Shown: one piece after another, positions 1 through 64,000 of the stretch
Numbering within the stretch: position 1 is the stretch's first letter
How the letters are laid out: each line of letters begins with the position of its first letter
Assembly: GCA_013265495.1 (NCBI GenBank)
Contig: MU058226.1
Span: 22,741 to 86,740 of the forward strand
DNA: 64,000 bases
Source of the DNA: Vicugna vicugna
Lineage: Eukaryota
Reading direction: 5' to 3'
Notes under the pieces: model-generated
Told to the model about the DNA's origin: nothing
The model's database searches: none
Seen by the model: only the letters and a program-made list of their open reading frames with translations
Translations under genes and position numbers: made by a program

Positions 1-409
1 AAATAAAAAAAAAAAAAAAAAGATCAAGATGAGAAAGGCAAGCCACCTGCCCAAGGGCACATAACCAGTCATCCCACAGCGAGGGGCTCTGTCTCCTGCC
101 TGCAAAGCCTGCAGGTTTTCATCTCCCCACCAAGGTCACTACTGAAGGGACCCTGCGTCCCCAGTCCAGGCAGGGCTCAGGTGCAGTACTCCTACCAACA
201 GCTCCATGTACTGTTTTCAGTTTGGAAAAGGTAGCCACTCCAGATAGAACCGTCCCAAGGAATGGTAAAACTGAGGATGAGGGAACAAGGCAGAGAGGGT
301 ATGGGAGGGAAGGGAAGTAAATATGGAAATTAGACACAGATAACCTGGAGGGAGAGCTGCGTCATCTCAGAGGAGCTGGAATTTGTGCCTCCTCTGTCCT
401 TCACCTCAG

Positions 410-3400
410 GTGAGCAGTGCCAGCTTCGGGACTTCTGCTCAGCCAACCCCTGCATCAACGGAGGGGTGTGTCTGACCACCTACCCCCAGATCCAGTGCCG
501 CTGCCCACCTGGTTTCGAGGGCCATGCCTGCGAACATGACATCAACGAGTGTTTCCTGGACCCAGGACCCTGCCCCAAGGGCACGTCCTGCCACAACACC
601 CTGGGGTCCTTCCAGTGTCTCTGCCCCACCGGGCGGGAGGGGCCACGCTGTAAGCTCCAGCCAGGACCCTGCCCCACCAGCGGCTGTCTCAATGGGGGCA
701 CCTGTCAGCTGGTTCCAGGGAGAGACTCCACCTTCCACCTCTGCCTGTGTCCCCCAGGTGCGTCCTCACAGGGCTCTTCTGGGCACCGAGGTGGTCTCCC
801 GTGGGTCCCCTTTCTCAGCTGATCACATGACCCTGACAGGTTTCACAGGCCCAAGCTGTGAGGTGAATCCAGATGACTGTGTGGGGCACCAGTGTCAGAA
901 CGGGGGCACTTGCCAGGATGGGCTGGCCACCTACACCTGCCTCTGCCCAGAGGCCTGGACAGGTGAGTCATTGAAGCCAAGTCGATGGCACCAGTGGCCC
1001 AGACGGTCGTCCCTTGTTCTCCCCTCCCCACAGGGCCCCAGCTCCAGCACCCGTCCCCTTCCCACCCCCTGCAGGCTGGGATTGCTCTGAAGATGTGGAT
1101 GAATGTGAGGCTCGGGGTCCTCCTCTCTGTAAAAATGGAGGGACCTGCCAGAACTCAGCTGGCAGCTTTCACTGTGTGTGCGTCAGCGGCTGGGGAGGCA
1201 CGAGCTGTGAGGAGAACCTGGACGACTGTGCTGCAGCCACCTGCGCCCCAGGATCCACCTGCATCGACCGTGTGGGCTCCTTCTCCTGCCTCTGCCCACC
1301 TGGCCGCACAGGTGTGGCGTGGGGGGCACAGGGAGGTGGGAGATGGGGATGGCACGTGAGCAAAGCACGAGGAGGGCAGCTGGGGGCTTCAAGCAGCCTC
1401 TGAGAGCCTCGCCCACCTGCCCTCCAGGCCTCATGGGGGGTGGGAGGTGGGGATGGCACGTGAGCAAAGCACGAGGAGGGCAGCTGGGGGCTTCAAGCAG
1501 CCTCTGAGAGCCTCGCCCACCTGCCCTCCAGGCCTCCTGTGCCACATGGAGGACATGTGTCTGAGCCGGCCGTGCCACGGGGAAGCCCAGTGCAGCACAA
1601 ACCCCCTGACGGGCTCCACTCTCTGCCTGTGTCAGCCTGGCTACACCGGGCCCACCTGCCACCAGGACCTGGACGAGTGTCAGATGGGTGAGGCACCCCT
1701 CATCAGACCCTCTCTGAGCCCCAGACAGGCTCTGCACTGAAGAGAGAAACAGGCAAATTGCTTTTCAAATTAAAAACATAAACATCTCCTCTTTCCTGAA
1801 TTTGTCCAGATTTGGCATCTCTTCCCTACACAGTCTTTTCACCAACGCTCAGCCCTCCAGGCCCCAATGAGTCCTTCGCCTTCTTAAAGACACAAGCCCT
1901 TTCCCCACTTGGGTCTCGTCTGCCACAAACAGACCCCTCATAGTGTCCCTGCCAGTCTGGCCTCCTTGCCCTCCCGCCCCGACCCCTGTGGACCCCTGGT
2001 TCTTCTCTCCCTGCAGCCCAGCAAGGCCCCAGTCCCTGTGAACATGGCGGCTCCTGCTTCAACACGCCCGGCTCCTTTGAGTGCCTCTGTCCCCCTGGCT
2101 ACACGGGATCCCGCTGCGAGGCTGATCACAATGAGTGCCTGTCCCAGCCCTGCCACCCGGGCAGCACCTGCCTGGACTTGCTCGCCACCTTCCACTGCCT
2201 CTGCCCACCAGGTACCAGCAGAATGGGGCCTCGGGTAGAGGAGACAGGGCACTAACCCACGGGGTGTGACCTCTCTGGAGCCTAGATAGCCTCAGGTCAG
2301 TTGGGGTCAGTTACCAAAGAATGTTTCTCCTCCTCTCCCCACCCCCAGGTGAAAACTCTGGAGACCGATAGCCCCTAAGAGAAGGGCGGCCACAGACGTA
2401 GTGAGGTTGTGCACTGCTCTACTCTTGGGGGAAGAGGACGTATTCACTTCAAAGTCATTAAGGGTGCACAGCCTGGTCCATTGGACCCAGAGGCCCATCA
2501 GGGGAAAACAGAATAGCGGTTAACAACTTTTCACGCTGCAGCCTCTGCTCATGCCAATCCAGAATGTTCCTTCTAATCACAGGAACTCTCTCCTGGAGAG
2601 ATCAAGAGTAAACCCTTAAAACCCCAAGGGCGTGTGTGCTTGAATTTGGTACAACAGGAAAGAATGCTGCAAGGCTGCGCCTCCGTACAAGTTAGTGTTA
2701 AGAGGGGAATTATCTCCCCAGGGAGACAGCAACAGAGCCAATATCAAGGAGCTGAATGAAACCAGAGAAATAACAGCTTACTCTGTGCCAGGTATTGCCT
2801 GAGCCTCTTACACGCATTATCTAATCTTGACAATAACCCTATGAGGTCAACATCGTTACTATGCCCATTTTATAAATGAAGAAACTGACTTGTCCAAGGT
2901 TGCCCAGCTAGCAAGTGGCAGAGCCAGGATTCAAACCCAGGGTTTTGATAGTTTTAACCACTGCACTATACAGCCTTTCTATGCTGAGAGCATCCAACGA
3001 AAAATGCTGGGAAAACTACCCAGTAGTCCAAGGGACAAGGTTGTAGATAACACGGAGCTTCAGAGGCAGGCTCCCCAAGCAAGAAGAGGGAGGCGACTGA
3101 GGTCCAGAGGCTGGTCCAGCTTCAGTTCAGGGTGAGACAGTGGAGACCAGGATGAGGCCAAAGACACAGGACAAATATGGGAGCAACACAGCTTCCCAGA
3201 TGCCCTTCAAATGCCCACCTTGGGGATCCCTGGTCTCCCTGGCACAGAGGCCTGTCCAGGTAGAACAAGAGGAGTAAGCCACCTCCAAGTAGATGCTCAT
3301 TTGTCACACTGGCACCTCGAGAACCTGCCGGGGCTGATCAGCTACCCTTCCCCCCATCCCGGGTGAGCCCTGCCTTCTGTGCACAGAGGAATAGCCCCAA

Positions 3401-6400
3401 AAGACACTTCCCGGGAGCCCTCCCACAGGTCCCCACAGGCGCCCTGCTCGCTGAGCTTTCACACTGGAGGGAGCAGAGCCACACACAGCAGAGCAGCGGA
3501 GCCTCGGGTTCACCTCTCCAGCCCCCATGCAGATGGCACCCTGGGAGGGGCTGCCTGATGGAGGCACACAGCAAGTCAGGGACCAGGCTGGTTCTGGGAC
3601 CCGGGCCTCCCGGGCAGAAGGGGTGAGCAGCCAGGGTAAGGCTGGCGTGGCTGAGCCTCACCCCTGACCGCACCTCTACACCCTCAGGCTTCGAAGGGCA
3701 GCTCTGTGAGGTGGAGACCGATGAGTGTGCCTCTGCCCCTTGCCTGAACCAGGCTGACTGCCACGACCTGCTCAGTGGCTTCCAGTGTGTCTGCCGGCCC
3801 GGTGAGTGCAGATTCCAGTCCAGCCCCCTCGGCCCCGTGGGCTCCTGAACCTCCACAGTTCAGACCTGACAATCGCCCGGGGCCTCTTGAAGCTCCCTCT
3901 AGCCTGGCCAAGGAATCCCCCATTTCTCCAGCTTCTCCTCTGCTCTCCAAGCTCTCTTCCATTACATCCCCCAAATCCTCCATTGCTTACTCGCCCACCT
4001 CATCTCTGTCCGGCCAGATCACCCAATGTCCCTCCTCTCCAGCCCTCCTTCAGAGTCCCCTGTATGCTCTCCCTGCCTGCCGGGGCTGCCGGGCTGGTCT
4101 TCCCTCCAGGGACGCAGGGAAATTTGCCCCAGGCCTGCCTTCTCCAGCTTCATGGAACACCCCTGTGTTCCCTGCTATGATAATAACTGAGGTTTATTGA
4201 GTATTTACTCCAGGCCAGGCACATGGCCATGTACTTTTCAGGCATTGTCTCCTTGAATGCTTTCAATGGTATCATGAGGTAGGTTCTGTTATTATTTCTC
4301 TTTTACAGTGGAGCCCAGAGAGGTTGAGTAGCTTGCCCAAAGTCACACAGCCAGCAGGTGGTTGAGCTTCACCTTTTCTGCATCACCCTTCTGTCACCTC
4401 GACCTGCCCTAGGTGTCTTCTCTGGAAACTTTTCCAGGTTCCTCTTTCCTGGCAAGGGGAAGGGCCAGGACTTGTATTTATGCTTTCAGTAAAATGTGTT
4501 TTCAACATTAGTACACATATCCAGTTATGCCTTATTTAAATGAAGAATAAAATTACCAAGTTATGCTCCATTATGTCCTGAAATCCACATCACTATTTGA
4601 GAAGCCCCCAAATTGGTCCCTTTATTACATGATACATTTAGACAAAACCCCAAACCAAACTATTTAAAACAAGAGTCTCTCCATTGCCATTTGTAGCGAT
4701 GTTGTTTCTATATTTGCCAAGAGAAGACTAACAGCAGTGTTAACTCTCAATTTCTTGTTTGAATCCATGAAATCATGCCTGTAAAGCTCAAACACTTGTA
4801 ACAAACTCTCTAATAAATCTACAGAAAAAAAAAAAGACCTTTGCCACCTCTCCTCCCCCCGGCTCCCCACCCCACCAGGATTCACCGGCCTGCGGTGTGA
4901 GGAGGACATAGACGAGTGCAGAAGCTCTCCCTGTGCCAACGGTGGGCAGTGCCGGGACCAGCCTGGATCCTTCCACTGCGAGTGTCTCCCAGGTAAACTG
5001 GGGCTCAAACACTGGAGGAGAGAGAGGGCAGGGGCAGAGTCCGTGCAGCCCTGGCCCTCCTGTTGTGCCACAGGCTTTGGAGGCCCGCGCTGTCAGGCGG
5101 AGGTGGACGAGTGTCTGAGCGGCCCATGCCCTGCTGGAGCCAGCTGCCTCGATCTCCCAGGAGCTTTCCTTTGCCTCTGCCCGTCTGGCTTCACAGGTCA
5201 GCAGGGGAGGCACTGGAAAGAACCGGAGGGATAATGAAATCCACTGTGGGTGGAGCAGAGGTCATTGATGGATGTTGGAGGACTGGGATGTGAGAACAGA
5301 ATGAGAATGGGACCCCTTAAAGTTCTGCAGTGCAAAACCTGCACAACCATACAGGGGCTGAGGGCAAGTGTTACTGTAGGGCCCACACCGGGCCCAAAGT
5401 GAATGGCATGATTGGGGATCAGGAGTGGAGGATGGGATTCAAAGGCAAAACATTCATTTGCTTATTCAGCAAACATTTATTAAGTACCTACTATGCACTT
5501 AATAGACACAGACACAGACACAAAGTTGAGTAAGAGATGCTGTCCCCAAGTGACCTTAAATCTACTGCAGAGAGACCAAGTCTCTCGTTGATTATGGCCC
5601 AGAGACGTGCTCTGAGAGAGGAATGCACAGGATCCTATGGGAACACAAAGGACGGGCTAACCCAGACTAGAGATGGGAAGCCTTCATGAACAGAGTCTGA
5701 AGGACTGAGCAGGAGTTTGTTGAGACAGAATGCAAGACAGCACGTTTTAGCTGCAGATGACGGCATGTGCAAAGGCACAGAGGGAAGAAAAGCGTACCTG
5801 ACTCAAGGGACTGTAGGAGCCCAGAGCTTAGGGTACAGTGGGGCAAAGGTGAGAAATGCAGCAGTCGCAGGAAGGTCACGTCGTGCAGGGCCCCGCGTGT
5901 CATTCTGAGGAAGTTAGTATCCCAAGGCAACAGGGAGCCACTGAAGGACGGGTCCTTGGGGAGGAAGCAAGTCATGCATAAGAAGTGGCCTTTGGCCCCA
6001 TCAAAGACAGGGAGGGACTCTGTTTTCTCTCTGACCCATCTCCCCACCCAGGTCATCTCTGTGAAATTCCCCTGTGTGCCCCCGACCTGTGCCAGCCCAA
6101 GCAAACATGCCAGGATCAGGAGGACGAGGCCCCCTGTCTCTGCCCCAGTGGAAGCCCTGGCTGTGCCCCCGCTGCAGACAACTGCACCTGCCACCATGGG
6201 CACTGCCAGAGGTAACATCTTCCGGGCCCTCCCCATTTACAGTCTCCTCTGGGTCCTCCTCAGCTAGGGCAGGAGAAGACAGCCAGTGAGGTGTGAGCCC
6301 GTAGGAAATGGCCAACAGGGACTAGGAAGGAGATGGCAAAGTTCTGGGGTCACAGCCAATGGGAGGGCTCAGCTGGTGAATGCTATCCAATGAGGGGAGA

Positions 6401-9400
6401 GTTCATAAATAATGAGGGAAACAGAGGACCAGGGCTGGGGCTGGTCAAAGCAGAAAGCAGAGTAGTATTAAATCCCAGGACCAATTCGTTTCACCACTTC
6501 TTAGACAAATACTTACTGAGCGTCTACTATGTGTGGATACTTTTCCAGGCACTGGAGAACAGTGCAGAACAAAAGAGACGCAGTATCTGCTCTCATGGTG
6601 CTTTGGTTCTAATGAGCAAACACAGCCAATAAACAAGCTATGCACAGAATATAAAGAGAAATGTACTTGGAGAAAATGGGTGGAGCAGCTGGGGCAGAAG
6701 GGGGACAGTGCTGAGAGCAAAGCCACTGAGGAAAGGCCAGAGTCTCAGGGCCAACAAAAGAAGAGGTCATAGGGTTCTGACCAATGGGGAGGGGAGAAGA
6801 GAAAAACATCAGAAGAGAAAACCCTCCCCTTCCTCTCTGTGACCAGATCTTCGTGTGTGTGTGATGTGGGTTGGACAGGACCGGAGTGTGACTCAGAGCT
6901 GGGGGGCTGCGTCTCCACGCCCTGTGCCCATGGAGGGACCTGCCACCCCCAGCCCTTTGGCTACAACTGCACCTGCCCCACAGGCTTCACAGGTGAGCTG
7001 CTCCCTAAACCACATATACCCTGGGATGACCACCCTCTAAATCAAGGGCAAGGCCAGTGCAGGCCTGTGTCCAGGGGCTCTGGGTCTCAGTCACCACCAA
7101 GAACTGGGCACGGGCAGCAGGGGACATGGGTGATGTGTGGGAGGTGGTGACAAAAGAAAAGAGGTTGGATGGGGGAGAAGAGTGGCGATGGGGACGAGGA
7201 GGGGAAGGAAAGAGAAAGGGAAGAGGAGGAAGAGAGGAGAAAAGGACAAGTCCCCTTCTCAGACCCTACCCACTTCCCTCAGGGCCCACGTGCAGTGAGG
7301 AGGTGACAGCTTGTTACTCAGGGCCCTGTCTCAATGGTGGTTCCTGCAGCCCCAGCCCTGGGGGCTACTCCTGCACCTGCCCTCCGAGCCACACTGGGCT
7401 CCACTGCCAGATCAGCGTCGACCACTGTGCCTCTGGTGAGTGCCCACAGTGTCTGGGGCTGGGCCACAGGACAATGCAGAAATTGGTCAGGGTATGTTTG
7501 TGCCATAATTTTTAAAAACTTAACTGGATGCCGCAAGCCGGCGTTTGGGTGAGGAAGTGGCGGTGGGAGCGCTGTCCTGTGTGCAGTGTGACTGAGGTCA
7601 CAGGCCAGGTTACAGGCAGGGAACCCAACCCCTCACAGCCTCCTCTCTCTAGCACCGTGCCTCAATGGGGGCACCTGTGTGAATAGGCCCGGCACCTCCT
7701 CCTGCCTCTGTGCCCCGGGCTTCCAGGGCCCACGCTGTGAGGGGAGGATCCGTCCCAGCTGCGCAGACAGGTGAGCAGGGCACAGAGACCCCTGCCTCTC
7801 CATCTCCTCCGGGGCTCCATGCTGCCTCTCCTCCTATATCCCACACCCTCTCACTCAGCCCTCCCTCCTGTTTTCCCCTCCCCCTCACTGAGGCCCTCCT
7901 GCCCCCCCAGCATCACACACTCCCTCCCCTTGTTTCCCAGACCCTCCTCCTACCACGCCTTCTTTCTTATCCAGCCCCTGTAGGAACTGGGCAACCTGCC
8001 AAGATGGCCCTCAGGGTCCCCACTGCCTCTGCCCCCCTGGCTACACAGGAGGTAGCTGCCAGGTGAGGGGCACTGAGCCAGGTGTGCTGAGGAGGGGGTG
8101 GCTAGAGAGCTCCAGTGAGAGGGTCTCAGGTATTAAAAGGTGGGCAGCAGGGAAGCTTAGGAGAGGTGTCCACATGAAAGGAGGTTTGGGAGTCTAGGAG
8201 TTGGGGTCTAACTTGAGATTTGAATGGAGTTGAAGGACTGAGAGGATTTCTGATCCCAGGGACTGTTCTGGGATGTGGGTGTCAGAGGAAACCAGAGAGG
8301 GTAAACTGGTCCCAGACCATCCAGGAAAGAGTTTTAGAGATAAGGGATTTTGAGGATCTGGCAGAGGACCATCTCCGAACCTGATGCTCTTTCCTGCCTC
8401 ATGCTCCCTCCTGACCCTCAGACGCTGATGGACTTATGTGCCCAGAAGCCCTGCCCACACAATTCCCACTGCCTCCAGACTGGGCCCTCCTTCCAGTGCC
8501 TGTGCCTCCAGGGATGGACTGGGCCTCTCTGCAACCTTCCGCTGTCCTCCTGCCAGAGGGCTGCTCTGAGCCAAGGTACCAACCCAAGGACCGACTAGGG
8601 AGCAGATGGAGAGAAAAGGGTGTCCTCCTCTACCTCATCCCTAAGGACATCCACACACAACATTCAGCCAAACAACCAAGAGTCCAGGTAACACAGACCA
8701 ACCAGTCACGGTGCCACAGCTCAACACCCAGGACAGCCTAACACAACTCAGCTCCTAGCACCACATTCAACACAACTCAGGCAACATCAACCAGCCCAGT
8801 CGACGAGACTCCTATTTAACACAACCACCTGGGACAGAAAGTGTGGAACAACTCAACATTGCCATTACCACCATAACTCAACTGCAGTGAACCACATTTA
8901 ACCCAACTATGCTCAACATACTTCACCATGCCCTGCTCACTTGGATGTTATGCCAACCCCTGGTACAAGAATACCACCCCCGCCTTGATCAAATAAATTT
9001 TGATATGAGAAGAACTCAGGAGACTATTGCGGGGTCCGGGGATGGTCAGTGGGAATCACTGGGAGAGAATATGCGAGGATGCAAAACCCAGGGGACAGAA
9101 AGGCCATTAGTTAAGTCACATGCCCCCACCTTAAAAATAAAATTTAACAATTAGAGAAAAAGGGCAGTTGAGATTTCTTTAAAGCCAAGAATACAGCTGT
9201 TTATAATGCTCTGATAAGCCAGAGGAGAGGTATTCCTCTCCATCTGACAGATCAGGCAGGAGGGGGAACTTGGTATTTTAACCTCTTCAGCGTCAGGAGT
9301 TACAGACTCCTCAGGCTCCCAGGAATGTTAGTGGCACCCACTCGCCTCTCTGCTCAGCGTTTGGGGCCCCTGAGCATCCTTCCACCCCATTTAGCTTTAT

Positions 9401-12400
9401 CAGTCCCTGTTTGTCTCTCTTCCCAGGCACAGAAATCTCTTCCCTGTGCCAGAATGGAGGCATCTGCATTGACAACGGCCCCTCCTACTTCTGCCACTGT
9501 CCCCCCGGATTCCAAGGCAGTACCTGCCAGGACAGGGTGAACCCATGTGAGTCCAGGCCTTGCCAGCACGGGGCCACCTGCGTGGCCCAACCCAATGGTT
9601 ATCTCTGCCAGGTGAGAGGGTCTAGAGGAGCTGGGGGAGACAAAGGTGGGCTGGCTGTGGGAAACAACAGTCGTGGGTCAGAATGGGGGATGGGGCATTT
9701 TCCTTTCACTTCCCCCACACATCCCACCAACCACCGAGTCGTGCTGCTTACCTCCTAGTACTTCTCAGCTCTGTCCTTGCACCCGCACCCTCATCGCCCT
9801 GCCTTTGTCCAGGCCTTCACTGCCTTCCACCCGGATCTCAGCCTCCTAACTATCATCCAGCCTCACACTTGTCCTCCTAAAGGTTCAGCCTCTGCGCCAC
9901 TACCAGGGAGCTTCGTTGAAAATATTAAGCTGACCTGTCGCTCCCCTACTTAAAACCCTTCAGTGGCTGCCCACCTCTTTGATAATGAAGTCCAAAGCCC
10001 TGCGTGACCCAGCCCCGCCTGCCTCTCCGGCCTCATCTCTCCCCACCCCCACCCTCCTCCCTTACTTCTGCAACACAAAACTGCTGCTGGCTTCCCCCCA
10101 CCCCAAACTGGCTCTTTGATGGCCTTCCTCACCCCTCTCCCAATGGATGGTGCCCCGGAGGCGCTGCCTCAGGAAAATGTCCCGAACTTCTCTCCAGACT
10201 GGGTTACAGCCCCTCCTTGGTGGTTTGAGTCACTGAGCAGGAGAGGGAGGCAAAGCTGGGGTTCAAGTCCAAGCAACCTGATCCTTGTACTCAGAACCAC
10301 GACTTTGGCTAGAAGGCATGAAGCAGGTCCGCCAACTGCCCTTTTTCTCTAACTGTTAAATTTTATTTTTTACCTTATTCTTATGAGCATTTTCAAACTG
10401 ACACAAAAGCAGTGTGCTGATTAGCAGTGAACCCTCATACACCTAATACTCAGCTCTGCTTCCCTGCCCATAAAACTCCTTCTTCCCAAAGCTTCCAAGA
10501 CACCCCCCTTGCCTGCTTCTTCCAGCCCTCTGGCCGCTCCTCAGATTCTCTGTGAATCCCTTTTTCTCCATCATATTTCTGAAGCCCTGCTGGGACTCCA
10601 TTCTCACATACCCTCCTTCCCACTGCAAGAACTCTGCACGTGGTACAGCCATCATCAATGGCCCTCTCACTAGCAGAAAGATCTGAAACAACCGGAAAAC
10701 GGTTAAGGCATCAGCAATGGAGTCCTTGACTTGCCCTACCACCTACTGCTGTGTGGTTTGCCCAAGTCAAGGAATTAGTTTCCTTTTTCTGTAAAGTGAG
10801 AATCAAATGAGATGGCCCATGTAGAGGGTTTTGGGAAGGTTTGTGAGGTTATGTACACAAAGCATGCAATAAATTCTAGCTGCCTCTCTCCTCTGGTTGA
10901 CTGAGGACTTCATGAAAGCAGGGATGTGTTCTAATTTCCTTTGTATTCCTAGTGCCTAAAACGGTGCCTGGCACAAAGTAGGCATTCGATGAAGGTTTAT
11001 AAATTAATTAATAAAGCATGACAGAGCCCGGTGGATGTGTGGTTGAGGGAGGAAGGTTTGACCAAAAACGGAGCTATATTTACTGGCAATGTAGCATAGA
11101 AATTGTTTGTGGCTGGGAAGGGATTAAGTTTCATATTATTGAGCAACTGTGTATCATGTGGAGTTGAGATAAAGGGTTAAGCTACCATGGCTGTGGTGGA
11201 TGCTGAGCTGAGTGATGCTTTGAGCTGGAGGCGGGGAGCTAGGCAGACTGTCTTGAGCTAGTCCCCTATGGTGCCAGGATGGGCTCATTTACTGGTTCCC
11301 TGTCTGACCCTCTTTGCCTGCAAGTGTGCACCAGGTTACAGTGGACAGAACTGCTCAAAGGAGCCCGACGCTTGTCAATCCCAGCCCTGTCACAACCATG
11401 GGACCTGCACCCCCAAACCTGGAGGCTTCCACTGTGCCTGCCCTCCAGGCTTTGTGGGGCTGCGCTGTGAGGGGGACGTGGATGAGTGTCTGGACCGGCC
11501 CTGTCACCCCACAGGCACTGCAGCCTGCCACTCTCTGGCCAATGCCTTCTACTGCCAGTGTCTGCCCGGACACACAGGTAAGGCCTGGGACGAGGGGTGT
11601 AGGCATCTCTGTGCACAGATGAACTGACCATGGAAACCCAGACAATCCCCACCCACGAGGCAGCCTAGTCATCTGGTCTATCCCCCTGCCTCCACGCCCC
11701 CCCACCCCCACCCAGAGAATATGCCCCATGATCCCTTTGTCTGTGCAGCCAGTGCTGGGCTGACTCCCAGGAATGCGCTAGGAAGGAGGCAGCCAGTGAA
11801 GTAGAGAGTTACGTTTAATCCTACCCTCGCCCCCAGGCCAGTTGTGTGAACAGGAGATAGACCCCTGCCAGAGCCAGCCCTGCTCCCACGGAGGGTCTTG
11901 TGAGACCACACCAGGACCACCCCAAGGATTCACCTGCCACTGCCCCCAGGTGAGTGACCACAGAGCTGCTTTCTCTGTCGCCCCGATGCTGACGCAAGGT
12001 GAGAATGTCTGAGCCAGAACCTGGTGGAGCAACGGAGTGGGAATTATTGAAGAAAACTGTCTCATGTTCACAGTGGTAAGTGGCTCTCAGAAGCGGTAGT
12101 GGGGAAAGGCAGGATCCAGTGGGAGCATGAATGGAATTATCAGAAGTATGGGCATTGCCTAAGGGAAGGTTCCCCCAGGTCAAGCTGGATGTCCTTGGAT
12201 AAATTCTTTTAACTCTGTGTATTTGTTTATTGACCTCAGATGCACCAAACTGGGTTAATCTTAAAAACTTGGTTCATGATACACTAACGTACAAACTAAC
12301 ACTGGTTTCTGCACAGCCTTCTTTTACTTTATTATACTTACAAGATAACATCCATGAAAAATAAAAAAATTTTTAAAAAGATAACACTCATGAACTAAAC

Positions 12401-15400
12401 CAAGGAATTACAATATTAACAATAACTTTCATGTACTTACGTCCTCCTCTATCCAGAAGAGAAAGTATACAATCCTATCTCCAAGGATTAAGATAATATA
12501 GTGCTAGTTCAATTACTATCACTCTATTAACAGTCTTCCAGGACTTGCATGGTGATTCACCCATGTAGTTTCGTAGAGCTGTGGTCCATCCTTCTCCACC
12601 ACTATGTAATATGCCATTGTGGGAGGGATCTGTAAAATGAACTTAATATTCTGAGGCCCCTTCCAGATGAGAATCTAGGATCCTCTGAGTTATCTTAACC
12701 CAGGAATTTGCTTGAGGGGAAGTGGGAAGAATACAAGGTCCTTCACCAATATCTCTCCTCTCCACAGGGTTTTGAAGGCCCCACCTGTAGCCAAAGAGCC
12801 CCCTCCTGCGGCCTTCATCACTGCCACCACGGTGGCCTCTGTCTGCCCTCCCCCAAGTCTGGATTCCCGCCCCGCTGTGCCTGCTTCAGTGGTTATGGGG
12901 GCCCTGACTGCCTGACCCCACCCGCTCCTCGAGGCTGCGGCCCTCCCTCTCCATGCCTACACAATGGCAGCTGCTCAGAGACGCCCGGGCTGGGGGCCCC
13001 AGGCTTTCGATGCTCCTGCCCTCCCAGCTCTCCAGGGCCCCGGTGTCAGAGGCCCGGAGCAAAGGGATGTGAGGGTAGAGGTGGAGATGGGGCCTGTGAC
13101 GCTGGCTGCAGTGGCCCAGGAGGAAACTGGGATGGGGGGGACTGCTCCCTGGGGGTCCCAGACCCCTGGAAGGGCTGCCCCTCCCATTCTCGGTGCTGGC
13201 TTCTCTTCCGGGATGGGCAGTGCCACCCGCAGTGTGACTCTGAAGAGTGTTTGTTTGATGGCTACGACTGTGAGACTCCTCCAGCCTGCACGTGAGCCTG
13301 AAGCCCTGCCTTGGGCTGGGGGGGGGGGGAGGCAGGAGGAAGGACAGAGGTCTCTGAGTTACAGGGTGACCACAGCCTCAAGCCCCAGGGAGAGTCTACC
13401 CTAATACCCATTGCTAAGTAGGGGTATAAGATGCTGGACTCTAACCCGAGGGAATGGGGACAGCATAAATATTTAATGTGGGGACCAGGAAAGAGAGCGC
13501 TGCCTCTGTCTGGGCTCCTCTCTGAGGGATGTGGGAGCTCTGATCTCAAGCTCTCTCTTTAAGCCCTGTTGCTGTGGAGGATCTCCCCTAGCAACCAGCA
13601 CCCCTAAGGGAAAAGGGCTCCCCTTCAGGGAGACAGGAGAGCTTGGGAGGGTCCCAAGGGAGGGAGATTAGCTGCAGAGTGTTTTCTGGGAATGGTCCTG
13701 GGGGACCTAGGGGGACCTAGGGGATGGTCCTAGGAAACAAGGGTGTCAGCAGACATTAGGGGATCTGGACTACCTACCATCCAGGGACTAAGCCCACTGC
13801 CCCAGAGCTGCCCCCACTTAACAACCAGAGCCCTAGAGGCCGTGGAATATCAGGAATCCTCTCTGGGATGAGGGAGTCAGGTTTCTTTGGGGGTCCTGAG
13901 TCCCTCTCTCCTCACCCCACAGTCCAGCCTACGACCAGTACTGCCACGATCACTTCCACAACGGACACTGCGAGAAGGGCTGCAACACTGCAGAATGTGG
14001 CTGGGATGGGGGTGACTGCAGGCCCAGAGACAGGGATGCAGAGTGGGGGCCCTCCCTGGCCCTGCTGGTGGTGCTGAACCCCTCAACCCTGGACCAGCAG
14101 CTGCGTGCCCTGGCCCGGGTGCTGTCCCTGACTCTGAGGGTAGGGCTCTGGGTGAGAAAGGATAGTGACGGCAGGGACATGGTGTACCCCTATCCTGGGG
14201 CCCAGGCCGAAGAGGAGTTAGGAGGAACCCCAGACCCCTCTCACCAGAGAGCAGCCCCTCAAACACAGCCTGTAGGCAAGGAGACAGACTCCCTCAGCAC
14301 TGGGTAAGAAGCTGGTGGCAGCGGGCAGACATTAGTTTTTTTACCCATGGAGGGAAGGGAGCCAGGGACCAACACAGGGGCCTCTGAGGTGCCTTCCCCA
14401 CAGGTTCGTGGTGGTGATGGGTGTGGATCTGTCCCGCTGTGGCCCGGACCACCCTGCATCCCGCTGTCCCTGGGACCCTGGGCTCCTGCTCCGCTTCCTT
14501 GCTGCGATGGCCGCAGTGGGGGCCCTGGAACCCCTACTGCCAGGACCCCTGCTGGCTGCCCACCCTCGTGCAGGCACCGGTAGGTGACCCCCTGTCATTT
14601 CCCCTCACTTTGCTCCCGGGCTAGCTTTCACGCCAACAACCAGCAATGGAGGTCAAATGAAACAGAATCGCTGGGACCCCAAGTGTTCTTTATGGAGACT
14701 TACCCTTGTTAACCTCCTTCTCTAACTAGATCTCCTCATGGCCTATTTGCTCTGCAGTCTCCTTCCTTATTTCCCCAAGTACTTTAGCCTAACCTCTATC
14801 GTACACCTCCCACAAACCTTGGGTTCCGGTCTGTCCTCTCTACGAGACCAAGAGTATCCAATCATCCCCGCGTCAAACAGTTGGTAGTACATGAAAGAAT
14901 AATAACTCTTAATAGCACTATGTGCCAGCCTCGCTCTAAGCATTTTACAGTATTAACTCATTTAATCCTCCCAACAACCCCATGAGGGAGGTACTCTTAC
15001 TATTCCCATTTTACAGTTGAGGAAACTGTGGCAAAAAGAGGTGACTGCACTTGCCCAAAGTCTCACAGGAGTACCCAGCCCCACCAGGAATGGCCTCTTT
15101 TCCTGACTGTGTCTCTTCCACCAGTGCCCCCCGCCAACCAGCTTCCCTGGCCTGTACTGTGCTCACCGGTGGCCGGGGTGCTTCTCCTGGCTCTCGGGGC
15201 CCTACTTGTCCTCCAGCTCATCCGCCGGCGGCGCCGAGAGCATGGGGCCCTCTGGCTGCCCCCTGGGTTCACTCGAAGGCCTCGGACTCAGCCAGTTCCC
15301 CGCCGACGCCGGCCCCCTCTGGGCGAGGACAGCATCGGCCTCAAGTGAGAGTGAGGAAGAACCGGGACTCGGGGTGGGGGCTCTTTCCCATGGAGATATT

Positions 15401-18400
15401 TATGATCAGAAGCAATGAGAAATGCTATTGCAGAAGCTGAAGACAAGAAAGGTGAGGGAGGAGGAAGGCTGCTGGAAATCTTAGAGACCCTGAAGGTTCT
15501 CTACCCACCCACCCTCTTCCTTCCAGGGCACTGAAACCAGAGGCAGAAGTTGATGAGGATGGAGTTGTGATGTGCTCAGGCCCCGAGGAAGGAGAGGAGG
15601 TGGGCCAGGTGAAGGCACTGGGGCAGGAATGGTCCCAAGGTGATGGAAGGGTTGAAGAGAAAAGTCAACGCCCCTTCACTGATCCTTGCTCTGATCCCCA
15701 AGGCTGAAGAAATGGCCTCACCTTCCAAGTGCCAGCTCTGGCCTCTAAGTGGTGACTGTCAGGAGCTCCCCCAGGCAGCCATGCTGACTCCTCCCCAGGA
15801 ATCTGAACTGGACGTCCCTGACGTGGACACCCGTGGACCTGGTATGTATGCAACTCAGACCAAGAAAATGAAAACTCCCTCTGACCCTTTTAGAATCAGA
15901 AAACCCTTTGCTATCAGAACTGGAGAAACTAATGTTAGAGTTAGTGTTTTAGAGCAATCATTCTCAGACAGAAGAATCGGCATCACCAGGGAAATTGTTA
16001 GAAATACAAATTCTCAGGCTCCACTCCACAGCTACTGATTCAGAAATTCAAAATACTGACAAGCCCTGCAGGTGAGTCTGATCCAGGACTCAAGTTTGAG
16101 AACCATTGCCTTAGGGTGAGAGTACTATGGCCTGTTGCTTCCTTTTACAAATCAGGAAACTGAAGTCCAGAGAAAAGGAAAGTCATTTGATTAAAGCCAC
16201 ACAAAATTGTGAGCCCAAGCTGGGTTTCCCTACACCTCAGGCCGTGATTTTCCCTGAGCCTCCGTGTTCTCCCCTCCCCCAGTTATGTCCTTTTGATTGA
16301 TTTGTCTCCCATTCCTCATGTCTCTTACACACAGATGGGGTAACACCCCTGATGTCAGCAGTCTGCTGTGGGGGAGTGGAGTCCAGGACCTATCAGGGGA
16401 CATGGCTGGGAAGCCCTGAGCCCTGGGAACCTCTGCTGGGTGGAGGGGCCTGTCCCCAGGTTCACACCTTGGGCACTGGGGAGACTCCCCTGCACCTAGC
16501 TGCCCGATTCTCCAGACCAACCGCTGCCCGCCGCCTCCTTGAGGCAGGAGCTAACCCCAACCAGCCTGACCGGGCAGGGCGCACCCCTCTTCACACCGCT
16601 GTGGCTGCTGATGCCCGGGAGGTTTGCCAGGTCAGTCAGTGTACAATGGAGCCGCTAAAGGAAACGGGGCAAACTTGCAACTAAAGTCAGGCAAAAGCAT
16701 CCTCAAGGGTTTGGCGGAGGAAGGTGATGTGAGATTGGGGACTGAAAGGGAAACAAGAACAGATGGTTGAATACGGACTGGGGGGTGGTTAACAGTGTGA
16801 TAAACCTTAGCTAGAAGTCCAGATATACCAAGGATCACTGGTCCTCTCTGCATCCCCTAGCTCTTACTCCGCAGCAGACAGACCTTAGTGGATGCACGGA
16901 CAGAGGATGGGACCACAGCCCTGATGCTGGCTGCCAGGCTGGCTGTTGAGGACCTGGTTGAAGAACTGATTGCAGCCAAAGCAGATGTGGGGGCCAAAGA
17001 TAAATGGGGTATGGATCTGGGGAAGCTGATGTTGTGCTATAAAGTTGAGCAAATGGGGCGTAAGACGCCAAGGAGGGGAGCAGCAGAGGGACCAGCTGGA
17101 GGCTGGGGCATTCCCTCCCACTCTGCTGTGAGGGTGGTAAACCTGCAGTGCGGTGGCAGTACGCAGAACGTGAGTCTTCCTCACCATCCTCAAAAACACA
17201 CACACTGCTCTAGTCCACTGGGAACTACGATGCGGGAAATGTCTGAGAAGGGGGAACGGTCTCGTGGGAGGGAGGTGGTCTGCCGGTCCCACCGACCCCA
17301 GAACAATGCCCCATTGTCCCTCCCGCGCGCCGGTGACGTCACCAGGGGCAACGCTTCCTGCAGGCCGGCGGTCACCCGGGCAACGCTTCCGCTTTTGAGG
17401 TACCCGGCAGGCCGAATAGCCCTTCCCCCAAGACCAGAATCCGTGGGAAACAGGAACCCAGGCGACTGGCCCCCAGCCTCCGGGTTAACAACCTCCCACG
17501 TCGTCCCCTAGGAAAAACCGCGCTGCACTGGGCCGCCGCCGTGAACAACGCCAGGGCCGCCCGCTCCCTTCTCCAGGCCGGAGCCGATAAAGACGCACAG
17601 GATGGCAGGGTTAGACCGGGTAGAGGGCTCCCCGCAATAAAACGGGCCAGGAGAAGTGGAACGCGCGGGAACTCCGCAAAACCTGAAGGGGGAGGGGCCA
17701 GCGGTCGTGCAGAAGGAGGGCCAGCCCTGTGGGGCGTGGCCTTCCCTGACCTCGCCCCCTGGTTGTTTCCTCCCGCGCAGGAGCAGACGCCGCTGTTCCT
17801 GGCGGCCCGGGAAGGGGCAGTGGAGGTAGCCCAGCTGCTGCTGGAGCTGGGGGCGGCCCGAGGGCTGCGGGACCAGGCCGGGCTAGCGCCCGGGGACATC
17901 GCTCGCCAGCGAAACCACTGGGATCTGCTGACGTTGCTGGAAGGGGCGGGACCACTGGAGGCGCGTCACAAAGCCACGCCGGGCCGCGAGGTCGGCGCTT
18001 ACCAGCGCGCGAGAACTGCGTCGGGAAGCGTGCCCCCGCGCGGGGGCGGGGCTCTGCCGCGCTGCCGGACGCTGTCGGCCGGAGCCTGTCCGCAAGCTCG
18101 GACTTTGTCCGTAGACTTGGCCGCGCGTGGGGGCGGGGCCTATTCGCACAGCCGGAGCCTATCGAAAGGAGCAGCAGGAGGCGGCCCGCCCCTCCGCGGC
18201 CGTAGGTTTTCAACAGGCATGCGCGGGCCTCGGCCCAACCCTGCAATAGAACGAGGAAGATCCGGGGTCGCGGCCGGGAGCGGGGGTGTGGCCTCAGCTG
18301 ATGACTGGCCCTGCGATTGGGTGGCCCTAGGAGCCTGCGGCCCCGCCTCCAACACTCCAATCCCGCCTCCCTGCCTTACTCCGTCCCCGGAGCGGGGATC

Positions 18401-18473
18401 CCCTCAAGTTGCCTGGTGTCCCCCAGCCCACCAAGTAGTACCCTTAAATGCGGGAGGTGAGGGTCAGAAATAA
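410..18473 (+). CDS. NOTCH4: Notch receptor 4, 5'-partial (27 coding exons, equivalent to exons 4-30)
   Basis: Exons 410-757, 840-962, 1075-1311, 1532-1687, 2017-2211, 3688-3801, 4879-4992, 5074-5196, 6052-6211, 6847-6992, 7283-7435, 7653-7770, 7975-8062, 8422-8575, 9427-9611, 11325-11577, 11837-11949, 12768-13291, 13923-14303, 14404-14579, 15125-15344, 15527-15608, 15703-15841, 16335-16630, 16861-17008, 17512-17609, 17781-18473 (TAA). All GT-AG with consistent phases. Encodes EGF repeats, 3 LNR repeats ([13 protein letters not shown]), TM helix ([18 protein letters not shown]), RAM motif ([10 protein letters not shown]), ankyrin repeats ([11 protein letters not shown]) and PEST (CLTPSPE). 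Confidence 0.98.
1335..1536 (+). repeat. Tandem duplication, period 104 bp, including a NOTCH4 3' splice site
   Basis: 1335-1432 and 1439-1536 are identical over 98 bp except 1343/1447; both copies end ...ctgccctccAG|GCCTC. Confidence 0.95.
2770..2970. mobile_element. MIR SINE relic
   Basis: MIR core tgtgccagg...aatcttgacaataaccctatgagg...cccattttataaatgaagaaact...gccaggattcaaacccagg. Confidence 0.7.
4185..4365. mobile_element. MIR SINE relic
   Basis: tttattgagtatttact...atgaggtaggtt...ttttacag...agaggttgagtagcttgcccaaagtcacacag. Confidence 0.65.
5450..5960. mobile_element. L2 LINE 3' relic
   Basis: cattcatttgcttattcagcaaacatttattaagtacctactatg...gcatgtgcaaaggcacagagg...aggcaacagggagccactgaagg. 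Confidence 0.55.
13701..13724. repeat. Short 10-bp tandem repeat (GGGGACCTAG)x2+
   Basis: Read directly from the sequence. Confidence 0.8.
14900..15068. mobile_element. MIR SINE relic
   Basis: ctcatttaatcctcccaacaaccccatgagg...cccattttacagttgaggaaactg. Confidence 0.75.
15952..16112. mobile_element. MER5A-like relic
   Basis: gcatcaccagggaaattgttagaaatacaaattctcagg...acaagccctgcaggtga...aagtttgagaaccattg. Confidence 0.7.
17200..18420. promoter_or_regulatory. Intragenic CpG island over the last NOTCH4 introns and exons, with CRE, RFX/ETS-like and RBPJ motifs
   Basis: High CpG density; TGACGTCA 17334-17341; GTCACC-N2/3-GGCAAC-gcttcc twice (17338-17358, 17371-17390); CGTGGGAA 17442-17449. Confidence 0.65.
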
Positions 18474-19051
18474 AAGGCTACATGGCAGGGAGGGATTCTA
18501 AAAGTGAGTACTCATTAAATGACAGGCAGTCTGGAAGGTCTCCAGATTTTAAGATCCTTGAGCCCCAAATATGAGGGATTATGAGTGTAGTGTCCCTCCC
18601 AAAGTGAGTGTATGCCACATCGTCTTACACGTGGAGAAACTGCAGCCCTGGAAAAGGGGTTTAGGGTGCTGGGATGAAGCAGGCCCATCCTCTCTCCCAG
18701 AAAATAAGGGTGAGAGGTTACAGGAGGATGGGGTGGAATGGGAGAAGTACCCCTGAACTGGAACCAAAAACTGCAAACAGGATGTAAGATGTCCTTTCCT
18801 ATATATGGTTCCTAGGGGGAGCCCCATCGCCTGTAACCCCGACCACTCACAAAGGGCTGATAAATATTTATTGAGCACTTACTGTGTGCCAGACACTGTG
18901 TAGGTGCTGAAGGGAGGGCCAAGGGTCACTCCAGCTGATGACTCCTTGCATTCTCTCCACCTTCCCCCACCCCCAAACAAACCACTGCAGGGATGAAGTG
19001 CCACTCTTATAGCCACCACTCTATTTAAGAACCCCACATTTGTCAACCCAT

Positions 19052-19057
19052 AATAAA
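19052..19057 (+). terminator. Likely NOTCH4 polyadenylation signal
   Basis: AATAAA ~580 nt after the stop, followed by a T/GT-rich tract. Confidence 0.7.
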
Positions 19058-20525
19058 GCTGACTTGAAGTGTTACCTTTTTTTGGAGGGGTTGGGGAGTG
19101 GAAAAAATATGGGATTAACTGCACAGTGTTTTCAGAATTTTGTGCCCTAGGTTCAACATTTGGATGGAAGCTTTGAGCATAGTGTTAAGAGCAAGAATAA
19201 GTAGACTTGGGGGTCCTGTGTTAATTTAGGGTATCAAAAGGTGAAAGTCTCTAGTAGCTCAGGGAGAAACGACTCACACACGAAACCAGGCCTACCCTTT
19301 GTTCCTCTTGCAAGGGCATTTAGTTATAGCCACTTAGGAGATTCCTGAGACCTCAAGTAGAGGGAGATGGAGAAAGCATCTCCAACTTTATCCTCCATTC
19401 AGCAACTTGGTTATACCTCTTTAATAGCAATGGACCTGAGACATGGAGGCATGAAGTATTTTGAAAGCTAGTAACTACCATTGCTGGAGCATTCACTATG
19501 TGCCGAATGCTTAATATCACACTTAATCCTTACATCAACACTATAAAAAATAATTTTATAAGACCTCCCTTTTACTCTTTCAGAAACTGAGGCAGAGGTT
19601 TCACTTGCCCCATATTGCAAGGCATTAAGTGGCAGAACCTGATCTATCATATTTTACGTTCAAAGTCACTGAGCTAACATGACAGCCATTTTGAGGTCCA
19701 AAATGTCTCTGTCCTCTTCCCACCTTGGTGCCAGCCAGCCTGACCAACGTTGATCAAAGACCAAGCCAGGTTGTGGTCCTCTCTCTTTTCCATTTCATAA
19801 CTAGAGGAAAGTTTCCCCTGCCCCCTGTCTCTTACATTTGGTGCATATCTTGTCCCCTGAATAGACTGTAAGCACCTATAAGGCAGTTATTACTATTCAA
19901 CACATTTATTAGACACAGTGCTAGGGGTGTATGTATACATGTTTCAGGCCCTGGCATCCCTGGATCTAAGTCCTGCTTCCCACCGGAACCATGCCTCTCC
20001 CAGTCCCAATAAGTCTGAGGGAAGCTGAGAAGCAGGGGGAGGGTCCTTCTTGGGGAAGGTACCTGGGGCAAGGGGGTGAGGGGGTTTCTGAGGAGTGAAA
20101 CCACTTCCTTTGTAGCTAGTTCCTGTGTTGACAGAACTGAAGGGGAGGAGGGGGGTAGAAGGAACAGAGCCAGGGGTTGGGGGACTACTGAGGATCTGGA
20201 GATGAGAAAGCCAAAGTCCTCCCCCTCCCTGACACCCCCATCACTACTGCAGCTGGAGGAGCTTTTCCCAGTCTCTGTTCCCCTGGGGCGAGAGAGGTCA
20301 AGCATGTAGTTTGGGTGGGAAAAGAGAACTGGAGGAAGTTGACAGAGATGGGCGGGGCCCGTGGGGGTGCTGACCAGGAACCCAGCTTCCTGCTCAGTAC
20401 CCAGACATCCAGCCCCCGGCTCACCCCCACCCCTTTCAGCCCCTACTCCCCTCAGGAACTCAGGGTTCCGGCCCTCCTCCCAAATCAGAGCTACTCCTCC
20501 CCCACCAGTTTCTCCCCTCTAGGGG

Positions 20526-21678
20526 ATGGAGGCTGAGAGACCCCAGGAAGAAGAGGATGATGAGCAGGTGAGCTGGGCACCGGGTCTGGGAGGCTGACAC
20601 TGGGAGAGGGAGGTGAGAGGACCTGAGGCAGAGACTGAGTAATGGTGGACTCAGGCGACTTGGGTGGGCTTGGGCACACTGAGGCAGGAATAGAGACACC
20701 AAGAGAGGAAATGGGCTGCTGGCCTAGTCCTCTGCGCACCCCACCCCTGCTTGACTGGAACGGATGTCTCTCAGCATCAGGGCCCCCCTCAGGATGAGCG
20801 TGGCTGGCCCCCTGTGAACACCGGTACTCGGCCTTGGCGATCTGCTCCTCCGTCCCCTCCTCCTCCAGGGGCCCGCCACACAGGTATCCCCCTCACCCAG
20901 GGGGCTCCCTGATCCTGGTGCCCACATCCTTCCTGATCCCATTACCAAGGCCCACTCCATCATGGGCTCTCTCCCCACCTCCAGACTCCCCATCACACCC
21001 CCTTAGTTCTGACCCCACGTCCCTAATCATACCCCCACATCCACCACCCCTGTCTCCCAACTCCTATGGGTCCCTGAGCCCTTCCCCTCCTCTCCCCAGC
21101 CCTGGGGCCCCGCTCGGCCTCCCTGCTCTCCCTGCAGACTGAGCTGCTTCTGGACTTGGTGGCTGAGGCCCAGTCCCGCCGCCTAGAGGAGCAGCGGGCC
21201 ACCTTCCATGTGCCTCAAAACCCCCCAAACTTAGGCCGAGCCCCACCCCGGCCTCTTGAGGACAGAGAACAGCTCTACAGCACCATCCTCAGTCACCAGG
21301 TGAGACGCCCCCCACCCCCACCCCAGGAGGCAAGACCCAGGCTTCTTGGTCTCTTGGCCCCTGTTCTCCTTTGGCCCTACCCCTCCTCCCCAGGCATCTG
21401 CCCCCTCACCAGATCCTAGTCCCCTCATCCCCATCCCCATCACAGGTGTCCTATACGCCCCTCACACCAGCTCTGGCTCCTTTCAAGGCCTGCTCCTCTT
21501 AGAAGCTCACCAACAACTTCCCTTCCCTCCACTCCTCCAGTGCCAGCGGATGGAAGCCCAGCGGTCAGAGCCTCCCCTACCCCCAGGAGGACAGGAGCTC
21601 CTGGAGTTGCTGCTGAGAGTTCAGGGTGGGGGTCGAATGGAGGAGCAAAGGTCCCAGCCCCCCACACACACCTGCTGA
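20526..21678 (+). CDS. GPSM3: G-protein signaling modulator 3 (GoLoco motif protein), 160 aa
   Basis: Exons 20526-20567, 20781-20883, 21100-21299, 21541-21678 = 483 nt; MEAERPQEEEDDEQ...; three GoLoco-like motifs (SRRLEEQR, QRMEAQR, GRMEEQR). Confidence 0.96.
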
Positions 21679-22292
21679 GACTTGAGCCCCCACCAGCCCC
21701 TCTGTACTGCTGTGGCTCAAAGCTGGGCAGCCCACTGCATGCCCTCAACCCTGCCTGGCAGAGGCACCAGAGACTGGAAGACCCAGCAGAAATCTCAGTA
21801 GTCATCGCCCTCATCCACCCTTCCTGGGAGCTGGAGGGTTGCAAGTCCTCAGACCCTGGGAATAGTCAAGGTAGGATGGACATTTAACTCCCTCTGTGAC
21901 CAAGTACATGGGAGCTGAAGGCCTTGAGAGGAACCCAGCCACAGAGGGACAACTCACCCTTTCCTCTGGTCTCAGGGAGGAACTGGGAGTCTTGGTCTTG
22001 AGTTGTGGGGACACTCCCTATACTCAAGACACCAGGCAGGATCTGAGGGTTCAGGCCTCCACCTCCCAAGAAAAGGCAAATCTCCCAAGGTTTGGACCTG
22101 AGAGACAGTTCCACCCTCCTTCTCAGTAAGAAGAAAGGAAGAGAGGGCACAGCAAAGACTTATTGTCCCACCTCCATCACCGGCACCCCACAGCCCCAGG
22201 ACTGAGGGGCCTATAGGCTGTGGATGGACATTTAGCCCTGCCCACCCTCCCTCCCCATTGCTGTTCTGAGCTGTCTGATGTTTGGTGACATG

Positions 22293-22298
22293 AATAAA
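22293..22298 (+). terminator. GPSM3 polyadenylation signal
   Basis: AATAAA ~615 nt downstream of the stop, upstream of the PBX2 promoter. Confidence 0.7.
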
Positions 22299-22706
22299 TG
22301 TAATTCCCCTCTGGACTGAAGACTGGTGTCTGGGATGGCGGGGTGGAGGGTAGGAAGGTAAGACCAGAGGCCGTCACTCTCCCCAGTCTGGCCAGAGGCC
22401 AGCTCCCCTCCCTGGCTGGTTAATTACTGGCTCATTAAGCAGCGGCTGGAGGCCTCCCTAATTATCCCCCCCAGCCCCCCTCTCCTGGTTTTAATTAAGT
22501 AGAACAGGGAGGGGAGTCATTAGGATAAGAAATATGAACTAAGCTGTCTGTGAACCCAGGCATTCCAGCGGCCAGAGTCCACTTCAGCTAGATCCGGGAC
22601 TGAGAACCCAGGTGGCAGCCCCCACCCCCCAGCCCCCAATACGCCCTCCTCCAAGGCCACAGAAGTCCAGCCCCTGGGGCCTTCCCTTATTTTCCCCACG
22701 GGCTAG

Positions 22707-26570
<3,864 letters not shown>

Positions 26571-28113
26571 TCTCGCCCCTCAGGGCCACAGGGGTGGGGG
26601 CTCACAAGGCAACTATTGAAGAGGACGCAGGCATCCAGAGGACAAAACCCAGACACAGGAGAAGCACAAGACAGAGAAAGGCAAACGGGGTCATCCCATC
26701 CCCGGCTGGACTCTCTCAGTGCTGGGGGTGCTGACTACATGGCAGGGAAGATGAGGTCCCCTAAGGGGGGAGTGGAGTCTGTTTCCCCTTTTTCCATTCT
26801 TTTCTCTCTCCCACAGAAACACACACATAGAATCCTATTTTTCAGATCTTTCTCTCCTCTCTCTCATACACACATACAACTATTGTCTGTCTCTCTCTCT
26901 CTGGGCTCCCCCACTCTCCCTCCCCCACCCCACTTATCTGCTCTGGGATCTGTGGAGACGCCAGCCCTGCCCGACCAGAGATGCCAAAAATGGGGACTCG
27001 ACTTCTGGACAGAGGACATGGGCCACGCCCCCCGTGCCTCCCCGCCCCCGGCCCCTCCAGACGGCTTTATTACCTCATACGCAGCTCATCTTAAACCAAT
27101 AGAATCGCTCGGTGGACGAGAGTGTCTGACTCAGATATCTACCTCGGAGGGAGTTTCTGCTACTTTAGGGAACTGTTGACTGGGCTTTGGGGTTGAACTT
27201 TTTTTTTTAAAAGGAAAGAAAAAATAACCCTGGGATCCATCTGTATTTTTTTTATTTGGGGGGGGGGTGTTGTTCGTGGTGATGGTTCTTAATTTTTAAT
27301 TTAGTTTGGGGAAGTAGATGTTTTTATAAATTTTTTTTTATTGCTTTCCCATATTAGGGGTGATAGCCAAAGGGGTCACGATAAGAGAAAGGGGAACAAA
27401 TAGAACTGGTGAAGAGGCCTGCCTGGCTCCAGTCCTGTCTGTCAAGAAGTGCATTTAGCAGGGCACCAAGCCTGCCTCCCTAAAGTAACTTAGGAATGTT
27501 CTCCTTTGCTTGTGAAGTCACTTAGGTATTCTTTGCTTGTGCAGGCAGTTTTCTGTTGCACCTGGTGTGGAGGCAGTCAAGGTCAGTCAGGGGTTTGCTC
27601 TGCCAGCCTGTCCTCTCTTCCCACAATCTAGGCAGGGCTGGACTCAGTCATTTTGAGCAAATGCCACCTTCCCCTGTGAGTGACACGTCTTTAAATTTTT
27701 TTTAACTATTTGCAGATTGGAGGGGGAAGAATGGGGAGGGGGTTATTGCCAAATATGTTAAATATGGGGTTCGGTGTTTGTGTATTTCCCCAGAAATAAG
27801 GTATCTTTTTTTTTCCTCTCAATCCAAAATCAAGAAGGTGGGGAGAGAGGAGGGAGGCCGCAAGAAGCCAGGTGTGGGGAAAGTAAAATCACTGTCCCAT
27901 TCTTGGCCCTGAACCCTACCATCTGAACCCCTCAAACATCCTCAGGATTTTACAAGAGTGGGGAACCCCTCTCGTCAGAGATCTGGGCAGGATTAGGGGG
28001 CAGGTTGGGAGTGTGATGGGTTGGGGTGGGAGGCATGGGCCGGGGGCAGTTCTCTCCTCACTTGTAAACTTGTAGTTTCACAGAAAAACAAAAAAACAAA
28101 AAACGCAGTTTTA

Positions 28114-28119
28114 AATAAA
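28114..28119 (+). terminator. PBX2 polyadenylation signal
   Basis: AATAAA followed by a T-rich element, ending a ~1.55-kb 3' UTR. Confidence 0.75.
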
Positions 28120-28659
28120 GAAATTGCTTTTTTCCCTGGGTTTAGTTGAGAATTCTTTTCAAAAACATGAGAAACCCCAGAAAAAAGTATTTTTTCTCAT
28201 AAAGCCCCCCAAACAAGTGTTCCCCCTGAGTCCCCCAGCCTTGCCCTCATCACACAGGCCCCAGGTTTCACCCCAGCCTCGGTTCCACAGGAAACAGCCA
28301 GTCCTGAACCCTGTTGCCTAGCAACCTTGCCTAGTCAAGATAGGGGTCCAGTCCTCCAAGAGCCAGCCCTCAGTGGGCTGATGGAATACGATGGGCCCTG
28401 GGGGATTACCCAGAGAGATGCACTCCCCACCCCCGTGGATGTGGTTGTGCCCAGAGGCTGGCAGTGCCCAGGGGTGGGGTGACAATTGTTTCTCCTAGTA
28501 CCTGAAGGACTCTTGTCCAAGAAGCACAAATTCCTAGCATTCCCTGTGACGGGACAGGACTGGAGAGATGGGGGCTGGGGAGAGGGTACAAGCCCCACCT
28601 AGGGTGGTGGCCACAGCAGCGAGGGGCAGACAGAGCCAGGAACCTGGGACAGAAGCAGG

Positions 28660-31564
28660 ATGGTAGCAGCTGGAGCCTGGGTGCTGGTCCTCGGTCTGTG
28701 GGGTGAGCCACTCCCCACACACTGATCCTCCAGGCAGAAAGCACTCTGCCCCTCTCCCCAGACCTCCCCACAACTTTCTGGGAACCTGGGTACTGCTTTC
28801 CAGTCTCCCTCATCCACCCTGTTCTAGTCTTACTAGCTCCCATCTCCCTTCCTGCCCCTCTATCGTGGTGCTGTCTCCCAGGGGCAGTAGTAGGGGATCG
28901 AAACATCACAGCCCGGATTGGGAAGCCACTGGTGCTGAACTGTAAGGGGGCCCCCAAGAAACCACCCCAGCAGCTGGAATGGAAACTGGTAAGTGGGGCT
29001 CCTGTCGCAGTCTCCCCATTTCCAGGGAGATGGGTGACGATTCACATCCCCTCCTCCCCACCTGTCTGCCTTGTGAGTCCTTTCCTGAAGGGCTTGTTCT
29101 GCTCCCCAGAACACAGGCCGGACAGAAGCTTGGAAGGTCTTATCTCCCCAGGGAGGGCCCTGGGATAGTGTGGCCCGTGTCCTCTCCAACGGCTCCCTCC
29201 TCCTGCCAGCTGTTGGGATCCAGGATGAGGGGACCTTCCGGTGCCGGGCAACGAGCCGGCATGGAAAGGAGACCAAGTCCAACTACCGAGTCCGAGTCTA
29301 CCGTAAGGTTCCAGGGCCTTCCTCAAGGCCCACCTCTCATCTAAGGAAAAGCCTTCTACCCCAGCCCTTGACTCCTTGGCCCTGGCACGTGAGACCCTGA
29401 TTCAGCTGCACCCCCTATTCCCGCACCCGGGGTGTGTGACTCTTCAAAGCTGCAAACAACCTCTGATTGGAATTTTCCCTCCTTCAGAGATTCCTGGGAA
29501 GCCAGAAATTGTTGATCCTGCCTCCGAACTCATGGCTGGTGTTCCCAGTAAGGTAGTGGAAGAAAAGGGGAGGCATAGGAAGGGGTGCTGAGGATAGGAG
29601 GGGGTGTAGCTGTGTGTATGTGTATGGAATCTTTTATTTTCCTTTTTATTTTCTCTTGGGGGTGGGGGAGGTAATTCAGTTTATTTGTTATTTCCGCTTT
29701 AATGGAGGCACTGGGGATTGAACCCAGGACCCCGTGTGAGCTAAGTGCACACTTTACCACTTAGCTATACCTTTCCCCTGTGATTCTCTTATTTTCAAAG
29801 ATGATGAGGTGTTTTTCCCCAGGTGGGGACATGTGTGTCCGAGGGGGGCTACCCTGCAGGGACTCTTAGCTGGCACTTGGATGGGAAAACCCTGACACCT
29901 GATGGCAAAGGTGAGTCCCAAGGTCCCCCCTCCTGGCTGCCTTCTTTTTGACCCCTCCCCCAGCCCCCCTGGAATGTCTTGCCTTGTTCTCCACCCACTG
30001 TAGGAGTGTCTGTGAAGGAAGAGACCAGGAGACACCCTGAGACGGGGCTTTTCACACTCCATTCAGAGCTGATGGTGACCCCAGCCCAGGGAGGAGCTCC
30101 CCGCCCCTCCTTCTCCTGCAGCTTCAGCCCTGGCCTTCCCCGGCGCCGAGCCCTGCACACGGCCCCCATCCAGCTCAGCGTCTTGGGTGAGAGCAGAGGT
30201 GGGGAGGGCCCCAAGCCTGGGTGAGCACATGTCAGAAGTATGACCCTCAGGGAAGGGAGGGTTTAGCCAATGGATGGTAGGATGGTCGCTGCGACCACAC
30301 ACAGGTGACTCTCAACCCCCAGAGCCTGTACCACTGGAGGAGGTCCAGCTGGTGGTAGAGCCAGAAGGTGGAGCAGTAGCTCCCGGTGGTACCGTGACCC
30401 TGACCTGTGAAGCCCCTGCCCAGCCCCCGCCTCAAATCCACTGGATCAAGGATGTGAGTGACCTGGAGAGGGGACTGGGAGGTAGAGGGATACATTAATT
30501 GGCAAGGAGGAGGGCAGAGGGCTCATGGAGAGAGAGGCAGGTGGGGAGCTGGGGAAGATGAGGGTGTCTGAGGATGTGGAGGCAGCGGCAGGAGTATGGG
30601 GTGTATGGACAGGGGTTTTGATTGTTCCCTGTCCCCCTTTCCCCGCCAGGGTATGCCCCTGCCCCTCCCCCCCAGCCCTGTGCTGCTCCTCCCTGAGGTC
30701 GGGCCTGAGGACCAGGGAACCTACAGCTGCGTGGCCACCCATCCCAGCCACGGGCCCCAGGAGAGCCGTGCTGTCAGCATCAGCATTACTGGTGAGAAGA
30801 CCTCTCTCCAAATCCCAGGGATCCTGAGGGACAGTGCAGGCTCCAGTTCCCTTCTCCATTCTGGTACGGTCCCCAGGGGCCACCCCACACTTCCCTCAGT
30901 GCAGCCACACCCAGGCCTCCTCTGCCTGACCCAGACTGTAACCAGAAAACGGCCCAGCCTGTCCCCTCTCCTCTGAACTGACCTAAGAAAGGAAAAGACC
31001 CCACTGGGGCTCCCACTGAATAGCCCACTCTCAAACTGAAGACTTTCTTTCTGACTTTGTTTTCTAGAAACAGGCGAAGAGGGACCAACTGCAGGTGAGG
31101 TGCTGGATAAGGTCAGAGAGAAGCAGACAGACTTCAGTGTCACTGAGGGGATGGTCGAGGAGAAAGGAGTTGTGAGTAGGGGGCTGTGCCCTCAATTCTC
31201 CCCATCTTGCTACAGGCTCTGTGGCAGAGCCAGGGCTGGGAACTCTAGCCCTGGCCCTGGGGATCCTGGGAGGCCTGGGGACAGCTGCCCTGCTCATTGG
31301 GGTCATTGTGTGGCACAGGCGGCAACGCAGAGGAGAGGAGAGGTGAGTGGGAAAAGCCAGACGCCTCAGACGGAGGGCTTCCAGGCAGCAAGGAGGGATG
31401 TGGGGGGAGGAATGATGGAGCGCCAGAAACCATGTGCAGGACTCTACCCAATCCTCCTCCCCAGGAAGGCCCCAGAAAACCAGGAGGAGGAAGAGGAGGA
31501 GCGTGCAGAACTGAATCAGCAGGAGGAGCCCGAGGCAGCGGAGAGCAGTGCCGGAGGGCCTTGA
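28660..31564 (+). CDS. AGER: Advanced glycosylation end-product specific receptor (RAGE), 401 aa
   Basis: Exons 28660-28702, 28882-28988, 29110-29302, 29488-29552, 29823-29910, 30004-30186, 30323-30453, 30650-30791, 31068-31094, 31216-31342, 31465-31564 = 1206 nt; signal peptide, V-C1-C2 Ig domains (NITARIGKPLVLNCKGAPKKPPQQLEWKL), TM (LALALGILGGLGTAALLIGVIVW) and acidic tail. Confidence 0.97.
29631..29778 (-). mobile_element. tRNA-derived SINE (camelid-type) in AGER intron 4
   Basis: Minus strand reads GGGGAAAGGTATAGCTAAGTGGTAAAG...GTCCTGGGTTCAATCCCCAGTGCCTCC...AATAAACTGAATTACCTCCCCC plus an A-rich tail; Pol III A and B boxes; similar to 50907-51060. Confidence 0.85.
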
Positions 31565-31710
31565 GGGGCCCGAAGCCTGACCCCAACCATCAGCTCCCTT
31601 TTCTTTCTCCCACCCTGTGTTCTGGCCCCAGACCAGTTCCCCGCTGTATAATCTCTACCCCACCTCCCCAGACTTTCTTCCACAACCAGAGCCTCCCACA
31701 AACTGCAATG

Positions 31711-31716
31711 AGTAAA
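31711..31716 (+). terminator. Variant AGER polyadenylation signal (AGTAAA)
   Basis: AGTAAA 147 nt after the stop, followed by a GT-rich tract; matches my recollection of the human AGER 3' end. Confidence 0.55.
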
Positions 31717-31741
31717 CACCTGACACGTCTTGCCCCATTCA

Positions 31742-31744
<3 letters not shown>

Positions 31745-31775
<31 letters not shown>
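31745..31775. repeat. (GT)15 microsatellite between the AGER and RNF5 3' ends
   Basis: Perfect dinucleotide run. Confidence 0.95.
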
Positions 31776-31777
<2 letters not shown>

Positions 31778-31948
31778 AGACACCCTCACCCCCTGCACCC
31801 TTGAGAGCCCTGAAGGAGAGGGGCTCAAGCGCATGCTTCCCCACACCACACCAACATCTACGCAAATTGGGGAGAAGATGTTCCTGTCATGGAAGGAAGG
31901 AGGGACGGGCCAAGGTGGGCAGAGTTCCCATGACTAGATCTCACCTTG

Positions 31949-31954
31949 TTTATT
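31949..31954 (-). terminator. RNF5 polyadenylation signal
   Basis: TTTATT on + (AATAAA on -), ~455 nt past the RNF5 stop. Confidence 0.7.
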
Positions 31955-32407
31955 GAATTTGTAATAAAGGAGGTAGTGAGGGGAAGGAAGCACTTAAGAG
32001 TCAGAACACACATTAGACACTGGGGAGAGAAAAATTAAATTAAATCAACAAGGAGGCTGTGGGGAAGAGTAAGAGGGAGCCTTGCCCACCTGTCAACATC
32101 AAATCAAGAAACGCTGGGGAGAGTGGAGGATCGGGAGAGGAGAGACAGATAGTCTCTTCCGTCCGTCCTCCTCTCTCAGAGCTGGGAGTTCTGATGCTAC
32201 TGACGGAGCAGTTCAGAGCAAAGGTTTTCCCATCCTATGCACAGATGTCACTCCTCCTCCCCGCACCCTCCCAGAAAGTGGCCGGGGTTGGCCTTAGCCA
32301 AGAGAAAGGGAGTAGTTGAGGGGAGGGTCCATGGTTAAGGAAGGGTCAGCAGGGACCCCCAATACTGATTCTCCTCTGGCTGGAGGTGGGCAGGAAGGAG
32401 ACACAGC

Positions 32408-33414
32408 TCAAATACTGAGCAGCCAGAAAAAGAAGAAGATGGCGAGAAACAGGAAGAGGGAGTCCTGCCAGCTGGAGGCCGGGTGACCCTGTCTCAGATC
32501 CACACCTGTGGGAGAGAGGAAAGCTGTGGAAAGAGCATCCACTCGTAGGCCCGGACGGGGGCTGGGGGGATTCAGAGGGCTTGCTGGTAATAGCTGAGGG
32601 AAGTCTCTTACCTGTACCCCGACGGAATGGCTCATGGGTGTTGAAGATGGTGGTGAAAAAGCCAAAGGGAAAAGCACCAACACCAAATGAGAAGTGAAAG
32701 CCCCCAGTGTCACCAAACGGCTGGAATCCCTAGAGAGGTGGAGAAAGTCAGTAGGGAGATGGGCAAGTCTTTGGCCAGGAAGGAACACAATCAGACAAGA
32801 CTCACCCCTCTGCTCTCCGGAGCTGGTCGCTGGCCCTGGGGGCGAGGTGGGGTTTTCAATCTGAGGAAGAGGAGAGGGACTATCAACAGGAAATATTCCC
32901 TCCTCTTCCACACCCACTCCCAGGACAGAAGCTTCCACCTTCCCTCGGCACCACCTCCCCTCTCTCACCTGGGATCCTGGGGCTTCTGGCTCCCTCGCCC
33001 ATAAAGGGGGACAACCTTTTCTCTGCTGATCCCAGCTTTACACACTGGGCACTCTTGCCGCTCTGGCCGTGTCTCCAGCCACTGGGGGAAAAAAATGTAG
33101 TGGTTTCCAGTACACAGAAGGGTCTTCCAGCTCCTCAGACCTCCCCAATTCCCTCTTCATCTCCTCTGAGTACGCACCTGATGAAGACAGGGCCAACTGG
33201 AAGGGGGAAAAAGAAAGGTCAAACCAGCTACACAAAAGAGAGACACAGACCCAACCTCAGACCCATCTCGCCCCCTCTTCCCAGGTATTACCTGCTGTTT
33301 CTTTTCATATTTTCCACAACCTCTACCAGGCCAGCCAACTCAGCCTTCCTGCTTCTCTGACTTCCCCACAGAGGAACATCCATCCTCAACATGCTCAAAC
33401 GTTTCCTCTCCCCC

Positions 33415-33453
<39 letters not shown>

Positions 33454-34295
33454 CCTCACACATACAAATTCTCCCCCTCCCTTCTGTGTCTTTGGACTTA
33501 ATTTCCACTCTTCAGCACACTTTTCCAGATCTACTCTTTCAGCCCCAGTCCCCATCCTTGCCCTCATCACTCCCAAACCAAACCCCTTTTTACTAGCACT
33601 TACCCCACTACTCCTTTTCCTCTCTCCTATGCCCAATAAAATCCCTATTTCCACAATTCCTTAACCCCTGGGGGCTGCCCCTCCACAGTGCCCTTGTCCC
33701 CAGTTTGCCATACCACCTCTTCCCATCTCTCACCTGAATGTAACCTCACATTCCCTAGATTCTCTAGATCTCCCCCAACTCAGTTGATGCGTGCCTCTCC
33801 TGACCTTTGAGTCTAGTCCGTATCCACCTGTACAGCTAAGATCCTTCCCAAGGGTAAGGTGGCTAAGGTCTCACCTGCACAGATGTCCGGTGCCCATCCC
33901 CGGCGCGGCGCCACACTTCTTAACACACCATACGCCTCAGCTCCTAATTCCTATCACTCCCCTCTCCCAGGTCTTCTCTGTACAGACGTGACCCTCTCGC
34001 CCACACATGCCCAAAAAGACATAAGACCCCCTCCTCAGGCCTCACCTATGAGACTGTGCCCTCCGAGTATCTGTATGACTGTATGGTCCCCGCGCCCCCA
34101 GCCTCCCGGGTATGGAGGTGAACCCCTCCTTTTCGCCCCCGTCCCAGATTCTCACCAGTACAGGTGGCCACACACACTGACCACAGCTTCCCGAGCAGTC
34201 TCCAGGCATATATTACATTCGAAGGTCGCGCCCGCCCCGCCCCGCTCGCGGTTTGGCCCTTCGGGGCCCCCGTCCTCCTCCTCCGCCGCTGCCAT
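32408..34295 (-). CDS. RNF5: E3 ubiquitin ligase RNF5 (C3HC4 RING, ER membrane anchored), 180 aa
   Basis: Exons 34295-34156, 33196-33178 (19-nt micro-exon), 33081-32969, 32860-32806, 32729-32612, 32505-32408 = 543 nt; [34 protein letters not shown]...CPVCK; C-terminal [18 protein letters not shown]. Confidence 0.97.
32861..32913 (-). ncRNA. Candidate 5'-tailed mirtron hairpin at the 3' end of RNF5 intron 3 (miR-6833-like position)
   Basis: Perfect 10-bp stem GGAAGAGGAG/CTCCTCTTCC ending 4 nt before the splice junction; human MIR6833 lies in this intron as I recall. Confidence 0.35.
33418..33449. repeat. (AC)16 microsatellite in RNF5 intron 1
   Basis: Perfect dinucleotide run. Confidence 0.95.
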
Positions 34296-34299
34296 GGCC

Positions 34300-35500
34300 A
34301 GCTCTGCTTCGCCCCCTCGTACCCCTTAATCCCCCGAAACAAACATACAAACGCCCCAGCAAACGAGAAACCGCCTCCTGCCCACGATCTTTGGGCAGGC
34401 TTCAAGGTTTTCTAATCACTATTGGCCTGAGTGCCTGCCAATCACACAGGGCCTAAAGAAAGGATTGGTCCAAAGGGTGGGGGTGGAAAGAGGTTTGCGC
34501 GGTCCGGCCCTTGCACACTGACTATTGGCTGGTACAGTCTAAGTCAGTATGCAGTGCCAAGGGATTGGTAACAACTCCATACGTCCTGTCGCACTGCCAG
34601 GGAAGGCTTTATTCGTCCGAGTAGCTGCCCGTCATAACCAAAGGCCAGAGGCAATTGGCTCAAGACCACATAGACCTCGCCCACCAAAACCCCTTTTTTT
34701 CCTCTACTTCCTCTTTCAGAGAACGCACGCATTCCTATTGGACTTTGGAGCGTATGACTCCAAAGCAATTGGTTGGCTAGAACTCGACGGAAAATGGTGG
34801 CTAGGTAAAATGCGCGTGCGCAGCAGGAGGCGGGAAGGGGTGGGCCAATCCTGTAAGGGTTGAGCCTCCTCGGGTCCCACCCCTTCACATCTCTCTTGTC
34901 GCCATGGTGACTGCTCTACAATTGGCGGGGTTTGGGTTCAAAGGCCTCGGCTCGGCCTCATCCGGGTCCTCCGGCTGTGGGCTCTCTCGGCTGATTGGGC
35001 CGTTTCTTTCGCCCTTGATTGGCCGAGATCGGAAAAGACGGCGAAGAGCTCGGAAAAGAGGACAAATACTGGGGTCGCAGGGTTCAAAATGGCTCCGTCC
35101 TCCTTCGGTGACGTAGAGAACAGAGCTTGGGTCTGCCCTTCCCTCTTAGTGAAGAAGGGAGCAGAACTGGGATTAGCCCGACGTTTGGATGGTGCCAACC
35201 TCGATTTGCGGCGCTGGTATTAACCCATCTCCCTCATCTGGACGACTCAGTCCGCCCCTCTCTAGGTGATTTACAGAGTAGAACTAAACTAAATGCCCAC
35301 CCCCTTTCTAATGTGACACAGTAGAACAGAGTTGACCTCGACTCCGTTTTAAATCTTAAGAGCAGAAAATGTCTAGCTCCGCCCCCTTGTGAGGGTGCAG
35401 AAGAGGCAAGGCCCGCCCCCTTTTAGGCGACCCGCGGCGGAATGGGGTTAGGCCCGCCCCTTCCTTCTCGTACTGTGTCCGGGGGTCTTCCTCCCGGGCT
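34300..35500. promoter_or_regulatory. CpG-island divergent promoter of RNF5 (-) and probably AGPAT1 (+)
   Basis: CpG-rich; 12 CCAAT/ATTGG boxes in 34421-35022; YY1-like AAAATGGC near 35086; GC boxes CCGCCCC near 35379, 35413 and 35453. Confidence 0.8.
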
Positions 35501-36799
35501 GGACCCCTGGGAGTTGGGCCAGCTGCTAGAGTCTGGGCCTTTCCTACGAGTTTGGGCCTTTTCTACAGTCTGTGGCCCAAGGAGCAGGACTAGGTAACAG
35601 CCCTCTCATTATTAGTATTCTTTACATCCTGTTGCTCAAGGCGTGTAAACTCTCAGGGCAAAGGTGTCTGGGGACGTGGAGGCCAGACACAAGCTGAGGC
35701 CTATTCAACATCCTTATAAAAGGTCCAAGTGACTCAAGTGAGGAAAGGTAAAAAGTTGGGAGTTGTCTAAGGCAGGGGAGGTAAAGGTTCAGGAGGCGTG
35801 TAGAGGTCTAGGGACAGTTATTGAGAGGGAGAGGTGGAGACCAAGAAGGGAGAAGTGATGGAGTAATCTTGGTAAGGGGATGATGGGAGTATGGGGAAGA
35901 GGGCTGGGGAGAGAGCTAGGTACATGATGACAAAATTAAAGAGGCATGCTCATCCCAGAAGAATCAGCATTCTTCCCCCACTTAATTTTTCAAGAAAGCA
36001 ACCCTAATGCCCAATTTCCATTGGAAGGAAAGAGTACTTTTCTGCGTTGCGGAGGGGGCGGTGATGGGCTCTGTTTTGCCAATCGCAGAACAGCTCAGTT
36101 GTCTCAGCTTCGGTGAGTAAGGAGACTGATACGAAGGAAAGGAACTACAAAAGAAAAAGTACTAAGTTAAGGAATGGGGGGAGGACAGGAGCAGGGAGAG
36201 GGCCTGAGAGTATCCCTTCTCTCCAAAGACCAGGAAGGGAGTGGGTGGAGAAGGGAGCTGGACTGCTGGGAGATAGTGGGGGGACAAAGGGCAGAGAGAC
36301 CAGGCAAGAGGGCCGGAGGGCAAGTTGCGGTGAGATGGAGCCCTGGAGAGAAAGAGGAGAGAGGTGAAGAACTCAGTGCTTGGCATATAGTAGGTGCTTG
36401 ATAAATATTTGGACTTGAACAGGGAACAGGAGGAAGGAGTTGGAGAAGGGTTGGAATTGGAGGGAATAAGTAGCAGATGTGGGCGTTAAGGAGAAAGGAA
36501 GAAATCAATTGACAATAAGAGGAGAGCTGATGGAGAAATGAGAAGGACCGGGTCACGGAAGGAATACAGCACCACGGGGCACCCAAGGCATGTGTGCTGA
36601 AGGGAAACTGTGGAAAAAAAGATACAGCTGGAGGCAGAGAAGGCCAGAGCGAGGGAGGCAGAGTCCGGGCGAGCTCCCGTGGGGAGGAGCTAGCAAGAGA
36701 CTACTGAACGATGTGGGGAAGAGATGCCTGGGTCCCCGGGAGGCGATTGGCAAAACAGAGCGCCCATCACCGCCCCCTACTTCCTGGCCAGCCCCGGAA

Positions 36800-37102
36800 A
36801 CTAGCGGGCGTGGGGAGGGGTGGCGGGGGATAGCGGCAGCAGCAGCCCCAGCCCTCAGAGAGACAGCAGGAAGGGAGGGAGGGAGGGAGCTAGGGGGACA
36901 ACCCCCCACCATTCCTATCGCTATGGGCCCAGCCTCCCACTCTCACCTCCCCTCCATCGGCCGGGGCTAGGACACCCCCAAATCCTGTCGCCCCCTTGGC
37001 ACCGACACCCCGACTGAGGCAGAGACACAGCCACCCGCCACCACCGCTGCCGCAGCCCGGCTGGGGAGGGGGCCAGCCCCCCAGGCCCCCCACCCCACTG
37101 AG
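36800..37102 (+). other. AGPAT1: AGPAT1 non-coding first exon (5' boundary approximate)
   Basis: GC-rich segment ending ACTGAG|GTGGGG (donor at 37103); resembles the recalled human AGPAT1 5' UTR; would splice to the exon starting at 40935. Confidence 0.6.
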
Positions 37103-38857
37103 GTGGGGGCAGGAAAGGGATGGGCGGAGGAGGGAGGAGGGTGCTAAAAGGGACATGGAGGAGGGGATGGGGGAAAAACTGGGTCTGGGAGGGCGGACCG
37201 GAGAGAGGATTGGTGGGAAAAGGATAAGGGCCGACTGAGGAGAGGGTTGCTGGGGAAAGGAGAGGGGGCCTGAGAGGGAGGAAGGATGGAAGAGACACAA
37301 GAGGAAGGAGAGCTGGAGACCCTGTTAATTTGGGATGAGGGTGTGGACGGGGAATCTCGGAGAGGGAATTCCCCACACTTTCCCAATTCCTTTTCTTGCC
37401 CTTTGGCCCCACATGATCTGGGGGGGGGGGTTGTGGCAGGGAGAAGGCAGTGTATTGCCTCCTTCCCCCAGCAGAATTGGCTTCCTACGAATGCCCTCAG
37501 ACACCTCTGCTTCTCTCTAGGCACGGGACCTCTTGTTTCTTGTGGCCTTCTATGCTGTTGTAGACCCTTACTGACATGCAGTGCCTCATAGGGGGCCATG
37601 TTTTCTACATGGAGTCCGTGTGCCTTTGACATGTTTAATGGCTTGGGTGCGGCTAGGTTGTCCTATGCTCTCCATGGGCTGTGAAGAAATGATGTGTTCT
37701 TTTCCATCAGAATCTCCTGTTCTCATATCTGATGTCCATGTCTCCTGTCCAGTCTTAACATGTTCACGTGTGTGTGTTTTTTCACCTGTTGTGTCTATTA
37801 TGTGGTTTCATGTTTCTTACACATTTTATGGTTTTGCATGTTTACTTTAACCTGTAAAGGTTATACTTTATTTTGTTCGGGCTCACAGGTTACGTCCACA
37901 GCCCTGCCACGGGCAGTCATCTCTGTGTGGGATCTCGTGGCTTAGCTGACCAGCGCACACTCGTGTTGTGATCAGACTGGCCTGTTTACCGCATTTGTTT
38001 TCCCAGTCCTGGTTCACAGTGCACATATGTGTGTCCCTTCGCATGATGTGCTGACGTGACATGTCCATAGCTTCTTGCTTCTGGTTACACATACTATTTA
38101 TTTCATGATTTTATTGACAATATATTTTATGAGCGGTATGCTCATTACCTCATTTGCCTTCCACTGGGCTTATAAGTCTTCAGACAGTCCTGCTCTGGAG
38201 AGGGTCACTTGATGTCGAATATTAGAGAAGAAGGTAACTGGGTCTCCATGTCCCTAAAGAACCACCCCCATGTACCTTACCTTGCTGACCTCGTGGGCTC
38301 TTGTCTCTTCACCCACATTGCCTCCAGTGGCTGTGAACCGTCTGTCTGGGGAACTCAGTGCACATCGCGGGGTCAGCCCTGCCGTGCCCATTGTCTGTCC
38401 CTCACTCTTTGCACTGTTGGCATCTGTTGGATGACAGCAGCATCTTTCCCCTGTGGCATGTTAATCCCCATTCTGTATGCTTCTCCTGTGTGTGAGATGG
38501 TAAGTGCCGTGTTGATTGTTGTCCCTCTGCCTTCACCGTGACCCCGTATCTTATGTGTAGATTCAGAGTAGGTTACTGTTTGGTCTGGTGTGTTCATTAC
38601 TTTCTTGGTGCCTTTTCATAGTTAATAGTCCTCAGGAGGGTAGCTGATTCACTGTTTAGAACCACTGTCTCTGTCCTTAGTTATGGCTATGTGGGTATGT
38701 ATACAGAAGTAGAATCTGTTCAGCAAATGTTTAGTGAGTGTCTTCTCTGCTTCCTTCTTCCCTGGGCATAAGACAGTTCCTGTCCTCAAGCTGCTTACAG
38801 GTTGGGGAGGAAAATAAAAATGCCCTGAGCAGTTACACCCTGTCTTGTGTCAGGATG

Positions 38858-39001
38858 GGTGGTTCTCAAACCTGTGTGCACATCAGACTCATCTGAAGGG
38901 CTTCTTAAAATAATATACAGATTGATGGGCCCAATGTCCAAGATTCAGCAGATCAGAGGTGAGGTCTAAGAATTTGTATTTCCACACTTTGAGAACCAGT
39001 G
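38858..39001. mobile_element. MER5A/B-like relic
   Basis: Inverted ends gtggttctcaaac...ctttgagaaccagtg. Confidence 0.65.
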
Positions 39002-40286
39002 ATCAAGATAAAAGTGTAATGAAAACACAGGCCTGGAGGGGTTCAGGAAGACTTCCAAAAAGTGCCACTGAAGTGTGTGAGACAAGTGAAGAGGCAGAAG
39101 GACATTCCAGCCAGAGGGAACAGCGTGTTCACAGCACAGAAGCATGAAAGATCACGGTGTGTCTGAGGAGCTGAAGTAAATCAGTTTGACTGGAGCAAAA
39201 GAGGCTTTTTTGGCGGTGTGGCCAAAGACGTAAGCAGAAATCAGCTTGTCGAGAAGGGCCTTTAGGCAAGATCAAAATAATGCTCCGAGGTCTGTTAACA
39301 GAAACATCGGTGGTTGCCGCGGTGGAAGACAGATTAAAGGGGAGGGGTTAGGAGTTGCAGATAATCCAGGGGAGCAGTGCGCATCCAAACTGGGGGGCGG
39401 GGGGTGTAGGATCGAGCAGCGCTGCTGCCCTTGTGCTGGCAGAGTCCTATTTCCTCGGTTGCCAGTTGCCTTTACCCTTGTTTGGCAGTGGGCTTACCTT
39501 AGAGCACAGTCCTTGTGTCATTGGAAGGGAGCGCCTCTGGCCTTGATGTGAGTGACAGTTATTTGCCTGAACACTGTTTTTTGTGAATTGTGGCCCTGCC
39601 CCCAACAGTGGGACAGAGTGGAGGAAGGAGGAAGAGTCTAGAAAGCAGGTTCTGTGTGCGTGCTCCTCTTCCTCCTGAGCCCTTTCCTCTCCTCGGCAGG
39701 TGGTGTGATGTCCCTTTTACTCTTTGCCCTCTTTTTTTCACCTACAAGCTACCTGCCTGCCCACAGTGCTCCAGCGTCACTGGGAGGGAGGGAAGGGGCT
39801 GGTGGGATTCGTTTGCCTGTCTGTGGAGGCAGGATTAATGGACAGAGCCACTCCTGGTATGTCGTGTCCAGATAAGGGGACAAGGGAGCCTGCTTGGGTG
39901 GAGAGGGGTTCTTCTGAGTATGCATTTATAATCCTTTATCTGCCACGGGTGTGATTATAAATTTGTGTGTGTGTGTGGACTGGTCAGTCTATGTGCCTGT
40001 GTGTGTCTGCGTTTGTGACAGAGTCTTTATTCTTGCCAGTCGGCCCCTGAGAATGTCTGTGAGTGTTTTGTCAGTTTCCCTGTCCCTGCTGTGTGTACAC
40101 GTGTGTGTGTGTAGACAGGCAGCAGTGTAGCCGAGTGGTTAGGAGCACAGCCACTTAGGTTTAAGCTAGGAAGTGCCTCTTAGGAATCATATCACCTCAA
40201 GTAAGTTTTTTAACCACTCCGGGCCTATTTTCTTTTAAATGTAAATTGTGTGATTCATATTGAAAAGCTTAACATAATATATAGAC

Positions 40287-40597
40287 CAACCCTGTCCAAC
40301 AGAAGTAAAATGCAAGCCACATATGTAATTTTAAATTTTCTGGTAGCTACATAAAAAAGGTAAAAAGTCACAGGGTGAAATTTAGTATGTTCAACCAAGT
40401 ATGTCCAAAAGTTTAAAATTTCAGAGTTACCAATATAAAAGATGATTAATGGGATATTTTACCTTCTGTTTTTCATTCAAAGTCTTTTGAATCCAATGTG
40501 TATTTTACACTTCTGGCATCTCAGTTCAGACCAGACCACATTTCAAGTGCTCAGTAGCCATATGTGGCTGGTGGCTACCATATTGGACAGTGGCGGG
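40287..40597. mobile_element. MER33-like hAT DNA transposon relic
   Basis: Subterminal inverted repeats ctgtccaa...ttggacag; internal gccacatatgtaattttaaatttt and cacatttcaagtgctcagtagcca. Confidence 0.8.
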
Positions 40598-40943
40598 CTA
40601 GACCATTATAAGATCCTTACCAGCTACAAGTGTTAGCTGTTGTTATTAATGTCCTTTTATTATTGCGTGTCTGTGGATGTCCGTGTCTTGTGTCTCTTGT
40701 CTAAATGTATCTGCAGCCTTCAGGGCGAGGGGTAGGAGAGCAGGCCTGAGCTCCCATCCCCTCTGCCCCCAGCCTAGAGAGGCTTCCTAGACAGGTTTTG
40801 ATGAGAGTTCTGGCCCTATTCTGTGTCTCTGGCCCTTGTCCCCAGAGCCCTACCAGACCCTGCCTTCTGCACCTTGCCTGCCCCATCCCCCTCCCAGGAG
40901 CCAGGCCCACTGTCCTTTGCCCCATCCCCTGCAGGTGACCAGC

Positions 40944-43130
40944 ATGGAGCTGTGGCCAGGGGCATGGACTCTGCTGCTGCTGCTCTTCCTGCTGCTGCTC
41001 TTCCTGCTGCCCATTCTATGGTTCTGCAGCCCCAGTGCCAAGTACTTCTTCAAGATGGCCTTCTACAATGGCTGGATCCTCTTCCTGGCTGTGCTTGCCA
41101 TCCCCGTGTGCGCCGTGCGAGGGCGCAACGTGGAGAACATGAAGTGAGGGTCGGAGTGTTGGGTGATGAGGGAGCCTAAGTGTCATGAGTGAGTGTGGAT
41201 GGGGAGGGTATTGGATGTGGAGACACTGAGACAGCCCAGGGACAAGGAGGAGGAGAAGATGCAAAGATGCCCAGAAAGGCGGTGGTGGGTAGGGGCTGAG
41301 GGGAGGTGAGGCATGCAGGTGGATGTCAGCGGATGCCGCTGGAACCCTCTTCCCTGACCCCGCAGGATCTTGCGTCTGATGATGCTCCACATCAAGTACC
41401 TGTATGGGATCCGAGTGGAGGTGCGAGGGGCTCACCACTTCCCTCCCTCCCAGCCCTACGTTGTCGTCTCCAACCACCAGAGCTCCCTGGACCTGCTTGG
41501 TGAGCAGCCTCCCCTAGCCATGCCCGTCCTCCTGGAACCTTCCCCGGGATCTCATCCCCCAGAGGTCCTCAAGCCTCCCTCACCTGGGATGTTGCACCCT
41601 TGCTCCCTCCCCAGGCCTCTTTCCCTGGAGTAGAGCTGCCCTCATAAGCAGGATAATAGACCATTAGTTGCCCTTTCTTCCTTTCTGGGGCTTCCCTGCC
41701 CCCTCCCCTCAGTCTGCCTCTTCCTTTATCTCCAGTCCCTGGTAGTGTGGGTGATGACCTGGGTGAAGTAGGCTGCTTCCTGTGACACTCTGGTCCTTAC
41801 CTCACCCCCACCTCTGCCCTAGGGATGATGGAGGTACTGCCAGGGCGCTGTGTGCCCATTGCCAAGCGTGAGCTACTGTGGGCTGGCTCTGCCGGGCTGG
41901 CCTGCTGGCTGGCAGGAGTCATCTTCATTGACCGGAAGCGCACTGGGGATGCCATCAGTGTCATGTCTGAGGTCGCCCAGACCCTGCTCACACAGGACGT
42001 GAGTCACCCTGGGGAACTGGAGGGTTAAGGAGTAGAACAGTTGTAAATAAACTGATGTGCAGGGCCAGAAGACCTCAGAAGTCCCATTACAGCATCACAG
42101 CCATTTTCTGACCCCTTCCAGGTACGAGTCTGGGTTTTTCCTGAGGGCACAAGAAACCACAATGGCTCCATGCTGCCCTTCAAACGTGGCGCCTTCCACC
42201 TTGCAGTGCAGGCCCAGGTGATTACTACTTCCCCTTCTACTGCTGCGCCCCCAGCCCCCACCATCCCTTCCTCTCTTGGCAGAGGTTTGTCGTGGGAGCC
42301 TCGGAAGGGAGCTGTGGGCTGATCGCTTTTCGCCTTCCTCAGGTTCCCATCGTCCCCATAGTCATGTCCTCCTATCAAGACTTCTACTGCAAGAAGGAGC
42401 GCCGCTTCACTTCAGGTGAGGGGTCTGAGCAGATCCGGGATTGGGGGCTGGCCAGGAAGGCCTGGGAGAGGCTAGAGGGACGTCCCCAGGAGGCAGGAGG
42501 TTCAGGCAGTGTCAGAACTGTGAGATGTCCACAGGCTCATCTAGTGTGACATCAGCCAGTAAGTATTTGTGAAGCACCCACTGCATCCTGCTAGGTGGGT
42601 AACGCTTGGTCCCTCCAAGAGAGGCCACTACTGTCTAGCGGGAGGGATAAAGCCTACATGTGCCAAGCTGTAATATTCGGCAGTAAACGCTAAACCTAGA
42701 CAGCAGGGGCTGGCAGGGCACTGAGGTGTCTGGACTGGGGTTTGAGGAAGACTTTGTACAGGAGGACCTCGGAGAACAGGTGGCAGCTGGTGAGCAGAGG
42801 GCAGCTGTCTAGGGCAAGGGGAAGAGAACTGAAAGATTGAGGAGGAGAGTAAGTAGCAGGAGCGCTCAGAAACCAGGCTCCGCCTGTGATCAAAGTCCCA
42901 GTAGATAGGCCGCAATGGTGCTCACCGCCCCCTACCCCCATCCAGGGCGATGTCAGGTCCGGGTGCTGCCCCCAGTGCCCACAGAAGGGCTGACACCAGA
43001 CGACGTCCCGGCGCTGGCTGACAGAGTCCGGCACTCCATGCTCACCGTTTTCCGGGAAATCTCCACCGATGGCAGGGGTGGTGGTGACTATCTGAAGAAG
43101 CCTGGAGGGGTGGGCGAGGCCCGGCTCTGA
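40944..43130 (+). CDS. AGPAT1: 1-acylglycerol-3-phosphate O-acyltransferase 1 (LPAAT-alpha), 287 aa
   Basis: Exons 40944-41143, 41366-41499, 41823-41998, 42122-42217, 42343-42415, 42946-43130 = 864 nt; catalytic NHQSSLD, FIDR, FPEGTR and VPIVPIV motifs. Confidence 0.98.
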
Positions 43131-44130
43131 GCTCCCCTCCCGGCTACCCCCCACCTTCTCCACACCTACCAGCCCAGTGGGCCTGAAACCAGGCCAAGCC
43201 CTGTTCCTCATTTCCCCCCCTCCCCACTTGTTCTCCTCTTTGGAGTCTTCGACTTTTGAAGTGAACGTGGTTATAGCACTGCCCCCTGCCCCCTTTCCAG
43301 CCCCACCACGGACTCTCTTGCCTAGGTGCAATCTCCCTCTGACCCCCACCTTCTGTGCCATCTTGTGTGTGGGACAGTTGCCTCCCCCTCATCTCCAGTG
43401 GCTCAGTCTACACCAGGGTAGGAACACTCCATCCTGTCCCCAGTGGACCCTCGTCCTTTGTGGTCCTCTCTCCCTCTCCACCCGACATTGGCCAGTGGAC
43501 TCATCTATTCTGTGGAACAATTCCTCACCCCCAAGTCCAGAAGTCTATGGATTCAGTGGACTCATCCATTTGTGAGGACTCCTCACACTGGCTGGAAGCC
43601 GATGCCTGGAACATTCCTCTCAGGCTTGTACTGGGAACATTCCTCAGCACCTTCACCCTCCCTCCTATGGAGCCTCCTGTCTGTGGAGGCTGGACTTTTC
43701 TCACTCAGAGGTCTCATCCCTGCCCTTGTCCAGGTGTCCAGGGTTGAGCACACTCTTGGAGGCCAGTTTGCTCTCCACATTTCTGCTTCCCCTCATCCTC
43801 TTGGTACATTCTTCAGTGGTCCTGGCCCCACCCAGTCCCCTGCAGCCCCTCTGTACCATTCTAACCAGACACGGGAGGAGGCAGATGTCAATGCTGCTTT
43901 CGTGTCTCCCTGGGGTGTTGGAGAAAGGAACTGAACCCTGGCTGGAGGGGATGGGAGGGCTTTTAATTTATTTCTCTTTCTTTTGGGGCTTCCCCTCTCT
44001 GAGCCAGTTTTCATTTCCTCCCTGTGGCATTAGCCACTTTCGGCCCCCCCACCCCAGACCTGTGCCCGCAACTGGGGAGGTGGGCTGGGAGCAAAAGGAG
44101 AGGCTGGGACCCAGGTTTGCGTGATTGATT

Positions 44131-44136
44131 TTTATT
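44131..44136 (-). terminator. EGFL8 polyadenylation signal
   Basis: TTTATT on + (AATAAA on -), ~300 nt past the EGFL8 stop. Confidence 0.7.
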
Positions 44137-44165
44137 AATTATCTGGGTAACAGCAAGAAACCAAG

Positions 44166-44171
44166 AATAAA
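44166..44171 (+). terminator. AGPAT1 polyadenylation signal
   Basis: AATAAA followed by a GT/T-rich tract. Confidence 0.7.
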
Positions 44172-44436
44172 GATTGAGAGCGAGATGGGCACTTTCTGGC
44201 TGTGTTTGTTAAAGAGTTAAAAAAGCAGTTCTCACCCAGGCATCTGCCCCAGCCGGAAGACTCGGCAGGCCAAGACAACCTGCCTGCCTTCTCTCTTCCG
44301 CTTTCCAAAGTTTCCATTGTTCGTTGCTCCTTAGTGGCAGATAGCCTTATCTGCAGCTCCCCAGCCGCGAATCTTAGAGGATTAGTGGGTCCAGTTTCTG
44401 TATAAATTAGGGGGGCAGGGGCTCTGCAGAGGCTCC

Positions 44437-46360
<1,924 letters not shown>

Positions 46361-47843
46361 TTAATGGAGGCCCTTTCCCTCTCCTGTTAACTTCTCCAGT
46401 GCTGGCCCTTACAAGAGCAGTCAGTCTGCAGGTTCCCTTTAAGGGGGCCAGGACATACATTTGCACACCTGCATGTACATTTACCACCACCCCTTCCTTT
46501 AGCACATCATCGTCCATGCGGCATCATACAAGCTCACACCACGACACGCACCCTCCACCTTCCTTCATGGCCCTGTCTTGCACCTGCCCTCTTCTAATCT
46601 TCCTACTTTCAAAGTCTCAGTCACCCCTTCACAACTTGTACACAAACCCATACACCTGGACACACCGCCTTAAACACATTCCTGCTACCCTCACACACCC
46701 ACACCACCACACACACCCTGGACCCACTCCCCTTACTCAGACAACACCCCCCAACTCACACTCACTCTGAGACTCTGAGTGACCCCCTACTCTTTCCCAT
46801 TGACATTCTCTCCCCACCTGTCTTTCCCTTTCTTGGGAGACTTCAGGCCGACCAGCCACAGCAGCAACTCAGACTGGTGGCGGGCCAGGCGGGCTGCAAA
46901 GGAGAGGGGCGGGGCCAGACAGAGCCCTCCCAATCCTGCCCCCTCCCACAAGCTTCCTCCATCGCTGGAGCGCAGTGAGTTCACTGGGGTCCAAATCCCA
47001 CCACCTTCACCCACAGATGAGCAAAGGGTCCACTAGAAGTCTCTTCTCAACCCTCTGAGGCCCCTTATTTCTGGCCCAGCCCTCCAAATCAGCAGAAGCT
47101 ACTGGCTTTATAACACCAGCCGTATCCTTGGCCCTTGCCCCCCACCCTTCAACCCAACACAGCCTAGGGAAGAATTGGAGGGGCAGGGATAGGCAGAGCT
47201 GGCAGAGAACAAAGTGGGGTCAGGTCATGGGAGAAAGGCGAGATAGGCTGAGGAAAGAAAGAAGGGCAAGACACCACAAAGCAGGGTGGGAGGGGGGCTG
47301 CCCAGGGCACTAAGGGGAAAATTGCCCCTATTTCTTGATGACATTTGTTAGTGCCTGGGGAAGGGTGCAGAGTTGAGTCAGCCACCACCCCCCATGCCAG
47401 GGCAGACAGGGCCTTATTGTCTCCACCAAGATTCCTTCTTTCAAGGAAGAGGAGGCTCATTGTCCAGCCCCTCACCCGGCTCTGGCCTACAAAGGTCGAA
47501 AAGGGGCGCAACAAATGCCCACCCTGACCCTCAGCCCCCTCATCTAGCCTGGGGGTGGCCAGCACATTCCACCCATGAGGCTGGGGCACAAACCACTGGA
47601 GCCCTGGGCTCAGCCCCCCAATCATAGGCTGGGACAGGAAGAGAATTGTCCTCAGCAGGAAAGACCCCACAGAGAATCAGGAACCCACACAGAATGGGCA
47701 TTGAGTGAGCGGAAACACTAAGGGGGTCCCACCCCAGACCAGGCATCCGGGCACCTACGCCTCAGGCTCTCCATCCCCACCCTCCCTAGGAGTCGGGTCC
47801 TCCTCACCTGGAAATGAGTCAAACCACTCTGAGTAAATGAAAC

Positions 47844-47849
47844 TTTATT
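47844..47849 (-). terminator. PPT2 polyadenylation signal
   Basis: TTTATT on + (AATAAA on -), ~650 nt past the PPT2 stop. Confidence 0.7.
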
Positions 47850-48499
47850 TCCATAAATATAGGGGTAACACCCATTCAAGGATAGCTAAAAGAGGGGCTG
47901 GAGCCTCAAAGAAACTAGGCTCCCAGAGGGCACCCCAATACTGAACATAGGGACTGGGGGATCCCCAAACCTGAGATGGGCCTCACAGGCCACAGATATT
48001 CCCCAGCACTGACACTTCAAGAACGGAACCGTCCCCATAGGGGAGCCTCAGAACCCCACTCTCATGGGTGGTCCTTCCTGGGGCTTGGGAGGGCTGACCA
48101 CAGGGGAGTTCAGAGAAAAGAGAACATAGGGAAAACAGAAGCTAAAAATATCCTGAGTGGCCTGGAAGGAGGCCCCTGTGGTGGACAGGGGCTGGGTTCT
48201 CCTCCTGTACGGCCAGAGACGGGGGAGCAGCAGCAGTAGGAGCAGCCACAAGTTAAAAACCTGGTTTCTCACTTCCCAACCTTGGCTTGGGAGGATGGGA
48301 GAGCATGGAGCAACCCGCAAATGAGAGAAGAGATGGAGGAGACCAGGACTTGTCATTCACAGAGGCGCAGAGAAGGGGGCCTGGGAGCCCTGGTTGGAGG
48401 GGGGCAGTGTGGGAGCGATGAGGTGGTCACAGGCACACTAGGGCCTGATGTCCAAGGCTACCACTTGGTCTCTGGGCTGGGGAGTTCCTGAGGGACCCC

Positions 48500-51400
48500 T
48501 TAGGAGAGCCAAGGTTCAATGCAGGTCTCATAGAGGGTACGGTTGGAGTGCCAGACCGTGTGGGAGATCCCAGCCATCGGACACCTCACTATGGCCCCCC
48601 GGGCCAAGAGAGTCTTCAACCCAAAAGAATCATGCAGATAAACCTTCAAGGAGGGTGAAGGGACATGGAAGAAAGACACAGGGAGAGATAAAGTGAGTTC
48701 CTGCTGGTGTCCCAGACCCCTTCCCCACAGGGTGAACCCTTCAGCTCACATGTCAGTGGCAGGGAGGGCCACAGACTGAGGTGGGACAGTGCATGCAGAA
48801 AGGGGAAGTAACTCCAGGGGACTCACCAGTTGCTCTTCCATCTCCAAGACCGTCTCGTTTGCATCATAGAAACCAAAGAAGCTACAAAGAGATTGGAGGG
48901 TAAGGAGGAGAAGGTTATCAGGAGAGATGGAGAAAATCAAGGTGGGCTAGGGTCCTTCAGGAACTCGTGGCCTGATGGGGACATGGGCAGCAAGGAGGAC
49001 ACTCAAAATATTTAACTGGGTATCATGTACCTCATAAGGTGATGCATTGAGGATACAGCATCGCTTCTGCAGAATTCCCATCAAAAATGCATACCCTGAA
49101 TCTAATCATGACAAACTAGCCAACAAACCCAAACTGAGGGACATTCTATAAAATAGCCAGCTCATATGCTTCAGAAATATCAATGTCATGGCCAGAGACT
49201 GAGGGAGCTTTCCAGATTAAAAGAGGCAAAAGAGACAAGTAAAGGCAACACGTGATCATGGGTTGGATTTTGCACTGGACATTTTTTTCTATAAGGACAA
49301 TGGAGAGATTCTTGAATAAGGTCTCCAGAGTACTCTATCAATGTTCATTTCCTGATTTTGATCATTATATTGTGGATACATAAAAGAAATGTCCTGTATA
49401 TAGGAAAGAGACATGGACATATTGAAGTTTTAAGGGAAAGAGATATTGTGTCTGCAACCTACTCTCAAATGGTTCATACACATCCTCCATATATATATGG
49501 GGGTGGGGTAATGTAATGTAAACTTGGCAAAATGTTAACATTTGGGGAAATCTAGGTGAAGATATACAAGACTGATTTGTACTACTTTGGCAACTTCTTA
49601 AGTATGATATTTCAAAATATAAAGGTCTTAACATTCTTTAAATTAAGAAGATTTAACTGGTGTGGACACTGACCAGGATAACTAAAGACATATCTAATAG
49701 TGTTAAGTCCAGTGGGTTATGGGAACAAAGAGGAGCAGTCACTACCCTAGTTTTAGAGCATCAACAAAGGCTTCCCAGCAATGATCTTGGACTAGGGAAG
49801 GCTGTCCCAGGCAAATGGAACAGCAAAAGCAATGGCACAGAGGTAAGACACAGCTGGGTACATGGAGGTGCTGGGTTGGAGGGCTGGATCTCATAAGTAT
49901 AGGAGAGCAGTAGGGGCACAAAGACCTGGATTTGAACTCCAGCTCTGCCACACGCTCCCCGCTGTGTGTGGTTGATCATGCTGCTGGTCTTCTTTGCCCT
50001 ATAATACCTCCTTTGTAGACAGGAACTAAAACACTGTGGTTAAGTCACACAGCCTGACCTCACCACTTACTAACTCTATGAATGTATAAATGTTATTTGA
50101 AAAGTACTTAGAATAATGCTTTGGGACATAAAGGTGTTATATAACCTTGAGCCATTATTATTTGCATAGGATTCTAGTAGACGTGAAATGAGATAAAAAG
50201 AAATCCCATCTCTAACCTTTATAAGGAATGTTACTCCTTCACTCAAAATCCTCCAAGATGTTCCCATCTCACTCAGAATTAAAAAAAAAAAAAATCAAGG
50301 GCCATGGTTGGCAGGAGCCAGGGAGAAGCAGGGATGCATTTAAAGGGTTTGAGGTTTCAGTTTGGGAAGAAAAAAAAGTTCTTGAGATAGTGGTGATGGC
50401 TACACAAGATTGTGAGTGGGTGCTTGCTTCAGCAGCACATATACCAAGACTGGAACGATACAGAGACAGATGATTAGCATGACCCCTGCGCAAGGATGAC
50501 ATGCAAATTTGTGAAGCATCCCATATTTAAGACTTTTTTTAATTTTTAAAAAAGAATGTGAACAGACTTGATGCCACTGAACTATACACTCAAAAAGAGT
50601 AAATTTTATACTATGTATATTTTAGGAAAAAAAAAAAAAAAACAAGGGCCTTACTTTGCCCTACAGAGGCTCTCTGTAACTAGCTCCCTGTACCTCCCAC
50701 CTGCTCTTCACACTTCCCTGCATTCTAGGCACAGGGGCCTCCTTAACTCCTCACACCTGCCCCAGGGCCTTTGGAGGTGCTATTCATCTTCCCTGGGTTG
50801 TTCTTCCCCCAGGTTGTTGAACAACTCCTTCCCTCACTTCCTTCTGCTCAAATGGCAAATCTTCCAGAAAGACTTCTCTGGCCACTATCTTAAAAAGGCC
50901 CCTGTCGGGGGAGGGTATAGCTCTGTGGTAGACCACTTGCTTAGCATGCACGAGGTCCTGGGTTCAATCCCCAGTACCTCTGTTAAAAATAAATAAACCT
51001 AATTACAAATAAATAAATAAATAAACCTAATCCCCCCCTCAAAATTTTTTTAATAAAATAAAATAGGCCCCAGTCATACTCTAATCCCTTCCCTTACCTT
51101 ATTTTATCACCACCTGGCGTATATATTTACATTTATTATGTCTCCCCCACTAGACTGTATGGACTTCTCTTTCATTTATGGGAGCATCCCCAGGGCCTAG
51201 GAAAATGCCTGGGCACAGTGTTCAATGAGTGTTGAGTGACTAAAGTAGATCAGGTGACATTTCAGATCAGTCATGATGATCAGAGGCAGCCACATAGTAC
51301 CAGGAGCTCTGGCTTTTCCTGAGGAATAGGATAGAGGGGACATAGTCCAGGTAAGTAAAAGAGATGGTAGGAAATGTGATTAAATGGCATGGAACTATAT

Positions 51401-54224
51401 ACGCATATTCTACCAAAGTCCATTTCCTGGTTTTAATATTGCACTATAGTTACACAGGCTGCAACCACTGGGGGAAACTGAGCAAAGGCTACACAGGACC
51501 TCTCTAAACTATCTCTGCAACTTCCTATGAGCCTGTAAATATTTTAAAGTTGAAAGTTTTTACAAGGGGGGATAGTAGGGATGGAGAGGCAGTACAGTCA
51601 GCAGGGCTTAGTGACCGGCTAGCTACGAGAGGCTGGGAGATGACTCCCAGGTTTTGGTCTTGGGTAACAAGACGGATGGAGGGTAGGGGTATTAACTCAA
51701 CAGAGAGTGGGAGGAGTGAGCCAGTTTCAGAAACCATATAAAAGATTGATGAGGCCTGGGGGTGTCCTGAGGCAATGTTCAAGCCACACAGTCTCTTATT
51801 ACCTGGATTGCCAGGGGGTAATGACACCATCATCAGGGCCACCAATCAGCACCAGGCGGCCCACACGAAGAAAGTTCTTCCGCCACACTGCAGGGTGGGA
51901 AGAAGAGAGCCTTAGTCAGTCATAGGAGTCAGGCCAGGTTGGAAAGGGGAACATCGGGGCTCAGAGAAGCAGAAAATGGGTCCCAGGTAGGAGCCCAGGG
52001 TCTCACCAGTGGCATTGGGATGGTCTCTTTCTCCATTGATCAGGGCCAGGAAGCTGCTGGCATTGAGGTACAAGTCATCATGGTGGGGGTCTGGGTACAA
52101 ACAGCAGTTAGAAAGACAGTCAGAAGCAGGGAGAGGAGGCAAGACCAGAGGCTAAAAGAACAATCAAGAGGCTACAGTAATAGACAAGGTGAATAGTAAT
52201 ACAATGGTATCAATAATAATAATTGTAAACATGCTAGCAAACATCTTTAGCACCTACCATGAGCCAGATACTATTCAAAGTACATTACATTCATTCGTTT
52301 ATTTAATCCATATCTACCCTATAAGGGTATGTACTATATCATTATTTTAGATGAGGATATATAAATGTCATCATTATAAATGAGGAAAACTGAGTCACAG
52401 AAAGCCTGAGAAACTTGCTCAAAGTCACCCAGCAGGGCCAGGCTTCCAACCCAAGAAGTCTGGACCCAGTATCCATGGTCTTAAAAACTATACGAGGCAT
52501 TTGCAAACTATGACTCATTAGCCAAATCCAGTTCACCATTTGTTTCTGTAAATAACTTTTTATTGGAACAGAGACACACTCATTCATCTACATACGGTCT
52601 ATGGCCGCTTTCACACTACTGCAGCAGAACTGAGTGGTTGTGGTGGAGACTGGATGGCCAGCAAAACTAAAAATATTTACCATCTGGCCCTTTAAGGACA
52701 AAGTCTGCCAACCCCTGCACCAGATTTGGCTCTCTAAGGCAGTCAGGTGATACACATAAAACGTTTTAAACAGTGCAGGTTCACACAGTAAGTGCTCAAT
52801 AAATGTAAGCCACCATCATTATTATCACTGCTGCTGGTTATGGCACAGGTGGGAACAGCAGGCCCTACCCTCCAGGATGCCCTTTCCATGGAGGCTTCCG
52901 TTTGGCATGCCTTACTCACCGTGCCAGTAGTTGCAGATGGAGAATTCCTGGCCCCAGGGGCTATAGCAGATCCGGTAGAGGTTAGACCTCATGGAGGTGG
53001 GGAACAGCCACTTCAAATAGTCCGTGTCTGGCGAGAGAACAGCAGGGCCAAGTGACCCCAAACATTTGTACCCTCAAAACTCAGGGCCCCCTTATGGAGC
53101 CCGCAAGTGCCCACTCACCTCCATACTGTCCCATCTGTGGAGAGGAGAGGGAGATGAAAGAATCCACATTGTGTTCATCCATCACCGAGAGCAGTGCCCG
53201 GCACACGAGGCCCCCTGGCGGCGGAACACAACATTGGGCAGGGACTTAGGGACTGCCAGGCCAAAAGTTCCCCCATTCCACCCGCCCCCCGACACACACA
53301 ATGTACATGAAGGAAACCTGGCCCGAAGAAGGCAAGCACACCCTGTCAAAACATCCCACATCTTGTAAGTGACAGAGCCAGAATTCCATGCTGGGCTTCT
53401 GACTAACTCTAGGGTGCTCTTTACTGCCCCACTGTCCCTTATGTCCAAGACCGATGGGTAATGGATAAAGAAAGGGGCAGCAGTGCAGGGAGGACACACA
53501 GAGAGATAAGACCTAGGTGTAGAAGGAGGTCAGAAAAGGAGGGCTCGAGTACCAGGGATTTGGCTAGAGCAAGGTGGTTCATCAAAGAGAACACTTAGGT
53601 AAGGATTGAGCCTCAGATAGGGCTTAGGAGTTGGGGTGGGGAGAGGGTGCCTACCCTGGGAGTAGCAGATGAGATGCACCCCTTGAGGGGCCTTTGCCAT
53701 GATGGGGGCCACAGCCTCTCGGAACCCTTGCACCTGTTCCCACAGGGGCCGCAAACTCTCTCTCCCATCGAAGAGATCGAGCACTGTCACCACAGTCCCG
53801 GGGTGTGTCTGCGGGAAAGGGGCAATGCCGCAACTGGGGTTGGACTACGAAGCGCCTCCACACCGCCCCCTGGCCAGCACCCATATGCCTATTGTGCCCA
53901 GCTAGAACCAGGGATCTCGGCCCCCAACTTTCTCCCCGAGCAACTGGGCAGGCCCGGAAGGGCAGCTTTCAGTTCCCATTCTCCTTCCCCAGCCACTGTA
54001 GACACTTCCAAAGCCCCACAACAGGGTGTCCCCTGCCAGACCTCATTGATGTATTCCAGCAGGTGGCGGAAGCTGTACGAGCTGTCAAAGAGCCCGTGTA
54101 CCACGATGACCGGCTTGTAGGAAGTCCGATGGGGCGCGGGGGCTGCGGGCAGCAGCAGCAGCAGGAATGGCAACAGGAACAAGAACCCTGCCGGGGGGAG
54201 CCGCAGCCCCCGGAGTCCCGGCAT
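48500..54224 (-). CDS. PPT2: Lysosomal palmitoyl-protein thioesterase 2, 302 aa
   Basis: Exons 54224-54042, 53808-53655, 53214-53119, 53027-52920, 52090-52007, 51887-51803, 48881-48827, 48643-48500 = 909 nt; signal peptide, [11 protein letters not shown], nucleophile elbow [24 protein letters not shown]. Confidence 0.98.
49020..49630 (+). mobile_element. Old L1 (L1MC/MD-like) 3' fragment
   Basis: Recognisable motifs ctgaatctaatcatga...aaacccaaactgagggacattcta...catttcctgattttgatcatt...aaaatgttaaca...ttggcaacttct. Confidence 0.65.
50300..50642 (+). mobile_element. L1M (L1MB-like) 3' end fragment with A-tail, interrupted by the U6 copy
   Basis: Typical L1MB 3' UTR text (gtttcagtttgggaag...gtggtgatgg...atgccactgaactatacact...aattttatactatgtatatttt) ending in poly-A. 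Confidence 0.7.
50420..50528 (+). pseudogene. Retroposed U6 snRNA pseudogene
   Basis: Full-length match to U6 (GTGCTTGCTTCAGCAGCACATATAC...ACAGAGA...CCCCTGCGCAAGGATGAC...CCATATTT) with CpG-decay substitutions and a ~4-nt insertion; near-identical flanking repeats AAGATTGTGA (50406-50415) and AAGAATGTGA (50552-50561); no snRNA promoter evident upstream. Confidence 0.92.
50907..51060 (+). mobile_element. tRNA-derived SINE (camelid-type) in a PPT2 intron
   Basis: GGGGGAGGGTATAGCTCTGTGGTAG...GAGGTCCTGGGTTCAATCCCCAGTACCTC, AAAT-rich tail; 15-bp target-site duplication with 2 mismatches (50892-50906 and 51061-51075). Confidence 0.9.
51380..51562 (+). mobile_element. Old L1M 3' end fragment
   Basis: catttcctggttttaatattgcactatagttac...gggggaaactg...caggacctctct...tgcaacttcct. 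Confidence 0.6.
52215..52485. mobile_element. MIR SINE relic
   Basis: tttagcacctacc...atttaatcc...atgaggaaaactgagtcacagaaag...cttgctcaaagtcacccagc. Confidence 0.65.
52493..52717. mobile_element. MER58A-like hAT DNA transposon relic
   Basis: gcaaactat...gccaaatccag...ttttattggaaca...aaaatatttaccatctggcccttt...tgccaacccctg. Confidence 0.75.
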
Positions 54225-57009
54225 GCTCCCGCCTGAGGAGGGGGGGATGGGGGCCTGTGAGAGAGGTGACAACAGCCCCTCCCTTCGGAACAGACGGCTG
54301 GCAATCAAGCCTACCCTGCCGGTTCCCACACCTTGTCACAGAATATCCTACTTTTAACTTCCTCCAGTCCTCTCCCCACAAACGTAGACGCACACCAATG
54401 CGCACCCAAGCCCCGCCCCCAACTCAGCGGGGACTTTATCTCTAGGCCCAGGATCTTCCTAATGCATCATCCTAGCCATGCACGACCGGGGTTTCGCAAG
54501 AAAAGACCCCTGAGCAGCAGCGCAGGCCCCCTTAAGTGTGCAAACTCCCACCTGGCCTTGGTCCGCGAGCCTCGCCCCGCCCGCTGTTTACTTCTCCCCA
54601 GCCTGGAACCCACGTTGGGGAGGGGAAGGGTGTAAGGAAAACGCGCGCAGAGGAATGACGGCCGGGAGGGGAGGCTGCTCGGGGTCGCGCTTAGCCGTCA
54701 CGTCCGGGGCTTTCCCTAGCAACCGTGCCAGCGTCCTCCGCAACTCAGGCCCCAGACAGGAGTGGCAATGGAACAATCCATTGCGCCCTAAGAGCGGGGG
54801 AGGAAATAGGCGGAGCGATCTCTTTAGAGCGGCGGAGAGAGGGAGAAGCAGCAAACATATCCTGGGAACTGAGAGGTGGCCTCTTCAGGCCCTGCGGTAC
54901 CAGCGACCCGGGGGTCCGATTTCTCGGTTGATTCACCCTACTTCCCAATTCAGGCGACCCGCAACGGAACACGGAGCTCTCTCCCCAGGGAGACGCTGGG
55001 GAAACAGACTGGGGAAAGGTAGTCCTCCGCATTTCGTCGTCCGCCAGAGTAGGGCTGAAGGTAGCCCGGGCAGACCCTACCCCCAACCCCTAACCGCCCG
55101 CCCGCCCGCGCCAGGCCTGCATCTTACAACTCTCCATCCTGAAGTGCTTGTAGTGCCCTTGTCTCCAGAGACACGGAGAGTCCTCGAGGTCCCTCGAGAT
55201 AAAAGTGCGGCTTGGCCCAGTTTCTTTTGCCCTACTCTACTCCACTGCCAATATACGACCCACCCCCTGCAAGGGGACGGACGGCCTGTAGGGCCGCGCT
55301 GACTCACCCTCGCTTGGATTCGACCAATTTTTCAAGCTGAGCGAACCTCACAATCCCCCTACCCCCTGAATTTCGAGTTCTTTGTGGGCGGCTCCTTACT
55401 CAGACCTTCCCACCCGAATCGAACTTCTGAACTCCAGGCGTCCCGCACCTCCCCGCCTGTGACCCCTACGGACATCCTGGTGCCTGGGTTAGAGCTTTTA
55501 GTTAGCATTTAAAAACATTTCCCTTGATAAAAGGATTTTGCTGCTTATCAGAACCCCTCCCTCTGTTTACAAGGTCTTTGCCAGTCTAAATCTTCTCCCA
55601 ATAAAACCAATTTGCGCCTGAGTTATGATGATGGAGTGGCGGTAGTGGGGTTAGGGGCTCACACGAACCCCTTAGAAACCAGAACGGCGAGGATGGGGCC
55701 GTAATCTAAATCTCTGGCGCCTGGGACTGGCCCAGGCGAGCTCCTCATTTACACCTCGGTAGTCTCCTCCTGGACTCGGAGCGGAAGGACAGCTGCGGAG
55801 AACGACTGCTTCAGGCGGGTACTGGGAAGTACTAGTCTAAGGGGGGAGGATGGGGTGGGTAATAGCGACTCCGGGTAATAATGTTTTTGCAAAACGCCAA
55901 CGCTGGTAAATCTCGGTAGACTGCTAATCTTCACCTCCCCTCCCCACGTACACGCTCCCGAGATGAAAAGAGCAAAATAAAAAGACTGCAATTACCGCTG
56001 TGGCCCCAGGTCGACTCAGGCAGTGGCGCAGCGTCTCGGCGGGGGTGGTGAGTGGGTGGGATTAAAGGAATGGATCTGAACACTGAGGCCCCTGGAAACT
56101 CTAAGAAGCCCAATAAGCAAGGGGGAGGGGAGAGGGGATAAAGCACGTATTCCCAAACCTAGCTGCTAGCAATGAGCAGTTGATTCATCCCCTCCTCCCA
56201 AAGCGCTTCACCTCCTTCGCCGTGGAGGAAGAAGGTGTCTCTATCCCCTAAGCTTTCTCCAGTCGTCCACCACCACCACCACCACCACCACACCGCAGAC
56301 CTTGCTACCTCCAAACTGCTATGAACTGGAGCCTCTCGGTTTCCCTCCCCATTCATCCCAGGCCAAGGTGGCAGGTCGAGGCCAGAACCCTGGGAACTTT
56401 CCAGGCCATCTCTGGTCTCCGCTATGCAAGCCATTTTCCCTCATACAGTTATCTCTCCTTCAGAGGGAAGAACTATGGCCAAGGTTTGGGAGAAGATCCT
56501 GAGATCTTACAGGGACTCTGAGGGAAGCTGAGAAGGGGGAGGCCTGACTGGTGAACCAGACCCAGAGGGAACTGGGGTATTGAATCCACTGAGCACCTGC
56601 TCGGCTTCCTCTCATAATATAATCACTACAGCCAGTCTTGGAGGGGAAGACTCTAGAGAGTTCTTTCTCCCTCCTTCCTTCCCCTAGTCCCACCCGCCTT
56701 GCCTGGTCTTGCTTGCCTCCCTGTTTCCATGACAACTCCAAAGGAGCCCAAACTGGGGGCTTGAATGCTGGGGTGAGAGGAGGAGAGAGACCAAGCGGGG
56801 GTACGTCTGAAGCACTCCCCCTCCCTTCCCTCGGTCCCTTTAAGCTCCCCCCCCCCGCTTTTCCTCCGCCCCCCGCCGCCACTGTCTTCATCTCTCCATC
56901 TCTGCGCTGCTGCCGGCTGCGCAATCTGCGCACCCAGACTCCGGTGCTAGCCAGGGACCCCGACTCTGGACTCCGGCTGCACGGATCCTGTCCCAGGGAG
57001 ACCGCAGGC

Positions 57010-57010
<1 letters not shown>
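54200..57010. promoter_or_regulatory. CpG-rich divergent promoter and 5' UTR region shared by PPT2 (-) and PRRT1 (+)
   Basis: CpG-dense; CCAAT near 54396, 55247, 55324 and 55607; GC boxes; head-to-head ATGs at 54224 and 57010. Confidence 0.7.
56268..56291. repeat. (CAC)8 trinucleotide repeat upstream of PRRT1
   Basis: Read directly from the sequence. Confidence 0.9.
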
Positions 57011-59907
<2,897 letters not shown>

Positions 59908-60273
59908 TAGCCACGCCCCAACTCTCCCGTTTTTTTTTTGCTAGTACACTTCCGTCTCTTTTCCACCCTGATACCCGCCTATTTTCTTGCTAATCCCAGA
60001 GCCTCTATCTACTTTTGATTTTTTTGGAATGAGATTTAGGGGGTTCCCAGTTTAGGGACCTTCACCCTGAAATGAAGATTACGTCCCTGTTCTCTGTAAA
60101 TACTCCTTTCCTCCTATCCCAACTCCTGGGCAGTCGGGCAGAAAGGAACCCAGGGTACAAATCTCCCAATGTCGCGAGGGAGCCGGCCCGCTCCCCACTC
60201 CCTGCTCCCCTTGGTAGTCCCCATCTTGTTCTGATCTGTGTGTGAGTGTGTGTGTGAATTTCTGAAAGACAAC

Positions 60274-60279
60274 ATTAAA
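60274..60279 (+). terminator. Likely PRRT1 polyadenylation signal (ATTAAA)
   Basis: ATTAAA ~900 nt after the stop. Confidence 0.55.
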
Positions 60280-60829
60280 TAGACTAAGTAGATTTATCAC
60301 CCACAATTCTGAAGACTGCAGCCTTGCAAAGACCCTGCTCTTTTGGTTTCCCCTTTCACCTCCCCTTATCTCCCCTTGTGGGGTGGGGGTTGAAAAAAGA
60401 AAACTGACAAAGACAAAGCAGGAGGAGATAGATTCCCAGGACACTAGAGAAACAGACACAAATATGGGAGTGGGGGCCTCCCTAGGAATCTTACTGGGGA
60501 AGACTTTGGGGTCCATTCTCGGTGGGAATTTCTTTACCCAGCACACATTTTCCACTCTGTACCAGAATGGGCTTAGGACTTTGGAGAGGAAGGATTTACA
60601 AGGAGACTCAGGGATCTACCCCTAGAACGCCACGAAGTTGGGTGGAAAGAAGGCAGACCATTCTGAAAAAGTTGGCCAGGGATAGGATGGCAGGGGCAGG
60701 GAAAAGATGCCAACTGCCCACAGCTATTCCTGTGTGCAGGCTGGAGGGTGGCAGACAACTTGAATTAGAGCTCTACTTGGTATTTTGTTCCAGTGTAGGG
60801 AAGGTAAGGGAGCAAAGAGCTGTGGGAGT

Positions 60830-61157
60830 CTGCCTCAGTCCTTTCAGTCTGCTATGACAAAAATACTATCACTGAGTGGCTTACAAAGAACAGAAATTTA
60901 CTAGACGTCTGAGATCAGGGTGGCAGCACTGTAAGGTGTGGGTCATGTTCTGGGTTGTAGACTCATTGTATCCTCACTTGGCAGAAGGGGCTAGGGAGCT
61001 CTGTGAGGTCTCTTTTACAATCCCATTCCTGAGGGCTCTATTCTCATGACCTAAATACCAATCGCGAAGGCCCCAACTCCTAATACCATTATATTGCACA
61101 TTAAGATTTCAACATATGAATTGCCAGGTGGGACACACAAACCTTCTGACCACAGCA
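60830..61157 (-). mobile_element. MaLR solo LTR (MLT1A/MST-like)
   Basis: ctgctatgacaaaatac...gtggcttac...cagaaattta...ctcatgacctaa...aggccccaactcctaatacca...atttcaacatatgaatt...accacagca. Confidence 0.75.
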
Positions 61158-61981
61158 AAGCACCAGAGAAGAGATCAATAGCCTCTCAGGTCCTTCTGGG
61201 GCTAGTTGTCTTCTCCTATCCTGAGGTCAACCAGGAGACCTGTTGGGGAGGGGAGGTGGCATAAGCAGTGGACTTGGTATCTTCAGCTGTACACCTGCAA
61301 GACAGGGTCCTATCTTGAATTCCATGCAGGTTGCTGGTGAGACAGCAGGTGTGAATGCTGAAACTCACGAAGCTTATAATCTAGAAGGAAAGCCATGCAC
61401 CAAGATAGGAGACATGGGATGAGGATCAGATGGAGGATGGAAATCATGGGTTCTCCTTTGGACATTTCCAGTTTAATATGCCTTCCTTACCAAACTTCTT
61501 GAAAAAACTCATGTTTGCTGCTTGTACTTCCTCAATCACCTACTCACCTCCCTTCCCTTAAATAGGGTGTATTATTGTTAGAGATGTGTCTTTCTTTCAT
61601 ATTCACTGCTTCCTGACCCTTTGAAATATGCTTCCACTCCCTCCTTTACTGAAACTGTTCTTTCAAATAGTATTCAATGACCAGAAGTTACCAGGAGCCA
61701 AAATCAATGGCATTTTCACAGTACTCTGCCTCTCTGAACCTTCCCATGTTTGTCCCTTGACCCCGGATTCCCGACTTCCCAGGTTCAGGGACATTTTATC
61801 GCCTCCCCACCTACCTCCACACACACCTCAAATCACCCCTCCTCCTCCTCCCTCCCCACCTGTTTTTTCTCCTCCCTTACCTAAGTGTCTATCTCTGGAT
61901 TTTTTTTTCCTTCTTTGAGAATTTCCCTTGAAAATATCATCCACTCCAAACTCAGACATCATTTGTAACCAAATGCTTCTC

Positions 61982-62160
61982 TGCTATAGATCCAACGTTT
62001 GTGTTCCCCCAAAATGCATGTGTTGAAGCCTAATCCCCAATGTGAGGATGGGGCCTTTGGCAGGTGATTAGGTCTTGAGGAGGGGAGCTAATGAATGAGA
62101 TAAGTGCCCTTATAAGAGAGCTCCCTTACCCCTTCTACCATAGGAAAGAGGGAGATCTGG
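61982..62160 (+). mobile_element. MaLR LTR 5' fragment (MLT1A-like)
   Basis: tgctat...gtttgtgttcccccaaaat...tgttgaagcctaatccccaatgtga...ggtgattaggtc...gtgcccttataagag. Confidence 0.7.
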
Positions 62161-63092
62161 CCTCGTGGACCATGCTGCTGGTCCCCTAAACTGAGCATGT
62201 TCCAAACCAAACTGATGAAATACCATCGGAAACCTCTTTCCCTATCTCTGTTGACAGCACCATTTCTCAGCTCCCTTATCTGAAAACTTGGTGCCTCTTC
62301 CACCTCCCTCCTCCCTTTACCTTTGGTGAGCTGTCAAGCCGAGTCACTTCTACCATCACAGTGTCTTTTGGATCTGTAACTCTTCCCCAACTCTTGCTGG
62401 AAAAATGACCCCACCTAGGATTATTGCAACAGCTCCCCTAACAGATCTCCCTCTTTCCTATGGCTCCCTAAGCCAAGTCTTCCTTGACACTGCCGTCAGC
62501 TTATCCTCCCTAAACACACTCCTTATATAACCCCGCTGCTCAAAAGCCCTTCAAGATTTCCTGTTGCTTACTCAACTGTTTACAAAATTTTAATCTGGCC
62601 TTCAACCCCTTCCATAATTTCAAATCATCCAGCTTTCTCCAGAACCACGCTGTATTATCATCACTCCCACCTCCAGGTCTTTGCCCAGCTGTTCTCACAT
62701 CTAAGACCTCTTTCTCCAGTCTCTGCCTGTTACAAACCAAATTGCTTGCTGCTTCTCGTATGTTTCAGACCACATCTAAGCTTTTCCTCAGTGTTCTCCC
62801 TTGCTTCACATCTGCATCCCCACTTGGCCAAAATGTACCTATCCTTCAAGGCCCAGGTCAATTCACCCCCTGACCACAGCAAGAAGGAATCTCTCTCTAC
62901 TATGAGTCGGACTAAAGCAGTGAGTTTCTGAGCACCACTACCAGACTGAATATTCCTAAAGGGCAAAGGAAGTATCAGTATGTCACCAACAAAGCCCATT
63001 AACAATTCCTGGGAAATAAAAATAGAATCTGGGGATAAAAGAAAATCTAAACTTTGAGAAAAAAAAAAAAAAGCTCCAGGCGTTCCTTGAAA

Positions 63093-63273
63093 CAATGATT
63101 CTCACCCCTGGCTATACATTAGAGTCATCTGGGGAGCATTTAAAAATCCCAAAGCCCCGGTTACATCCTAGACCAATTAAATCACAATCTCTTGGGAGTG
63201 GGACTCAGGTATCAACATCTCTTAAGATATCCCCAGCTGATTCCAAAGGGCAGCCAAGGTTGTGAATCACAGG
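63093..63273. mobile_element. MER5A-like relic
   Basis: tgattctcacccctggctatacattagagtcatctggggagc...cagccaaggttgtgaatcac. Confidence 0.65.
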
Positions 63274-64000
63274 CTTGGAGGCACTTTCAGGACCACCAGG
63301 AGAGGAGAGACCAAAAGGTGTGGCTTCAACTACAGCAACTTTCTTTAGGAGAAAGGGATCTGTGTCTAAGTTAGGTACATTGTTTACTTTATCAGGATTT
63401 TTCCCCCATCTCTTCATCTCTTCCCACCTGACATCTTGATGTCCCCACCTTACCTAGTGAGTTACTTGAAGGCAGGAGCAAAATCTGGCTTATCTGGGGT
63501 TTTCAGATCCTCACTAGACAAAACCTCTTCTACCAATCTTTTAAATGAATTGAATCAAAAGGAATTAAGCAGAGAAAAAAAATAAATGAAAACGACTGCT
63601 CTCAGATCTCTTCACCTCACCGAGAATCCTCTCTCAGAAAGTGTATTCAATTCAATTCTCCCACCTTACCTTAACTCCCTCCAAACATGGTTCCCTTGGC
63701 TCTTGCACCCCTGTCAACAGAGATTCCATCATCCAGGAGAGTCTTTGGCCCCTAGAACACCCAGCACCGACTGGGAGCTCAGATTTCCCCATGATTCAGT
63801 CTGGGTCATCATGCTCCCATTGAATCCTCACTGAAGATACCGTATCTAGCTTACTGCCTTCCTCTCTACCACCACCTCTGCCATTTCATTTTTGGCAGCT
63901 TCAATATCCATGCAGATAACCATACAGCATCCCTGTCAGTTCCTTCCTTTCCTCACCTCCATTGATGATTTCCCGCTCCCAGCCCTGTATCATATCTTTG

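Follow-up and report, generated by a model that had tools for sequence, protein, structure and literature searches.

A tandem duplication across an intron-exon boundary places two identical splice acceptors before one NOTCH4 exon in an assembled vicuña sequence

In the stretch of Vicugna vicugna DNA analysed here (64,000 nucleotides of the forward strand of contig MU058226.1; hereafter the window), one NOTCH4 exon is preceded by two copies of its own splice acceptor. This raises the question of whether the animal carries both copies and, if so, what the additional acceptor does to the transcript. The window begins inside NOTCH4. The first coding exon is 100% identical to the alpaca RefSeq NOTCH4, and the alpaca-type residue is present at 18 of the 19 covered sites at which the alpaca and wild-camel proteins differ, which marks the source as a South American camelid. 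A total of 27 NOTCH4 exons, covering alpaca residues 146-1990, could be mapped without a frameshift and with four substitutions relative to the alpaca protein, namely G346S, P541L, K641E and S1929G (at window positions ~1203, 4890, 6126 and 18285, respectively). Given the 27 frameshift-free exons and the four substitutions, NOTCH4 in the window is not a decaying pseudogene. Residue 346 is glycine in the alpaca, camel and horse proteins compared, and S1929G is also found in camels. The open reading frames (ORFs) at 18500-60000 presumably belong to the MHC class III neighbours PBX2 (~23040-25000), AGER (~28800-31560), PPT2 (minus strand, ~54000) and PRRT1 (~57000-59300).

Two repeat analyses confirmed that the 104-bp tandem duplication given in the preliminary description is present in the assembled sequence. 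Tandem Repeats Finder returned a 104-nt array of 2.0 copies with 98% matches at 1331-1536, and a repeat search returned a gap-free alignment of 1331-1434 with 1435-1538 at 97% identity. The duplicated unit is laid out as follows:

1331..1434, forward strand: copy 1 of the unit, with perfect core 1344-1432 and A at 1334 and 1343
1435..1538, forward strand: copy 2 of the unit, with perfect core 1448-1536 and G at 1438 and 1447
1433..1447, forward strand: junction stretch, which holds the junction-side partner of all three copy differences

The copies differ at 1334/1438 (A/G), 1343/1447 (A/G) and 1433/1537 (A/C) and share a perfect core of 89 nt (1344-1432 = 1448-1536). The unit comprises 97 intron and 7 exon-side nucleotides, and the perfect core 84 and 5, so the extent of ~93 plus 5 nt first proposed did not hold, whereas the duplication itself did. 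The copies are adjacent and near-identical, each with its own tract and AG, as in a tandem duplication that spans an intron-exon boundary. Dinucleotide runs aside, this is the only exact repeat of at least 25 nt in the 64-kb window, and the duplication is thus not due to chance. No gap lies between or beside the copies in the assembled sequence, and the window contains no N, as would also be the case for a filled gap. Elsewhere, Tandem Repeats Finder returned a perfect 15-nt repeat of 2.5 copies at 40974-41010.

The features that bear on splicing are listed below; donors were scored against the U1 consensus.

1075..1311, forward strand: NOTCH4 exon upstream of the duplication (237 nt; alpaca residues 303-382), which we take to be exon 6 by human NOTCH4 numbering
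1312..1317, forward strand: 5' splice site CAG/GTGTGG, common to both acceptors, with 6 of 9 matches to the U1 consensus
1400..1427, forward strand: upstream (duplicate) acceptor, with a C-rich tract and AG at 1426-27, out of frame by 104 nt
1504..1531, forward strand: downstream acceptor, AG at 1530-31, in frame; its context equals that of the upstream acceptor from −84 to +5
1505..1507, forward strand: premature TGA in the reading frame set by the upstream acceptor, with 180 nt left to the next exon junction
1532..1687, forward strand: NOTCH4 exon after the duplication (156 nt; skipping keeps the frame), which we take to be exon 7 by human NOTCH4 numbering
1440..1465, forward strand: weak candidate GT donors inside copy 2, at 1440, 1447 and 1460, with 4, 5 and 6 of 9 U1 matches, respectively

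Use of AG 1426-27 would remove a 116-nt intron, add 104 nt and shift the frame, leading to the TGA at 1505-07; use of AG 1530-31 would remove a 220-nt intron and give the intact protein. All of these elements, together with the frameshifted peptide, had been put forward in the preliminary description and were reproduced from the sequence. The accompanying claim that intact NOTCH4 comes from the downstream AG alone agrees with the RefSeq NOTCH4 proteins of alpaca, dromedary and wild camel, all of which have the junction made by that AG; these models are annotations of other assemblies and are uninformative with respect to carriers of the duplication. A candidate branch motif for the upstream acceptor, CTGA, was found at 1400 by pattern match only. 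In combination with the upstream acceptor, the donors in copy 2 could define predicted micro-exons of 12, 19 and 32 nt. The 12-nt micro-exon alone, which uses the weakest donor, is predicted to keep the frame (+4 amino acids).

The ancestral state of the intron was assessed from read-through proteins of three distant, non-camelid mammals. From these, the orthologous intron appears to be single, with inferred lengths of 106, 91 and 108 nt (P0136, P0142 and P0018, respectively), and the second copy is absent from all three. Thus, the ancestral state is the 116-nt single-copy intron, and the second copy is derived. Two hamster gene models and a rodent-like ORF (P0013, P0018 and P0049 together) run from the upstream exon into this same intron, P0018 crossing the 108-nt intron in frame, and such read-through probably reflects prediction artefacts or retained introns. 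A further mammalian ORF, P0135, aligns over the repeat; it matches copy 1 at the 1334 site and copy 2 at 1343/1447. This pattern, from one distant sequence compared at the protein level, hints weakly that G1447 is old and did not arise by error. The 82-nt NOTCH4 intron at 758-839 has 9 pyrimidines among the 17 positions of its tract, the lowest value among the acceptors compared, and two whale gene models (P0127 and P0133) cross this intron in frame.

The explanation that we favour, tentatively and with somewhat less than even confidence, is that of a young, unfixed and largely silent duplication: the downstream acceptor would be the main one used, and transcripts leaking through the upstream acceptor would be degraded. 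By this account, the DNA would have broken or undergone a template switch in the G-rich, quadruplex-prone sequence with which a short NOTCH4 intron begins. Tandem duplication of the last 97 nt of this intron and the first bases of the following exon would have resulted, the ends being joined without direct-repeat homology and with bases altered at the junction. The sequenced animal would carry the duplication, which would probably be unfixed in South American camelids. Most transcripts would use the downstream AG, proposed to be dominant because it alone precedes a real exon, and a local hairpin possibly covers the upstream tract as well. The minority spliced upstream would acquire a premature stop and be degraded. 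The net result would be a small, tolerated loss of NOTCH4 mRNA, with no function of its own.

It is quite possible, if on balance doubtful, that the duplication is an assembly artefact and that the animal has one acceptor and a 116-nt intron. Here, two contig or read ends with an overlap of ~100 nt, or two haplotypes, would have been joined head to tail at a G-rich spot that is difficult to sequence, and the copy differences would be erroneous or allelic bases introduced there. None of the three differences is farther than 13 nt from an edge of the unit, the other 89 nt being identical, which is consistent with such a join. The chance of this edge clustering is 0.014 with a post hoc threshold, and 0.052 for a 15-nt span anywhere. 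The differences are more suggestive of the joining event itself, whether biological or computational, than of later drift. The left edge of the unit is overlapped by the following feature:

1321..1348, forward strand: four-run canonical G-quadruplex motif

Two of the differences are A-to-G changes inside the G-runs at this motif, and G-runs at quadruplex motifs are an error-prone sequencing context; both points speak for an artefact. The window contains 52 canonical quadruplex motifs, and for 7.7% of randomly placed 104-nt duplications such a motif would lie no more than 10 nt from a breakpoint. Direct homology at the junction amounts to one base only, and no local sequence matches the 15-nt junction over more than 8 nt. 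At a G-rich site, a junction of this kind is predicted both for a repair event and for an assembly join. Another possible source of the junction bases, snap-back copying of the tract, was also considered; the stem core contains two wobble pairs and a 3-nt bulge, and a clean templated copy was rejected on these grounds. The idea that the single-copy intron provoked its own duplication by folding back was likewise discarded, as its fold was no better than those of shuffled sequences (z −0.35).

False duplications that arise from haplotypes or read errors are common in assemblies, according to excerpts of PMC9516828. Against an artefact stand the lack of any N or gap in the window, the 27 exons free of indel error, the lack of a second such repeat in 64 kb and, weakly, the agreement of P0135 with G1447.

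Public sequencing runs were searched with 179 sampled words from the region 400-2220, and 24 runs were listed. Fourteen of these, from three organisms and seven studies, contained at least half of the words, with shares between 0.93 and 0.97. The analysis left out run X20, with a share of 0.04, and rows X21-X24, with 0.00. No listed run exceeded 0.97, including one marked as a possible source. The expected share is 0.974 for a single-copy animal that is otherwise identical, each SNP costing 0.018, and 1.0 for a carrier without other differences if short connected contigs are kept. The best share is therefore that expected for a single-copy animal, as the artefact explanation would have it. In the two available passages on the matter, which differ in wording, Logan is described as dropping short contigs when they are isolated (bioRxiv 10.1101/2024.07.30.605881), so the junction of a homozygous carrier would probably have been retained, which again favours an artefact. 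However, the ceiling of 0.97 fits a carrier with two other SNPs (probability 0.32) as well as it fits runs without the junction (probability 0.33 of missing 5-6 words), and one such variant, G346S, falls within the searched stretch. The word shares argue weakly against a fixed trait and do not separate a rare allele from an artefact. Taken with the identical 89-nt core and the single orthologous introns of 91-108 nt, the absence of any listed run above 0.97 is in keeping with the earlier suggestion that the duplication is young and perhaps polymorphic.

If the duplication is real, the question becomes one of acceptor choice. Because the two acceptors are identical from −84 to +5, local strength cannot decide between them. 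After the upstream AG, five exon bases are followed by G-run-rich intron; the pseudo-exon contains five G-runs, and the real exon two over its initial 104 nt. Exonic G-runs act as silencers, and by analogy the exon content would favour the downstream acceptor. The favoured explanation, with the downstream acceptor dominant, here competes with that of a real hypomorphic allele, in which the upstream acceptor wins a large share by proximity or the 156-nt exon is skipped in frame, the latter being a third possible outcome predicted from the sequence. Either much normal NOTCH4 mRNA would be lost, or the receptor would lack 52 residues across EGF repeats 9-11. We regard such an allele, which the preliminary description had raised, as unlikely, though deserving of consideration.

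In its favour, exons preceded by short introns usually prefer the upstream of two similarly strong acceptors, as in intron-defined events (excerpts of PMC9225289). The NOTCH4 introns in this neighbourhood are short (82, 112, 116/220 and 329 nt), and both candidate introns are below 250 nt, so distance favours the upstream acceptor. With the USH2A duplication c.3812-3_3837dup, exon skipping accounted for 60.9% of 1113 reads and the upstream acceptor for 1.8% (excerpts of PMC11311777), and skipping of the 156-nt exon in NOTCH4 would keep the frame. Notch4 knockout mice are viable and fertile according to the available part of PMC8227657; given that loss of Notch4 is tolerated in mice, a hypomorphic allele could persist. 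By contrast, the downstream acceptor in NOTCH4 retains 84 nt of native context, unlike that in the USH2A duplication. In addition, the closest experimental analogue, the duplicated-acceptor substrate wt14, has a short proximal exon without enhancers and favours the distal site, by 6:1 when splicing is coupled to transcription and by 25:1 when uncoupled (excerpts of PMC1450099).

A premature stop located more than ~50 nt before the last exon junction is a target of nonsense-mediated decay (NMD). The TGA at 1505-07 lies 180 nt before the next junction, with 23 more exons downstream, and the upstream isoform would thus be an NMD target by the usual rule, as for a poison acceptor. The predicted product has ~407 amino acids, and its ninth EGF repeat lacks the last cysteine (the repeats were found by pattern, the seventh being added by eye). 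With the stop in an NMD-target position and the ninth repeat broken, the secreted EGF-only product raised in the preliminary description is unlikely to matter. In searches of a protein collection, none of 23 candidates for junction-crossing products scored, five exact ORF look-ups (three of them controls from outside the junction) all came back empty, and the 13 protein matches listed included no camelid ORF. The collection is also without the control ORF of this locus, and the blank for a truncated product, which would otherwise count against a hypomorphic allele, says little. A metagenome scan with the 156-nt exon yielded 15 loci among 409 pattern matches, at 35-67% identity, and no mammalian NOTCH4; these loci were left out of the analysis.

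The duplication places the C-rich tract of copy 1 only 7 nt before the G-rich start of copy 2, and in the predicted fold these two segments pair, giving the following feature:

1406..1457, forward strand: predicted junction hairpin (−33.8 kcal/mol, z −2.2), not robust in wider folds

The predicted stem is closed by the A of the upstream AG. Over 56-nt spans, folding energies of −33.8 and −18.1 kcal/mol were calculated for the upstream and downstream acceptors, respectively, and the 13 real NOTCH4 acceptors tested, of 27, gave −7.3 to −27.3 kcal/mol, all weaker than the upstream site. The strongest of these, the last NOTCH4 acceptor (17758-17813), is itself a real site at −27.3 kcal/mol over 56 nt, and such energy alone thus does not block a site. 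Both copy-2 bases, G1438 and G1447, are predicted to pair with C bases of the tract, and restoring the copy-1 letters reduces the stability to −25.2 kcal/mol. A comparable gain was obtained with 5 of 21,528 transition pairs in the duplicated 208 nt, with 2 of 105 in the first 15 nt of copy 2 and with 2 of 10 A-to-G pairs in the copy-2 G tract. With 2 of the 10 tract pairs gaining equally, selection on G1438 and G1447 was rejected as an established point; if G1447 is ancestral, just 2.3 kcal/mol is left to explain.

The hairpin was sensitive to the conditions of folding. Shuffled sequences folded as well in 6 of 200 cases in the hairpin window (z −2.2) and in 25 of 200 in a slightly wider window (z −1.3), and the fold of 1300-1580 includes the hairpin, yet with a z of −0.33. 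Across six folding settings, accessibility of the upstream tract relative to the downstream tract was lower in three, equal in one and higher in two, and the hairpin was largely or wholly lost once quadruplexes were allowed. Masking of the upstream tract by the junction hairpin is accordingly described as something that may occur, a lead that is not robust. Neither this hairpin, nor in-frame skipping of the 156-nt exon, nor the signs of an assembly artefact (copy differences gathered at the junction, within a G-run) figured in the preliminary description. That the duplication is real and self-silencing, with the hairpin hiding the duplicate acceptor and G1438 and G1447 kept for tightening the mask, would be a modelled scenario that we consider improbable. 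Were it true, acceptor duplication would generally be tolerated by short introns that are G-rich at the 5' end and C-rich at the 3' end.

We give very little credence to the idea that the upstream acceptor is fixed among South American camelids as a regulated poison site or as the source of a secreted EGF-only decoy, perhaps tied to hypoxia: NOTCH4 is listed among high-altitude candidates, its alpaca coding sequence giving mixed selection signals (NOTCH4 passages of PMC6598621 and again PMC13535496) and a truncated mouse Notch4 transcript is said to retain some regulatory function (available part of PMC8227657), but no run in the three organisms has a share above 0.93-0.97, the zero divergence of the core is no sign of long retention, the stop and the broken ninth EGF repeat count against a product, and the best RNA runs contain 0.49 of the words, fewer than expected if all splicing is distal (0.53) or if the upstream isoform is also made (0.59) (these animals may lack the duplication). 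The altitude signal in those passages comes from tests of the coding sequence, and the duplication is not mentioned in the NOTCH4 passages of the two main texts. The preliminary description had offered a lineage-specific regulated poison acceptor as a possibility; the material searched gave no indication that the site is fixed, conserved or used in RNA, and it is not classed as such, since use, fixation and regulation are without support.

The duplication would, if real, be a natural duplicated-acceptor experiment in an endogenous gene and a possible loss-of-function allele of NOTCH4, itself a candidate gene for hypoxia in camelids. With identical acceptor signals, a preference for either site could then be explained only by distance, exon content or RNA structure. 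As an artefact, the locus would illustrate the need for read support where boundary duplications are met in draft genomes. In either case the kind of variant is already known from human genetics, and the expected gain is modest. No report of the duplication was found in the literature searched, which included the NOTCH4 passages of PMC6598621 and PMC13535496.

Poison exons and acceptors are a means of regulated unproductive splicing. The NOTCH4 site resembles them in that transcripts spliced at the upstream acceptor would meet a premature stop far ahead of the last junction, and differs in that it is without conservation, shown use or regulation. False assembly duplications of the heterotype and homotype kinds likewise consist of near-identical adjacent copies with few differences (excerpts of PMC9516828), whereas the NOTCH4 copies have no gap between them. 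Intron gain by segmental duplication in ATP2A1 (excerpts of PMC3265369) offers a likeness in its new pairings of splice signals, and the copy-2 donors in NOTCH4 could in principle give two introns around a micro-exon; however, these inner donors are weak, and the duplicated piece is mostly intron as opposed to coding sequence. The USH2A duplication is closer, being a small tandem duplication across an acceptor in which the upstream copy leads to a stop and in-frame skipping is an alternative. It copies 3 intron and 26 exon bases (excerpts of PMC11311777), so its second acceptor is without a tract, whereas 97 intron bases are copied in NOTCH4 and both acceptors thus have a full tract and branch region. 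The duplicated 3' splice-site substrates of Reed and Maniatis (1986), as described in excerpts of PMC9225289, and wt14 resemble NOTCH4 in combining a single donor with two identical acceptors, the proximal of which is followed by only a few true exon bases. These substrates were engineered, whereas the NOTCH4 case is genomic and has a 104-nt spacing, a frameshift and a predicted hairpin. By analogy, the NOTCH4 duplication, if real, belongs with the small boundary-spanning duplications known from human genetics and would work like a duplicated-acceptor substrate.
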